This document shows positions 1 to 64,000 of a stretch of 64,000 nt of DNA, one piece after another. The translations under genes and the position numbers were made by a program. Every line of letters starts with the position of its first letter. Position 1 is the first letter of the stretch. The stretch spans positions 1,798,001 to 1,862,000 of the forward strand of contig OX597837.1 of assembly GCA_951406725.2 (NCBI GenBank). Reading direction: 5' to 3'. The stretch comes from Octopus vulgaris. Taxonomy: Eukaryota. Below the pieces are notes generated by a model, which saw nothing but the letters and a program-made list of their open reading frames with translations, ran no database searches and was not told the DNA's origin.

Positions 1-216
1 AACACTTCGCAAATTTCCTGAGCTGTTTTGCCTTTGGTTTCATCGTGTAGTAAACCAAAGTTTACGTTGTGCGATGTCTCAAAGTCCTTAGTTACGGAAT
101 ATAAAAAGGCAATATAAATCATAGCACCAGATGTTAGATATGGTTGTAATATACACAAGGGGACGAACACAAAACAAGACCACAAGAATATATGGACTTG
201 TAGCTATTTTTACACG

Positions 217-261
<45 letters not shown>

Positions 262-263
<2 letters not shown>

Positions 264-312
264 CACTGATGAAGGAAGGATCCTTTTGGATTAATCCAGA
301 AATCAGTCCGAT
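262..312 (+). ncRNA. Type I hammerhead ribozyme motif (Penelope-like element associated), degenerate
   Basis: ATCA CTGATGA A-GGA-AGG-ATCC-TTTT-GGAT-TAA-TCC-A GAAA TCAG TC CGAT. Core boxes intact, GUC triplet, stem I ATC/GAT with a mismatched first pair. Begins right after a (TA)n run. Confidence 0.65.
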
Positions 313-1105
313 TCGGGGATGAAGGAATTTTAAAACTTTTCCGTTAGCTTGCTTTCCTCGTTTCAATATACTGTAATTATAGTGAAAAATATTGTGTGGT
401 TAGACGATCCAAGGTCTATTTTCAGCATATTGGCATAGATTTGTTTCTTTTGCCATTATTTGTATTATATATACATACTGTAATGACAGCTGGTCTTTCT
501 TAAGAATATTTTTTTATTTTTCTGGAAAAAAAAAGATAAAACGTTTTACTTTCATCTTATTCGGTTTTGAACCATGGTCAGGATGTTTTACAGTTCCTTA
601 TTTGTGCACAACTTAACCCCTGGCCTACTGGGTCCTCTTTTAAGGTCTGAAATAAGAGGAATAATGAAAATACGTTTAAATATCCTATTTTTAAATTGAT
701 TTCAGATGCTGCATTGATGGTTGTTTGGGTAAATGGCCTGTAAGTAATCATGATAGATGGGTAGAGGTTTCAACTAGTCCTATGAATTTATATAGACATA
801 AAAAAGTAAAAGACGTACAATTTCCATTTCCACTATGCTTAGTATTGAACCATGGACAGAATCTTCCATCTAAGCTGTTCTTCTGCCTCACCATTCCATT
901 AAACCACAAATTTATTGGGTCCCCCACTTCTAGATTCAGTGAGAAATGAGATATTTAAATCTATCACAGCATCAGACCTTTTATGTGAATAGATTCAAAT
1001 ATCACTCTTTTAAGCTTGTCTTTGTTGCTGCTGAGAGGACCCCCCCCCTGGATAAAGGCGTTGATAATTAACACCAATAACACGCACGCACACGCATACA
1101 CAAAT

Positions 1106-1437
1106 TCTATCTTTTAATTCTTTCAATTATCAGACTGCAGCTATCGTGGGGCAGCATCCTGAAGAATTTTCAGTCAGATGAATCAAGCCAAGTACTTCCT
1201 CTTTTAAGCCTGGTACTCATTCTATCGGTCTCTTTTGCTGAAATGCTATGTTACGGAGACATAACCACACTAACATTGGTTGCCAAGCGATGGTGGTGGG
1301 ACAAACACAAAGACACAGACACACACATAAACACACACACACACACACACACACAATTTCCGTCTACCAAATCCACTCACAAAGTCTAGGGTAAAGCAAG
1401 TTGTACAAGGTATCACGCAGTGGAACTGAACCTGGAT
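1106..1437 (-). mobile_element. tRNA-derived SINE family 2
   Basis: Reverse complement of the family containing TTTCCGTCTACCAAATCCACTCACAA, an internal (CA)n tract and the ATTCTATCGGTCTCTTTTGC tail. Confidence 0.8.
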
Positions 1438-1536
1438 CCATATATACACATGTATATACACTTACATACATATATGTGTTTGTGTATGTGTGTATGTATA
1501 TATATAAATATATATATGTATGTGTGTGTAAGCATG

Positions 1537-1567
<31 letters not shown>

Positions 1568-1690
1568 ACGTGTGTATATGTGTATGTATGTCTATATATA
1601 TAAATATATATATATGTGTATATATATGTATATATATATATATATATAAATATATGTGTGTGTACATAAATTTGTATGTATGTATCTCTT

Positions 1691-1747
<57 letters not shown>

Positions 1748-1751
<4 letters not shown>

Positions 1752-2633
1752 CAACAATTGAGGGTAAAATTAATTAATTATTAATCAATTTCACCAAGTA
1801 TTCAGTATGTAAAGGGACCATTTAAGGCAAATTCAAATTATTACATTATATAAAAGGGCTTAGTAAAATAAATTACTTTGCCACATACTGAACTCATTAG
1901 AAATAGTAGCTAAAAAAACTTTTTTTAAAACTATTTCTAATACTTAAAGAAAATCTCTCTCATATAGTGTTTGCTCAATTCAACTCACGAAAGTATGGGG
2001 GTAAAGACATTAAAAAATCAAATGCAAAGGTTATTTGAGAACGTACGTTTCAAGATTAGTCAACTCGACATTTCTATCATCAGCTCAGAACTCCTTGGTT
2101 TGGATTTGAAAACACTGAAAGTGGGAGCATACCCTTTCGGCTTCTTATCGCTTCTGAAGATCTGCTCGAAACTAACAGTGCCAGCAAACCCAAAATATGC
2201 AAGCGAAGAATTTCTGCTCTCCCCTTTCCACCAGCGTGGGTTAAAATCAGTAAACACTATGCTTTTTCGGTAAAATCCGAAGCATTAAATAGAGAGAGAT
2301 GAATTATAATTTCAACAATTGAGGGTAAAATTAATTAATTATTAATCAATTTCACCAAGTATTCAGTATGTAAAGGGACCATTTAAGGCAAATTCAAATT
2401 ATTACATTATATAAAAGGGCTTAGTAAAATAAATTACTTTGATAATAACTCAAATAACCTTTGCATTTGATTTTTTAATGTCTTTACCCCCATACTTTCG
2501 TGAGTTGAATTGAGCAAACACTATATGAGAGAGATTTTCTTTAAGTATTAGAAATAGTTGTAAAAAACTTTTTTAGCTACTATTTCTAATGAGTTCAGTA
2601 TGTGGCAAAGTAATTTATTTTACTAAGCCCTTT

Positions 2634-2641
<8 letters not shown>
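1748..2641 (-). mobile_element. Hammerhead-containing non-autonomous retroelement (Penelope pLTR or retrozyme-like) with direct and inverted repeats, inserted in (TA)n
   Basis: 133-bp direct repeat 1748-1880 = 2309-2441 (period 561). Segment 2449-2641 is the near-perfect reverse complement of 1845-2039. (TA)n on both flanks. Hammerhead at 2036-2087. Confidence 0.8.
2036..2087 (-). ncRNA. Type I minimal hammerhead ribozyme, core intact
   Basis: Minus strand TGAG CTGATGA T-AGA-AAT-GTCG-AGT-TGAC-TAA-TCT-T GAA ACGTACGT T|CTCA. Palindromic stem III ACGTACGT, GUU triplet, 4-bp stem I. Predicted cut between 2040 and 2039. Confidence 0.82.
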
Positions 2642-2671
<30 letters not shown>

Positions 2672-3485
2672 AACCTTAAAAACATTCGGACACATAGACG
2701 ATACAAAGACCGACAAGAGAAACAACAATTAGAAGGACAGGAAAAGAAGACGGGTCATTCGTGACCTTCTTTCTTCAGTCAAGTACCAGACGTCACGTCC
2801 ATTTCGAGCCGTTACACTTGAGTCTAAGTTATGAGCATTAAAGCCCTTTATAAGGAAGCTAGCGAATGTGTACGACAACAAAGACAAAAAACGGAGAACA
2901 TGGTACACAATTACGAATACAAACAGCAAGGAATAACAACAGGTGTCTTTCAACTGAGAACGAATCAAAATGAGTTGGCGTGTATGAAGAGAAGGCCTAA
3001 AGGCAGGAACATAGGAGATGGACACAAGAGGTGTTGGCGGTCGGTGGTCAGGCTAAGAAAGAAAGATCATGGCTGGCCGGACACCGGGCACGTGGAAGGA
3101 GGAGAGATGGGTAGGGGAAAGCGGGATTCAAGGATCAGAAAAAAAATCAGAGACAAAGAGAAAGGTACAGGGGAGATAAACGAGTGGGAAATGGGAGTTA
3201 AAGAGAGAGCCAAGAAATGCGAGAGAGGTGGTACGAGAAAAAGAAAAAGGGAAGAAAGTGAAGAGAGACATACATATATATATATATATATATATAGTGG
3301 TTATTGTATTGGGTCTGCTGGCACACCCAAGGCCAACAAATTTCAAGAGGTATATAACCAATGTTTTCCATTAATATAATATATATTGTGATTAATATTT
3401 ATAATGAATTTGCCATTTCCGATGAGTGTGCAGCGTACACCTAACACACCAGTAATATAAGACCCTCATATATTTATATACGTAC

Positions 3486-3527
<42 letters not shown>

Positions 3528-3863
3528 GTATGCACACTACCAGTTTAAATTGCCTGTCTAAGCTCCACATGCTATTGGTCAAAATACCACCGCCATATAT
3601 ATATACATATCTTATATTACACATTGCATCATAAACTACAGTTTCAGGATTTGGTTAATAATAGTTTACAGGCTGATTGTTATATTTACCGACAATGTTT
3701 AAATATATTTACAATACCAAACGGCCATCCTTTGCTTTCAACATAGCCTTTAATAGTTTCTCAACTAATGTACATGACGTATTTTGTTTAAATAATGGGT
3801 TTATGACCCACCCTATGTGTGTGTCTGTGTGGACATACGAGTCTGTATGTGTGTGTATAAACA

Positions 3864-4014
<151 letters not shown>

Positions 4015-4396
4015 GTGCATGTACGTATCATTGTTTCACTCTGTGAATGGTAGCAAATCGGAAAGCAAACTGGTTAATATTATAAAGAAATATGAAATAA
4101 ACTGAAATAATAGGGAAATATTCGAAACAGCTTGAAAAAATATATGTTAATATTACTGGGTGTTTATTTGAGTGCACACATACACACCCAGATTTAACGT
4201 GGTCGACCGAGAGAGCGGAAATTGATAATACGGTGTTGACAAGAAGTTTAAAATAATATAACGAACGGTATTGCTAAGTAGAGGGAAGCGAAAACAAATT
4301 AGGCCTAACTGCATCATTATACATACATACATACATACATATATGCATAAATATATAAGCGTCTGTATGTGTGTGCATTTGTATGTATATACACAT

Positions 4397-4432
<36 letters not shown>

Positions 4433-4447
4433 AGCACATACATATAA

Positions 4448-4478
<31 letters not shown>

Positions 4479-4535
4479 CATATACACACGCACACATATA
4501 TATATATATATATGTGTAGGTACATACACACACAC

Positions 4536-4581
<46 letters not shown>

Positions 4582-4935
4582 TTTTATATTTACAGTAAAC
4601 TATTGTATCTTATTTTTCTATGCACACGTATGTATATACATACCGATATACATATATAGGTGTGTATAATAACACAAATGCATAGAAGTGTACATATTTA
4701 CATAAACACTTAATGTGCGTGTGTACTTATCCACGTAAACACTATATATGAGTATATATACACACATATATGTATAAACATATATGTATACATTTATATA
4801 TATACAAGCACATATATGCCTAAATATACAGTCATATACGTTTGTGTCTGTATATAGGCATATGTGTACCCACACACACTTACGCACAAATGTGTGTGTG
4901 TATATATATATATATATAAGCATATTTGTATACTG

Positions 4936-4966
<31 letters not shown>

Positions 4967-5375
4967 GCGTGTGTGTGTGTGTGTATGAGCACAGAGAATA
5001 CAAACGCGTGCATACACACACTGGCAGATATATATATAATTGACTGGAAATGCTAGCTATTAAGAAACGAAGATGGTGGGGGTAGTTTGACAGTTGACGG
5101 GAAGTTGTAGAAATTGGAATATAATAACATTTAACGAAACGAAATACGTAAAAACGAGAAAGTATTATTGAAGTCACCATAATTATATTTGACAGTCTCG
5201 TTAAAATCGAAAAAAGAAAAGGAAACGCAAAAAATCCGTACGAGATTTTGCGTTCCATACGAGAACCGGCATAGACTTCAATTAGTTGTCTTTTTTTATT
5301 ATATTCCTGGATGGATTTACGTATTGATTGCATTCTTTAGCATTCTTTAACATTGCCTTCGTTATTTTTATCATT

Positions 5376-5434
<59 letters not shown>

Positions 5435-6006
5435 GTTTATTGTTTGCGTTATAATTTATTATTATTAATTCCATTATTGTAATAATAAATTATCAGTATT
5501 GTGACTAGTATTATTATTTTCATGATTGTCATTATTTTATTTTCTCCCAGAATAATTTTCGTGCGTGTCTGACATAATTGTATGTTTCTCGTGCATGCAT
5601 ACAGTACCCTCAAATACATAAACATTCACATATATTTTTTCATACATACATATACACACACACATATATATATATATATACATATATATATGGGTGTGTG
5701 TGTGTGTATGTATGTATAAACTATATATTTACATACGCGCATATACATAACAGACATATATGTGGGTTTCCATACGTATAGATATGTTCGTTGGAGAAAG
5801 AGATATAGTGAATAGGAATCTCGAATGAACACCACCACGCCCCGTATCTGTCTCTTTTTGCTGAAAAATTTAATCTTTTACAATAACAAAGGTGCCTCAT
5901 TTATTGAGCGAAGAAAGAAAACTGTTTTGTTTTGTTGGTGGGTTTTTGGGGCAATAAATCGAATGAAAGAGAAAAAAGAAAACAAAATTAACCTGACAGG
6001 AGTTCA

Positions 6007-6051
<45 letters not shown>

Positions 6052-6299
6052 AAATAAACACACACACGCACAAATAAACATACACACACATACATATATA
6101 TACCCATTTACTATTATTCAAGTGCATACGCACGCCTATACAACGTACATTGTGTGCATGCGCGCACACACATATATATATTTTAACATATGTACATATA
6201 TATATATATAAATTTTATTGGTACATATTTAAATGTGTATAGATATGTGTATATTCATGCATACATATGTGTAGGCACAGATGGATAGATAGATAGACG

Positions 6300-6392
<93 letters not shown>

Positions 6393-6580
6393 GTACATGT
6401 ATCTGTGTATACATATATATATAAACACACAAACATACTCGCTTCTATCGATCTCTCTGATATGTATTGCACACACACACACACATATATATATATACAC
6501 TCAGATTTCATGTTCGTCAAGGATTCCTTTACTACTCCTGTGAGCACACAGACTTTTCAAACAAGTTATGGTTGTCACAA

Positions 6581-6628
6581 CTTGACTGAAGATCCTATGC
6601 ACCCACAGATGAAATTCAGAGTAGCAAG
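6581..6628 (+). ncRNA. Type I hammerhead ribozyme motif, degenerate
   Basis: CTTGA CTGAAGA TCCT ATGCACCCAC AGAT GAAA TTCAGAGT A GCAAG. Core intact, quasi-palindromic stem III, GUA triplet, stem I CTTG/CAAG with a first-pair mismatch, weakened stem II. Confidence 0.6.
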
Positions 6629-8276
6629 CTTACTCAACCCAAATAAAACATTATTGATCGCTATCATGGCATTGAGTAGTATTGTTTTTGCTGACCACGT
6701 TCGTGGTTATATATATTACTTTTATTTGTTGGTTAACAAGTTTACCAATGGTTTCATGTGAGGCGAACTTCACAATTGTCGAAGTGTGACACATTGAGAT
6801 GTTGGCACTTGTTTCCACTTAGATGAAAAAGTTGTGTGTGTGTGCGTATACATATACATATGTGTATGTGTGTGAATGAAAATGATTAGCGATAATTATG
6901 CTACGAATATTTCACTAGCAAATAGATAACCATGCTATAGAAACATTTGTAACACAATATCTCTATTCACATATATTTTACACCAGCCACGATAAATGTG
7001 TTGCATATTGTTGATATTCAGGTTGGTTAATATCATAAATTAATCAGCTAATATTGTATTAATTATGTTACTAGCTTGATAGATATTTTGTATTATTGGT
7101 ATTCCGCTGAGTACTCATTAGCACTCCTGCATGTATTTGGCCAAGTACCGGGATCATACATATAAATATATATAATCTGATTATAACCTTGTAGTGTGCT
7201 TTTCAAAGCTCTACTCCGGGTATCGGCTACCAAATTTTATCATACAGTAGGACTTCTGTTACGGTATGCACATGTGGAAATCCGCGAATAACCGTAGAGT
7301 ATAAGCAAAATTTGAATATGAGGAGATGGACTGAACGTGCGATTTTACAATTCATTACAACTGTTTCAACGCTGAACGATATGTATATCATAGGCAACAT
7401 TGTATAAATATGATTCAACAATAGTTGTGTACATGCATATCGTTAAATGACCAGTCAAAGCACTGAAGAAATTAACGATGATACAGCACCGTTGAAGATT
7501 AGCTTAGCAACACAGTGTTTCTAGGCAAGAATTTTTATCAGAAAATTTTGAGGAATTTACTTCTAAAACTAGCAGAGACTTGCCGACATCTGTAAAGTTT
7601 TTCTAGTTTTTATACAGAAACAAATATCACAATTCACACGTAAAAACACATATATGCGAGCATAGAGAAAGAGAAAGAATGCATTTACAAACTCACACAA
7701 ATATACATTCAGGCAACACACAGTCATTTCGTTTCTTGCATATAAGGAGTGACTGTCGAAACAAAGAAAAGAAATGGTCGTAAGAGGAAGAAGTCGCAGA
7801 GAAAATGCTTGCAAGAGTGAAAGTTAAAGAAAACAAGGAACAAGGGAGAGAGAGAGAGCGCGCGCGAGAGAGAGAGAGCGAGAGAGCGGAAGAGTGACAT
7901 GAGAGAGAAAATGAAAATTGGTAAGTAGGATAGGAAAATGAAAAAAAGGAAAAGGTTCCAGCGTTTGTAATTTGCCTGGTTGTAAAATTTTGATGGAAAT
8001 TCTCAACATAAAATTAGATACATCAAGGATTACAGGATTACATTTTATTTATATATACCCACATATACATGTGTGTGTGTTTGTGAGTGTGTGTTGCGTA
8101 AAAATGCATGAAGCACTGGAGCTTTAAGAAATTATATTTTGAGGACATCATAAAACGGAAAGAGATACAAGTTTGTCAAACATTCATAAACATACACATA
8201 AAACATACATATATCGATGTGGGTGTGTGTGTACATCATATCTACGTATGTATTTAAAGTGTGCATACATATATAT

Positions 8277-8359
<83 letters not shown>

Positions 8360-8386
8360 TACATATATATATATATACATATATAC

Positions 8387-8463
<77 letters not shown>

Positions 8464-8543
8464 CACGCGTAGATTATGTATGTGCATATATGTGTTATGT
8501 ACAAATATCGACGCACATGAAATATTCGCATAATATGTGCATG

Positions 8544-8583
<40 letters not shown>

Positions 8584-8735
8584 TATGCACGTAATTTACG
8601 CGAATATATCAGTAGTGAGCGATTGAGTAAAATCATGCAATATACATACACGTATGTATACACACATACACACACATATAGGTATACTTATATATACATG
8701 CAATATAAATACACATACGCACATATACATTTATT

Positions 8736-8808
<73 letters not shown>

Positions 8809-9244
8809 TATAAAACGAAGATTGTAAGTAACGAACCTCAAAAAACGTGTTAAAAAAATTATTTAAGAATATAGGTTTTTTTTTTCTTTCCTCATTCTTC
8901 ATATTGGGAATAATTTTAAAACTCTAAATGACATATATAAAATATAATTTTTCACATGAAAACTAAACCGAAGCTAATTTTAAAATGGAAGATGACAGAT
9001 AAAATCACTATCGATATAAGAAATACAATCTTGTAGAAACGCCTTTTTCCTTTTAATAAGTTTTGTTTTAAATATCGTTTTCTAGTAATCTTATCATCAC
9101 TAATATTTTCATTATTTTTATTATTTAGATTATTGTTATTATTATTATGTTCATTTTGACCTTATTCTTTTTAGCCTTCGCAATAAAAATATTTCGTTCA
9201 ATTTTCTTAAATACATATATGTATATTACATTTTTTACACACAC

Positions 9245-9317
<73 letters not shown>

Positions 9318-9939
9318 CATATACATAAACATACACACGTACGAACACGGAATTTTACATATATCTATCAATCAATTTGTGGATATATACACTTTTGGGA
9401 ATGTACGTAAGTTATATATATTTAAATATTATTCTCCATTCAAGGAAAATTTGATTTAAATAGTAACTTCGCATATAATTTCATCATCTTTAATAGTCTT
9501 TTTTTAAACATTTTAATATCATTTTTGTTGACTGGAATGCGGAGCGAGGAGTAGTTATTACTATTTCATGTTGTTGCTATTGTTGTTGTGATAGTGGTTG
9601 CTGTATTTTAAATAGGACTTCTGTCATTTATGAACAAAATTGATGGCGCCCACTTCATGTTGATTTAACACAACACATTTATTACTTTACCACAGCCTCA
9701 GTTATAATGAACCGTGTTACCAGGTCCTCATATATTAGGGCTTCGGCATGACATATGGAGGGTTTGAACAATAGATATAGATTTGTATAATAAGCATTCT
9801 ATACGCCGAGAGCCTCTGTGAGATCGTGCGACGAAAGATTTTGTGTCTAAAATAATGTTGTTGTCCTAGAAATGTGGTACCTTTTCAAGAAAACACGAGA
9901 CGTTTAAGGCATAGTTCTGTTTCCTTATAGGGAGGTGAA

Positions 9940-10138
9940 AGGCGGTGAGCTAGCATGCTGGACGAAATGCTTAGCGATATTTCGCCCGTCGCTACTTTCT
10001 GAGTTCAAATCCCGCCGAGGTTGACTTTGCCTTTCATCCTTTCGGGGTCGATTAATTAACTACCAAATTGCGTACTGGGATCGACGTAATCGACTGGCCC
10101 CTCCCCCAAAATTTCAGGCCTTGTGCCTATAACAGAAA
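9940..10138 (+). mobile_element. tRNA-derived SINE family 1
   Basis: GGCGGTGAGCT head, B-box-like GAGTTCAAATCCC, body GACTTTGCCTTTCATCCTTTCGGGGTCGA repeated more than 10 times in the window. Confidence 0.85.
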
Positions 10139-10409
10139 GAATTATAGAGAAGTGACATGAAGCTAAACATTCACAGTACGTAGACAAACGGTAATAATAA
10201 CGTCAACAATATCAGGAACTTAAAACAAAGAAATCGATTAGCAGGACTCGTGGAAGCACTACATTTTCTAAATGGTCCCAAGTTTGTTTCAATGCAAACA
10301 ATATTGTTTCCTTACACTGAAGGTCTGATATATATTTCTCTCCATTGTTAAAGTTGTTTAAAGCGGAACACAATAAATTAAAGAAATATCATGACAAGTA
10401 GAATAATTA

Positions 10410-10783
10410 TTCTAATTTATGACACATGACCAGTAATTTTGAGGATACACGAATATGATTACATTGACCTCAGTACATGACTGTTTCTATATTGACACCA
10501 AAAGAATGAGGGCAAAGATAACATCGGCAGAATTTGAACTTAGGACGAAATACCATTAAGCATTTTGTCCTGTATGCTGATGGTTCTACCACCTCACCGC
10601 ATTAATATTGATGATGATAATAATAATCCTTTCTATTATAATCACAGAGCCTGAAATTTTGGGGGAGATGATACTCGACCCGAAAGGATGAAAGGCAAAA
10701 TCGACCTCGGCGGAATTTGAACTTTGAACGTAGCGACAGACAAAATACCGCTAAGCATGCAGGCGGTTCTGCCAGCTCATCGC
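10410..10783 (-). mobile_element. Two degenerate SINE family 1 copies
   Basis: Reverse-complement matches such as CCGAAAGGATGAAAGGCAAAATCGACCTCGGCGGAATTTGAAC. Confidence 0.7.
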
Positions 10784-10784
10784 G

Positions 10785-10845
<61 letters not shown>

Positions 10846-10855
10846 CAACAACAAC

Positions 10856-10978
10856 AATAGCCAGAATATTCAGGAAAGTATTAGATAGCTGAAAAAACCA
10901 ATAGAATGGTACCGTGGGCTGCAGTTAGTAAGAGCGATACGCATGCAAAACTCCAGGAGCTCGAACAAAGCCTGTGAT
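10856..10978 (+). mobile_element. Short 3' end of an R4/Dong-like element next to (TAA)n/(CAA)n
   Basis: Translates ARIFRKVLDS*, resembling the R4-type C-terminus. Embedded between trinucleotide repeats. Confidence 0.45.
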
Positions 10979-10979
10979 A

Positions 10980-11034
10980 AAGAAGAAGAAGAAGAAGAAG
11001 AAGAAGAAGAAGAAGAAGAAGAAGAAGAAGAAGA
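10980..11034. repeat. (AAG)n microsatellite
   Basis: Direct inspection. Source of the poly-Lys ORF. Confidence 0.96.
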
Positions 11035-11399
11035 ATGTTACTGAAAGAAATTTAGGTGATTGGAGATATGAATCGATTATCTTAATCGCAGTTCTCCATC
11101 GAAATTTTATTTTATCGATCTGGAAGGATGATAGGCAAAGTTTTTCTGGCCGGGATTCGAACAGAAAGGGGACAAATATCTAACCCTAATACCACAAAAA
11201 GACGCCGCTAAAAAATTTCGCCATTCTCCGCAAATATGGATGAACCAACTGCATCACCACAGTCACGTGGTAGAATATGTTGTCAGACAAAAGTTTAGTC
11301 GGCTGGACTGCTATGGTAAGAAATTTGGGGAGGAAGGTGTCTACTGAATTCATGGCGAAGATCAGCGAGTGCCAACTTCTCTTAGTTGTTGCTTAGATC

Positions 11400-11760
11400 A
11401 AAAGGCGAGAAATGTTAATAAGTTTGGGAATTTCAAGCCTACGAGCTCACCAGGAAGAGCGTCATAGAAATAGGTTAATTACGTAACATTTCTGATCGCC
11501 GATAAAATAACACTTGCTGGGTTAATATATGAAGCTTCTCAGTTGGGCAAAGCCTGCAGTTTTATGAAGTTTATTGAGAATGTTCCATTTTATTCGATCG
11601 CTTTGAGATAACATATCGCTGCGATTTTAAATGAATTTCGAAAGCCACAGAGTTTTCTTTGTGTAACTTGAAATAAATGTTTGTCAATTAGCATAGCGAC
11701 GGTGTTTTGTTAATGTTCTGACGGAGTTCCGTGCACTTATTTTCAATATCATCGATGAGG
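11400..11760 (-). mobile_element. Decayed Penelope-like element, GIY-YIG C-terminal region
   Basis: Minus-strand frameshifted peptides RIKWNILNK and NCRLCPTEKLHIL at about 11525-11596 resemble the PLE C-terminal W.I...C.LC..EK..I motif. Boundaries approximate. Confidence 0.45.
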
Positions 11761-12263
11761 GTCATAAATGTTCACTGACTCGTCACTGATTTGAAGTGGG
11801 CAGGCTGGATGGAAGATGGATAGATTTTGACAACTTAAGATGTATGTATATTATACACACACACACATACACAGGCACGCACAACTGTACATACACTGGA
11901 GGCCTCTGCTAGGTTCCGTCATCGAAATTCAGCTCAAAGAACCTTGGCTAGCGGTTGGTTACAGAAGACATTCGTCTAAAATGACAGGCAATGGAACCCC
12001 GTGATTGGAAGGTGAACTTCAGCATAGGAACCCTTGCTAGCTCTTACTCACATCCTTCTCTTACATACATGCATACACACACGGATATACATATAGATAT
12101 ATTATATATATATATGTATATATTATATACATGGGGAGATAGAGAGGGAAAGAAACAGAAAGACAGACTGACAGATTTCCACAGAGTCCCTCAAAATATA
12201 TTTCACATAAATGAACATAGATACGTACGTAGAATAGATGTGTGCGCGCACACACTCACACAC

Positions 12264-12304
<41 letters not shown>

Positions 12305-13035
12305 AAAGCACATACACATGTACATATATATTTATATGAATATAAATATGTATATATACAAATACTCGTACACACATACATGGTAACAGACACGCACACA
12401 CACTCATACACGAACACAAAGTGGAACCTACACACAGAGCAACAGTAACCACTGCCACCATCGCAACCACCACCACTGCCACCCTCAGCCTCCCCGAGGG
12501 CCATGCTAGTCTATGTTGAGTGATGACCGGTCAGACTCTAAGCTGCTAGTAAATACACCGTCCGACTCTATTTGCCCATCTACTTTCTATTTGATTGATT
12601 GTACAAAGAAACCAACCACTGGAACCACTCCATTTTGATGGTTACTGATTAGTTCTTTTGCATGATTGGAATATCTGGGACCATTCTAATTCTATTGACT
12701 GTTTGGTAAGTATCCAGCGGTTTACAGCTTTTGGAGTTTGGCCGAGCCCGCAAAGCTCTCTATCTCTTTAACTGATTCTCATTCTGTTTCATCTCTCGCT
12801 TTCTCTCTCTTACTACATACAGACAAACATACATTTCATATATTTATACACATATACATACATATTCACATATACAGACACGTTTTTATCTCTAGAGAGA
12901 CGTTATATCTATAGTATTTTATTATTCTCTCATTCCGTCTCTCTATTCTCTCGTTCTCTTGTGGCGGTCTTTCCCACGTTCATGTACAGTCACATATATA
13001 CCGATACACAGAGACACACGCACACAGTTATAAGC

Positions 13036-13089
<54 letters not shown>

Positions 13090-14080
13090 TTATGCACACA
13101 GAGAGAGGGGGAAGAGAAAGAGAGTCGGATAGAAAAAATGGAGAGAGGTGTGTATTTATATGCATAGACACATTATATAGATAGATAGATCTCTACACAT
13201 CAGTGTGTATACAAATATTTGATTAAATGTATGTTTTTATACGTGTGCCCATATACACATATACATCATATATTCACATACAAATATCTATCAATATTAC
13301 CTAGATACATTAAGTATTTTATATAAGTATACGTCTATTTACATACACACACACACAAACACATATATATATATATATGCATATCTATATATATACGTAT
13401 ATATATATACACATGCATATATACATATATATACATACACATGCTTATATATATATATATACACTCACACACACATGCATATATACATGTATATATATAT
13501 GTATCTATGAATATATGTATCTATGAATATATATGTATATATATATATATATAAATATACCTGTGTATACGTACATGTACACATACACATATACAGATAC
13601 ATAAAAACAGATATATCTATGTGCGTGTGCAATACACGCACACACACACACACCACAGACGGACATGCGGATGTGTGTGACAGTCTTCTCTATCAACATG
13701 TTAGAAGCCTCTCTAGAGAGCGAACCGTTTTAAGTGTCGTTGGGGCAGACATTATTAATATTATGTCCAGATATTTCAGATAATAAGACATAACTCTGAC
13801 AAACACGTAATGAATATGGGTTTTCCGGGAACATAACATATTTTAACCTTGATAGCCGCAACCCAATCATGGCGTCTGCTGAACAAAATATTGGTGCAGT
13901 GCTCTGCAGTAGCTTACTTGACGGATTGTGAAGTAGATTTTAGTTTATTTTTTTCCTCTGTGTGTGTGTGTGTGTGTATCTAGAGGAGGAAGGGCAACGT
14001 CTCTGACCCCTTTCGTAGTTTATGAGATCTATGACGATGCTGAGGAGGAAAAGAGCAAATAAAATTGCATATGTGTATAA

Positions 14081-14112
<32 letters not shown>

Positions 14113-14251
14113 CTGAAAGTATATGTACACTAACATATATCTGTGTATATATGTATATATATACTTATATAGATATGTTTGTGTGTATACATATATATAT
14201 ATACATTTGTGCATACATATATACGTATACATACACACACACACAAGAACA

Positions 14252-14296
<45 letters not shown>

Positions 14297-15442
14297 TATG
14301 CAGACATACACAGCTGAATGGAAACAAATATAAATAATAAAGACAAATTTGAAGTTAAAATTTAGAAAAAATATGTCTGAACCTGACATTTTAACTTGTG
14401 TAGAAGAAGTTAATCTGTCAGAGATAGACTGAAATATGGCTGTCAGGTGGCGAGGTTCTTGAGAGAAGGACGATACAGATGGTGTGCTTATGCATACGAG
14501 TACACATTTACGCAACCATTTATACAGAGCCGACAACCTTGCATATATAAGCACATTCACAGACAACTGAATGTGTATATATATATATCTGTTTTGCGTA
14601 TACATGTAAGTGTGTGTGTGTTTGTGTCGTGTGTACATATGTGCCTGCAGCATTCGGAGAAATTTCGCACATTTTAAAAACTTGTACTTTAAAATTTTAT
14701 ATAATATTAAACACATAATACCTTTTAAAATGGTACTTTTCTCTTTTTTTTCGTTCCGTTTGATTGTTGAGCTCTTGTGAAATCCACATAGATATTACTG
14801 AAAGTGCAATCTTAGGAGGGTACATCTTTGAAACCTACATCCTTTAGTTTACATATCTTGTCTTTCTCCCTTGATGGAAGCTCTTATTGTTGGTTTGGCA
14901 TCTAGATGTGACCAGGATCTACCTTGACTTTTGGAAATCCGGCACAACCATGCTCATGCTTCTATGTAAATATATCAAGAACGGGATAGATTTGAATATC
15001 CCTGTAACTGTAAGTATCTTTTCCAGATCCCTCATTTCGCAGGACCTTAGGGATATATTTACGTGAACCAACTTTCATATGACATAAAATCTTTTCTGAA
15101 AATCACGAACTTGAATTGATGTCTGAAATGATTTCTGAAATTGATTCCTGAAATGTAGACTTCAGAAAATACACATTACCATACATATCTGTAATGGCTG
15201 ACTGCTCTTTCACCTAGAAGCATATCAATGCTCAAGACATCGTAAAGAAGAATGGAGAATTATTCATCTTCAAATACTTTTTATTAGAGTATTAGTCTCA
15301 TTAAATCACCGTGTAATTCTTCATCTTGAACAATTCCGAATGTTCCCTGTCATTCGATGTGGTTAGCCAGATCAGGAGGTCTGGATTATACCAAACTACT
15401 AACACAGTTCCTGCCTGGGTCCCAAATCCCTATTCCTGTATG

Positions 15443-15500
<58 letters not shown>

Positions 15501-15504
<4 letters not shown>

Positions 15505-15748
15505 GACCCCCTTCGGTCATGAATGACCATGGGATTGCACCTAGAAAGTTACCCTCCTAGACACAAGTCCGGGCAAGGTTGTTTATGGAAGACCAGCAGT
15601 CGCCCATGCATACCAGCCTCCCCTCTCCACGCCACCAGTGTTATCCAAGGGAAAGACAAAGGTCGATACAGCTTGGCACCAGTGACGTCGCAACTCATTT
15701 CTACAGCTGAGTGAACTGGAGCAACGTGAAATAAAGTGCCTTGCTCAA
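15501..15748 (-). mobile_element. SINE family 3 (3' part)
   Basis: Reverse-complement homology to about 45190-45485. Confidence 0.8.
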
Positions 15749-17279
15749 ATATATATATATATATAGCGCCACTGTATGGTCGAGATTTTAATAAGTCTGT
15801 TTCGTACCTACGGTGTCCTGGATTCGATCTCATTGCCTGGCAATATGCCTGGGGTTAATTCATACCTTATGATGGAAATTCTACAGAAGTTACGCGGATG
15901 TACCATACCTTTGCACTTTACAGGTACGACCTTATCTAACATTGTGTCGCGCTGTTACTACTTGAGAGTCATGTGAAAATCGTGGTATCGCTCACTGAAA
16001 TCCTCAGTTATTTACGTGAGTAAGGAGATCAAGTGATCGAACAACATAATCCTCACAATTTACCATTTACCTGTTCAAAGCCTTTTCACAAGTTAGGCTT
16101 AAACATCCATGTTTGTTTTCACACTTTTACTTCGCCCCCATTTCCTTAATATCAGTCCCAGGTTATTGTAACGATTGTAAAAATTGGAAATGTATATCAA
16201 GTATGAAGCCTGTACGCCAAGGAAATGCACCGTTTATCGTGTAAAACTTAGGAACGGCAAATGGTTAAGTAATTCCTTTAGAAGAGTCAGTTTAATGTGC
16301 AACAACTAAAAGCATGTTACACAAAATATAACTTAAAAGTGAATCAATAAGTGACTAGCTCTTATCCTCTCCAAAGTATTTTCACAAGTTTGTCCTAAAC
16401 GTCTTTGCTTGTTTTCAGACGTTTAGTTCGCCCTTGTTTCGTACGTTGTGCAACAGTATTTCTCTTTATAATATAAGTCCTAAGTTAATCTTGTGGCTGA
16501 TAAAATTGTGAATATGTTTGTATCATGGAAATATGTCCTGTATAACACATGTAATACACAGGACAGGCAAAGTTTGAACGACGGTAAGTCTTCCTTACAT
16601 GTGTGGTGTGTATGGGTGCATGCATGATATACATATATGTACACGTGCGTGTATATAAGCCAGCCTCTTTATAACACTATCTACACAAACAAAACCTATG
16701 CCGAAAGGGGAGAACGAGAAAAGCAAGCGGCGATATTACACGTGCATTAAATTATGTTCTATTTGATTGTGCTCAAAACAAAAGGTTTTCAATTAGAACT
16801 CAAACCGCAATGAAGTAGAAATGAATAAGGAGAAATAGCTTAAAACATAATTCAAGTATGGCCCACGAAATTAAGATGTTCTGAAAATTGGAATTGAAAC
16901 CACAACGTAGGAGCGATTCTGTGTATCGAGCAGTGCAACAGCTTCAAGCATATTTTTAAAACCTTCTCACGGCAGCACAGTTAATATCACACTTCCCAGA
17001 CTTTCCTCGAGTGAGTGGATACAAATTTTGACTATACACACACACACACAAACACACACATTAGAATGCAGCAATCGTCAAAGCAATATGTATTCCTGAT
17101 CAGAATCAACAAGATGGTGTCTAGACTCTGTCAAGTCGACAACAAACACCTAATTTGTATGGAGATAACATCACATTTATAATCTAGATAACACATGAAG
17201 ACAAATAAAATCTAAGGATATTACATACTGTTGGCTACATCGAAATAATTTGCAGACAAACCTACCTTACAGCTGTACA

Positions 17280-17347
<68 letters not shown>

Positions 17348-17389
17348 TGTATTTGTGTGTATATACATCTATATATACAGACATACACG

Positions 17390-17421
<32 letters not shown>

Positions 17422-17704
17422 TGAACACTCACACATGCTTGTATGTTGTTCTTTTTCAACTCATTGAAATTTTGTAGATGGAAGACTTTCCTAATCTGGA
17501 GACAAAGATCCATTTTTGAAATTTGGGTAATGAGAACAAGGGGAAAAATTATGTGAGGAACTTTTTAAAAAATTTTGTAAATACTGATTGTTCTGCTTGA
17601 GGAGTGTATTCGGATTGCCTATATGTATGTAGGCAGGAATCTGATTTCCTCTTTCTTATTCACTCACACACATTTCTGCATACACTGGTATTCTTTCTCT
17701 CTCT

Positions 17705-17773
<69 letters not shown>

Positions 17774-17921
17774 TACACACATCTATACACATATACATAC
17801 ATATATAAACACACACACATATACACACATATACACACACATATATATATATATATATATACACATACATACATTCATACATACATACATACATGCATAC
17901 ATGCATACATACATACATACA

Positions 17922-17957
<36 letters not shown>

Positions 17958-18444
17958 TAGTGTTGTATGCATGCGTACGTGTGTGTTTGTGCTGGCGGGT
18001 GCATAGATGTATGTCTGAGGATTTGTGCTTAACATCTCCGTACGTCAGTAAACTCTCTTACTCTGTCTCCCCTCGGCCTTTCTAACCAAATCTTTTTTCA
18101 AACCCTCCTATCTCACACTCGCTACCTTTCTCGACTTTTCTCCCCATTTCTTTCTCGTTATCCTGTTTCTCCTCTGCTGTTCATCCTACGTCTCTCTCAC
18201 TCACACATTCCCTCTTTCTACTAATTTTTGCCCCCTCGAATTCATATACGCTGGCAATACTTCCTTCCTCTCCGTAAGAAACCGGTTCCCTCTGTAACGT
18301 CCACAAACTTCTATATAAACCTCCGTCACATTCCGCGTCCATTTCTATCCGTTTTCTCCACAAACAGGTTTTTACATCCGCCCGTCTCCACCACGAACAC
18401 CACCTTACCCTACCTCTGTCCCTTGTTGTTCAAGTGGTAATTGT

Positions 18445-19335
18445 CTAGTTGTTGATGTTATTGTGGTGGTGGTAGTAGTGGAGGTCGGTGTTGTTGTGGT
18501 GGTGTTTGTTGTAATGTTTTTGTTTTTATAATATTTTTCATATAATGGTGCTGTTAGTTGTAACAGTAGTGAATGTAGCGTATTATTGCCGTTATTACTG
18601 TGGTAATTGTATTGTTACCGTTGTTGTTGTTGTTGTATATATTCGTGGTTATTTGTTCGCTTTTATTGTTGTAATAATTGTGTTGTTGCTCATGTTGTCG
18701 TGTCTGCTATTGTATTTGTTATTGTTCACGTGATAATAATTCTTGTTGTGATGTTATTAGTCTTCTTCTTGATGAACAAAATGATGTCTTCTTGTTGTTG
18801 TTGATGCTGTAGTTATTATAGTTGTTGTTGTTACTGTGATAATTGTTTTTTCCCTTTTGTTGTGGTGTTGGTGGCAGAAGCGGATTATTGCATGCTGCTG
18901 TGGAGAGATCGGTGGTGGTGGAGGTGTTGGTGGTGGTAGAGTTGATGGTGGTGGTGGAGGTAATGGTCGTGTTGGAGGCGATGGTGGTAGTATTGTTATT
19001 GTTGTTGTTGTTGGGGTGGGTGTAGATAGGAGTAATGGCGGTGAAACATTCGTTAGTGGTGGTCGTGGTGGGGATTTCTGTTGTAATCATTTTATTCTTG
19101 GTAACAAATGTTTAGTGATGGTTGCTGTTGTGATGGTTAATGTTGCTTCTTGTTATTGCTGCTGCTGTCGCTGCTGCAGCTGGTGCTGCTGCTGTTGATC
19201 TCATTGTTCCTGTTGGGATTTGCGGTTTGCCATTCTACCATTTTCAACAAGAAAACAATTAAAAAATCCACTTACAAGATAATGCAGATAGATGGGCTGT
19301 TGTTGCTGCTGTTGTTGTTGTTTCTGTTCGTGGTG
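18445..19335. repeat. Degenerate (GTT/GGT/GCT)n trinucleotide mosaic
   Basis: Direct inspection. Related CAT/GTT mosaics at 21290-22000 and 30090-30560. Confidence 0.85.
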
Positions 19336-20100
19336 GTTGCGTGTTCATGTGTATGACTATGTATGCAGGTACTTGTGTAATTGTGTCTGTATGTGTTTGT
19401 GTACGTAATTCTCAGTGCATGTCTCTCCTTCGCGAGAATGTGGATATATTCATTATGTCAGAGTGTTTCAATGTAGGGTGTAGATGTTTTCCTGATCTGT
19501 CTATGAGTGTGTGTGTATATGTGCCTGTGTATATATATATATATGTGTGTATATGTGCATGTATATATATATGTGTGTGTATGCGCATGCATATATATGT
19601 GTGTGTATGCGCATGTATATATATATGTGTATATGTATATATATGTGTGTGTGTGTATGCATGTATATGTGTGTGTTTTCGTGTGTGCATGTGCAGGTAT
19701 ATATATATATATGCATGTGTGTATATATGTGCATGTAGATATATATGTGTGTATATACATGCATATATCTATATATGAGTATGTGTGTGTTTACATGTGC
19801 AGGTGTGGGAGTACGTGAGTGTGTATGTGTGTATATGTACCTATATGCGTGTGTGTATATGTACCTATATGCGTGTGTGCATGTATGTATATATATATAT
19901 ATATATATGCATGTGTGTATGGTGTGTATTTGTCTACATGAACGTATGGATATATATTTGCGTTTCTGTACAAGCGAGAGAGCCTTAGAGAGAGAAGGAG
20001 AGAAAATATATTTCTGTTCATGAATATGTGTGTGAATACGCATGCGCATCTGTCTATATATGTGCACCTCTGAGTTTTGATATCTTTGCGGATATGTGAT

Positions 20101-20244
<144 letters not shown>

Positions 20245-20688
20245 TATACCTTTACGCTGGTATAGAATATTTATGTATATATACATATGATGTACAGACA
20301 TATACGCACACACACCCATACATATGTATACACGCGGACACACACATATGCATATGTATATATGATTGACAGTGATTGCGTGTGTATATTTACTCGTCTT
20401 GTGGGCATGTATGTCTAATGTGTACTTAAGTATCTCTCTGTCTGTTCATGCGTATTTACGATTATTTGTACATGTATACACGTTTGTATACACTTGAATG
20501 TGTGTGTGTGTTTGTGTACATTTCGGGTTTCGCGATATGGAAGTAATTTACCGTTTCTTAATATCTCTTAGCCCTTAAGGAATCTACAATTTCAATTTCA
20601 CTGAGAAGACGTCCTTCTTTTTATTTTATATATTTCTTCCTTTTCACCCTTCTTTTTCCTCTATTTGCTTTTGTTCCTGTCTTCTTTT

Positions 20689-20749
<61 letters not shown>

Positions 20750-20860
20750 CATTATTATCGTTATAGTAGTAGTAATAGTAGTAGTAACAGTAGTAGTAGT
20801 TGTCGTTTCTCTTTCACTATCGACGTATGATATTTCCATTGTTTTTTACCTATCATTATT

Positions 20861-20896
<36 letters not shown>

Positions 20897-21031
20897 GCTT
20901 TGCAAATTTGTTTCCTTCTTTTTTGATTCTCGCAGAAACATGGAGACAAAAATAAATTAGTAATATTTTCATTCTGATTTTCATTTACCTATAGCCATCA
21001 TTTCCTATATTATTATTATTATTATTATTAT

Positions 21032-21069
<38 letters not shown>

Positions 21070-21174
21070 TCATCACCATCATCATCATCATTTTCATCAT
21101 TATAAAAATTCATCTTTCACTTATTGCAATGGTTATTGTTTTGCTATTATTTTCATAAGTAGTAGTAGTAGTAA

Positions 21175-21212
<38 letters not shown>

Positions 21213-22220
21213 AAGGCGTTATTGAGGCTTCTTTTTGCGGTTATTGTTGTTGTTCTTATCGTCAATATGTGTTCACATTGTCGTGAATGTGGTTGTTATC
21301 ATCGGTCGTAATCCGCCCCCTCTCACCGTCTTTTCATCCCCTCCTAATCAGCATCATCATCATCATCATTATTAACTCCATAACCGTCGTCATCACGAAC
21401 AGCCACCTCCATCATCATCATCATCATCATATTCATCATCATCATCTTTACAGTCAAGCATCGTCATCTTTAATTTACCAAATATTCATCATCACTATCA
21501 ACATCATCATCATCGTCTTCATCCTCGCCACCACTATCATCACCGTCATGATCATCATCATCATCAGCATCACTACCGAACAGTTTCAGCACCATCACCA
21601 TCATCACTATATTGATCATCATCGTCATAACCCATCCTTAGCGCCTTCACCATCACCACCACCATCATCATCCCCATCATCGTCTTATCGTTTCCTTTCT
21701 ATTTCTCCCTCCCTTCATTGTTTTAATATTTTTTTCTTTGAGTTGTTTGTTTATTTCTTTGTTTTTCATGGGGTGGGGGTGGCGATTCCTTTTGATATTA
21801 TTTTTGTTTTTATTGTGTTTTTGTTGTTGCTGTTTTTGCTGTGGTTGTTCTTTTCGCTATTCTTGTCATCATTGTTTTCGCTGACGTTGTTCTTGTTTTT
21901 GGTAGTAATTGTTCTTCCAATTGTAGTAGTTGTAGTTGTTATTGTTGTTGTCGTTGTTATTGGTAGTGGTGGTGGTGGTGGTGGTGGTGTTATTCACGTT
22001 GTTCCCGAAAACTTATTTTCGCTACGAATTTCTGTTTCAATAAAAGATGGAACAAGATAAGAAATGTTGCCAAAATAATAATGGCTGAAGTTATACATCG
22101 ACTCCGCCGCCACCATGCTCCACACCGAGCACTCTCACGAGAATTACACACATACTGAACCAAAATAACTATACCAGAACCAATACCAATCCTACTACTA
22201 CTACTACTACTACTACAACA

Positions 22221-22269
<49 letters not shown>

Positions 22270-23437
22270 TCTCTGATTTAGGCACAAGGCCAGCGATTTA
22301 AAGGGAAGTAGATTAGTCGATTACATCAAACCTTCTTTCTTTTATCGACTCCGAAAGATTGAAAAGCAGAGTTGCCGTCGGCAGGATTTGAACTCAGAAT
22401 TTTCGTTCATTATTTCTAGAGTTGTTACGATCGGTACCTCGTTAAAAGCAACGCCCTCGATCCAGTTTTTGCTTCCTTTTTACAAAACCTCTGCAAAAGT
22501 CCTTAGATAACTTTTCCTACCACATGTATAGCACTTAAGCTTCCTTATTATCGCAACGCTAAGCCACATCAGGCATTCTCTCGGTACGCACTAATTAGAG
22601 GTGTTTTGTGCTCTTGTGAACATCTAAGGACGTTGAAATCCATGGTGACCCCATCCAACAACGCGTCACCAAATGTTACCAAGTATTTAACCATTTGCTT
22701 GCTCAAATTGCGTCAAGAAGTTAACTCTTCAGCTAGGCTAATCGACATCTTAAATAAATGATCTCGTGGCTTTTCAGATGGAATTTCACGAAATGGCTGC
22801 ATTTATTAAACACCTCAGATAAAATTCTAAAATATCTTTCGTAAAGAATCATATATAGCTTACATATTATGCATACATTTTATACTTACTTACATGTACA
22901 TTCTAAAAAGTTCCACTCGCAAGTTACTTATCAACACGACGTTATAGGAGAGAACACTTGGCCTAAGTGCCTATCCATTCGGATCGAACACGGAATCGTT
23001 TGGTTGCCAAGCTGAATTCGTAACACAACTGTGTCTGTGCGGCGGTACCTTGTAGTTCTGATGTGAAAAGAGGGGAAAATAAAAGACATTTACCTTAGCA
23101 GGATATAAACAGCAAATTGAAAGAGAGATATTCATATAAATATAAAAAAGAAAACAGTCGTTTGATATATATGTATATTACTACCAGAGCACAGCAAGTC
23201 TTGTACACGGCTATTATCCAACTTACTTAGGTGCAGATATTCTATCGATGTCGTTTATCGTATTACACAACGAAATATATTAATGCGTATATTAAGAGGT
23301 ACACAAAAAAATCAGTATTTTTACAAGAAACCAACTGAGAGAGACAGAGACATTATACATGAGATAACTTTACACATATGTGTGTGTTTTTGCACACATA
23401 CACGTGTTTGTGTGTTCGGATTCAGTGTGTGTGTGTG

Positions 23438-23510
23438 TAGGTAGGTAGGTAGGTAGGTAGGTAGGTAGGTAGGTAGGTAGGTAGGTAGGTAGGTAGGTAG
23501 GTAGGTAGGT
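23438..23510. repeat. (TAGG)n microsatellite
   Basis: Direct inspection. Confidence 0.96.
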
Positions 23511-23770
23511 GGGCAGGTAGATAAATACATAGATCAAATACACTTGCACCCAGCTTCTACAGGTATGTACATATACATTTACGCACGTGGCATATTTATA
23601 TATACAAGCGTAAGAAAACATACGTACACACATGTGTATGCATGTTTGATATGATTATATACACACACATTTGTTACTTTATATATATATATATATATAA
23701 ACACATACACACATATATATATATACACACATATATATATGTATGTATTACATATACATATATTATATAC

Positions 23771-23867
<97 letters not shown>

Positions 23868-24109
23868 TATATTATATATATAATATATATATATATATAT
23901 TGTATAAATATTACATATATATATTACATATGTATAATACATATATTGTATATAGACATATATTTATATATATTGCATATACATATATTATATATTACAT
24001 ATATATATATATTTATATATATATATTTTTATATAATATATTACATATATATAATATATATTTCAAATATATATGCAGTATATATCACATATATATGTGT
24101 GTATAGAAA

Positions 24110-24149
<40 letters not shown>

Positions 24150-24859
24150 TGCGCGCGTGTGTGTGTGTGTAAGCAGGCTTGCATGTATATTTATTGCCTA
24201 TTTATTCCAAGTCTATTGCCAACAAGGATAGGTTTAATTTCACGAGCGAATCGAAAAAGTGCGTTTCTCATTTAGATTCCGTTTAAGGTTGCATGCTTGG
24301 GCTACTGCCTCGCATGGATTGAGAGAAGAGGTTTCAATAACATGACATAACATGGAATATCATAGGGTACTATCATGGAGGAATATGGTAAATATCATCT
24401 GTCAGAATATCTTTTGGTTTGATTGAATAGACAGATGGGAAATCAATACCGTTCTTGGTGTTGCAGCCACACTTTGACACATTATGCCATCAACGTACAT
24501 ATAAACGAGTATGCATATGTGTACACAGACGCATGTTTACCTGAATATATGTATATGTTTAGACACACAGCTATATACATACACTAACATGTCGTACATG
24601 AGAATGTCGATAATTGGTGATGTACAGAATGCCATACGCAACGAGAGGAAATGTCGAAAGATTACAAATTCGCTTCAGATTTATAGAAATATACATATTA
24701 GTGTGTGTGTATTATACATAGAAAAATATAAACATATATGAATATATATATACCCTCGCTAATATATCATACATCTATAAACGTAAATACACATAAATAT
24801 ATATACACACAATTATAGTTTATATATGTATAAATATAAATACATGCATATATCTAAAG

Positions 24860-24913
<54 letters not shown>

Positions 24914-25097
24914 CATACGTATAAATAAATAGATTATATATATGTATATATATATACACACAAATATACAAATATATGCATGATTATACACTCTCACATA
25001 TAAGTATACGAATATATATATATACACATATATACACACATATATATATAAATATGGAAATAGCCATATATATATATATATACACTCATATATATCT

Positions 25098-25216
<119 letters not shown>

Positions 25217-25506
25217 AATATAAAAAAACACTACTTTCCGACGTTCTCTTCTTCCTGTAATGAACACAGACTTATGTAATTTCGGCAATAGTTATTTGCT
25301 ATTTCTAGCTAGTTATACAATTTCATGCGCAATTATTAATCTTCTTGATGGTTATACGAATTAACATTTGTCATAATATAGCAGTAAATTTATAGTTAAT
25401 ATATCTACTATTAGTATATGGTTCATACTTTTACTTTAAGTGTATGTCGTAATACTATAATGTAATAATAGTACTGATGGCAGAACTTGGCATTGTCTCC
25501 ATTCTA

Positions 25507-26057
25507 CGAGATCTGGCCAAAATATATAGGGACCGGTGCTATAAAATGAACTACAACACATTTAATCTCCTTCCATGTAGTCCCCTTTCATAGAAGCATT
25601 CCTAGAACTTCTCTTTAGGGGATAGTGAGCAGCTACTTCGTCACATTTTTTGGGGTGGGGGCTGATTTCTTCGCCGTCTTTAAATCTTGTTAGGGTGTCT
25701 TCCACTGCAAAGAGTGAGCCTTGCTTTCGCTGTCATAGCCATAGACGCACGATTCGTCTCCTTTTATGACTGCTTTCAAGATGTTTCTGTCTGACTTGAC
25801 ACAATCAAGGAGATCCTGAGCAACTGAAACCCGATCGTCTTTTCGAGACGACCGCACTCAACCCACTTTACTTCCAAGTACAGCTATAAACAACGTTAGT
25901 GAACGAGAACACTATAACTTGCATGGACAGAGTTCAAGGCTAATCTATGCGAGGCGGCCTTTAACTTTAACTTTAAACTTTAAACTTTTTAACTTTAACT
26001 TTTAAATTTAGATCTGTTACCATAGCAACAGTCCCTCTAAATTTTGATCAGACTTCG
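25507..26057 (-). mobile_element. Internally deleted mariner (DD34D-type) transposon
   Basis: 27-bp TIRs at 25507-25533 and 26031-26057 (21/27 match), each flanked by TA. Minus strand encodes RVSVAQDLLDCVKSDRNILKAVIKGDESCVYGYDSESKAHSLQWKTP (first catalytic Asp motif) fused to C-terminal RFKDGEEI...GDYMEGD*. Confidence 0.88.
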
Positions 26058-26339
26058 TACTTATTGGTTTAACTGAACTCGTGTTCCAACAGGCATTTAA
26101 TCTAGTGTGGTCCTCCAGCTCCTGTACTTCTCTACTGTTAGCGTATTGAGTAGCATAATATGTGATCATTCCATCCCTTTCGTCACTTCAGCCTCGATTG
26201 ATCATCTAATGATTTTCATCTCAGTCATGATGGTTTGGTTGCCATTATTACTGTTGCTTAACCCTCAGGTCATTCAAACAGCCATTCATCGAAGATTTGC
26301 TAACTTGTACACTCTTATTTAAAGCCTTTACTGTATATC

Positions 26340-26555
26340 TTACTCCTTCAATTGTTTGTCATTGGACTACGGCCATGCTGGGGCAGCTCCTAGAAGGATT
26401 TTAATCGAACAAATCAACTCCACTACTTAATTTTTTTTTTTTTAATTTGATATTTATTCTATCGGTTTCTTTTACTGAAACACTAAAGCAGAGACGAACA
26501 CCGGTTGTCAAGCGGCGGTGGAGACATATAGACACAAAGACATACGCATAAATAT

Positions 26556-26587
<32 letters not shown>

Positions 26588-26735
26588 CGACGGGCTTCCA
26601 TACAACTTCCGGATCCCAAATTCACTCAAAGTATTGAGCGCTGCGGAGCTGTAGATACAAGTTGTGTTCAAGGTGCTGCGTCGTGGAACAGAACTCGAAA
26701 TCATGTGCTAGCAAAGGGAGCTTCTTAATCGCAAA
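26340..26735 (-). mobile_element. SINE family 2, degenerate
   Basis: GGCCATGCTGGGGCA...ATTCTATCGG...ACGACGGGCTTC motifs shared with 46113-46508. Confidence 0.75.
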
Positions 26736-27524
26736 GTTTGCACTTATATCTACACATACAGTAACGAATATGTCTTTCATATTTTAAAGACGATCAACCG
26801 TAATCTGAGGGAGATTTGGCTCCTATTTCTAGCACACCAAACCATTTATATAATTAAGATTTCCACGTTTATTCAGTAATACATTAAACAGAATCCTTTT
26901 TATTGAATCCAATATAAAATTGCCTCCTACGTCGCCGAAAAACACTAAAATAAAATGACGTAAAAATGAGATAAAATGGCGGCTTTGTTAGCAGTTAAAA
27001 GAAAAAGCCAAGATATAGAGGTAAATGTTATTGAATGCTATATAAAGACTGTGTCTTTATATAGATATAAATAGTTAGCATACGATAACCCAATTTCCTA
27101 TTAACTATATTAATCCAGAAATAGTAAATATTATATTTGCTGGGAATTGAATTTGGACGATTGATTTCTTTGCTCCAGAGATTGTGGCAACTAATCTGGA
27201 AAGTAACAGTGTGTATGTACATATGTTTGTTCGTGTGTGTGTGTGTATGTGTGTGTAATGAAAATTGACACTAGCGAGAGTAGTTCTGTTACATATATGT
27301 AGAAATTAGCAGATTCGTGTATATATTTACAGATTATTTATTAGAATCTTACGCACTCAAACACACGTGCCTATATATACCTAAAAACATACATGCATAC
27401 ATATAAATATGTATACTAAAACATATATACACCAAACACATATGCATACATATACATATACACCTAAACCTGTATATACCTACCTATGTACATATACATA
27501 TAAATATACATATATATATCTTTG

Positions 27525-27565
<41 letters not shown>

Positions 27566-28098
27566 GTGTATATATATATATATATATACCTACATATATT
27601 CATGGATGTATATAGCTACATATATTTACATGTATGCCCACATATATACTTCCCTATATTGGTAGATAGATAGAGAGAGCGAAGAGACGGTGATGTTCAG
27701 CTGGTGTTTGAATCCATGACCTCTGCGGGCCTCCCGAGACCTCTTGGACTGACCTTCTCTTCAGTTTCCTCTCCGGGTGGAAATTGGTAAATTCATTGAT
27801 CCCTTCTGTAGAATGACCCGTGTTTTATGTTCTGGCTGATTGCTATCTGATAACGACGCAATTGATGGCATTGGGGCAAACTGTTTCGCTCTTTAGGGAA
27901 CGGCCTTTCCGTTGGTGTGGAGGGAAACGGCTAACTTTTATGAATACGCAAATTCTAGTCTTCCAGAAAATATCCGTCGTGAAGGTGAGCCCATGGAGAT
28001 GCTGATGTGTAGTGAATCCAGATAAAAGGAGGCCTTTCGTCAATCACTCACTGAAACAAATCCAAACTTCATTCACACACACACATAAAAGCATATCA

Positions 28099-28150
<52 letters not shown>

Positions 28151-28195
28151 CACACACACACATATGAAATAATTACCATTATCACCATTGATGAA

Positions 28196-28630
28196 CCTTT
28201 CTACTACAGATACAAGGCCTGAAATTTGTGGGGAAGAGACTAGTCGATTAGATCGACCCCAGTGCTTCACTGGTGCTTACGTCATCGACAGCAAAAGGAT
28301 GAAAGGGTGCCCTCGACGGCATTTGAACTTGGAATGTAGAAAACGGACGAAATGTCGCAAAGTATTTTGTCCGGCGTGCTAACGACCTTGTTAGCTCGCC
28401 ACTTTAGTAATCCTTTCTACAATAGGCACAAGACCTGAAATTTGGGTGTGGGGATGAGACTAGGGGATTATATCGACCCCAATATTTGACTGGTTCTTCA
28501 TTTATCGATCTCGAAAGCATGAAAAGCAAAGGCAACCTCGACGGAATTTGAACTCAGAATGTAGCGACGAGTGAAACACCTCTAACCATTTCGTTCAGCA
28601 TGCTAACGATTCGACCAGCTCACCGCCTTA
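28196..28630 (-). mobile_element. Two adjacent SINE family 1 copies
   Basis: Two consecutive reverse-complement copies, about 28196-28405 and 28410-28630. Confidence 0.8.
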
Positions 28631-28644
28631 ATAATAATACTTAT

Positions 28645-29703
28645 TTTACTATGATTTTTTCGAACTAACACAGACAGAGTGAACCCTTCATAAGTTTAAA
28701 AAACACCACAAAAAATACTATGTACAGACGGATACAGATCTGCTAGCCTTCAGAAATTACGCTACGAGCGATGTTTACATTCAGAGGCAGTGTCGTCGCA
28801 AAAACTTAACCCTAAACTGACAGATCCGACTCCTAATGTAAGAGCCGAAACTCGTCATGCCTCAATGTCAACAAAACAAATTACAAACCGCAATGGTCAT
28901 CGATCGGTTTACAAAAGACCACAAACCTGAACATTGTACCAAATTCTGATTGAAAAATCAGCCACTGGTTCAAATCTTCCCGACACACAGGAGCTGAACG
29001 TATCCCACAACCGGAATATTCCAACAGATGGCCATCCATGCCCGTCATCAAATAACCAAAAGAAAAAGAATGAAAAATGGTCTAAGGAAGATAATAAGGA
29101 AGTTCTTGCAGCCTTCTATCATGCCATATATTTCCCCCAAGATAAATCTAACAAAGTACGAACCTACATAAACTGGAGACAGAAACACCCTGAAGTAAGA
29201 CCCTACATAGACAGTAACAAACTTGCCAACGTCAGAAGAAACATTATAAATAAAAAATTACTGACTGAAGTAGAGATTGACTAAATCAAACAAGCAGTAA
29301 CGGATAAAAACAACGAAGCCGCAGTTAAAGAAGATAATACAGAGGAAATAATTATAGACCAACCCAGGGCTGATAAAAACGCAGTAAGGATTGAATGATA
29401 GCAAAATGGGCTAATTGCTACCTAACTCAGATACCAGGAAACCCCAAAATGTCAGAAATTCAAAAGATAGTGCTCATGGGAACTGCTCATATCCTACGCA
29501 AAATACTTTCTGTGTAATCTCAAGTTTTAAAACAAACAATTTTCGTATGGTTTTTTAGGCATTCACTAGTACAACACTAAGTACAAAGCCAAGTATATGG
29601 CACCCTAGGCATAACACCAACATAAACTTCCAACTTGTTGTCTCTTGAGGTCTCTGGGTGAGACTTGGAGCCAGCTTGTGCAAATGTAAAGCAAAAGTCA
29701 AAC

Positions 29704-29741
<38 letters not shown>

Positions 29742-29750
29742 TATAATAAT
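28645..29750 (+). mobile_element. Internally deleted R4/Dong-like non-LTR retrotransposon
   Basis: N-terminal block KWSKEDNKEVLAAFYHA...NKLANVRRNIINKKLLTEVEID joined near 29393 to C-terminal block IPGNPKMSEIQKIVLMGTAHILRKILSV*. A 3' UTR follows, ending in (TAA)n, the known Dong target repeat. 5' boundary approximate. Confidence 0.72.
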
Positions 29751-30062
29751 CCTTTCTAATATAGGTTCAAGGTCTGAAATTTGTTGGTGGGGGACAGTCG
29801 ACTACATCGACCCCAGTATTCAACTGGTATTCGTTTTGTCGACCACGAAAGTATAAAAGGCGAAGTCGACCTCGGTCAGTAATATCGGGGATAAGTCGAT
29901 TACATCAACCCCAGGGCGTAACTGGTACTTATTTTCGTCAACCCCGAAAGGAAGACAGGTAAAGTCGACCTCAGTAGAATTTGAACTCAGAACATCAAGA
30001 CAGGAAAAATACCGCTAAGCATTAGGCCCGGTTTGCTAACGATTCTGCTTGCTTGCCGCCTT
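29751..30062 (-). mobile_element. SINE family 1 (partial plus full copy)
   Basis: Reverse-complement family 1 motifs, with the body duplicated. Confidence 0.78.
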
Positions 30063-30405
30063 ATCATTGGCATTTATAATGAAGCTTAGCCATCACCAAT
30101 ATCATCACCATTGATTCTGTATCTACCATTGTCATCCACCTCATTATCCTCAGAATTGTTGCCATTTTAATCATCATTATCAATCACCACCACCCCTACT
30201 ACTATCATTATCCCCACTATCATCATCAACATCATTGTCAACATCAGCATCATCATGATCGTCAAATCCCTATAATTGTCATCATGACCGTCATCATTAT
30301 TGCAATCACCATCGTCGTTGTCGTCGTCATCACCATTTCCATCATCATGATTATTATCTTTCTCACCACCACAACCACCATTATTGTCCTCATCGATGCC
30401 GCACT

Positions 30406-30487
30406 CATCATCACCTACACCAACATTATCATCATCACCTACACCAACATTATCATCATCACCTACACCAACATTATCATCATCACC
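30406..30487. repeat. 24-bp minisatellite, about 3 copies
   Basis: Unit CATCATCACCTACACCAACATTAT. Confidence 0.85.
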
Positions 30488-30589
30488 ACCACCACCACCA
30501 TCATCATTATCATGTCATCGTCCTCGTCGTCGCCGCCCTCGTCGTCTTCATTATCATCATAATCGTTTCATTTGACATCTGCTTTAATT

Positions 30590-31480
30590 AATATCCTTGC
30601 CACCCGTTAAGGGGATTAACAACCCCCCTCCCTTTTCTCCTCATCAATTTACAGATTAATTTTATTGCTGAGTTAATCCATGAACACGAAAACAGTCTGT
30701 CAGGGGCTAATTTGTCGATATTACTAATTACTTTATGAAAACCCTTGGCAGGGTGGCGGTGGTGTTTTTGAAGGTTAGAGTTTGTTGATAAATATAAAAT
30801 AGGGGTTATTTTAGTTTCTTTGTTTTTGTTTTCTTTAACATGCAGAAGATCGATTACATTTATAGATCCCTTGACAACCTGCACAAATAGCAGCAAACAG
30901 CCCTTGAGAAAAGCCCACAATGAATAATATATTCTCATGTAGAATATTTTTGAAAGTTTTTGGATGGTCACGGTTGGGGCTTTTATATAACAAAGGAGAA
31001 GAGCACGTTATATACGTTTTGAAGATGAATTTCTGATTTAATGAAATTGTTTCCGATTCCAGAGGAAAAATTGTCTGCAATTAGAACCCACAGAAAATGT
31101 TAGACCTCTTTTAGAAACGGAGATAATTCGAACAAACCAGGATGTTTACTTAAAATGCTGTTATTCATTTTGAGATATTGCTCTTGGAGAATTTTCCTGC
31201 TTTTGCGCAAATTCCTTTTTTCTTTCTTTTCTACATGTCTTCTAATATCGTTTATGGAAACAAAAATAAGAGCCATTGGCTGTCGTAAAGCCGCCAAAAC
31301 GATGCGACTATCTTTTTCTTGATTCTCGAGGTTATCTCCCCCTGACATTTGGAATTAGTACCAGCTGACACCTAGCAACTGTTCTACCTTCTCTGGAAGA
31401 AAGGATAATTTGAATAAATCTGGAATTCAGCTGGCTTGCTTGTTTGATATATTCTTGTTCGTCCGTGTGTTTAAGTCCAT
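30590..31480 (-). mobile_element. Possible highly decayed Penelope-like RT thumb/linker remnant
   Basis: Broken peptides LLYKSPNRDH, FSQGLFAAIC and IDLLHVKENKNKETKITPILY weakly resemble PLE motifs (Y.KPT, YSQ..R...IC, LL..K....IP). Confidence 0.3.
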
Positions 31481-31852
31481 AGCGCTGGTTATACGGAGTT
31501 ATTTCTCATATATACGCACATACATTCATGCATACAGGTATATATATATATATATATACGTACATATATATATATAAATATATATATACATACATATATA
31601 TATATATAAATATATATATATATGTATATATATAAATAGATATATATAAGATATATATATATATATATACACATATAAATATATATATATATATTCATAT
31701 ATATATACATATATATATACTATATAAATATATATATATTATATATATGATATATATAATATATATATATATATATATACACATATAAATATATATATAT
31801 ATATATTCATATATATATATACATATATATATACATTAAAATATATGTATAT

Positions 31853-31883
<31 letters not shown>

Positions 31884-32176
31884 TATACATATATATACGT
31901 ACATACATACATATACATACATACATATTTATATGCATGCATATAGACACACACATACATACATATACACACACATGTATATGTTTGTGTGTGTGTGTGT
32001 GTGTGTGTGCGTTTGTGTCTGTGGCCACCTACTAGGGAGAGCAGGCATATTATGAAATTGTAAATAAACCAACAGAAGATAACAGAGTCCACGGCTGTCT
32101 TACCCAATAAAAATCATGAACTGTCAGACTTTGACATGGGTGTTTATGATGACCAACACCAATAAAGATTGTACTT

Positions 32177-32218
<42 letters not shown>

Positions 32219-32774
32219 CGGACTGCAGTACTGAACGCGTCTCTCATATTTAAAATAGTAGTTTGGTATTTGAGGACGATTTAACACCTGTTTATTGAAG
32301 TTCTTGCATTCTCGTAGGATCGACGAGGCGACAAGATTCTACTTCTCAAAGAATCACTACAAAGACCAGAATTCTTCTAAGCACGATGGGGTTCGCTATT
32401 TCGAGATTTATCACGGCATAGCTGAAAGTTCTTCCAGTGTAATATTAAAATGCGAAAGAACCTCAGAAATTTAATTCATGATTGTCAAATGAAATTTAGT
32501 TAAATAATATTAATTAAATTCCAGGTAATTAAAAGCCATATTTAATTAAAGTGATGGCCGACAATCTGGCTAATGCCGTTCTAAGTGTATGTTTTAGTAC
32601 ACACACACTTGATTATACATATATTATGTGTCTATAATTGTATACGCATACAAACACTCGCACTATGAGCAGAAATAGCATCAATCATTTTAATTCATTA
32701 AATTTCTCCTAATTAATCAGTATTAATATTATTTCACTAATTTTGTTCGAGTATCATATATTAATAGAATACTA

Positions 32775-32824
<50 letters not shown>

Positions 32825-32879
32825 GATAATAATAATAATAATATACACACATACACGCACACGCGTGTGGGTGGGTGTC

Positions 32880-33410
32880 ATTCTTGCTCGTTTCTATCAT
32901 TCGGCTGCGGTCATACTGGAGCACTGCCTCGAAGGGTTTGGTCGAACAAATCGACCCCAGTAAAGTTTTGGTACTTATTCCCCCTTCCCTTTTTGTCGAA
33001 CTTCTAAGTTATGAGGACTCAAAAAAATCAATACCTGCTGTCAGGCGATAGTGGGGGAACACACGCACATATATATTACACTCTCTTTTACTCTTTTACT
33101 TGTTTCAGTCATTTGACTGCTGGAGCACCGCCTTTTGTCGAGCAAAACGACCCCAGGACTTATTCTTTGTAAGCCTAGCAGTTATTCTTTGTAAGTCTAG
33201 TACTTATTCCTTTGCCGAACCGCTACATTACGTGTTAGGAGACGGTACCTCTAAATTTAAAATACAATCCATATGAAAGGCTTCTCTGCAGTTTCCGCCC
33301 ACCTAAATTTGCTCAGGAGAATTTGAGGTTATTGCAAATAAAATTTACCCTGGGTGCAACATAGTAAGATTGAATCTGTGATCTCGTGGTTGCAAAAGGA
33401 ATTTCTTAAC
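32880..33410 (-). mobile_element. Cluster of SINE family 2 fragments
   Basis: Repeated TTTTACTTGTTTCAGTCATTTGACTG and CGACCCCAGGACTTATTCTTTGTAAG motifs. Confidence 0.7.
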
Positions 33411-33774
33411 GTTTCGTTCATACTATGTCTACAGTCAATGTGTATTGTGAGCGGGTGTATACACCGAACGAAAGGGAGGGAAATATATAGAGAGAAAGAG
33501 CGAAGGAAGAAAGAGAGAAATAGCAAGCGAGATGTGATAGTGTGTAGACAGACAGAAACCTAGAGAGATAAACGGAGACATAGAGAGATCTACATAGACA
33601 GAGAGAGAGAGCTACGTGGATAGAGAGAGCTACATGAATAGGCAGGGCGTTAGATAAACAAACAGTTAAATGGACGGAGTGAGCTACATGGATAGACTGA
33701 GAGCTCCATGGACAGAGAAAGATACATGGTTAGACAGAGTCACACGGATGGACAGAGACAGACAGATAGCTAGC

Positions 33775-33925
<151 letters not shown>

Positions 33926-34480
33926 TTGAATGTAAACATTGATAGATATAAAAATAGATAAATAGAAAATGAATATACAACAACAAATAAGTAACAAGCA
34001 ACTAACTTGATAGATAAATGTCTATCTGGATAGATAGATAGAAAGCCAGATCGATAAATAGATAGAGACGGTAGTTATTTTTGCAGGTACTTAAGCCAAT
34101 GTATAGAAAATAAAGTAATCGATCCACCCTTTAAGCACCCATAATCTTTCTGCAACCACCCCGAACACCGCACCATCTTCTCCCTCACCACCCACTCCTT
34201 TCTGCATATCAATCCGTTCCCAGATTCAAAGTCTTGGGAAATGTCTACGTTCCAATTAAAGATTCTTCTCAGCAAATTCTTGAATCACAACAGAAAAACT
34301 GGCAAATGGAACCAATAAAGATATTCTACATCAATAAACAGGGGAGAGGAGTGGAGAGGGATGTGGGGGAAGATGGTGTATGTGTGTGTTTGTGTGTGTG
34401 TGTGTGTTTGTGTAAGGGATAGAATAACAAAACCAAAAGCGGAGAGACGGGAATACTTACACATACATAAAACATTCACA

Positions 34481-34533
<53 letters not shown>

Positions 34534-34756
34534 GTACACACATAAACATATTATATGAACACACACATGTATATACACACACAGATATAAACATACACAC
34601 AAACGCACGCGTTCACGTATGTAAACACACATATAGTGTGTGCGTGTGTATGTGTGTAATGGGGAGACAGAAAGTGAGGAAAGATTAAAGGAGAGAGAGG
34701 AAGTGTGGCGATATAAGATAGAGAGAATTGATAGCCAAAGAAGAACGATGTGGAGA

Positions 34757-34788
<32 letters not shown>

Positions 34789-35172
34789 AGGGAGACAGAG
34801 AAATAAGGGAGACAGAGAGAGAATGGAGGGAGGGAGTAGGAGAAACAGAGAGAGTATGAGTAATTTAAAAATCGTAAAGTTGACAGAGAGAAGAGTTTAT
34901 TTGAAACTTGTGAAATTAAGGGAGAGATTTTAAAAGAGAAGATAGAGACGAGGAGAGAAAGAGAAGAAAGGAGAAAGTGAAATGATAAAGTTATTGGAGA
35001 AAAGGAAGGGGAAAAGAATAGCGTGTGGGTAGAAAGGAGAAGAGAGGAGGAAGAGGGGAGAGAGAGAACGAACAAGATAGAAATCTTCGTGATCAATCAA
35101 ACATAACGGTGTAAATGTGCATGTATACAAATGCACATATGCGGTGAGGATGTGCGTGCGTGCATGTGTGTG

Positions 35173-35218
<46 letters not shown>

Positions 35219-35293
35219 ATATATGTAAATGAAGCAATGCACTTGTACACTCTGCATACAAATTGCAAACTGTACACTCCTTTAACATTGCGC

Positions 35294-35390
<97 letters not shown>

Positions 35391-35657
35391 GATGTATCGG
35401 TGCGTATGTATATGTTCAGGCGATTGGCAATACAAAGGAATAAATAAGTAAATCACACTCAAGATGGAACGATCCGCCAAAATGAGAGCCGTTTCGCCTT
35501 TGTTACTTGAATGATGCATCATCGATAGAAATTAATCCGTAAGTCGGCGGCCATGTTGGAAAGGCTTGTATTGGCGGCAATCACTTTTATTCCATGTACT
35601 GGCTGCTTGGATTGCAAATGAAACGATGTAATACATACCTATATATATATATGTGTG

Positions 35658-35712
<55 letters not shown>

Positions 35713-36471
35713 TCATATGTATACGTACGTACATATTTGTGATTTATATATATATATATATATGTATACATATATATATTCATATATACATATGTACATA
35801 TTTGTGATCTATATATCTATATATATACATCTCTCTGTGTGTGTATGTGTATACATACATATAAATGTGTATGTATATATATATATATATATTAATATCT
35901 AATGATATGTATACAAAGATATATTTTATGCTAGTGTGTTTGTATAAAGGAATGCGAAAAAATATATATCTATTTAAGTGTAGGTAATTACATACATACA
36001 TGTATGTGTCCTTATATCACTCCCTATATATGTTTACGTGTTAATATATGTTTATGTGTGTACGTGCGTGTGTATTCATGCATGTATATATTTATCTAAG
36101 TGCGCCTGATATCTATGAATACGTACAGCCTATGGGAATATTTACATATATTACATGTAATGATGGCGCTATTGTTGCTGTTGTTGTTAGAGTGATGCGT
36201 CTCTTTTGTTATGTTTCCTTCTTGTTTCGAAATTTTTGCTTTTTCAATTCTTACTTTTTTACCATTCTCTCCTTCCCTCCTTCCCTCCCTCTCTCTGCAA
36301 CTTCCTTGTAATCTCTTTAATATATTACATGAATGCCTTTCTGTTCTCTTTCCTCTGTACACATATGTATGTATATAAGTATATATGCGTGTATATATAT
36401 ATGTCACTTTATGTGTGTATATTTATTTAAAGACTGGGCATTGTACACTGTTTCATGTAGATAAAGAGATG

Positions 36472-36598
<127 letters not shown>

Positions 36599-36607
36599 GT
36601 GTGTATA

Positions 36608-36640
<33 letters not shown>

Positions 36641-36665
36641 TTCATCTCTTTCTCTATATGAAACA

Positions 36666-36702
<37 letters not shown>

Positions 36703-39335
36703 GGTCGTGGTAGTAGTCGTCGCCGTCGTTTTATATCTTCTAATGTTGTTGTTGTTGTTGTTGTTGTTGCTGCTGCTGCTCTTTTCGCTGGTATTTACAG
36801 TTTGATCTAAGTCCCCCACCCACACCCAATAAATATCGAAAGAATTTAGCCTTGATATCAATTCCTATTTCTGTAGACTTAACTGAATGGGTGGTCTCTA
36901 TTTTGCGTATTTTTCTGTCCGTCTTAACGCTTGTATCTGTCCTAATGCCTGAGTGAGAGAGTGCCTACGTCCATGCTCGCGTATGTGTGTATTCAAGTAT
37001 TTGTGTGTATATATGTGCGTCTGCGACTGCGTTTCTCAGTGAAAGAGTGCCATTATGTCAATATATGAAGCTAGCCATCTGCCTAGTTAGTTAATTCTTT
37101 GTCCCAATAAATGCACTTCCTCTTTTCTGCTTAGTCTTTCTGCTTCCTTCTCTTCCAGTAACTCTCACTTGTAACTCTCTCCTTCTTTCTCTCTATGTTT
37201 ATCCACGTGTCTTTCAGTAGATCCAGTCTGTGCAAGATCATAATTGCTATTGCTATAATCTCCCTTTTGATTGGACCTTAGTTACACTACTTAATGCACA
37301 GTTGTAGCTTCATATATTTTACGGAAACTTCCTTATTCTCTCTCTATCTGCCAATCCATTCGTCTGTCTTGATGTATCAGTCTGCATCTAGCCTTCGATA
37401 TCTGTCTAGATCTCTGTCGGGAGCTCTTTCTGCATATGCGTTTGTGTTTGTGAGCGTGTGCGCGAATGTATGTGTTTTAAAATAATTATATTAAAGAATA
37501 TCTAGTATTAGATTGACATTATTAAATCTGACTTTGGTCGGAACGAGCCTAGTGTTTAAGAGATATCTTTGATCCAAAGCAATCTAACCATGACCATGCC
37601 GTGCGGAGAAAAAGGTTCAATTCGTAATCACGTGGTTACGAGTTTCATTCCTCTAAAAGGCACCGTATGAACGTGAAATCTATTGCGAATTCGTATCAAC
37701 CCAAACGCTCTGCACAAAATTTAGATAAAGGAAACTGTGCAGAAGTCCTTTGTTGTGCGGTGGACATAATCCATACATGACTCTTTGACAGATTTAGGAA
37801 GTATAAAATATGAGTCATTGTTTAACGAGTCATGAAAAGGAATCTTCCTTTATATAGTTTTGTATCTGTAAACATATTTTCAAAGCGAGATGAAATGCTT
37901 CGACTCGTTTAACACCTCGCCTTTCGTTTCGATTTTTTTTAAATGCCTTTTAGCAAAAACCACCATGTTGCATAGACTCATTCAGGCCAGTTGTTTTGTT
38001 TGAAGAAACACTGCTACCTCATTAATACAAGTTTCGGGGATCCATTAATGGCTCATTAGTATTGCTTCCGTTCCTGACTTTAAAATATTTTTCAAAATGT
38101 GTGATTCGAATGAAATTTAGTGAAAACTTGTCGTTATTGAAATGAGTGCATAGGTACTCTCAAAATATGCATGCGACGATATTCGGCAAAACCGGATGTT
38201 ACGACCGAGAAATTGCATTCGTTTCAGAATCTACTAAGCTTTCACATAGATTTGAAACGCGGAACGTGAAGGAATTTCATAAGCAGGCTGCTCTGTTGAT
38301 CGGATCAACTGGAACTCTCGCCGTCGTCGTAACCGACGGAATTTCAGCTCAAATCCCATAAATATAACTAACTCCTTCTCTGGTTGTTATAATACAATAC
38401 CTGTCATGTATTGGGACCAAATTTAATGCCTATACCCTTTCACAAAACCTGGATAATTGTGTTAATATCATATACAGCCACATCTTTAGAAGAAGGCAAC
38501 AGTATACAAATGAGCAGTGGTTAAGCATTTCAATAGGTAGCATTCATTTTCTATGCTAACAATGGCGTCCGTAATTGCGATGGAGGTTACTATACATGTC
38601 TCCGTATATTTATATAAGAAATTATGCAAAGTTAATTCATATTTTCTAACAATCAAGGGGAAGTGATCCGCTGATATGCCAGTTTCTAAGTATGTAGCTA
38701 GGATGAAATAATATTGCAATTATGCAAATTAGCGTTTGTTACATTTCATGCAAACGTAACCGGATATGCTAATTCGCATATATTATTTCTAAGTAGAAAC
38801 ATACAAATAAAAATGTGTGTGTGTGTGTATGTGCATATGTCACGAGAGAAGCAAACGTAAAAACGCATAGCATAAGTACGGTGCGTGCGTATACGTATAT
38901 ATAGTTATATGTATACTCATATATACACACACGCATGAAGATATGTAAATATATATGCGTTTGTGCATGTGTGCGCGCACACACCTGTGTGTGTGTATGT
39001 ACATATATTATATATATATATGTGTGTGTGTGTGTACACATATGCACACACACACTTGTATGTATATATATGTGTGTATGTGTATGTGTGTGTATACACA
39101 CACTTATATTAAATATGAATCCCAAAGCATGAAATACGGAAAGAAATGTGAATGCATACGCAAACTGATATCCTTAAGGCGCATATTCCAAAAACAAAAT
39201 CACACACACCCCACACACACACAAACAACATAATTGTGTAAGTCTTTTACCTTTACATACTTCCAACCATCCGTTTTAGAAACAACCACTGTATGCGGGT
39301 AGAATACTTAAGTGAAGTTCACACCGAACAGTGTA

Positions 39336-39366
<31 letters not shown>

Positions 39367-39572
39367 TTCTTTATTGCCCACAAGGGGCTAAACATAGAGG
39401 GGACAAACAAGGACAGACAAAGTACCAGTGCGCAACTGGTACTTAATTTATTGACCCCGAAAGGATGAAAGGCAAAGTCGACCTCGGCAGAATTTGATCT
39501 CAGAACGTAACGGCAGACGAAATACGGCTACGCATTTCGCCCGGCGTGTTACCGTTTCTGCCAGCTCGCCGC

Positions 39573-39574
<2 letters not shown>
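39367..39574 (-). mobile_element. SINE family 1
   Basis: Well-preserved reverse-complement copy with the TTTGTCTGTCCTTGTTTGTCCCCTCT-type tail. Confidence 0.88.
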
Positions 39575-39663
<89 letters not shown>

Positions 39664-40393
39664 CGTGTGTGTGCGTGTGCGTGTGTGTGTGTATGTACTT
39701 TTACGTAGAGGGAGCGAGAGAAACAAAGAAAGAGATACTAATGTGGTGGCCGGGGGTGGGGAGATTTTTGAGTTTGTCAGTTTAATGGAGGTTCATTTGA
39801 AGGAACGGAAACTCTTCTGACGAGGGGAACCCAATATTAATAGCGGAGATATAAATTCATTGCAGAATTAACTTTGACTCAAACATCAAGTTTCATCTAA
39901 CAGCTTATCGAAGCCAACAGTTCTCTGGAGACCATTCGACGAATCTCAAGCGAAAATCCCGGTCAAAGCTCATTTTGTAATATCATGTTTGTATGTGTGT
40001 GTGTGTGTGCGTGTGTGTGTGTGTGTGAGTGTGTTGTTTGCGTGTGTATGTATAGGTGTATGTGTGTATGCAGCAATGTGTGTATGTGTGTGTGTGAGAG
40101 AGAGAGAGAGATAAACTATGTCATCATCATCGTCTAACGTCTACCTGCCATGTTAGAATAAGTTTAAGGATTCTACAGGGTCTCACGGGCCACAGGGCTG
40201 CGTTGCATCCCCAGTGTCTGCTTTGGTATAGTTTCTGTAGTTTCCTAACAGCAGCCTCTTCACAGGGTTCACTGGGTACAATTTTCGTGCCGCCGGCAAA
40301 AATAGGAAGGAAGAAGCGAAAAGGGGAAAAACTACCTGAATTAAATTCAGGTGGAGGTAGTGTTTGAGAAGAGGACAAGGATTCTATGTCAAA

Positions 40394-40625
40394 AGGCGGC
40401 GAGGTGGCAGAAACGTTAGCGGTATGCTTAGCAGCATTTCGTCTGACGATACGTTTTTGAGTTCAAATTTCGCCGAGGTCAACTTTGCCTTTCATCCTTT
40501 CGGGGTCAATTAAATAAGTACCAGTTACGCACTGGGGTCGATATAATCGACTTAATCCGTTTGTCTGTCCTTGTTTGTCCCCTCTGTGTGTAGCCCCTCT
40601 GTGTGTAGCCCCTCTGTGTGTAGCA
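40394..40625 (+). mobile_element. SINE family 1 with triplicated 15-nt tail unit
   Basis: Family 1 head and body; tail CCCCTCTGTGTGTAG x3. Confidence 0.88.
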
Positions 40626-41065
40626 AACCAGACCACAGATCGTGCAAGAGTGTAGATTACGCGACAGTGTTGTCGCTATGCTTAATAACGCTTTCGTCCT
40701 ACCTCTCAATCCTCACAGCCTATGAATAAATCATGACCTTTTCAATAGTTTGGAGTCAAAACTGTTGAAAAGGTTGCAAGACGCAACGAAAATTTTAGAA
40801 AAATTTAAAAAAAAAAGAAAGAAGTGGACATTTTACTGGTGAATGTGTTAAATTATAAGGCACTAAAAGAGAATGACACTCCCCAGACACAACAGAATAT
40901 GCTTCAACACACGAACTCACATAAAGAATCTTACAAACCAAATCCAAAAACGAAACATACATATATAGCTGCATGTAAATAAATCCAGGGTTTCGTTGTT
41001 AACATGGCGAAACCACTTAGAATAGAATATCATGACTAAATATTAATGCTTATTATGTCAGTGAG

Positions 41066-41108
41066 TCCAACAAAATTCGCTTTGTTTCGTCCAAAGATGC
41101 GTCAGGGA
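41066..41108 (-). ncRNA. Type I hammerhead ribozyme motif, core-mutated
   Basis: Minus strand TCC CTGACGC ATCT TT GGAC GAA ACAAAG CGAA TTTTGT T GGA. 6-bp stem III with tetraloop, GUU triplet, stem I TCC/GGA. A9 changed to C. Confidence 0.55.
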
Positions 41109-41796
41109 TAGATAACTGAGGGCGTTATGGGATGGTAATATTTTGAAATTACAGTGAAAAAAAGGATATTGAGGAAAATGATAGTGATGGATTGGGGGCA
41201 TTCTTTAACATAAATTTCTCTATCTTTTCCCCCATCACCGTCACCATTCTCATTTTCATCACTACCATCATCATTATCATCACAATTATCACGGCTATCA
41301 TCATCACTCTCCTACGACCAACATATTAGTCGTTATTATCTCTATTGTTCTAAACATTTTTCTACAAAGTTTTTATCGTAACAGTCATTGTACCCGATCA
41401 CCACCCAGTTAGTATCAAGACTATCTCAGCTATATCGGCTTCTCTATTTGTTTGGCTAATTAACCTTCGATCTGTCTGTGATCGAAAGGAAATTAGATTC
41501 GCAATTTTTCATTGAAAATTTATTATACCTATTTGCATGCGTGTGTATATCTGAATATATTTTGTTCTAACTCTGTCTAATGAACGCATCTTTAATGCAA
41601 AACATCGTAAGTAAAGGCAAAATATTGAATTATACCTATAAGAAGAAACACGTGTGTTTGTGAATATATATTATATATGTAGGCAATGAGCTCAAAACGA
41701 AGACAAGAGAGGAGGTGAAATCTTTAACAGATGTAGTTTAACGCTTAAAACGAAGGGAATATAATATAATGACATTTGTTTTGTTTCCATTTTCAG

Positions 41797-41950
41797 TTTA
41801 GCACAATCTGCAATGAATCGTGCCAATATGAAAGAATTCCTCAGTTTAGATTCGGAACATTTGACAGTCTTTGTACCAAGCAACAAAGCGTTTTTGAAAA
41901 TTCCAGACGACAAAGCAAACAGACTCATGAATGGCGATTTAATACGACAG
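41797..41950 (+). CDS. Internal coding exon A of a fasciclin (FAS1)-domain protein (fasciclin I/periostin/TGFBI-like)
   Basis: Acceptor ttgtttccattttcag|, donor CAG|gtgag. Translates (x)LAQSAMNRANMKEFLSLDSEHLTVFVPSNKAFLKIPDDKANRLMNGDLIRQ, containing the FAS1 H1 motif TVFVPSNKAF. Starts phase 2, ends phase 0. Confidence 0.92.
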
Positions 41951-42035
41951 GTGAGACGAAGATTGGTTTTCTTGTACTTACAACTCGCATGTGATATTCA
42001 ATCTTATGCCACATCGGTGTGTGTGAAATATATAT

Positions 42036-42263
42036 ATTCTTTTATTCTTTTACTTGTGTCAGTCATTTGTCTGTGGCCATGCTGGAGCACCACCTTGAAG
42101 GATTTTAGTCAAAGAAATCGACGCCAGGGCTTATTTTTTTAAAGCCTAGAACTTATTCTATTAGTTCTTTTGTCGAACCGCTAAGTTACAGGGACGTAAA
42201 CACAAAAAACACCGATTGTCAGGCGGTGATGAGGGAACAAGCACAAAGACACATACACACACA

Positions 42264-42303
<40 letters not shown>

Positions 42304-42478
42304 CACACACTATATATATATATATATATATATACATATACGACGGGCTTCTTTCAGGTTTCTGTCTACCAAATCCACTCACAAGGTGTTGGTCGGTCCG
42401 AGGCTATAGTAGAAGACACTTGCCCAAAATGTCACGCACTGACCAGGACTATGTGGTCACAAGGCGAGCTTCCTAACT
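42036..42478 (-). mobile_element. SINE family 2
   Basis: Near full-length reverse-complement copy about 85 nt downstream of exon A. An oppositely oriented 3' fragment follows at about 42555-42770. Confidence 0.85.
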
Positions 42479-43570
42479 ACCTGTAAATGTGTATGTGTGT
42501 GTGTGAGTGTGGGCGTGTGTGGGTGTGTGAGTACGTGCGTGTGTGTGTGTGCGTGCGTGCTTGTCTCAGACCACCGCTGGATAACTGGTATTGGTTTGTT
42601 TACGTGACCCGCAAAATTAACAGTTCGGAAAGAAAGAACGACAGGATAAGTTGTACCAGACGTTAAAAAAATGGGAAAAACAAGCATTGATGTTGATTTG
42701 TCCGACTAAAACGTTTCCAAGGTGGGCGATGCCACAGTATGGCCACAGTCCAGTGACTGAAAAAAAACAAATAAACTATATATTTTTCTGTCTATAGATG
42801 TTGTTTCCTGTAAATATCAATGGCTGAACAAGATGGCAGTTACAAGCAAAAAAGCCCCATTATTACAAAGGAAACAATTCCAGTGATTATATACCCAACT
42901 GTTTCCCTTCCAGGTGTTTTAGTTTCTCTCTCACACACACAAACACAACATACACATAGTCATACCTGTACGAACTTTCCAAGATGCAAAACCCAAAGAG
43001 AGAACTACCAACGAGGTATCCTCTATGTGGCCACTTAAACCCCACCCACAAACACATACACACTGCAAGGAATAGTAGCCAAATGCTCGTTCAAATCACA
43101 CTTCATCGTCTTAAATCACCGTGGAATTTACGGTACCTGATGTATAAAAATGCAGGATGGTCATGGACGGAATGCCCTTGATAACAGATTTTTTTTAATC
43201 AGTACTCAGCAACACACACACACAAAAGAATGTGTGTCGGTTGATGTAATTTCGAAAAGCAATTGAAAAGCCAGCTATTTCCCACATGTAAAACAAGGCC
43301 ACCATTTGTGTGTGACAGGCCACAACAACAACAACAGCAACAACATCGTTGTAGTTGTTGTTGTTGTTGTAGCAATTTCTATGACAACATACATTGACAG
43401 TATTTACACCGGCTGACATTGGAATTGGATAATTGGCCAATTGACGGAACTCTATCCTCTACAGACACTCTTTCGTCCCTCTCCCCTTCTCTTTCTCGCT
43501 CTCTCTCTCCACACATATACACAAACACACATGCACTAACATCTATATATGTTCTTAGGGTACATATGAT

Positions 43571-43637
43571 GACGATGACGTCGACGTGTATGGTGACGAT
43601 GGCGTCGACGTGTATGGTGACGATGGCGTCGACGTGT
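43571..43637. repeat. 24-bp minisatellite, about 2.7 copies
   Basis: Unit GACGATGGCGTCGACGTGTATGGT. Confidence 0.85.
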
Positions 43638-43693
43638 GTGTGTGTGGGTATCAATTGAATACATGCGTGAGCGGGTCATTCTATGTTTATGTA

Positions 43694-43860
43694 GGCGCTC
43701 TGGCGTGGCTGTGTGGTAAGAAGTTTGCTTTCTCCCACTTGGTTCCGGGTTCAGCCCCATACCGTGACATTTTGGGCAAGGGTCTTCTACTATGATCCTT
43801 GGCTGATCAACGCTTTGTGAGTGGATTTGGTAGACGGAACCTGAAAGAAACCCGTCATAC
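43694..43860 (+). mobile_element. SINE family 2 (5' half)
   Basis: GTGGCTGTGTGGTAAG A-box-like, GGTTCAGCCCC B-box-like, TTGTGAGTGGATTTGGTAGACGGAA. Confidence 0.85.
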
Positions 43861-43870
43861 ACACATACAC

Positions 43871-43922
<52 letters not shown>

Positions 43923-44023
43923 AAGTACAATAGCGAGTAAATTGCAATAAACATAATAAAAATAATATATAACAGCCATAATTCACATTATATATATATA
44001 TATATATATATAGAGAGATATAT

Positions 44024-44070
<47 letters not shown>

Positions 44071-44394
44071 GACAAATCGACCCCAGTAATCATTCTATCG
44101 ATCTTTTTGGCCGAATGACTGTGTACCGGTCGTGAACACACCGACACTGGTTGTCACTGGAGCTAATGTAATCGACTTAACCCTTCCAACGAAATTTCTG
44201 GCCTGGGTCTAAGATTTTATCGGACCATATGGAGGAGATCCCTGAGAGATCGACTCCCACGACCCTACAGGAATTGTGGGAAGAGGAGGTGGATGGATGA
44301 ATGTGTAGCGCAAACATTCATTAAACGTTGACGGCAATATCGTATGGAGGAGCTGTCTCTCGTGTTAGTTTGCAGCGCCTAACTTTACGGCGTC

Positions 44395-44440
44395 TGCCGC
44401 TGAGGAGGAGATAACCACTCGGAAATGTATGCATCCAACA
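44395..44440 (+). ncRNA. Type I minimal hammerhead ribozyme motif inside the FAS1 gene intron (sense)
   Basis: TGCCG CTGAGGA G-GAG-ATAACCA-CTC-G GAA ATGTATGCAT C CAACA. Core intact, near-palindromic stem III, AUC triplet, stem I with two C.A mismatches. Confidence 0.68.
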
Positions 44441-44770
44441 CTCTAGTTAGGGAAAGTTGTCACCTGACTCGGTATATTTGCACTTATTTGTTTACAGCCA
44501 AAGATTTTCTCCATGACAAAATGCAGTGGATCGCTTTTTTACGGGTTCGAATTTTGTCCCAAACTTGGTAGAGAGAGAGAGTGAGAGAGAGAGAATGAAA
44601 AAGAGAGAGAGAACTTGAATGTACAAGTGTGTATATATTTTTATACGTTATTATTTATGCATTTCCATGTGTGTGTGTGAGAGAGAGGGAGAGAGAGAGA
44701 GAGAGAGTTCTGACTACCATTTGTATTTTCCTTTTTTAAAAATATATGTACTTACTGTTTATTATTTCAG

Positions 44771-44885
44771 GTTATGGGAGCCCATATAGCTAACGGTACA
44801 ATGCGGTACAAAGATACGTTTCGCTATGGTGAAGTGCTCCGGGCTTCCGTAGACCAAATCTACATCATCAAACAAGACGGCAATT
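44771..44885 (+). CDS. Internal coding exon B of the FAS1-domain protein
   Basis: Acceptor tgtttattatttcag|, donor T|gtaagt. Translates VMGAHIANGTMRYKDTFRYGEVLRASVDQIYIIKQDGN plus 1 nt. Phase 0 start matches exon A, phase 1 end matches exon C. The His falls at the FAS1 YH position. Confidence 0.88.
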
Positions 44886-45112
44886 GTAAGTTACAAAAAT
44901 ACACTAAAACTATAAAAATGTGCATTGTGTGTGTGTGTTTGTATACGTGCGTATGTTCGCGCCCGCGCGCGCAAATTGATGAATAGGGATGTGTTGAGGA
45001 CGTCACGTCCTATGCTCCTATATTTGTCTGTTGCGTATAAAGATGAAAAACTTGTGTATCAGCTTTGTTATTTTTATCAATGTACGATTTTGTGTGTATG
45101 TGAAAACACATG

Positions 45113-45488
45113 TCTCAGTGCTTAGAGTGTCGGTCTTATAATCTTGAGGTTGTGAGTCTGATTTTCGGACCGGGCTATATGTTGTGTTCTTGAGCAAGAC
45201 ACTTTACTTCATGTTGCTTCAGTTCACTCATCTGAAGCAAGACACTTTACTTCATGTTGCTTCAGTTCACTCATCTGAAGAAATGAGTTGCGACATCACC
45301 GGTGCCAATCTGTATCGGCCCCTTTGCCCTTTACTTTGCATGGCATCGATGGCGTGAAGAGGTGGGATTGGTTTACTTGGGCGACCGTTAGTCTTTCACA
45401 AACAAACTTACCTAGACTTGTGCTTCTGAAAGAAACTTTCTAGCTGCAATCCGAAGGTCATTCGTGACCGAAGTGAGGTCTTTACACT
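45113..45488 (+). mobile_element. tRNA-derived SINE family 3 (CORE/Meta-like central domain)
   Basis: tRNA-like head, central TGTGTTCTTGAGCAAGACACTT...CAGTTCACTCATCTG. Homologous in reverse to 15501-15748. Confidence 0.8.
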
Positions 45489-45730
45489 TTATATGTAGGT
45501 GGGAATAGCACAGAAGTAAATCTAAGACATTTTCAATTTAAGGGGGAATTTAATAAAAATGATTTTAAAAATTATATTAAGAAGATACTACCGGTTTCCA
45601 TGTATCACATCAAGTATCAGTAAAAATTTATTTTTATATTTATAAGCACAGTTTATCTTCTTTCTGGGGGTTAAGAACATTTTCATATATAAAAATTGTA
45701 TTTGTGTAGATCTTTTTTCAACACACACAC

Positions 45731-45800
<70 letters not shown>

Positions 45801-45889
45801 CATCAGGTGGTCAAACATCGTGATTCGGATATATGCTAATAGCAATGAATCACGGTGGTTGGGAAGCTTTATTTAATCTGTCTAAATAT

Positions 45890-46074
45890 CGGTTTCAAAT
45901 TTTGGCGCGAAGCCAGCAATTTTGTAGGATAGGGTAAGTCGATTACCTCGACCCCAGCGCTCAGCTAGTGCTTATTTTATCGACCCCGAAAGGATGAACT
46001 TAGAAAATGAGGACGGCCGAAATGTCGCAAAGCATTTTGTTCGGCGTAGTAACGTTTCTGCCATCTCGCCACCT
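45890..46074 (-). mobile_element. SINE family 1
   Basis: Reverse-complement family 1 motifs with an internal deletion. Confidence 0.75.
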
Positions 46075-46112
46075 TAATCTGTCTGCATACTGAAATTAAA
46101 TTATATTATACA

Positions 46113-46508
46113 CTTTTTACTCTTTTACTTGTTTCAGTCATTTGACTGTGGCCATGCTGGAGCACCGCCTTTAGTCGAACAAATTGACCCCAGGACTTAT
46201 TCTTTGTAAGCTTAGTACTTATTCTATCGGTCTATTTTGCCGAACCGCGAAGTACGGGGACGTAAACACACCAGCATCGGTTGTCAAGTGATGTTGGTGG
46301 GACAAACACAGACACAGAAAAATATACACACACATACATATATACGACGGGCTTCTTTCACTTTCCGTCTACCAAATCCACTCACAAAGCTTTGGCTGGC
46401 CCGAGGCTATAGTAGAAGACACTTGCCGAAGGTGTCACGCAGTGGGACTGAACCCGGAACCATCTGGTTCGTAAGCAAGCTACTTACCACACGGCCACTC
46501 CTACGCCT
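46113..46508 (-). mobile_element. SINE family 2, most complete copy
   Basis: Full reverse-complement element from the tRNA-like head (GGCGTAGGAGTGGCCGTGTGGTAAG) to the AAACAAGTAAAAGAGTAAAA tail. Confidence 0.9.
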
Positions 46509-47330
46509 ATATGTAAAATATTTTTAACAAACTCTACAGTTTCATTAATCTGCGTTTGACGACTAATTAATCTTTATCATCATGTACTGAGAGTTTCTTT
46601 CTGTATTTTGCAAAACGAGAGATGTATATGAGGTCGTGTTCGCGTGTGTATACGAGTGTATATATCAATTTTGTGCAAATGAGTGTCTGAAAAAAAAGAT
46701 GTGTCTCAGTCATTGCTGGGTTTCGCGAATGTCTAGAGGTATCGCATTAGGTCAATTATTTCAATGTACATAGTTTATCAAAGTATACATAAATATAGGA
46801 CAGAGAGATAGATAGGTATGTATAATTAAGCTTAAATATTAAGTGTGCGTGTATATATATACATATCTTAAAAACACATATTTACAATTATATATGTACA
46901 TACCTACGTGTATGAATAAATATACTTACACACAGGAATACTTACGCGTATGTTATATACATGTAGGCATATATATATATATATATTAAGTACATATATA
47001 TACGCATACAGACACACGCACGTATATATGTATACAGGTAGGCGCACACAAGAACATATACACACATGCTGGTAGTCAGACACACACACGCATTTATATA
47101 ATACAACAATGTGTTGAGGCCATTGTTTTACGTTGACTGACCATTAAATGAAGTCCCAGCAGAGAAAGAACTAATTTTTATAGCTTCATCTCTGTCTTAC
47201 ATAATGTAGACAACGTCACTGTCTTGCTGTATGTATGTGTGACAGGATACGGGTGTATATGCATATATATACACACACACACAAGTTTGTGTGTACATAC
47301 TCTTACGCTAATGCTACGCATATTGGAAAC

Positions 47331-47361
<31 letters not shown>

Positions 47362-47864
47362 CTGTGTGTGTGTGTTAATGTATATGCATAACAATATATG
47401 TACGCATAACAATATAAAAATGTGTGTATATTTATCTACGCACTCAAGCACAAATTTATACACACTAAACAGACATATGGATGTTTATGCCTATATACAC
47501 GCATACACATATGTGTTCCTAGTTATACATGTTGCATAGGCTTGATGTAGAATGCATATTAACACACACACACACACACACACACGTGTATATACCAACA
47601 AACATCCACTTACAGAAGCATAAACAAAAATATACATATGCGTGTGTGTGTGTAGGTGTGTGTGTGTGTGTATTCCTTTGTTTTACATTAACCGACCATT
47701 AAATGAAGTCCCACTAGAGAACTAATTCTTTATACGGGTTTGCGAGTGTGTCTCTCTATAACTGTACGAATTTACATACTTTACACGTTCATATATAGGT
47801 GTGTGTGTTTGTGTTTTTGCATATGTCTGCATCGAAGTATGCATTTATATATCTTTGTATGTGT

Positions 47865-47897
<33 letters not shown>

Positions 47898-48330
47898 ATT
47901 TTTTTCGGTCTTCCTTTCATGTGTGCGTCTCTAATAATTTCCAGTTACACCTTGCTGGGCTGATATTGTCTATGTACGTACTTTCCGCCGTTTTACATGC
48001 ATCAATAAAGTCGATATAGTGTAAAGGAATGAATGAATGACTCGGTGAAGGTCTGTGTTCGGTTGCGGAATTTATTAGCAAGTATATATATATGTGTGTG
48101 TGTGTGTGTTTGTGTGTGTGTGTATGTGTGTGTGTGTGCGTGCGTGTGTGTGTGTGTGTATATGTATATATATATATTATGTGTTTATGAATACATATAT
48201 ATATATATGCATATATGTATGCATATATATGTATGTATGTATATATGTATATATAATATATATATATATATATATATGTATAGATATAGGTATATATATA
48301 TGATATATATGTATATATATATATATATAT

Positions 48331-48392
<62 letters not shown>

Positions 48393-48595
48393 AGAGAGAG
48401 AGAGATAGTTGTTTTTTAAGAGGTCGTTTTATATCTGCTTTAATGCGATAATCGTATACTCACATAAACACAAGCATATATATATTCTTTTATATATATT
48501 TCGTGTAAAGGTAATATATATATATATACATATACATGCATAATATACAACTATGTGCGCGCGTACGCGTGTGTATGTGGTTGTGTTTCCGCTTA

Positions 48596-48830
48596 TCTCA
48601 GTGGCTAAGGATTTGCAGTCTTGATTGAAAGATTGTGGTTTCAGTTCCTGGACCGGGTGAGACTTTGTGCTCTTGAGCAAAACACTTCACTTTATATTGC
48701 CCCAGTCCACTCAGCTGTCAAAAATGAGTAATCCTGCGATGGACTAGCGTCCCGTCCATGTGAGGAATATGCACATCATGGAAAGCGGGGAACCGATCCC
48801 TTAAGTTTATATGACTCGCGAAGTAACTTT
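48596..48830 (+). mobile_element. SINE family 3-related copy
   Basis: CTCAGTGGCTAAG head, then CTTGAGCAAAACACTTCAC...CCAGTCCACTCAGCTG...AATGAGT. Confidence 0.7.
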
Positions 48831-49038
48831 TCATATATAGGTGTGCTCCAGTATAGCCGTAGCCAAATAAAAGAATATTCCGACATTTGATCCCAAATAT
48901 TTTGACATAAACGTATTTTAAAACATCGAATAAAATTCAACGGAATTCATTTTGGCTAAATGTGCTTAATTTTGGAGTTGGTGTGAAAATAAAACAACAA
49001 AGTATCTAAATATCTCATTTATCTGTACACACACACAC

Positions 49039-49084
<46 letters not shown>

Positions 49085-50148
49085 GACAGGCTTCCAAAGT
49101 TCCTGTCTCCTAAATACACTCGCAAGGCATTGATCTGCCTGGGACTATTGCAGAAAACATTTGCTCAAGGTGCCGCACTGTTAACTCGAAACAATAGTGT
49201 TGGAAAGTGAGTTTCTTGACGACACAGCGACCCATGCACCTCTCTATCTTTGCTTATAGCAGTAAAGAAAAAAAATCTTTGATCTGTTTAATTTCTAAAA
49301 GAGAAAAAGTAGATTATAGACGTCAACAACGAGAATTAGTAATAACGGAACAAAGAACAATACGTAACAATCAAGTGAGAACAGGGATTGATAACACGGT
49401 ACCGACCAGTCTATCATATGTTATACAACGCTGGTCACAATGCGTTTTGCAATGTTTTGGTTCTCGAATGACTCCACCCCGCTGGCTAGGGGAGTACTCC
49501 AACATTCGGAAAGTTATTCTGTCGCTGATCGGTAAGCTATTCCGTCACATGGTCACCCGTTTAGACCGGAATGGACTGGAACAATATGAAATGGAGTGTT
49601 TTACTCAAGAACACAACGCGTTGTCATGGCTGGGACTCGAACCCAGGCTCCAGCGATCGTGAATGAAACATACTAACCACTAGACATCGCGCCTTCCCTA
49701 GGTGTTGATATAATCGACGACAAGATCCCAGTATGACCCAATGTACACCAGCATGGTGGTCTTTGGAGGACAGCCATTATGTGAATCTGCAGAATGGCCA
49801 CGATCCAATGCTTGGACGCAGTTGTAGAATGAAATATTCAAAGAAAGCGTCCATCGAGGTAAAAACGGTGCAGAGATCTTTTCCTTGCAATAGTTTATCA
49901 CATCTGATGGAGTGTGGCACTGAGTTAATGTTGCGTTAATTTTGTAGTGGTTAACACAAAATACCGGAAGAAAATGTACGGGAAGGCCACGACAGGAACA
50001 ACTTTAAAATGATGATATATGATCGTGTGATAAGGACAGTTTAACCTGGTCGGCCGCAACTGCAGTAGAAATGTTCATGTAGCAAGAAATAACAGATTAC
50101 TTTGCCAGAAGCAATATAACAAATTTCAACTATATTGGAGTGCCAACT

Positions 50149-50239
<91 letters not shown>

Positions 50240-50322
50240 CGAAACGTGAATGAGTATTTCGATATTCATACGTAAAATACAAGAATACAGGTATGTATAA
50301 GGGACATCTGGAATACCAACTA

Positions 50323-50360
<38 letters not shown>

Positions 50361-50553
50361 GAGGATGTGTATGTGAATGATTGAACAGGAAGACAGGCGA
50401 ACAGAGAAATAGAGAGCGTAATGAAAGCAAGCAGATACAAGATAATGGTGAATACACAAACCAATCTCCCATCTGTGTTCTAACCAATCAGACAAAGATT
50501 TACGAAGAAAAAATGACGAAGCAACAAAATTAAATACAAAAGACTTACACAAA

Positions 50554-50624
<71 letters not shown>

Positions 50625-51221
50625 TGTGTTGCGTGTGTTTGAGCCTACGTACGTACATAGATTGTACATTTACAATGGGCGAGCGAAAATTTGGCCAGTC
50701 GTGCACAAGAATGAAATTATGTATATGGAACACTTAAAAGGTCCTATAGCAGAGAGGTAATCTGGCAGGAGAGAAATGGGTTGTGTGTGTATTAAAAGTT
50801 AAATACAAGAGAAAAGAAGAGCAGCGAATTGGATGGCAACGGAGTAAACGAGGCGTACATAGTTATCACATATAACAAGACAGTGGAAACTATAATATCT
50901 TTTATATGTATGTTTATAGATGCGAGTGTATAGCGGTGGAGACTCCTGTGTTAATATATATTATATAGTCATCTATATATAGTTATTGTGTGTTTGAAAG
51001 CATTAGTGACAGGTTTCCTTTTATGTATTTTTGTTTCTTCAGAACTTGCAAAGGTTTTCCTTTATTCTCCCACCCACCTCATACAGCCTGTCTGCCATTT
51101 TCCCTTTTGCGTGCGTGCGTGCGTGCGTGCGTGTGTGCGCGGCTGTGTGTGTACAGACATACATACACACCCTAGTATACATTTTGATATGTTTGAACAA
51201 TCTATATGTACGTACATACGC

Positions 51222-51252
<31 letters not shown>

Positions 51253-51481
51253 TACACATGCACATATATATAAACACACGCATATGTATATATATATATA
51301 TATAAAACATATTTATATATACATACATAAGCACTTTAATATGTATTCTGATATATATGTTTGTTTAATTGTTACATATATATATGTGTGTGTGTTTGTG
51401 TGTATACACACACATGTATATGTATGTATGTGTATATATATATATATATATATTTGAATTTTAATACAGGTAAACGCATGT

Positions 51482-51535
<54 letters not shown>

Positions 51536-51905
51536 CAACAAAACATTCGTGTGTGTATATAAAATACTTGTAAGTCTATGTCGTTGTTTGGGAGTGTATA
51601 TATATATATATATATATATTTATGTATGTATATATATATATATATAATCTGTCCATGTCAACATACACATTAGCAATAAGTTCTGAGTTTTGAGTGCGGG
51701 GTGGGGTGCGGTGTAAAGTAGTCGAGGCGTGCCTTAATTGTTCAGCTAATGCAGTAACCACTGTCCGTAAGAATATTGCAATTGCTCACAACACGTGACC
51801 TGTTAGGCTTCAACAGTGAAATAGTTTCTCGGCCAAGAAATTCCTTGCCAAGGAAATGCTTAATGGTTCTCTCCATACAAATACCACGCGAATATATCCA
51901 TACAT

Positions 51906-51976
<71 letters not shown>

Positions 51977-52283
51977 CATCTATGCGTATATATATATATA
52001 TATATATACACCTACACTCGTGTTAGCGTTTCTGAATGGTTGTGCATATGCATTTATGTAGGTATATATATATATATATAGAAATGTATGTTCGCATGCA
52101 TCTACGTAAACATAGCTGAGTATATACAGATATGGTTCCAGTGTATAAAGTATGGTTTTATTGAATGATAGCTGCAGATCATCAGACAGACTGGCAAACA
52201 GACAAGCTGAATATATATGTGTGTGTGTGTATACATATATGTATATAAATGTATGTATATATATATATGTACATTTATGTATA

Positions 52284-52330
<47 letters not shown>

Positions 52331-52763
52331 CTAAATCGAATAGATAGAATTTTTACATATATATATGTACACGCACATACCTAGAAGCATATATATATAT
52401 ATATATATATACATAAATACACACACAGCTGCAGCAATGTGTTCGTGCATACACCTAAATACAAAGACGTATTCTTTTAATCATGGTATACAAGCACACA
52501 CACATACACACATGTGCATGTATGGGTGTGTGTACTGTGTAGCTTAGAAGATTCAGATATACATAGACACATCATATATAGATGTAGTAACAATTGTGGC
52601 TTTCTGTATGACTAGTATGCTAACTAATATTACATATAACGTTATGGTGTTCATAATCTGTTTATAATCATCTAGATATGCAGTGAAAGCTAAAATTTCT
52701 GAATCGATATTTTGTAACAGAGTTTAGTATACATATATCGGCGCAGGAGTGGCTGTGCGCTAC

Positions 52764-52795
<32 letters not shown>

Positions 52796-52816
52796 TTGCA
52801 CACACAAATATACATA

Positions 52817-52980
52817 GGCGGAGGAGTAACTGTGTGGTAAGTAGCTAGCTTACGAATAACGTGGTTCCGGGTTCAGTCCCACTGCATGGCACCTTCGCAA
52901 GTGTCTTCTACTCTAGCCTCGGGCCGACCAAAGCGTTGTGAGTGGATTTGGTTGACGGAAACTGAAAGAAGCTCGTCGTG
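52817..52980 (+). mobile_element. SINE family 2 (5' half)
   Basis: GGCGGAGGAGTAACTGTGTGGTAAG...GGTTCCGGGTTCAGTCCCACTGC...GAGTGGATTTGG. Confidence 0.85.
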
Positions 52981-53029
<49 letters not shown>

Positions 53030-53064
53030 ATGTATGTATGTATGTATGTATGTATGTATGTATA

Positions 53065-53128
<64 letters not shown>

Positions 53129-53136
53129 TGTTTATA

Positions 53137-53350
53137 CGAGGTTATGCTGAAGAGTTTCTGGCTTCCGGTAAAAGTAAAATACAGGAGGATCTGTTTGATT
53201 TTATTCAACATATTCCCCTCTCGGATCCACCCACTTATTGCAGTGGTCTTTCAGTTTTTCAAAGCTGTGTAAAAGAGCCGGGATGGTTGGGCATCGAAGC
53301 AGGCCTTTTGCGACATCGTTAAAGCCAGGAACTTTTCAGCACCTCCTTTC
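53137..53350. mobile_element. Mariner-derived MITE
   Basis: Left end TA|CGAGGTTATGCTGAAGAGTTTCTGGCT and inverted right end AGCCAGGAACTTTTCAGCACCTCCT. No coding capacity. Confidence 0.7.
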
Positions 53351-54140
53351 TCGCAGACATCTATAGGCTTACATATACATTGATGTGTATGCATGGCAAG
53401 AGTCTCAAATAATCGCAATCGATAGAAAGAAAGGTAAAACGTGATGTAATTATATAAAATTTCTTCTCTGACTGAGACAGATATACAGTTAGACAGACAC
53501 ACTGATATAAGAATTTATAACTGGATAGATCTATATATATGTGTATATATATATATATAAGCACAAAATTAGATTCATGAATAAATCGATGTGTACACAC
53601 AAACATACACACCTGGCTCTCTATATACTGCAATAAATACATATAAGCAACAATGTAAAAATTCAGAAAAATTTATGCAAATGTTGCAGTCATATCTGTG
53701 CGTATATATATATATATACACGCACACACACGCACGCACACACACACACACACAGAGTAAGTAAGTGAGTGCGTGAGATACACACAAAATCTTTCTGCCC
53801 TCCACACACACGTATGTGTGTGCGTAGAGAGAGGGGAGCCCCAATACACAGATATGTACATATAGAGGTACATATATTTATGTAAGATTTGGATTGTGTT
53901 CACACGGTTCTTTTGTGTTGGTCCGTTACGACATCATTCTGCGATGGTTTGCTTGGAGAGAAAGAAAGTAAAATCTGTTATTATCTGAAATAATATAGTT
54001 AGCTTTAAATAACTGTCTATCTTTCTGTTGTGATAAGATATTAGTAATACCTCACTGATTTGTGCAGTGAAAGTAATAAGAGATATAGACATTGGGATGG
54101 ATGGATAGATAAATATACAGACAGATAGACAGATAGACAT

Positions 54141-54183
<43 letters not shown>

Positions 54184-54299
54184 CATAGATACATAGATAA
54201 GTATATAAGTACAAAGAGAGAGGGTACTTAATGTTAGATAGATAGGTAAATGGATATAGGATATCAACAGACGGCGTAATGGAATTAGCTACACGCAAA

Positions 54300-54420
54300 T
54301 ATGTGTGTATGTATGTCTATGTATTATATATATATATATGTATATATACTGTGAATATATATAATGTATATATATATGTATATGTAATGTAATGTATATA
54401 TATATATATAAATGTATGCA

Positions 54421-54473
<53 letters not shown>

Positions 54474-54755
54474 ATATGTATATATATGTATATATATGTA
54501 TGTATATATATATATGTATATATATGTTTATATGTATGTATGTATATATATGTTTATATGTATGTATGTATATATATATATGCATATATATGTATATATG
54601 TATACATATATATATATATGTATCTATATATATGTGTGTATATATACCTATATATATATATGTGTATATATATATGCTTATATATGTATATATATCTGCA
54701 TATATATTTATATATGTATGTATATATATATATGCATATATACATGTATATATGT

Positions 54756-54801
<46 letters not shown>

Positions 54802-54894
54802 GAATATATACCTATATATATGTGTGTATATATATCTGTATATATATATATATATATATATGCATATATATGTATATATATTTGCACATATATG

Positions 54895-54935
<41 letters not shown>
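54300..54935. repeat. Compound AT-rich dinucleotide tract
   Basis: Direct inspection. About 630 nt of interrupted (TA)n/(TATG)n. Confidence 0.95.
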
Positions 54936-54936
<1 letters not shown>

Positions 54937-55081
54937 CACACACACCATGTAAGGAATGTGGAATAGTTCAGAAAGACCGGACGATTCCGTAGTAACGCTT
55001 GTGTGTGTGATCGCGCGCACACATGCAATCACAAAAACATGTATCCGCAGGTGTATACATACTCACACTCTGTCTCTCCCC

Positions 55082-55154
<73 letters not shown>

Positions 55155-55451
55155 TATTGATTTTTATGAGTTCCTATACGACGCACATACATACATATAT
55201 GTATGTACGTATTTATTTTCACGTATGTATAAATGGCAATTTATTTTCATGTTCGTGGACTTTTGTAAATGTGTGAATATATGTCTGATATAAATTTCTT
55301 TCCGTTGTTTTGAATAAAGAACATTTTTGAATACAAAGTATATGCAAATGAAGCTGAGGTACAAAACATGAGGAACTTCGATTCTGTTTCTGTGTTCGAG
55401 TGGGTAGCTCTGAGCATGCGTGTACGCGTGTAGAAGCATACGCGCGTGTGC

Positions 55452-55586
<135 letters not shown>

Positions 55587-55632
55587 TATCTTTATTCTTC
55601 TTGGCAACAGTTGTTCGTATTAGCCGAACGAA

Positions 55633-57475
55633 TTCATCATCATCATTGTTCGACCGTGTTCGAGACAATGGAATTCATTATATTACGCCAGACTTCACGG
55701 TCATTTATAGGATTACAGCGGTCCTGTTGCTGGATGCCTGTATCCCTGGAGATTACATCAGGGTAGGAGAGTGTGCGCCATCTGGTATCGCGAGCAGGTG
55801 GCTTCCAGAGGAGAAGAGTAGAAAGTACCTCGTTTTCAGCTTTACAACAATGTCCAGCAAACTGGACTCTTCTACCTTTCACGAGAGATGATACAGATGG
55901 TATTTTTTCATATATATATGTACTTTGGTTGGATGACGTTTCCACGAGACATTTTGAGCTCTCATAAGGAGGCAAGTGTAAGTTCCATCCAACTGCCTCT
56001 GAAGCTTCTTTGATAACGTCCAGGTTTCTGAGCCATACAGTAGAATTGGTTCGACTGTGACTTTGAAGATTTTAAGTTTGAAATCTCTACTTAGATTTGA
56101 TGACCAGATCTTATGCATATCATTAGAGGCTGACCAGGCCATACCCTTTCTAGTTAGAAAATCTTTTTCAGATGATGATATGTATGACCCAAGATATTTG
56201 TAATCAGAAACCATATTTAAGGGCGTATTGTTGAGAGTATGGATGATGAAATCACTGTTGGACAGGCATTTGTTTACATATTCAGTCTTGGACTCATTGC
56301 GGTAAAGACCTACACAATTTGAGGCTTGTTCAGGAGATTGTAAAAGAGACTGGGCATTGGAGAGAGAATCACTGATAAGAGCGATGTCGTCAGCAAAGTC
56401 AGTGCCTGTTAAATATTCAGCTGGGTGTCTGGAACTTCTGGGTTTTATTTCAAAGCCCTTGCCAGAAATGGTATCAACTGACATACGTAGCACATAGTCA
56501 ACGACAATGATGAAGAGAAATGTGGCGAGTGTGTCTCCCTGCAGTTTTCCGGCTTTGATTGAGAAAGATGATGTTTCTCCATCAGGTGTTAAGATGGTTG
56601 AAGACGTATCTATGTAGAGGACTTTGATGGCAGAAATGATTCTGGATTTCAAACATCTTGTACCTATCTACAGAGTCGAACGCTTTAGAAAAGTTTACAA
56701 ACACCATTGTAAGATCGCGATTAAATGCTTTTGATTCTTCAATAAGTCTACGTAGACATAGTATTTGGCTCAACGTTGAGCGCCCATGTCTGAATCCATT
56801 CTGGTTCTTTCGGAGCAAAGGTTCAACAAAAAGGACGAAACGGTTTAGAATCAGTTTGTTGTACAATTTTGCAGCAATTGACATTAGAGATATACCCCTG
56901 TAGTTGGTGACGAGGGATAAATCGCCTTCTTTGGGTATTGGGATGATTTGAGATTGGTGCCAAATCTTTGGAGCTATAAAAGTGGGAAGTGTGTGGTTGC
57001 AAAGAATGAGCAAAAGTACGTGAAATCTATCATCCTTCCAAATTATAGCTGGGATATTGTCGGGACCAAATGCTTTCGAGGCTTTCAGTTATTTAGTGGC
57101 TGCTGTTAGTTCAAATATGGTAAAAGGGGGAGGTGTTGATGTCCAGCGTATTTGATATAGGCACACTTGGAAGAGTGGGGTTATCAGGGATGTTGGCATT
57201 CTTTCCAAGGTTTTTAAATTGAATTGACCAATTTTCTAAACGCTTCTTAGCTGATCCCCCTTTAATTCTAATTGATGACCCAGAATTTTTGCCTGATAGG
57301 ACTTTGATGGATTTCCAGGCAAGATGGTATTTTTTTACTAATGTGCTCTTTGGATAGTTTGCTAATTTTGCCGTTGATAAATTCGACCTCGGCGTTCAAG
57401 TAAGCATCATCAAGATTCTTGGTAGTTATGAGTTGAATCTTCAGTGACTGGGATGGAGAACGGTGGTAAGTATTT
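55633..57475 (-). mobile_element. 5'-truncated RTE-clade LINE (reverse transcriptase pseudogene), antisense in intron B-C
   Basis: Frameshifted ORFs with RT motifs NYRGISLMSIAAKLYNKLILNR, QNGFRHGRST, FSKAFDSV, LQGDTLA, DFADDIAL, YKYLGS and ILLYGSETW. (TGA)n tail at about 55634-55647. Confidence 0.93.
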
Positions 57476-57480
57476 ATGAT

Positions 57481-57529
<49 letters not shown>

Positions 57530-57588
57530 GAAACAGACAGACAGACAGATAGGCAGACATACAGACAGACAGACAGACAGATAGATAT

Positions 57589-57665
<77 letters not shown>

Positions 57666-57743
57666 TTATAAAATTTATTCTTCAAAGATGGCCAAATGTT
57701 TCATTCCAGTGAAACATTTTGTATAAGAAATTTGAATATATAA

Positions 57744-57944
57744 GGCGGTGAGCTGGCAGAAACGTTAGCACGCCGGGCGAAATGCTTTGCGGTATTTCGT
57801 CTGCCGCTCCGTTCTGAGTGCAAATTTCACTGAGGTCGACTTTGCCTTTCATCCTTTCGGGGTCGATTAAATAAGTACCAGTTACGCACTGGGGTCGATG
57901 TAATCGACTTAATCCGTTTGTCTGTCCTTGTTTGTCCCCTCTGT
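57744..57944 (+). mobile_element. SINE family 1, near-intact copy
   Basis: GGCGGTGAGCTGGCAGAAACGTTAGCACGCCGGGCGAAATGC...GGTCGACTTTGCCTTTCATCCTTTCGGGGTCGA. Confidence 0.9.
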
Positions 57945-58006
57945 ACAAAATAAAAAAAACCGCGGTGCATCAGCATGGCCGCAGCTCTGAGCTGAAACTA
58001 AAAAGA

Positions 58007-58055
<49 letters not shown>

Positions 58056-58239
58056 TAAATATTAGGGAATAAATCCAAATTTACAGGGAAAAATCAGATT
58101 TAGGACTGAATCTCCAATTTTATAGTAAAATATTATACAATATTAATTAGAGACAAAACCACTATTATGCAAATCAAACAAAGAATGACTTAATCCAATG
58201 CATAAAAAATTTTATATAAATTAAATAAAATTAAATTCG

Positions 58240-58285
58240 CCACTACAATTGTTTCGTGTCTCTTCTAAGGACATTCAACAGGTGG
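58240..58285 (-). ncRNA. Type I minimal hammerhead ribozyme motif, one core substitution
   Basis: Minus strand CCAC CTGTTGA A-TGTC-CTTAGAAGA-GACA-C GAA ACAATTGT A GTGG. Perfect palindromic stem III, 4-bp stems I and II, GUA triplet. A6 changed to U. Confidence 0.72.
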
Positions 58286-58537
58286 TATTCAGATCTTCTA
58301 TTCAATTTTAAGTTATATATATATTTAAGCGAACAGATGGGCTGAACTATTCTGAAAACATTTCATTTTCACTATTTCAAAATGAAAGGTTAAAACATAA
58401 ATAATCGTTTGCAAATATTAAACTGCACAAAGACCATCATACATTAATAGACTGTAAAGAGTTGTGTGGAGAATCTATGGTAATGTAGAAATTGGGGGAT
58501 AATAGAGTAATGCAGTGAGAGGAAGACCAGGAGGCTT

Positions 58538-58576
<39 letters not shown>

Positions 58577-59411
58577 GAGGAGTATTTGTATGGAATGTTA
58601 ACGAAGAATATTGGCGCGAGAGAGGAGAATTGCTAAAAGTAGCTGAGTTAGTGATGGTGGCATGCGGACATCGTGAAATGAACGATACGTAATGATAACG
58701 AATGTGAACAGACAGAATGAATTCGTTACGCTTCACGTATGTTCTGGTCCCATTGTTGAGTGAAGAATGGCCGGCTTGTCATTGGAAGGAACTTTATTTA
58801 TCAATGTTGACTACTGCCGATCAAATCAAGATATTTATATTCAGCTACATTGGGTATTTCTTTCGTTTGCTAAAACCAATTACACATACACACACAACGA
58901 TTTATGGTACGAATATATGGATCATCTTGCCCGAAGAACTGAATGGTGAATTAACATATTTGATAATTAAAATTATGTCATTTAAGTCATATAACATTCA
59001 TTAATATATCGTGTGAAAATAAATTACCATGCCATGGAAACATTTGTAACATGAATTATAAATTTAATTACGCGCGCATACAAGAACATACACACACACA
59101 TAAACGTACATCTGCAGCCGCGTGACCCACTGTTTAGTGTTTGGAGTTCACGATGAACAATGTTGCGATTTCGATTCCAAGATCGAGTGAAACGTCATAT
59201 CCTTAAACAAGCCACTTCACTTCGCGTTGTTCCGTCCTATTAAATTGAAATCCGTATAAGACAAGTGCGTGAAGCTCTTTCTTGTTCAAACTCTCTCACA
59301 TTCTGGATGCTGTGTCGCGCCAGTAGTATGATTTGCCGAGGGGGTGTCTATGCCTGATCTCGAAGACGTAGGTATCTAAAACAACGAAATCATAGACGAT
59401 GCTCGTGAATC

Positions 59412-59473
<62 letters not shown>

Positions 59474-59652
59474 ACATTTGCCCACATTACATTCACTTGT
59501 GCATGTCTTACATACCAAATATTGAACTGTAATATCGCTGTTTCATTGTTCTATTGAAGCCATCCGCATTTATAAGTGTTTCTCAACCGAAGGTTTCTAC
59601 CCTCACCGCTTACTCTCCACTTCTATTCCTCTTTCTTTTTTTTTATTTTCAG

Positions 59653-59797
59653 TGTACGTAATCAGCAATAATGTGAAAGCAAGGGTAACCACTGCAGATA
59701 TCCCAGCAACCAACGGTGTTCTACATATCATAGACCAAGTGCTGGCTTTTCCCTATAAATCGGTGGCAGAAACAATGGCTGACACGGCATACCTCAG
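59653..59797 (+). CDS. Internal coding exon C of the FAS1-domain protein
   Basis: Long pyrimidine tract ending ttcag|, donor AG|gtaaat. T+TG gives Leu, then [47 protein letters not shown], containing the FAS1 H2 motif [16 protein letters not shown]. Ends phase 2. Confidence 0.93.
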
Positions 59798-59896
59798 GTA
59801 AATCAACTACACACTCTCATCGTAATATTATCCATACAACTACGTGTATAAGTATACATGGGTGTATGCAAATATATATGTGTGTGTGTGTGTATG

Positions 59897-59999
<103 letters not shown>

Positions 60000-60177
60000 G
60001 TATGTATATATTCTCATTCTCACACTCTCTCTGTATAAATTTCGGCATGTAGTATTGTTTCCACTTACCTGGTGGTGACACCGTAATGAGGAAGTGACTT
60101 AATAAGAAAGCCAATAACAGGCCTCAAGTGAGGACTATTATTATTATTATTATGATTATTCGTAGTAGTCTTAAGAA

Positions 60178-60580
60178 GGCGAGCTGCCAGAATCGTTAGT
60201 GTATCGGGCAAAATGCTTGTCAGCTTTTCTTCCGGCTGTTTACGTTCTAAGTTCAAATTCCGCGTTGGTCGAACCTTTCAGGGTCAATGTAATCGATTAT
60301 ATCCTCCCTCAACCAAATTTTAGGCCTTGCGCCTATAAATACAAAATCATTATTATTATTATTATTGTGGTGGTGGTGGTTTTGGTGAACTAGCTGAATC
60401 GTACTCGCGCCGGACCAAATGCTTAGCGGCATTTCGGCCGTCTTTATATTCTGAGTTCATATTCAGCTGAGGTCCACTTTGCCTTTCATCCTTCGAGGTC
60501 GATAGAATTCATACCAGTTGAACACTGGGGTCGATGTAATCGACTTAAACTTTTGACCCAAAATTGCGGGCTTTGCGTCA
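60178..60580 (+). mobile_element. Two degenerate SINE family 1 copies
   Basis: Family 1 motifs at about 60178-60345 and 60385-60580. Confidence 0.75.
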
Positions 60581-61139
60581 AAATACGAATAGATGCAGCA
60601 CGGAATTTTGCCAGTGAAGAGGTCACGGTTTCAAAGCGACGAAAATATTTTGGCAAAATAAATTTAAATGTTGAAGTGAATGTAACGGTTTTTGTGTTTC
60701 TGTGTGTGTGTGTGTGTGTGTGTTTTAAATGGCGTATAAGCACCTTCCACGCTGCAATTATTTTTGTTTCAGCACACAATCTCAGATCAGATCACTTGCT
60801 ATGCAAGTACATCTCCGTAATTCTCTTTATTATTATAAGGGAGAAATTACTGTAAACGCTTAACCCTGATATGTAAAAAATTGAACCTCGGCATAAATAG
60901 AACCGGTCTTACATACTGGGTGGCCGGTATCAATTATTCACATCGTCAACATAGTTTTTTTTAATATTTGTTGACATATAGAGAGAAGGAGAAGAGAGAG
61001 AGACACAGAGAGACACTGTCAACGAGAGAGACAAGGGGACAGTGAGTAGGAGAGTGAAATATTCATCATTTCATTAAAATTTTTTCCATCTCCGAGTTGA
61101 AGAAGATCAGAAGTTCCTTAAACTTTTATCGTACTCTCT

Positions 61140-61385
61140 ATCTATCCGCTCAGTCGAAGTCGACACTCGGATACTCGTTGGATCAGTATTCTCCAGTCAG
61201 TTCTATCCTGGGTCGCCTCTTTCAGATTGGCTATGTCCATTCCCGTGTCACTCTTGATGGTGCCAAGCCAGCGGGTTCTTGGTCGGCCTCTTCCTCTCTT
61301 GCCACTGACCATTCCGAGCATGATGTGCTTCTCCAGGGATTTTCTCTGCATAATATGACTGTTTTGGCTTGATCCGGCCAAAGAC
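61140..61385 (-). mobile_element. RTE/BovB-like LINE 3' end fragment
   Basis: HIMQRKSLEKHIMLGMVSGKRGRGRPRTRWLGTIKSDTGMDIANLKEATQDRTDWR matches the characteristic RTE C-terminus. Confidence 0.85.
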
Positions 61386-61449
61386 TTCTACATCGAGCAT
61401 TTTTTTTACCTTTTCAAACAATGAATATGCTACAAAAACGAAAATATTC

Positions 61450-61635
61450 ATTTCTATAGGCACAAGGTCTGAAATTTTGGAGGAGGGGGCTCCAGCATGG
61501 TACCTGCATAATTTGTACTTAGTTTTATCGACCCCGACAGGATGGAAGGCGAAGTCAACTTCGGCGGAATTTGAACTCAGAACACGAGGACAGGAAATAT
61601 TTGCCCGACGTACTTACGATTTTGCTAACTCGCCT
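61450..61635 (-). mobile_element. SINE family 1, degenerate
   Basis: TCGACCCCGACAGGATGGAAGGCGAAGTCAACTTCGGCGGAATTTGAACTCAGAAC. Confidence 0.72.
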
Positions 61636-63141
61636 ACAAATTGAAAATATTTATAAGAAAGTCATATTGGAAAGTCGTATGTAAGGGCGTTGGATCGGCT
61701 GAATGGGTAGAACGTCGCATAAATATATTGCGGCGTATAGTTATTAATTCTGGTTTCAAATATCAGCCTCGTCTAATTTAGGTTTTATTCTGCCGGGTCT
61801 ATAAAATTAAGTAGCTGTCAAACTGACGCAACGAATTCTAATGGCCCCAGTAAATTCTGCTTTTACTGAGACGCAGGATGATCTTCCAAAAACTAAAACT
61901 GCCAATCTGAAGTTTTACTCTCTTGTTCTTTCTGAAAATCCACCTTTGTAAAATGGAAAGTTAATGTTTTTTCTTAGATGAAACTATATATCTATCTTTT
62001 GTCCTTGCAATCAGGTTGTCATCTTCTAGACTGGATCAAAGATGGCTGCCCTGGTCACGTGACAGCAGTCCCACAGAAAATTTTCTTCTTTTTTAAATCC
62101 TATTGACTCATAGCAACCTAAAAATACGTGAATCATGACAGTAAAGTTGTATTGTAATTTTTCTGTTTTTGTTTCCTTTTGCGAGAAATTGGCCATCTTC
62201 AGTTCTCAAAGAGAACCATTGCTGTTTAGTAGTTATGATACTTCCACCAGACAGAGAATGATAAGTTTAATAAATCAATAATTTATGTTGTATGGTATTT
62301 GATATACCTGTATTTGTCTATCTCACTGTCTGATTGTTCTCTCTCTCTCCCTCACACACACACACACACACAATCTTTGATCTTTTGTAGGGGAAGACAA
62401 GTTTTGCACTTGCGTTTGAGGATAATACCTAATATATTAAAAACAGTGCACACACACACATAAACACATGCACGTGCGTGTGCATATATATATATATATC
62501 TGTTTGTGTGTATGTGAGTGTAAAATCAAAAGTGATACATCATTGTTGATATATCATGATATCAAACTGACAGCCAGGTGAAATTCATAGCATATAAGAT
62601 GATAACCTGATTCTCTTGTATCAATTTCATCCCTCACCTCCTCTAACTTTCACTCCTTTCATCTCTGTCTCTCCTACCACCTCTTTCTATCTATCTATCC
62701 TCTCTTCTCCCTCCCTCTATAACATGTGGTTCGTGTATTATCCGCATCTTTCGCTTCTTGAGCAATTTCTGCTTCAACGTGTTAACGTGTTTGTATTGGA
62801 TGTGCTGTGTGTGCGTCTAGAAGATTATATATATATGTGTGTAAGTGTGTATTGGATGCGTGTGGGTGTTGGATGTGCTGAGTATGCATGTAGAAGATTA
62901 TATATATGTGTGTGTATGTATACATATACATATATATATATATGGATATATATGTATATACATGTAATATACACGTATGTATATATGTGTGTGTATATAT
63001 ACATATATACGTATGTATATAAATATGTGTGTGTATGTATATATCTATATGCGTGTGTCTGCGTGTGAGTATATATATGTGTGTGCATATATACATATTT
63101 ATATGCGTATATGTAGATATATGCGTGTGTGTGCGTGAGTA

Positions 63142-63505
63142 TCTCTCTCTATATAAACGGCAGTTTGTCTGTGCGTGTTTCTGTGTGTCTGTTTTCTTGT
63201 ACCTCACCCTGACCACAGCTTTCAACCGATTCTGATGAAACTTGACACACATAGCCAATGTCATAATTCAAAACTAACGCAGCGAAAATTTTGAAAAGTT
63301 ATGAAAAATCGATAAATTCGACATGGGGTCGAGAAAACGAAACACAAACCGCAAACTGTCTAGGGACGCAACTCCACCTTTTTTAACTAAAAAAAATTTA
63401 CCATCATTTTTTCCATCTTTTGGCTATTTTTTGGCTATAACTCTCTAAAAATGCTTTATAGTTATTTCCCTTACAAACCTGAGCAACGCCGGGCGATACT
63501 GCTAG
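63142..63505 (+). mobile_element. Non-autonomous Helitron
   Basis: A|TC 5' end, subterminal GC-rich hairpin CCTGAGCAACGCCGGG, and CTAG|T 3' end. No target-site duplication. Confidence 0.75.
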
Positions 63506-63881
63506 TATATATATATGTATATGTGTGAATGTTAGTATATATATGTGTGTGTGTGTATATCTATATGTATATATATATATATATGTATGTATGTATATAT
63601 GTATGTATGTATGTATGTATTTCCTGCATACAAGTAGGTGTATAAATATATTTTTATACACATGACCATAGATAGGTAGCTGATCGAGGTTTAGTTTGAG
63701 TTAACAAACGACACCGCACGCGCGTGCGCGCGCGCGTGTGTGTGTGTCTTTGCATCTCTGCACGCACCTGTGTTTACCTGTACAGGCGTGTATCTGTATC
63801 TGTATGACTGCGTAACACGAGAATATATTTGCAATTATTTAAAGTTACAAGATTATCACCGAAATCAAAACAAATAATAAA

Positions 63882-63933
<52 letters not shown>

Positions 63934-64000
63934 GGAAGCCAATAGTAGAAAACAGAAAACAAAAATATAACAACTACAATACAATGCAAAAACCAAACCA

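Follow-up and report, generated by a model that had tools for sequence, protein, structure and literature searches.

The window analysed here, a 64,000-nt stretch of Octopus vulgaris genomic DNA, contains one insertion of a tandem element that is young and non-coding and has a predicted hammerhead. The element has probably been inserted into (TA)n by a Penelope-like reverse transcriptase (RT)–endonuclease acting in trans, with both target strands primed at two fixed sites ~98 nt apart on one RNA. Two findings are worth following: the pairing of outer ends at the level of the family, and a chimera with 28S rRNA at one locus. The single coincidence highlighted in an earlier note on this DNA, an inverted arm that opens exactly at the predicted self-cleavage site, is real, yet carries little weight alone.

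Structure of the window copy

Positions in the 561-nt unit, prefixed ‘v’, run along the element's sense strand (the − strand of the window), with v1, window position 2039, the first base past the predicted cut. The two arms of a copy are called ‘far’ and ‘near’ according to their outer ends. Features of the window copy are as follows; the slash in GUU/C marks the predicted cut.

1714..1749: left (TA)n target, sharing a few TA bases with the far outer end
1748..2441, − strand: long (‘far’) arm, 694 nt; outer 3′ end at v292, runs through the cut site and ends at v160 of the next unit
1748..1880, − strand: direct repeat copy 1, exact 133 nt (partial tandem, pseudo-LTR-like)
2309..2441, − strand: direct repeat copy 2, exact 133 nt
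1835..1847, − strand: ‘near’ start site, TA-like patch v193–205, ~98 nt from the far site; the long arm continues past it
2027..2096, − strand: predicted type I hammerhead with extended stem I, drawn by hand
2039..2040, − strand: predicted cleavage site GUU/C, position inferred from the hammerhead consensus
2442..2448, + strand: 7-nt spacer ATAATAA, inversion junction
2449..2641, + strand: short (‘near’) arm, v1 to ~v193–195; begins exactly at the predicted cut
2640..2669: right (TA)n target

The direct repeat, exact over 133 nt and spaced by 561 nt, means that the − strand arm from 2441 to 1748 comprises 694 nt, or 1.24 units, as the earlier note had stated. The second arm (2449–2644) is the reverse complement of 2039 to 1842, with 97.5% identity over 198 nt. 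It opens exactly with CTCAAATAACC, directly after the spacer, and this start is exact because the preceding base is A where the unit has T; the claim that the inverted segment starts at the first base past the predicted cut, behind a non-matching spacer, is thereby confirmed, as is the (TA)n setting, which is present on both flanks. The spacer may be a slipped re-copy of adjacent unit sequence. A single A7-C-T7 quasi-palindrome contains all differences between the two arms (2562–2590 against 1913–1941), and these differences resemble a micro-inversion of a hairpin loop. The unit has 33% GC and a longest sense frame of 74 codons.

A young and abundant family

A 24-mer from the unit has 1,385 exact matches genome-wide (2.8 Gb, 227 contigs), and whole units, judged on the best 40 of 1,752 candidates, are often 97–100% identical. 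The first 100 matches of the 24-mer fell into 45 loci, which scales to at least ~620 loci and ~1,100 arms, a lower estimate. Besides the window copy, 83 loci were mapped, comprising these 45 unselected loci (chromosome 1) and 38 top matches. The two-armed form was in the majority (34/45 unselected loci), tandem arrays reached ~14 units, dispersed dimers to multimers occurred, and older subfamilies were 84–92% alike. The young family that the earlier note had suspected is thus recognisable as a high-copy, non-coding tandem retroelement with a predicted hammerhead and a Penelope-like insertion structure. A literature search found no description of it; the main text of an Octopus vulgaris repeat paper mentions hammerhead, retrozyme or ribozyme 0 times, although the repeat library and supplements of that paper may contain the consensus. 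None of the sequencing runs listed as containing the unit is an RNA run; contigs of four public runs cover the unit, a kind of evidence that cannot show ends, strand or level.

Rare variants were common to the units within an array and, in L117, L012/L054 and L078, to all units and both arms. Such homogeneity needs a monomer bottleneck followed by re-expansion, which fits a rolling circle, and fits end-to-end jumps or later homogenisation as well. Variant patterns along the tandem arrays had a period of 3 in L129 and of 2 in L117, a hint that circles were multimeric or that arrays expanded in blocks.

The v120–296 region recurs at 63–76% identity in other short non-coding families (L175:2505-2785; L211:5056-5345 and 6160-6392; L194:86-397). 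Two of these, L175 and L211, in which the region is shared at 67–73%, have the same near/far two-armed layout in (TA)n.

Outer ends pair one of each

Fifty-nine mapped loci consisted of two arms with their 3′ ends outward, of which five had an unclassed end, leaving 54 classifiable. An end at v288–297 (‘far’) was paired with one at v183–212 (‘near’) in 53/54, with one far/far locus and no near/near locus (p = 3 × 10⁻¹⁵ against a coin toss). The unselected chromosome-1 sample gave far/near in 32/34. Both sites are TA-like patches, ~98 nt apart, and the outer ends adjoin (TA)n in most of the loci shown. The two arms of a locus differed by a median of 0.2% over shared positions, compared with 1.9% between loci, and the sister arm was at least as close as the best other arm in 44/51 loci. 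Moreover, far arms stopped in excess at the near site: 12/74 ended at v185–212, whereas the intervals on either side had 4 and 3 (p = 0.007), although TA microhomology at v185–212 may explain some single-arm stops.

From these counts we infer two primers, one per target strand, which would start at two fixed sites on one RNA. The strict one-of-each pairing, the 98-nt spacing and the collision signal are this family's additions to published descriptions.

A predicted hammerhead with a conserved core

The − strand can be folded by hand into a type I hammerhead, with CUGAUGA at 2083–2077, GAAA at 2051–2048 and a predicted cut GUU/C between 2040 and 2039; its stem III is 2 bp long and lies inside the palindrome AACGUACGUU (2049–2040). 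The earlier note had described this core as intact, and it is indeed conserved: in the arms of sampled loci only 6/1,452 bases differed over 11 core positions (0.4%), compared with 3.3% in v297–499, while the free position N7 varied in 30/128 (23%). The proposed stems were 91% paired on 23 haplotypes, against 31–48% when slid. Rfam, however, reported no hammerhead family at the site, also at relaxed thresholds, its matches being microsatellite noise, and the usual G10.1:C11.1 pair at the base of stem II, described as highly conserved in PMC4209133, is U·U here and unpaired in 20/23 haplotypes. Stem covariation on the 23 haplotypes was not above shuffles (46/500 as high). The hammerhead is not the lowest-energy fold of the monomer (−8.0 against −11.1 kcal/mol); self-pairing of the stem III palindrome has −11.6 kcal/mol, the dimer-type design of PMC4209133. 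Self-cleavage by the predicted hammerhead is plausible on this modelling.

A natural variant exists in the L150/L033 subfamily, which has the cut triplet GUA in place of GUU and G·U at 10.1:11.1. L171:430-1020 is a further two-armed element that carries a hammerhead; its stem III palindrome, AACUCGAGUU, differs, and its cut triplet is again GUU. A metagenome scan with the hammerhead pattern gave 0 matches.

Inner ends at the predicted cut site

Junctions of other copies were largely scattered relative to the cut, an outcome that the earlier note had named as counting against its reading: only 1/142 inner ends in the 83 mapped loci lay within 2 nt of it. A genome-wide search for exact starts returned nine rows and yielded five junction events including the window copy (one with 4-nt microhomology, one counted twice), against 1.8–2.2 expected from a control over 39 positions (42 rows); without the window copy the excess had p = 0.11–0.18. 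Three of the rows (L033/L034, L039) were rejected as small deletions rather than junctions.

A denser census of v551–v6 gave 70 rows, of which 38 were kept, with classes assigned by hand. Twenty TA-flank rows were dropped, since TA overlap shifts the apparent start (the dropped L215 starts at v1), together with nine indel rows, and three duplicate palindrome rows were collapsed. In this census 16 arms ended at v560–v2 and 22 at the 13 other positions, or, filter-corrected, 5.8 ends per position against ~2.5 elsewhere, an excess of about twofold in a four-position interval picked after the data had been seen. Without the window copy the excess had p = 0.016, or 0.13 with five TCAAAT-microhomology junctions counted once. 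Both arms ended near the cut in 16/32 census events, compared with 12/59 background loci with close ends (p = 0.004); junctions also cluster at local hairpins in other parts of the unit, which could explain such double stops. The lean of ends at the cut towards near arms (near to far 12:3 against 12:11) was not significant (p = 0.08).

The earlier note's proposal that the breakpoint marks ribozyme processing is weakly supported, with a borderline, roughly twofold excess at the cut on one side and a single sampled end out of 142 on the other. At most about 1% of arms would keep a cut end, and the chances that the v1 start of the window copy records a ribozyme-cut RNA end are roughly even. Because the long arm continues past the cut site, its template was uncut or re-ligated there; the short arm stops at the cut, for which a linear 5′ end would be a better fit than a circle.

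Other rearrangements were seen at the same place. In L039, L235 and L247, deletions of 2, 1 and ~15 nt adjoin the cut on its 5′ side (3/8 census indel events), as would trimmed and re-ligated RNA ends, and L230 (G000:C2:97.11 Mb) has a same-strand v177-to-v1 join inside one arm, as would a shortened circle or a ligation product.

A 28S rRNA chimera

At one locus, L031 (G000:C4:165.63 Mb), a near arm and a far arm each start at v1 and are separated by 28S rRNA, with 471 nt in sense orientation on one side and ~55–60 nt of the same 3′ end on the other. Neither 28S join has microhomology. The arms are identical over 138 compared positions, and the two 28S copies differ at 2. This is a single event, found by selection on v1; in a census of GC-rich flanks at v547–v1, with L031 as the positive control, it was the sole foreign GC-rich join, beside one ordinary inversion. 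Since one and the same rare join was crossed in both cDNAs, the RNA had either been ligated beforehand or both enzymes jumped from an RNA 5′ end at v1 to the same acceptor, and either route needs an RNA end at the cut and one stretch copied twice. The blunt 28S joins would thus be the best sign of ribozyme cutting in vivo, and a rare genomic sign of cleavage plus ligation. Elsewhere in the genome, an rDNA array with a period of ~18.4 kb lies at G000:C20:23.96-24.07 Mb, and many dispersed 28S fragments occur on other chromosomes; L131 and L133 look rearranged.

The chief competing explanation keeps double priming as proposed and has the ribozyme leave no mark: templates would be uncut, read-through RNA, and the v1 start of the window copy would come from chance and from hairpin or microhomology hot spots near the palindromic stem III. 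By chance, ~1,100 arms over 561 positions give ~2 ends per position; the near absence of sampled ends at the cut agrees with this, palindrome junctions at v552 and v557 together with the TCAAAT junctions cover many of the nearby events, and uncut RNA is the main template in the in vitro system of Frangieh 2024 (PMC11167929). It does not account for the blunt 28S join at v1 in both arms of L031, for several v1 ends that lack microhomology (window copy, L237, L215, L038), or for the conservation of the hammerhead core, and we consider it unlikely.

Alternative routes to two arms

A single priming event could also be envisaged, along lines suggested for the inverted pLTRs and tails of Penelope: a palindrome would self-prime or fold back to give the inverted arm, and endonuclease resolution would set the other fixed end. 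Self-priming has been proposed in Arkhipova 2013 (PMC3846280) and endonuclease-mediated resolution of the tail in Craig 2021 (PMC8557442), and inner ends lay within 10 nt of each other in 9/59 loci, often at palindromes (shuffle mean 2.4, p = 0.0005). Palindromic junctions, however, are also produced when two same-sense cDNAs anneal. Inner ends were within 20 nt of each other in 12/59 loci and more than 20 nt apart in 47/59, and in 6/58 loci neither arm was contained in the other, so that fold-back cannot account for most loci; the excess of far-arm stops at the near site stands against it as well. We regard single priming as quite improbable.

The junction of the window copy was bridged by no contig of the four public runs, a gap that proves nothing, and it therefore stands on the assembly alone; an artefact is unlikely because the same layout occurs at dozens of independent loci. 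The notion that a satellite-like repeat was spread and inverted by DNA-level recombination or repair, or misassembled, with no RNA step, can point to that unbridged junction and to a non-coding unit (longest sense frame 74 codons), but is scarcely credible given dispersed loci whose two outer ends are fixed and lie in (TA)n, 5′ ends that vary, conservation of the ribozyme core and capture of a 28S fragment in sense orientation, all of which point to reverse transcription.

Search for a Penelope partner

The unit itself has no long ORF, and thus lacks the RT + GIY-YIG frame of autonomous Penelope-like elements. The genome does contain many copies of a young, abundant element with an intact 781-aa RT + GIY-YIG frame, whose CxxxxCxxC linker we take to be Neptune-type. 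The termini of this element lie in (TA)n at two sites separated by ~39 nt, and L203 has one of each. The 781-aa family showed no DNA similarity to the unit and no match to the hammerhead pattern, and the 781-aa protein had no match in the 64-kb window. Comparison of ORF-linked termini in 46 GIY-YIG loci (best 150 of 6,136 candidates scored) revealed no autonomous element that shares the unit. By tblastn, the flanks of 12 extended loci contained no Penelope ORF, and the only Penelope match beside any element locus was a short fragment near L059/L060.

In the 781-aa element, copies of which include L198:906-5672, L201:768-4468, L206 and L213 (G000 C16, C6, C5), another frame, up to 479 codons long, lies upstream of the first and overlaps it; this frame has no Pfam match. 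Two ORFs are unusual for the Penelope-type group; the hammerhead pattern was not found in the 456-nt terminal repeat of this element.

A model of insertion

In the model that we favour, insertion by double priming in trans, transcripts of tandem copies would be cut at GUU/C by paired hammerheads and may re-ligate into circles or multimers. The enzyme would nick both strands of (TA)n, one primer starting at v~292 and the other at v~195, aided by 2–5 nt of TA pairing. The two cDNAs would then be joined head to head through microhomology or a few added bases, with the RNA 5′ end usually lost; in ~1% of arms the cDNA would have run off a ribozyme-cut 5′ end, which was retained. In the window copy, the far cDNA would have passed one uncut site and reached 694 nt; the near cDNA, of ~195 nt, would, at the even chance given above, have run off the cut end.

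A broader reading can be offered tentatively, at a little under even confidence. The family would be a fossil record of Penelope insertion by a two-headed RT–endonuclease with its own fixed RNA site for each strand, always one of each, and able to copy the same stretch twice. L031 would then record a hammerhead cut in the germline, its 5′-OH product having been ligated to a 28S fragment before retrotransposition by the chemistry that would close retrozyme circles.

Comparison with known systems

LINE-1 twin priming, as reportedly set out by Ostertag and Kazazian in 2001, uses two primers on one RNA and yields an inversion joined by microhomology. In the octopus family, by contrast, the second primer would start at a fixed site, and most loci are two-armed.

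Endonuclease-bearing Penelope-like elements (PMC3846280, PMC8557442) share with the octopus family partial tandems, an adjoining inverted and 5′-truncated copy, a tail at one end, inner palindromes or microhomology, and microsatellite targets. The tail is ~98 nt in octopus, compared with 30–40 nt, often at one end only, in those elements, and the octopus family, unlike them, has no ORF; its 53/54 pairing was counted and is read as two primers. The route to tandem, inverted and tailed insertions is called undefined in PMC8557442. A young family of ~600 loci gives counts that bear on it: one-of-each start sites, one template per arm pair, and stalls where the primers meet.

The closest biochemical comparison is with Poseidon of Anolis carolinensis (PMC11167929), whose protein in vitro cleaves both target strands, extends each of them and begins synthesis at two adjacent internal RNA sites that define the tail; an AT-rich target and a hammerhead upstream of the start sites are shared as well. 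In the text of that report, cleavage is dispensable for insertion in vitro, start sites do not differ between strands, target homology is absent and no reads end at the cut. The octopus family, unlike Poseidon, has apparently one site per strand, both of them TA-like, and a small share of ends at the cut. The pairing counts thus make a concrete prediction for an existing in vitro assay, which reports no hammerhead role and no strand difference.

Foreign RNA on a 5′-OH end, then retrotransposed, is also the structure of U6/L1 chimeras, which RtcB makes by joining cyclic-phosphate and 5′-OH ends (Moldovan 2019, PMC6789731). In L031, as distinct from those chimeras, the 5′-OH would be a ribozyme product, and a fragment of 28S rRNA is the partner. 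In vitro, RtcB also closes retrozyme monomers into circles (Cervera and de la Pena 2020, PMC7229834).

Animal non-LTR retrozymes (PMC7229834; Li, Clavereau and Pollet 2026, bioRxiv 10.64898/2026.07.22.740005) are likewise non-coding, low-GC tandem units with a type I hammerhead each, dispersed as dimers to multimers, with a short palindromic stem III suiting dimer cleavage and with co-occurring Penelope-like elements. Of nine Xenopus retrozyme dimers, eight failed to cleave (bioRxiv 10.64898/2026.07.22.740005). The octopus unit, at 561 nt, is longer than the 170–400 nt of PMC7229834 and inside the 51–972 range of bioRxiv 10.64898/2026.07.22.740005. It differs from animal retrozymes in having no G10.1:C11.1 pair. 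Head-to-head two-arm insertions with fixed paired ends, present in most octopus loci, do not appear in the retrozyme text examined (‘inverted’ occurs 0 times in that of PMC7229834). The element would thus be an animal retrozyme-like, non-autonomous repeat of Penelope type that lacks G10.1:C11.1. The arguments so far for the proposal that retrozymes ride on Penelope enzymes have been co-occurrence and phylogeny; a tandem repeat with a hammerhead and Penelope-type ends supports it through the structure of the insertions themselves.
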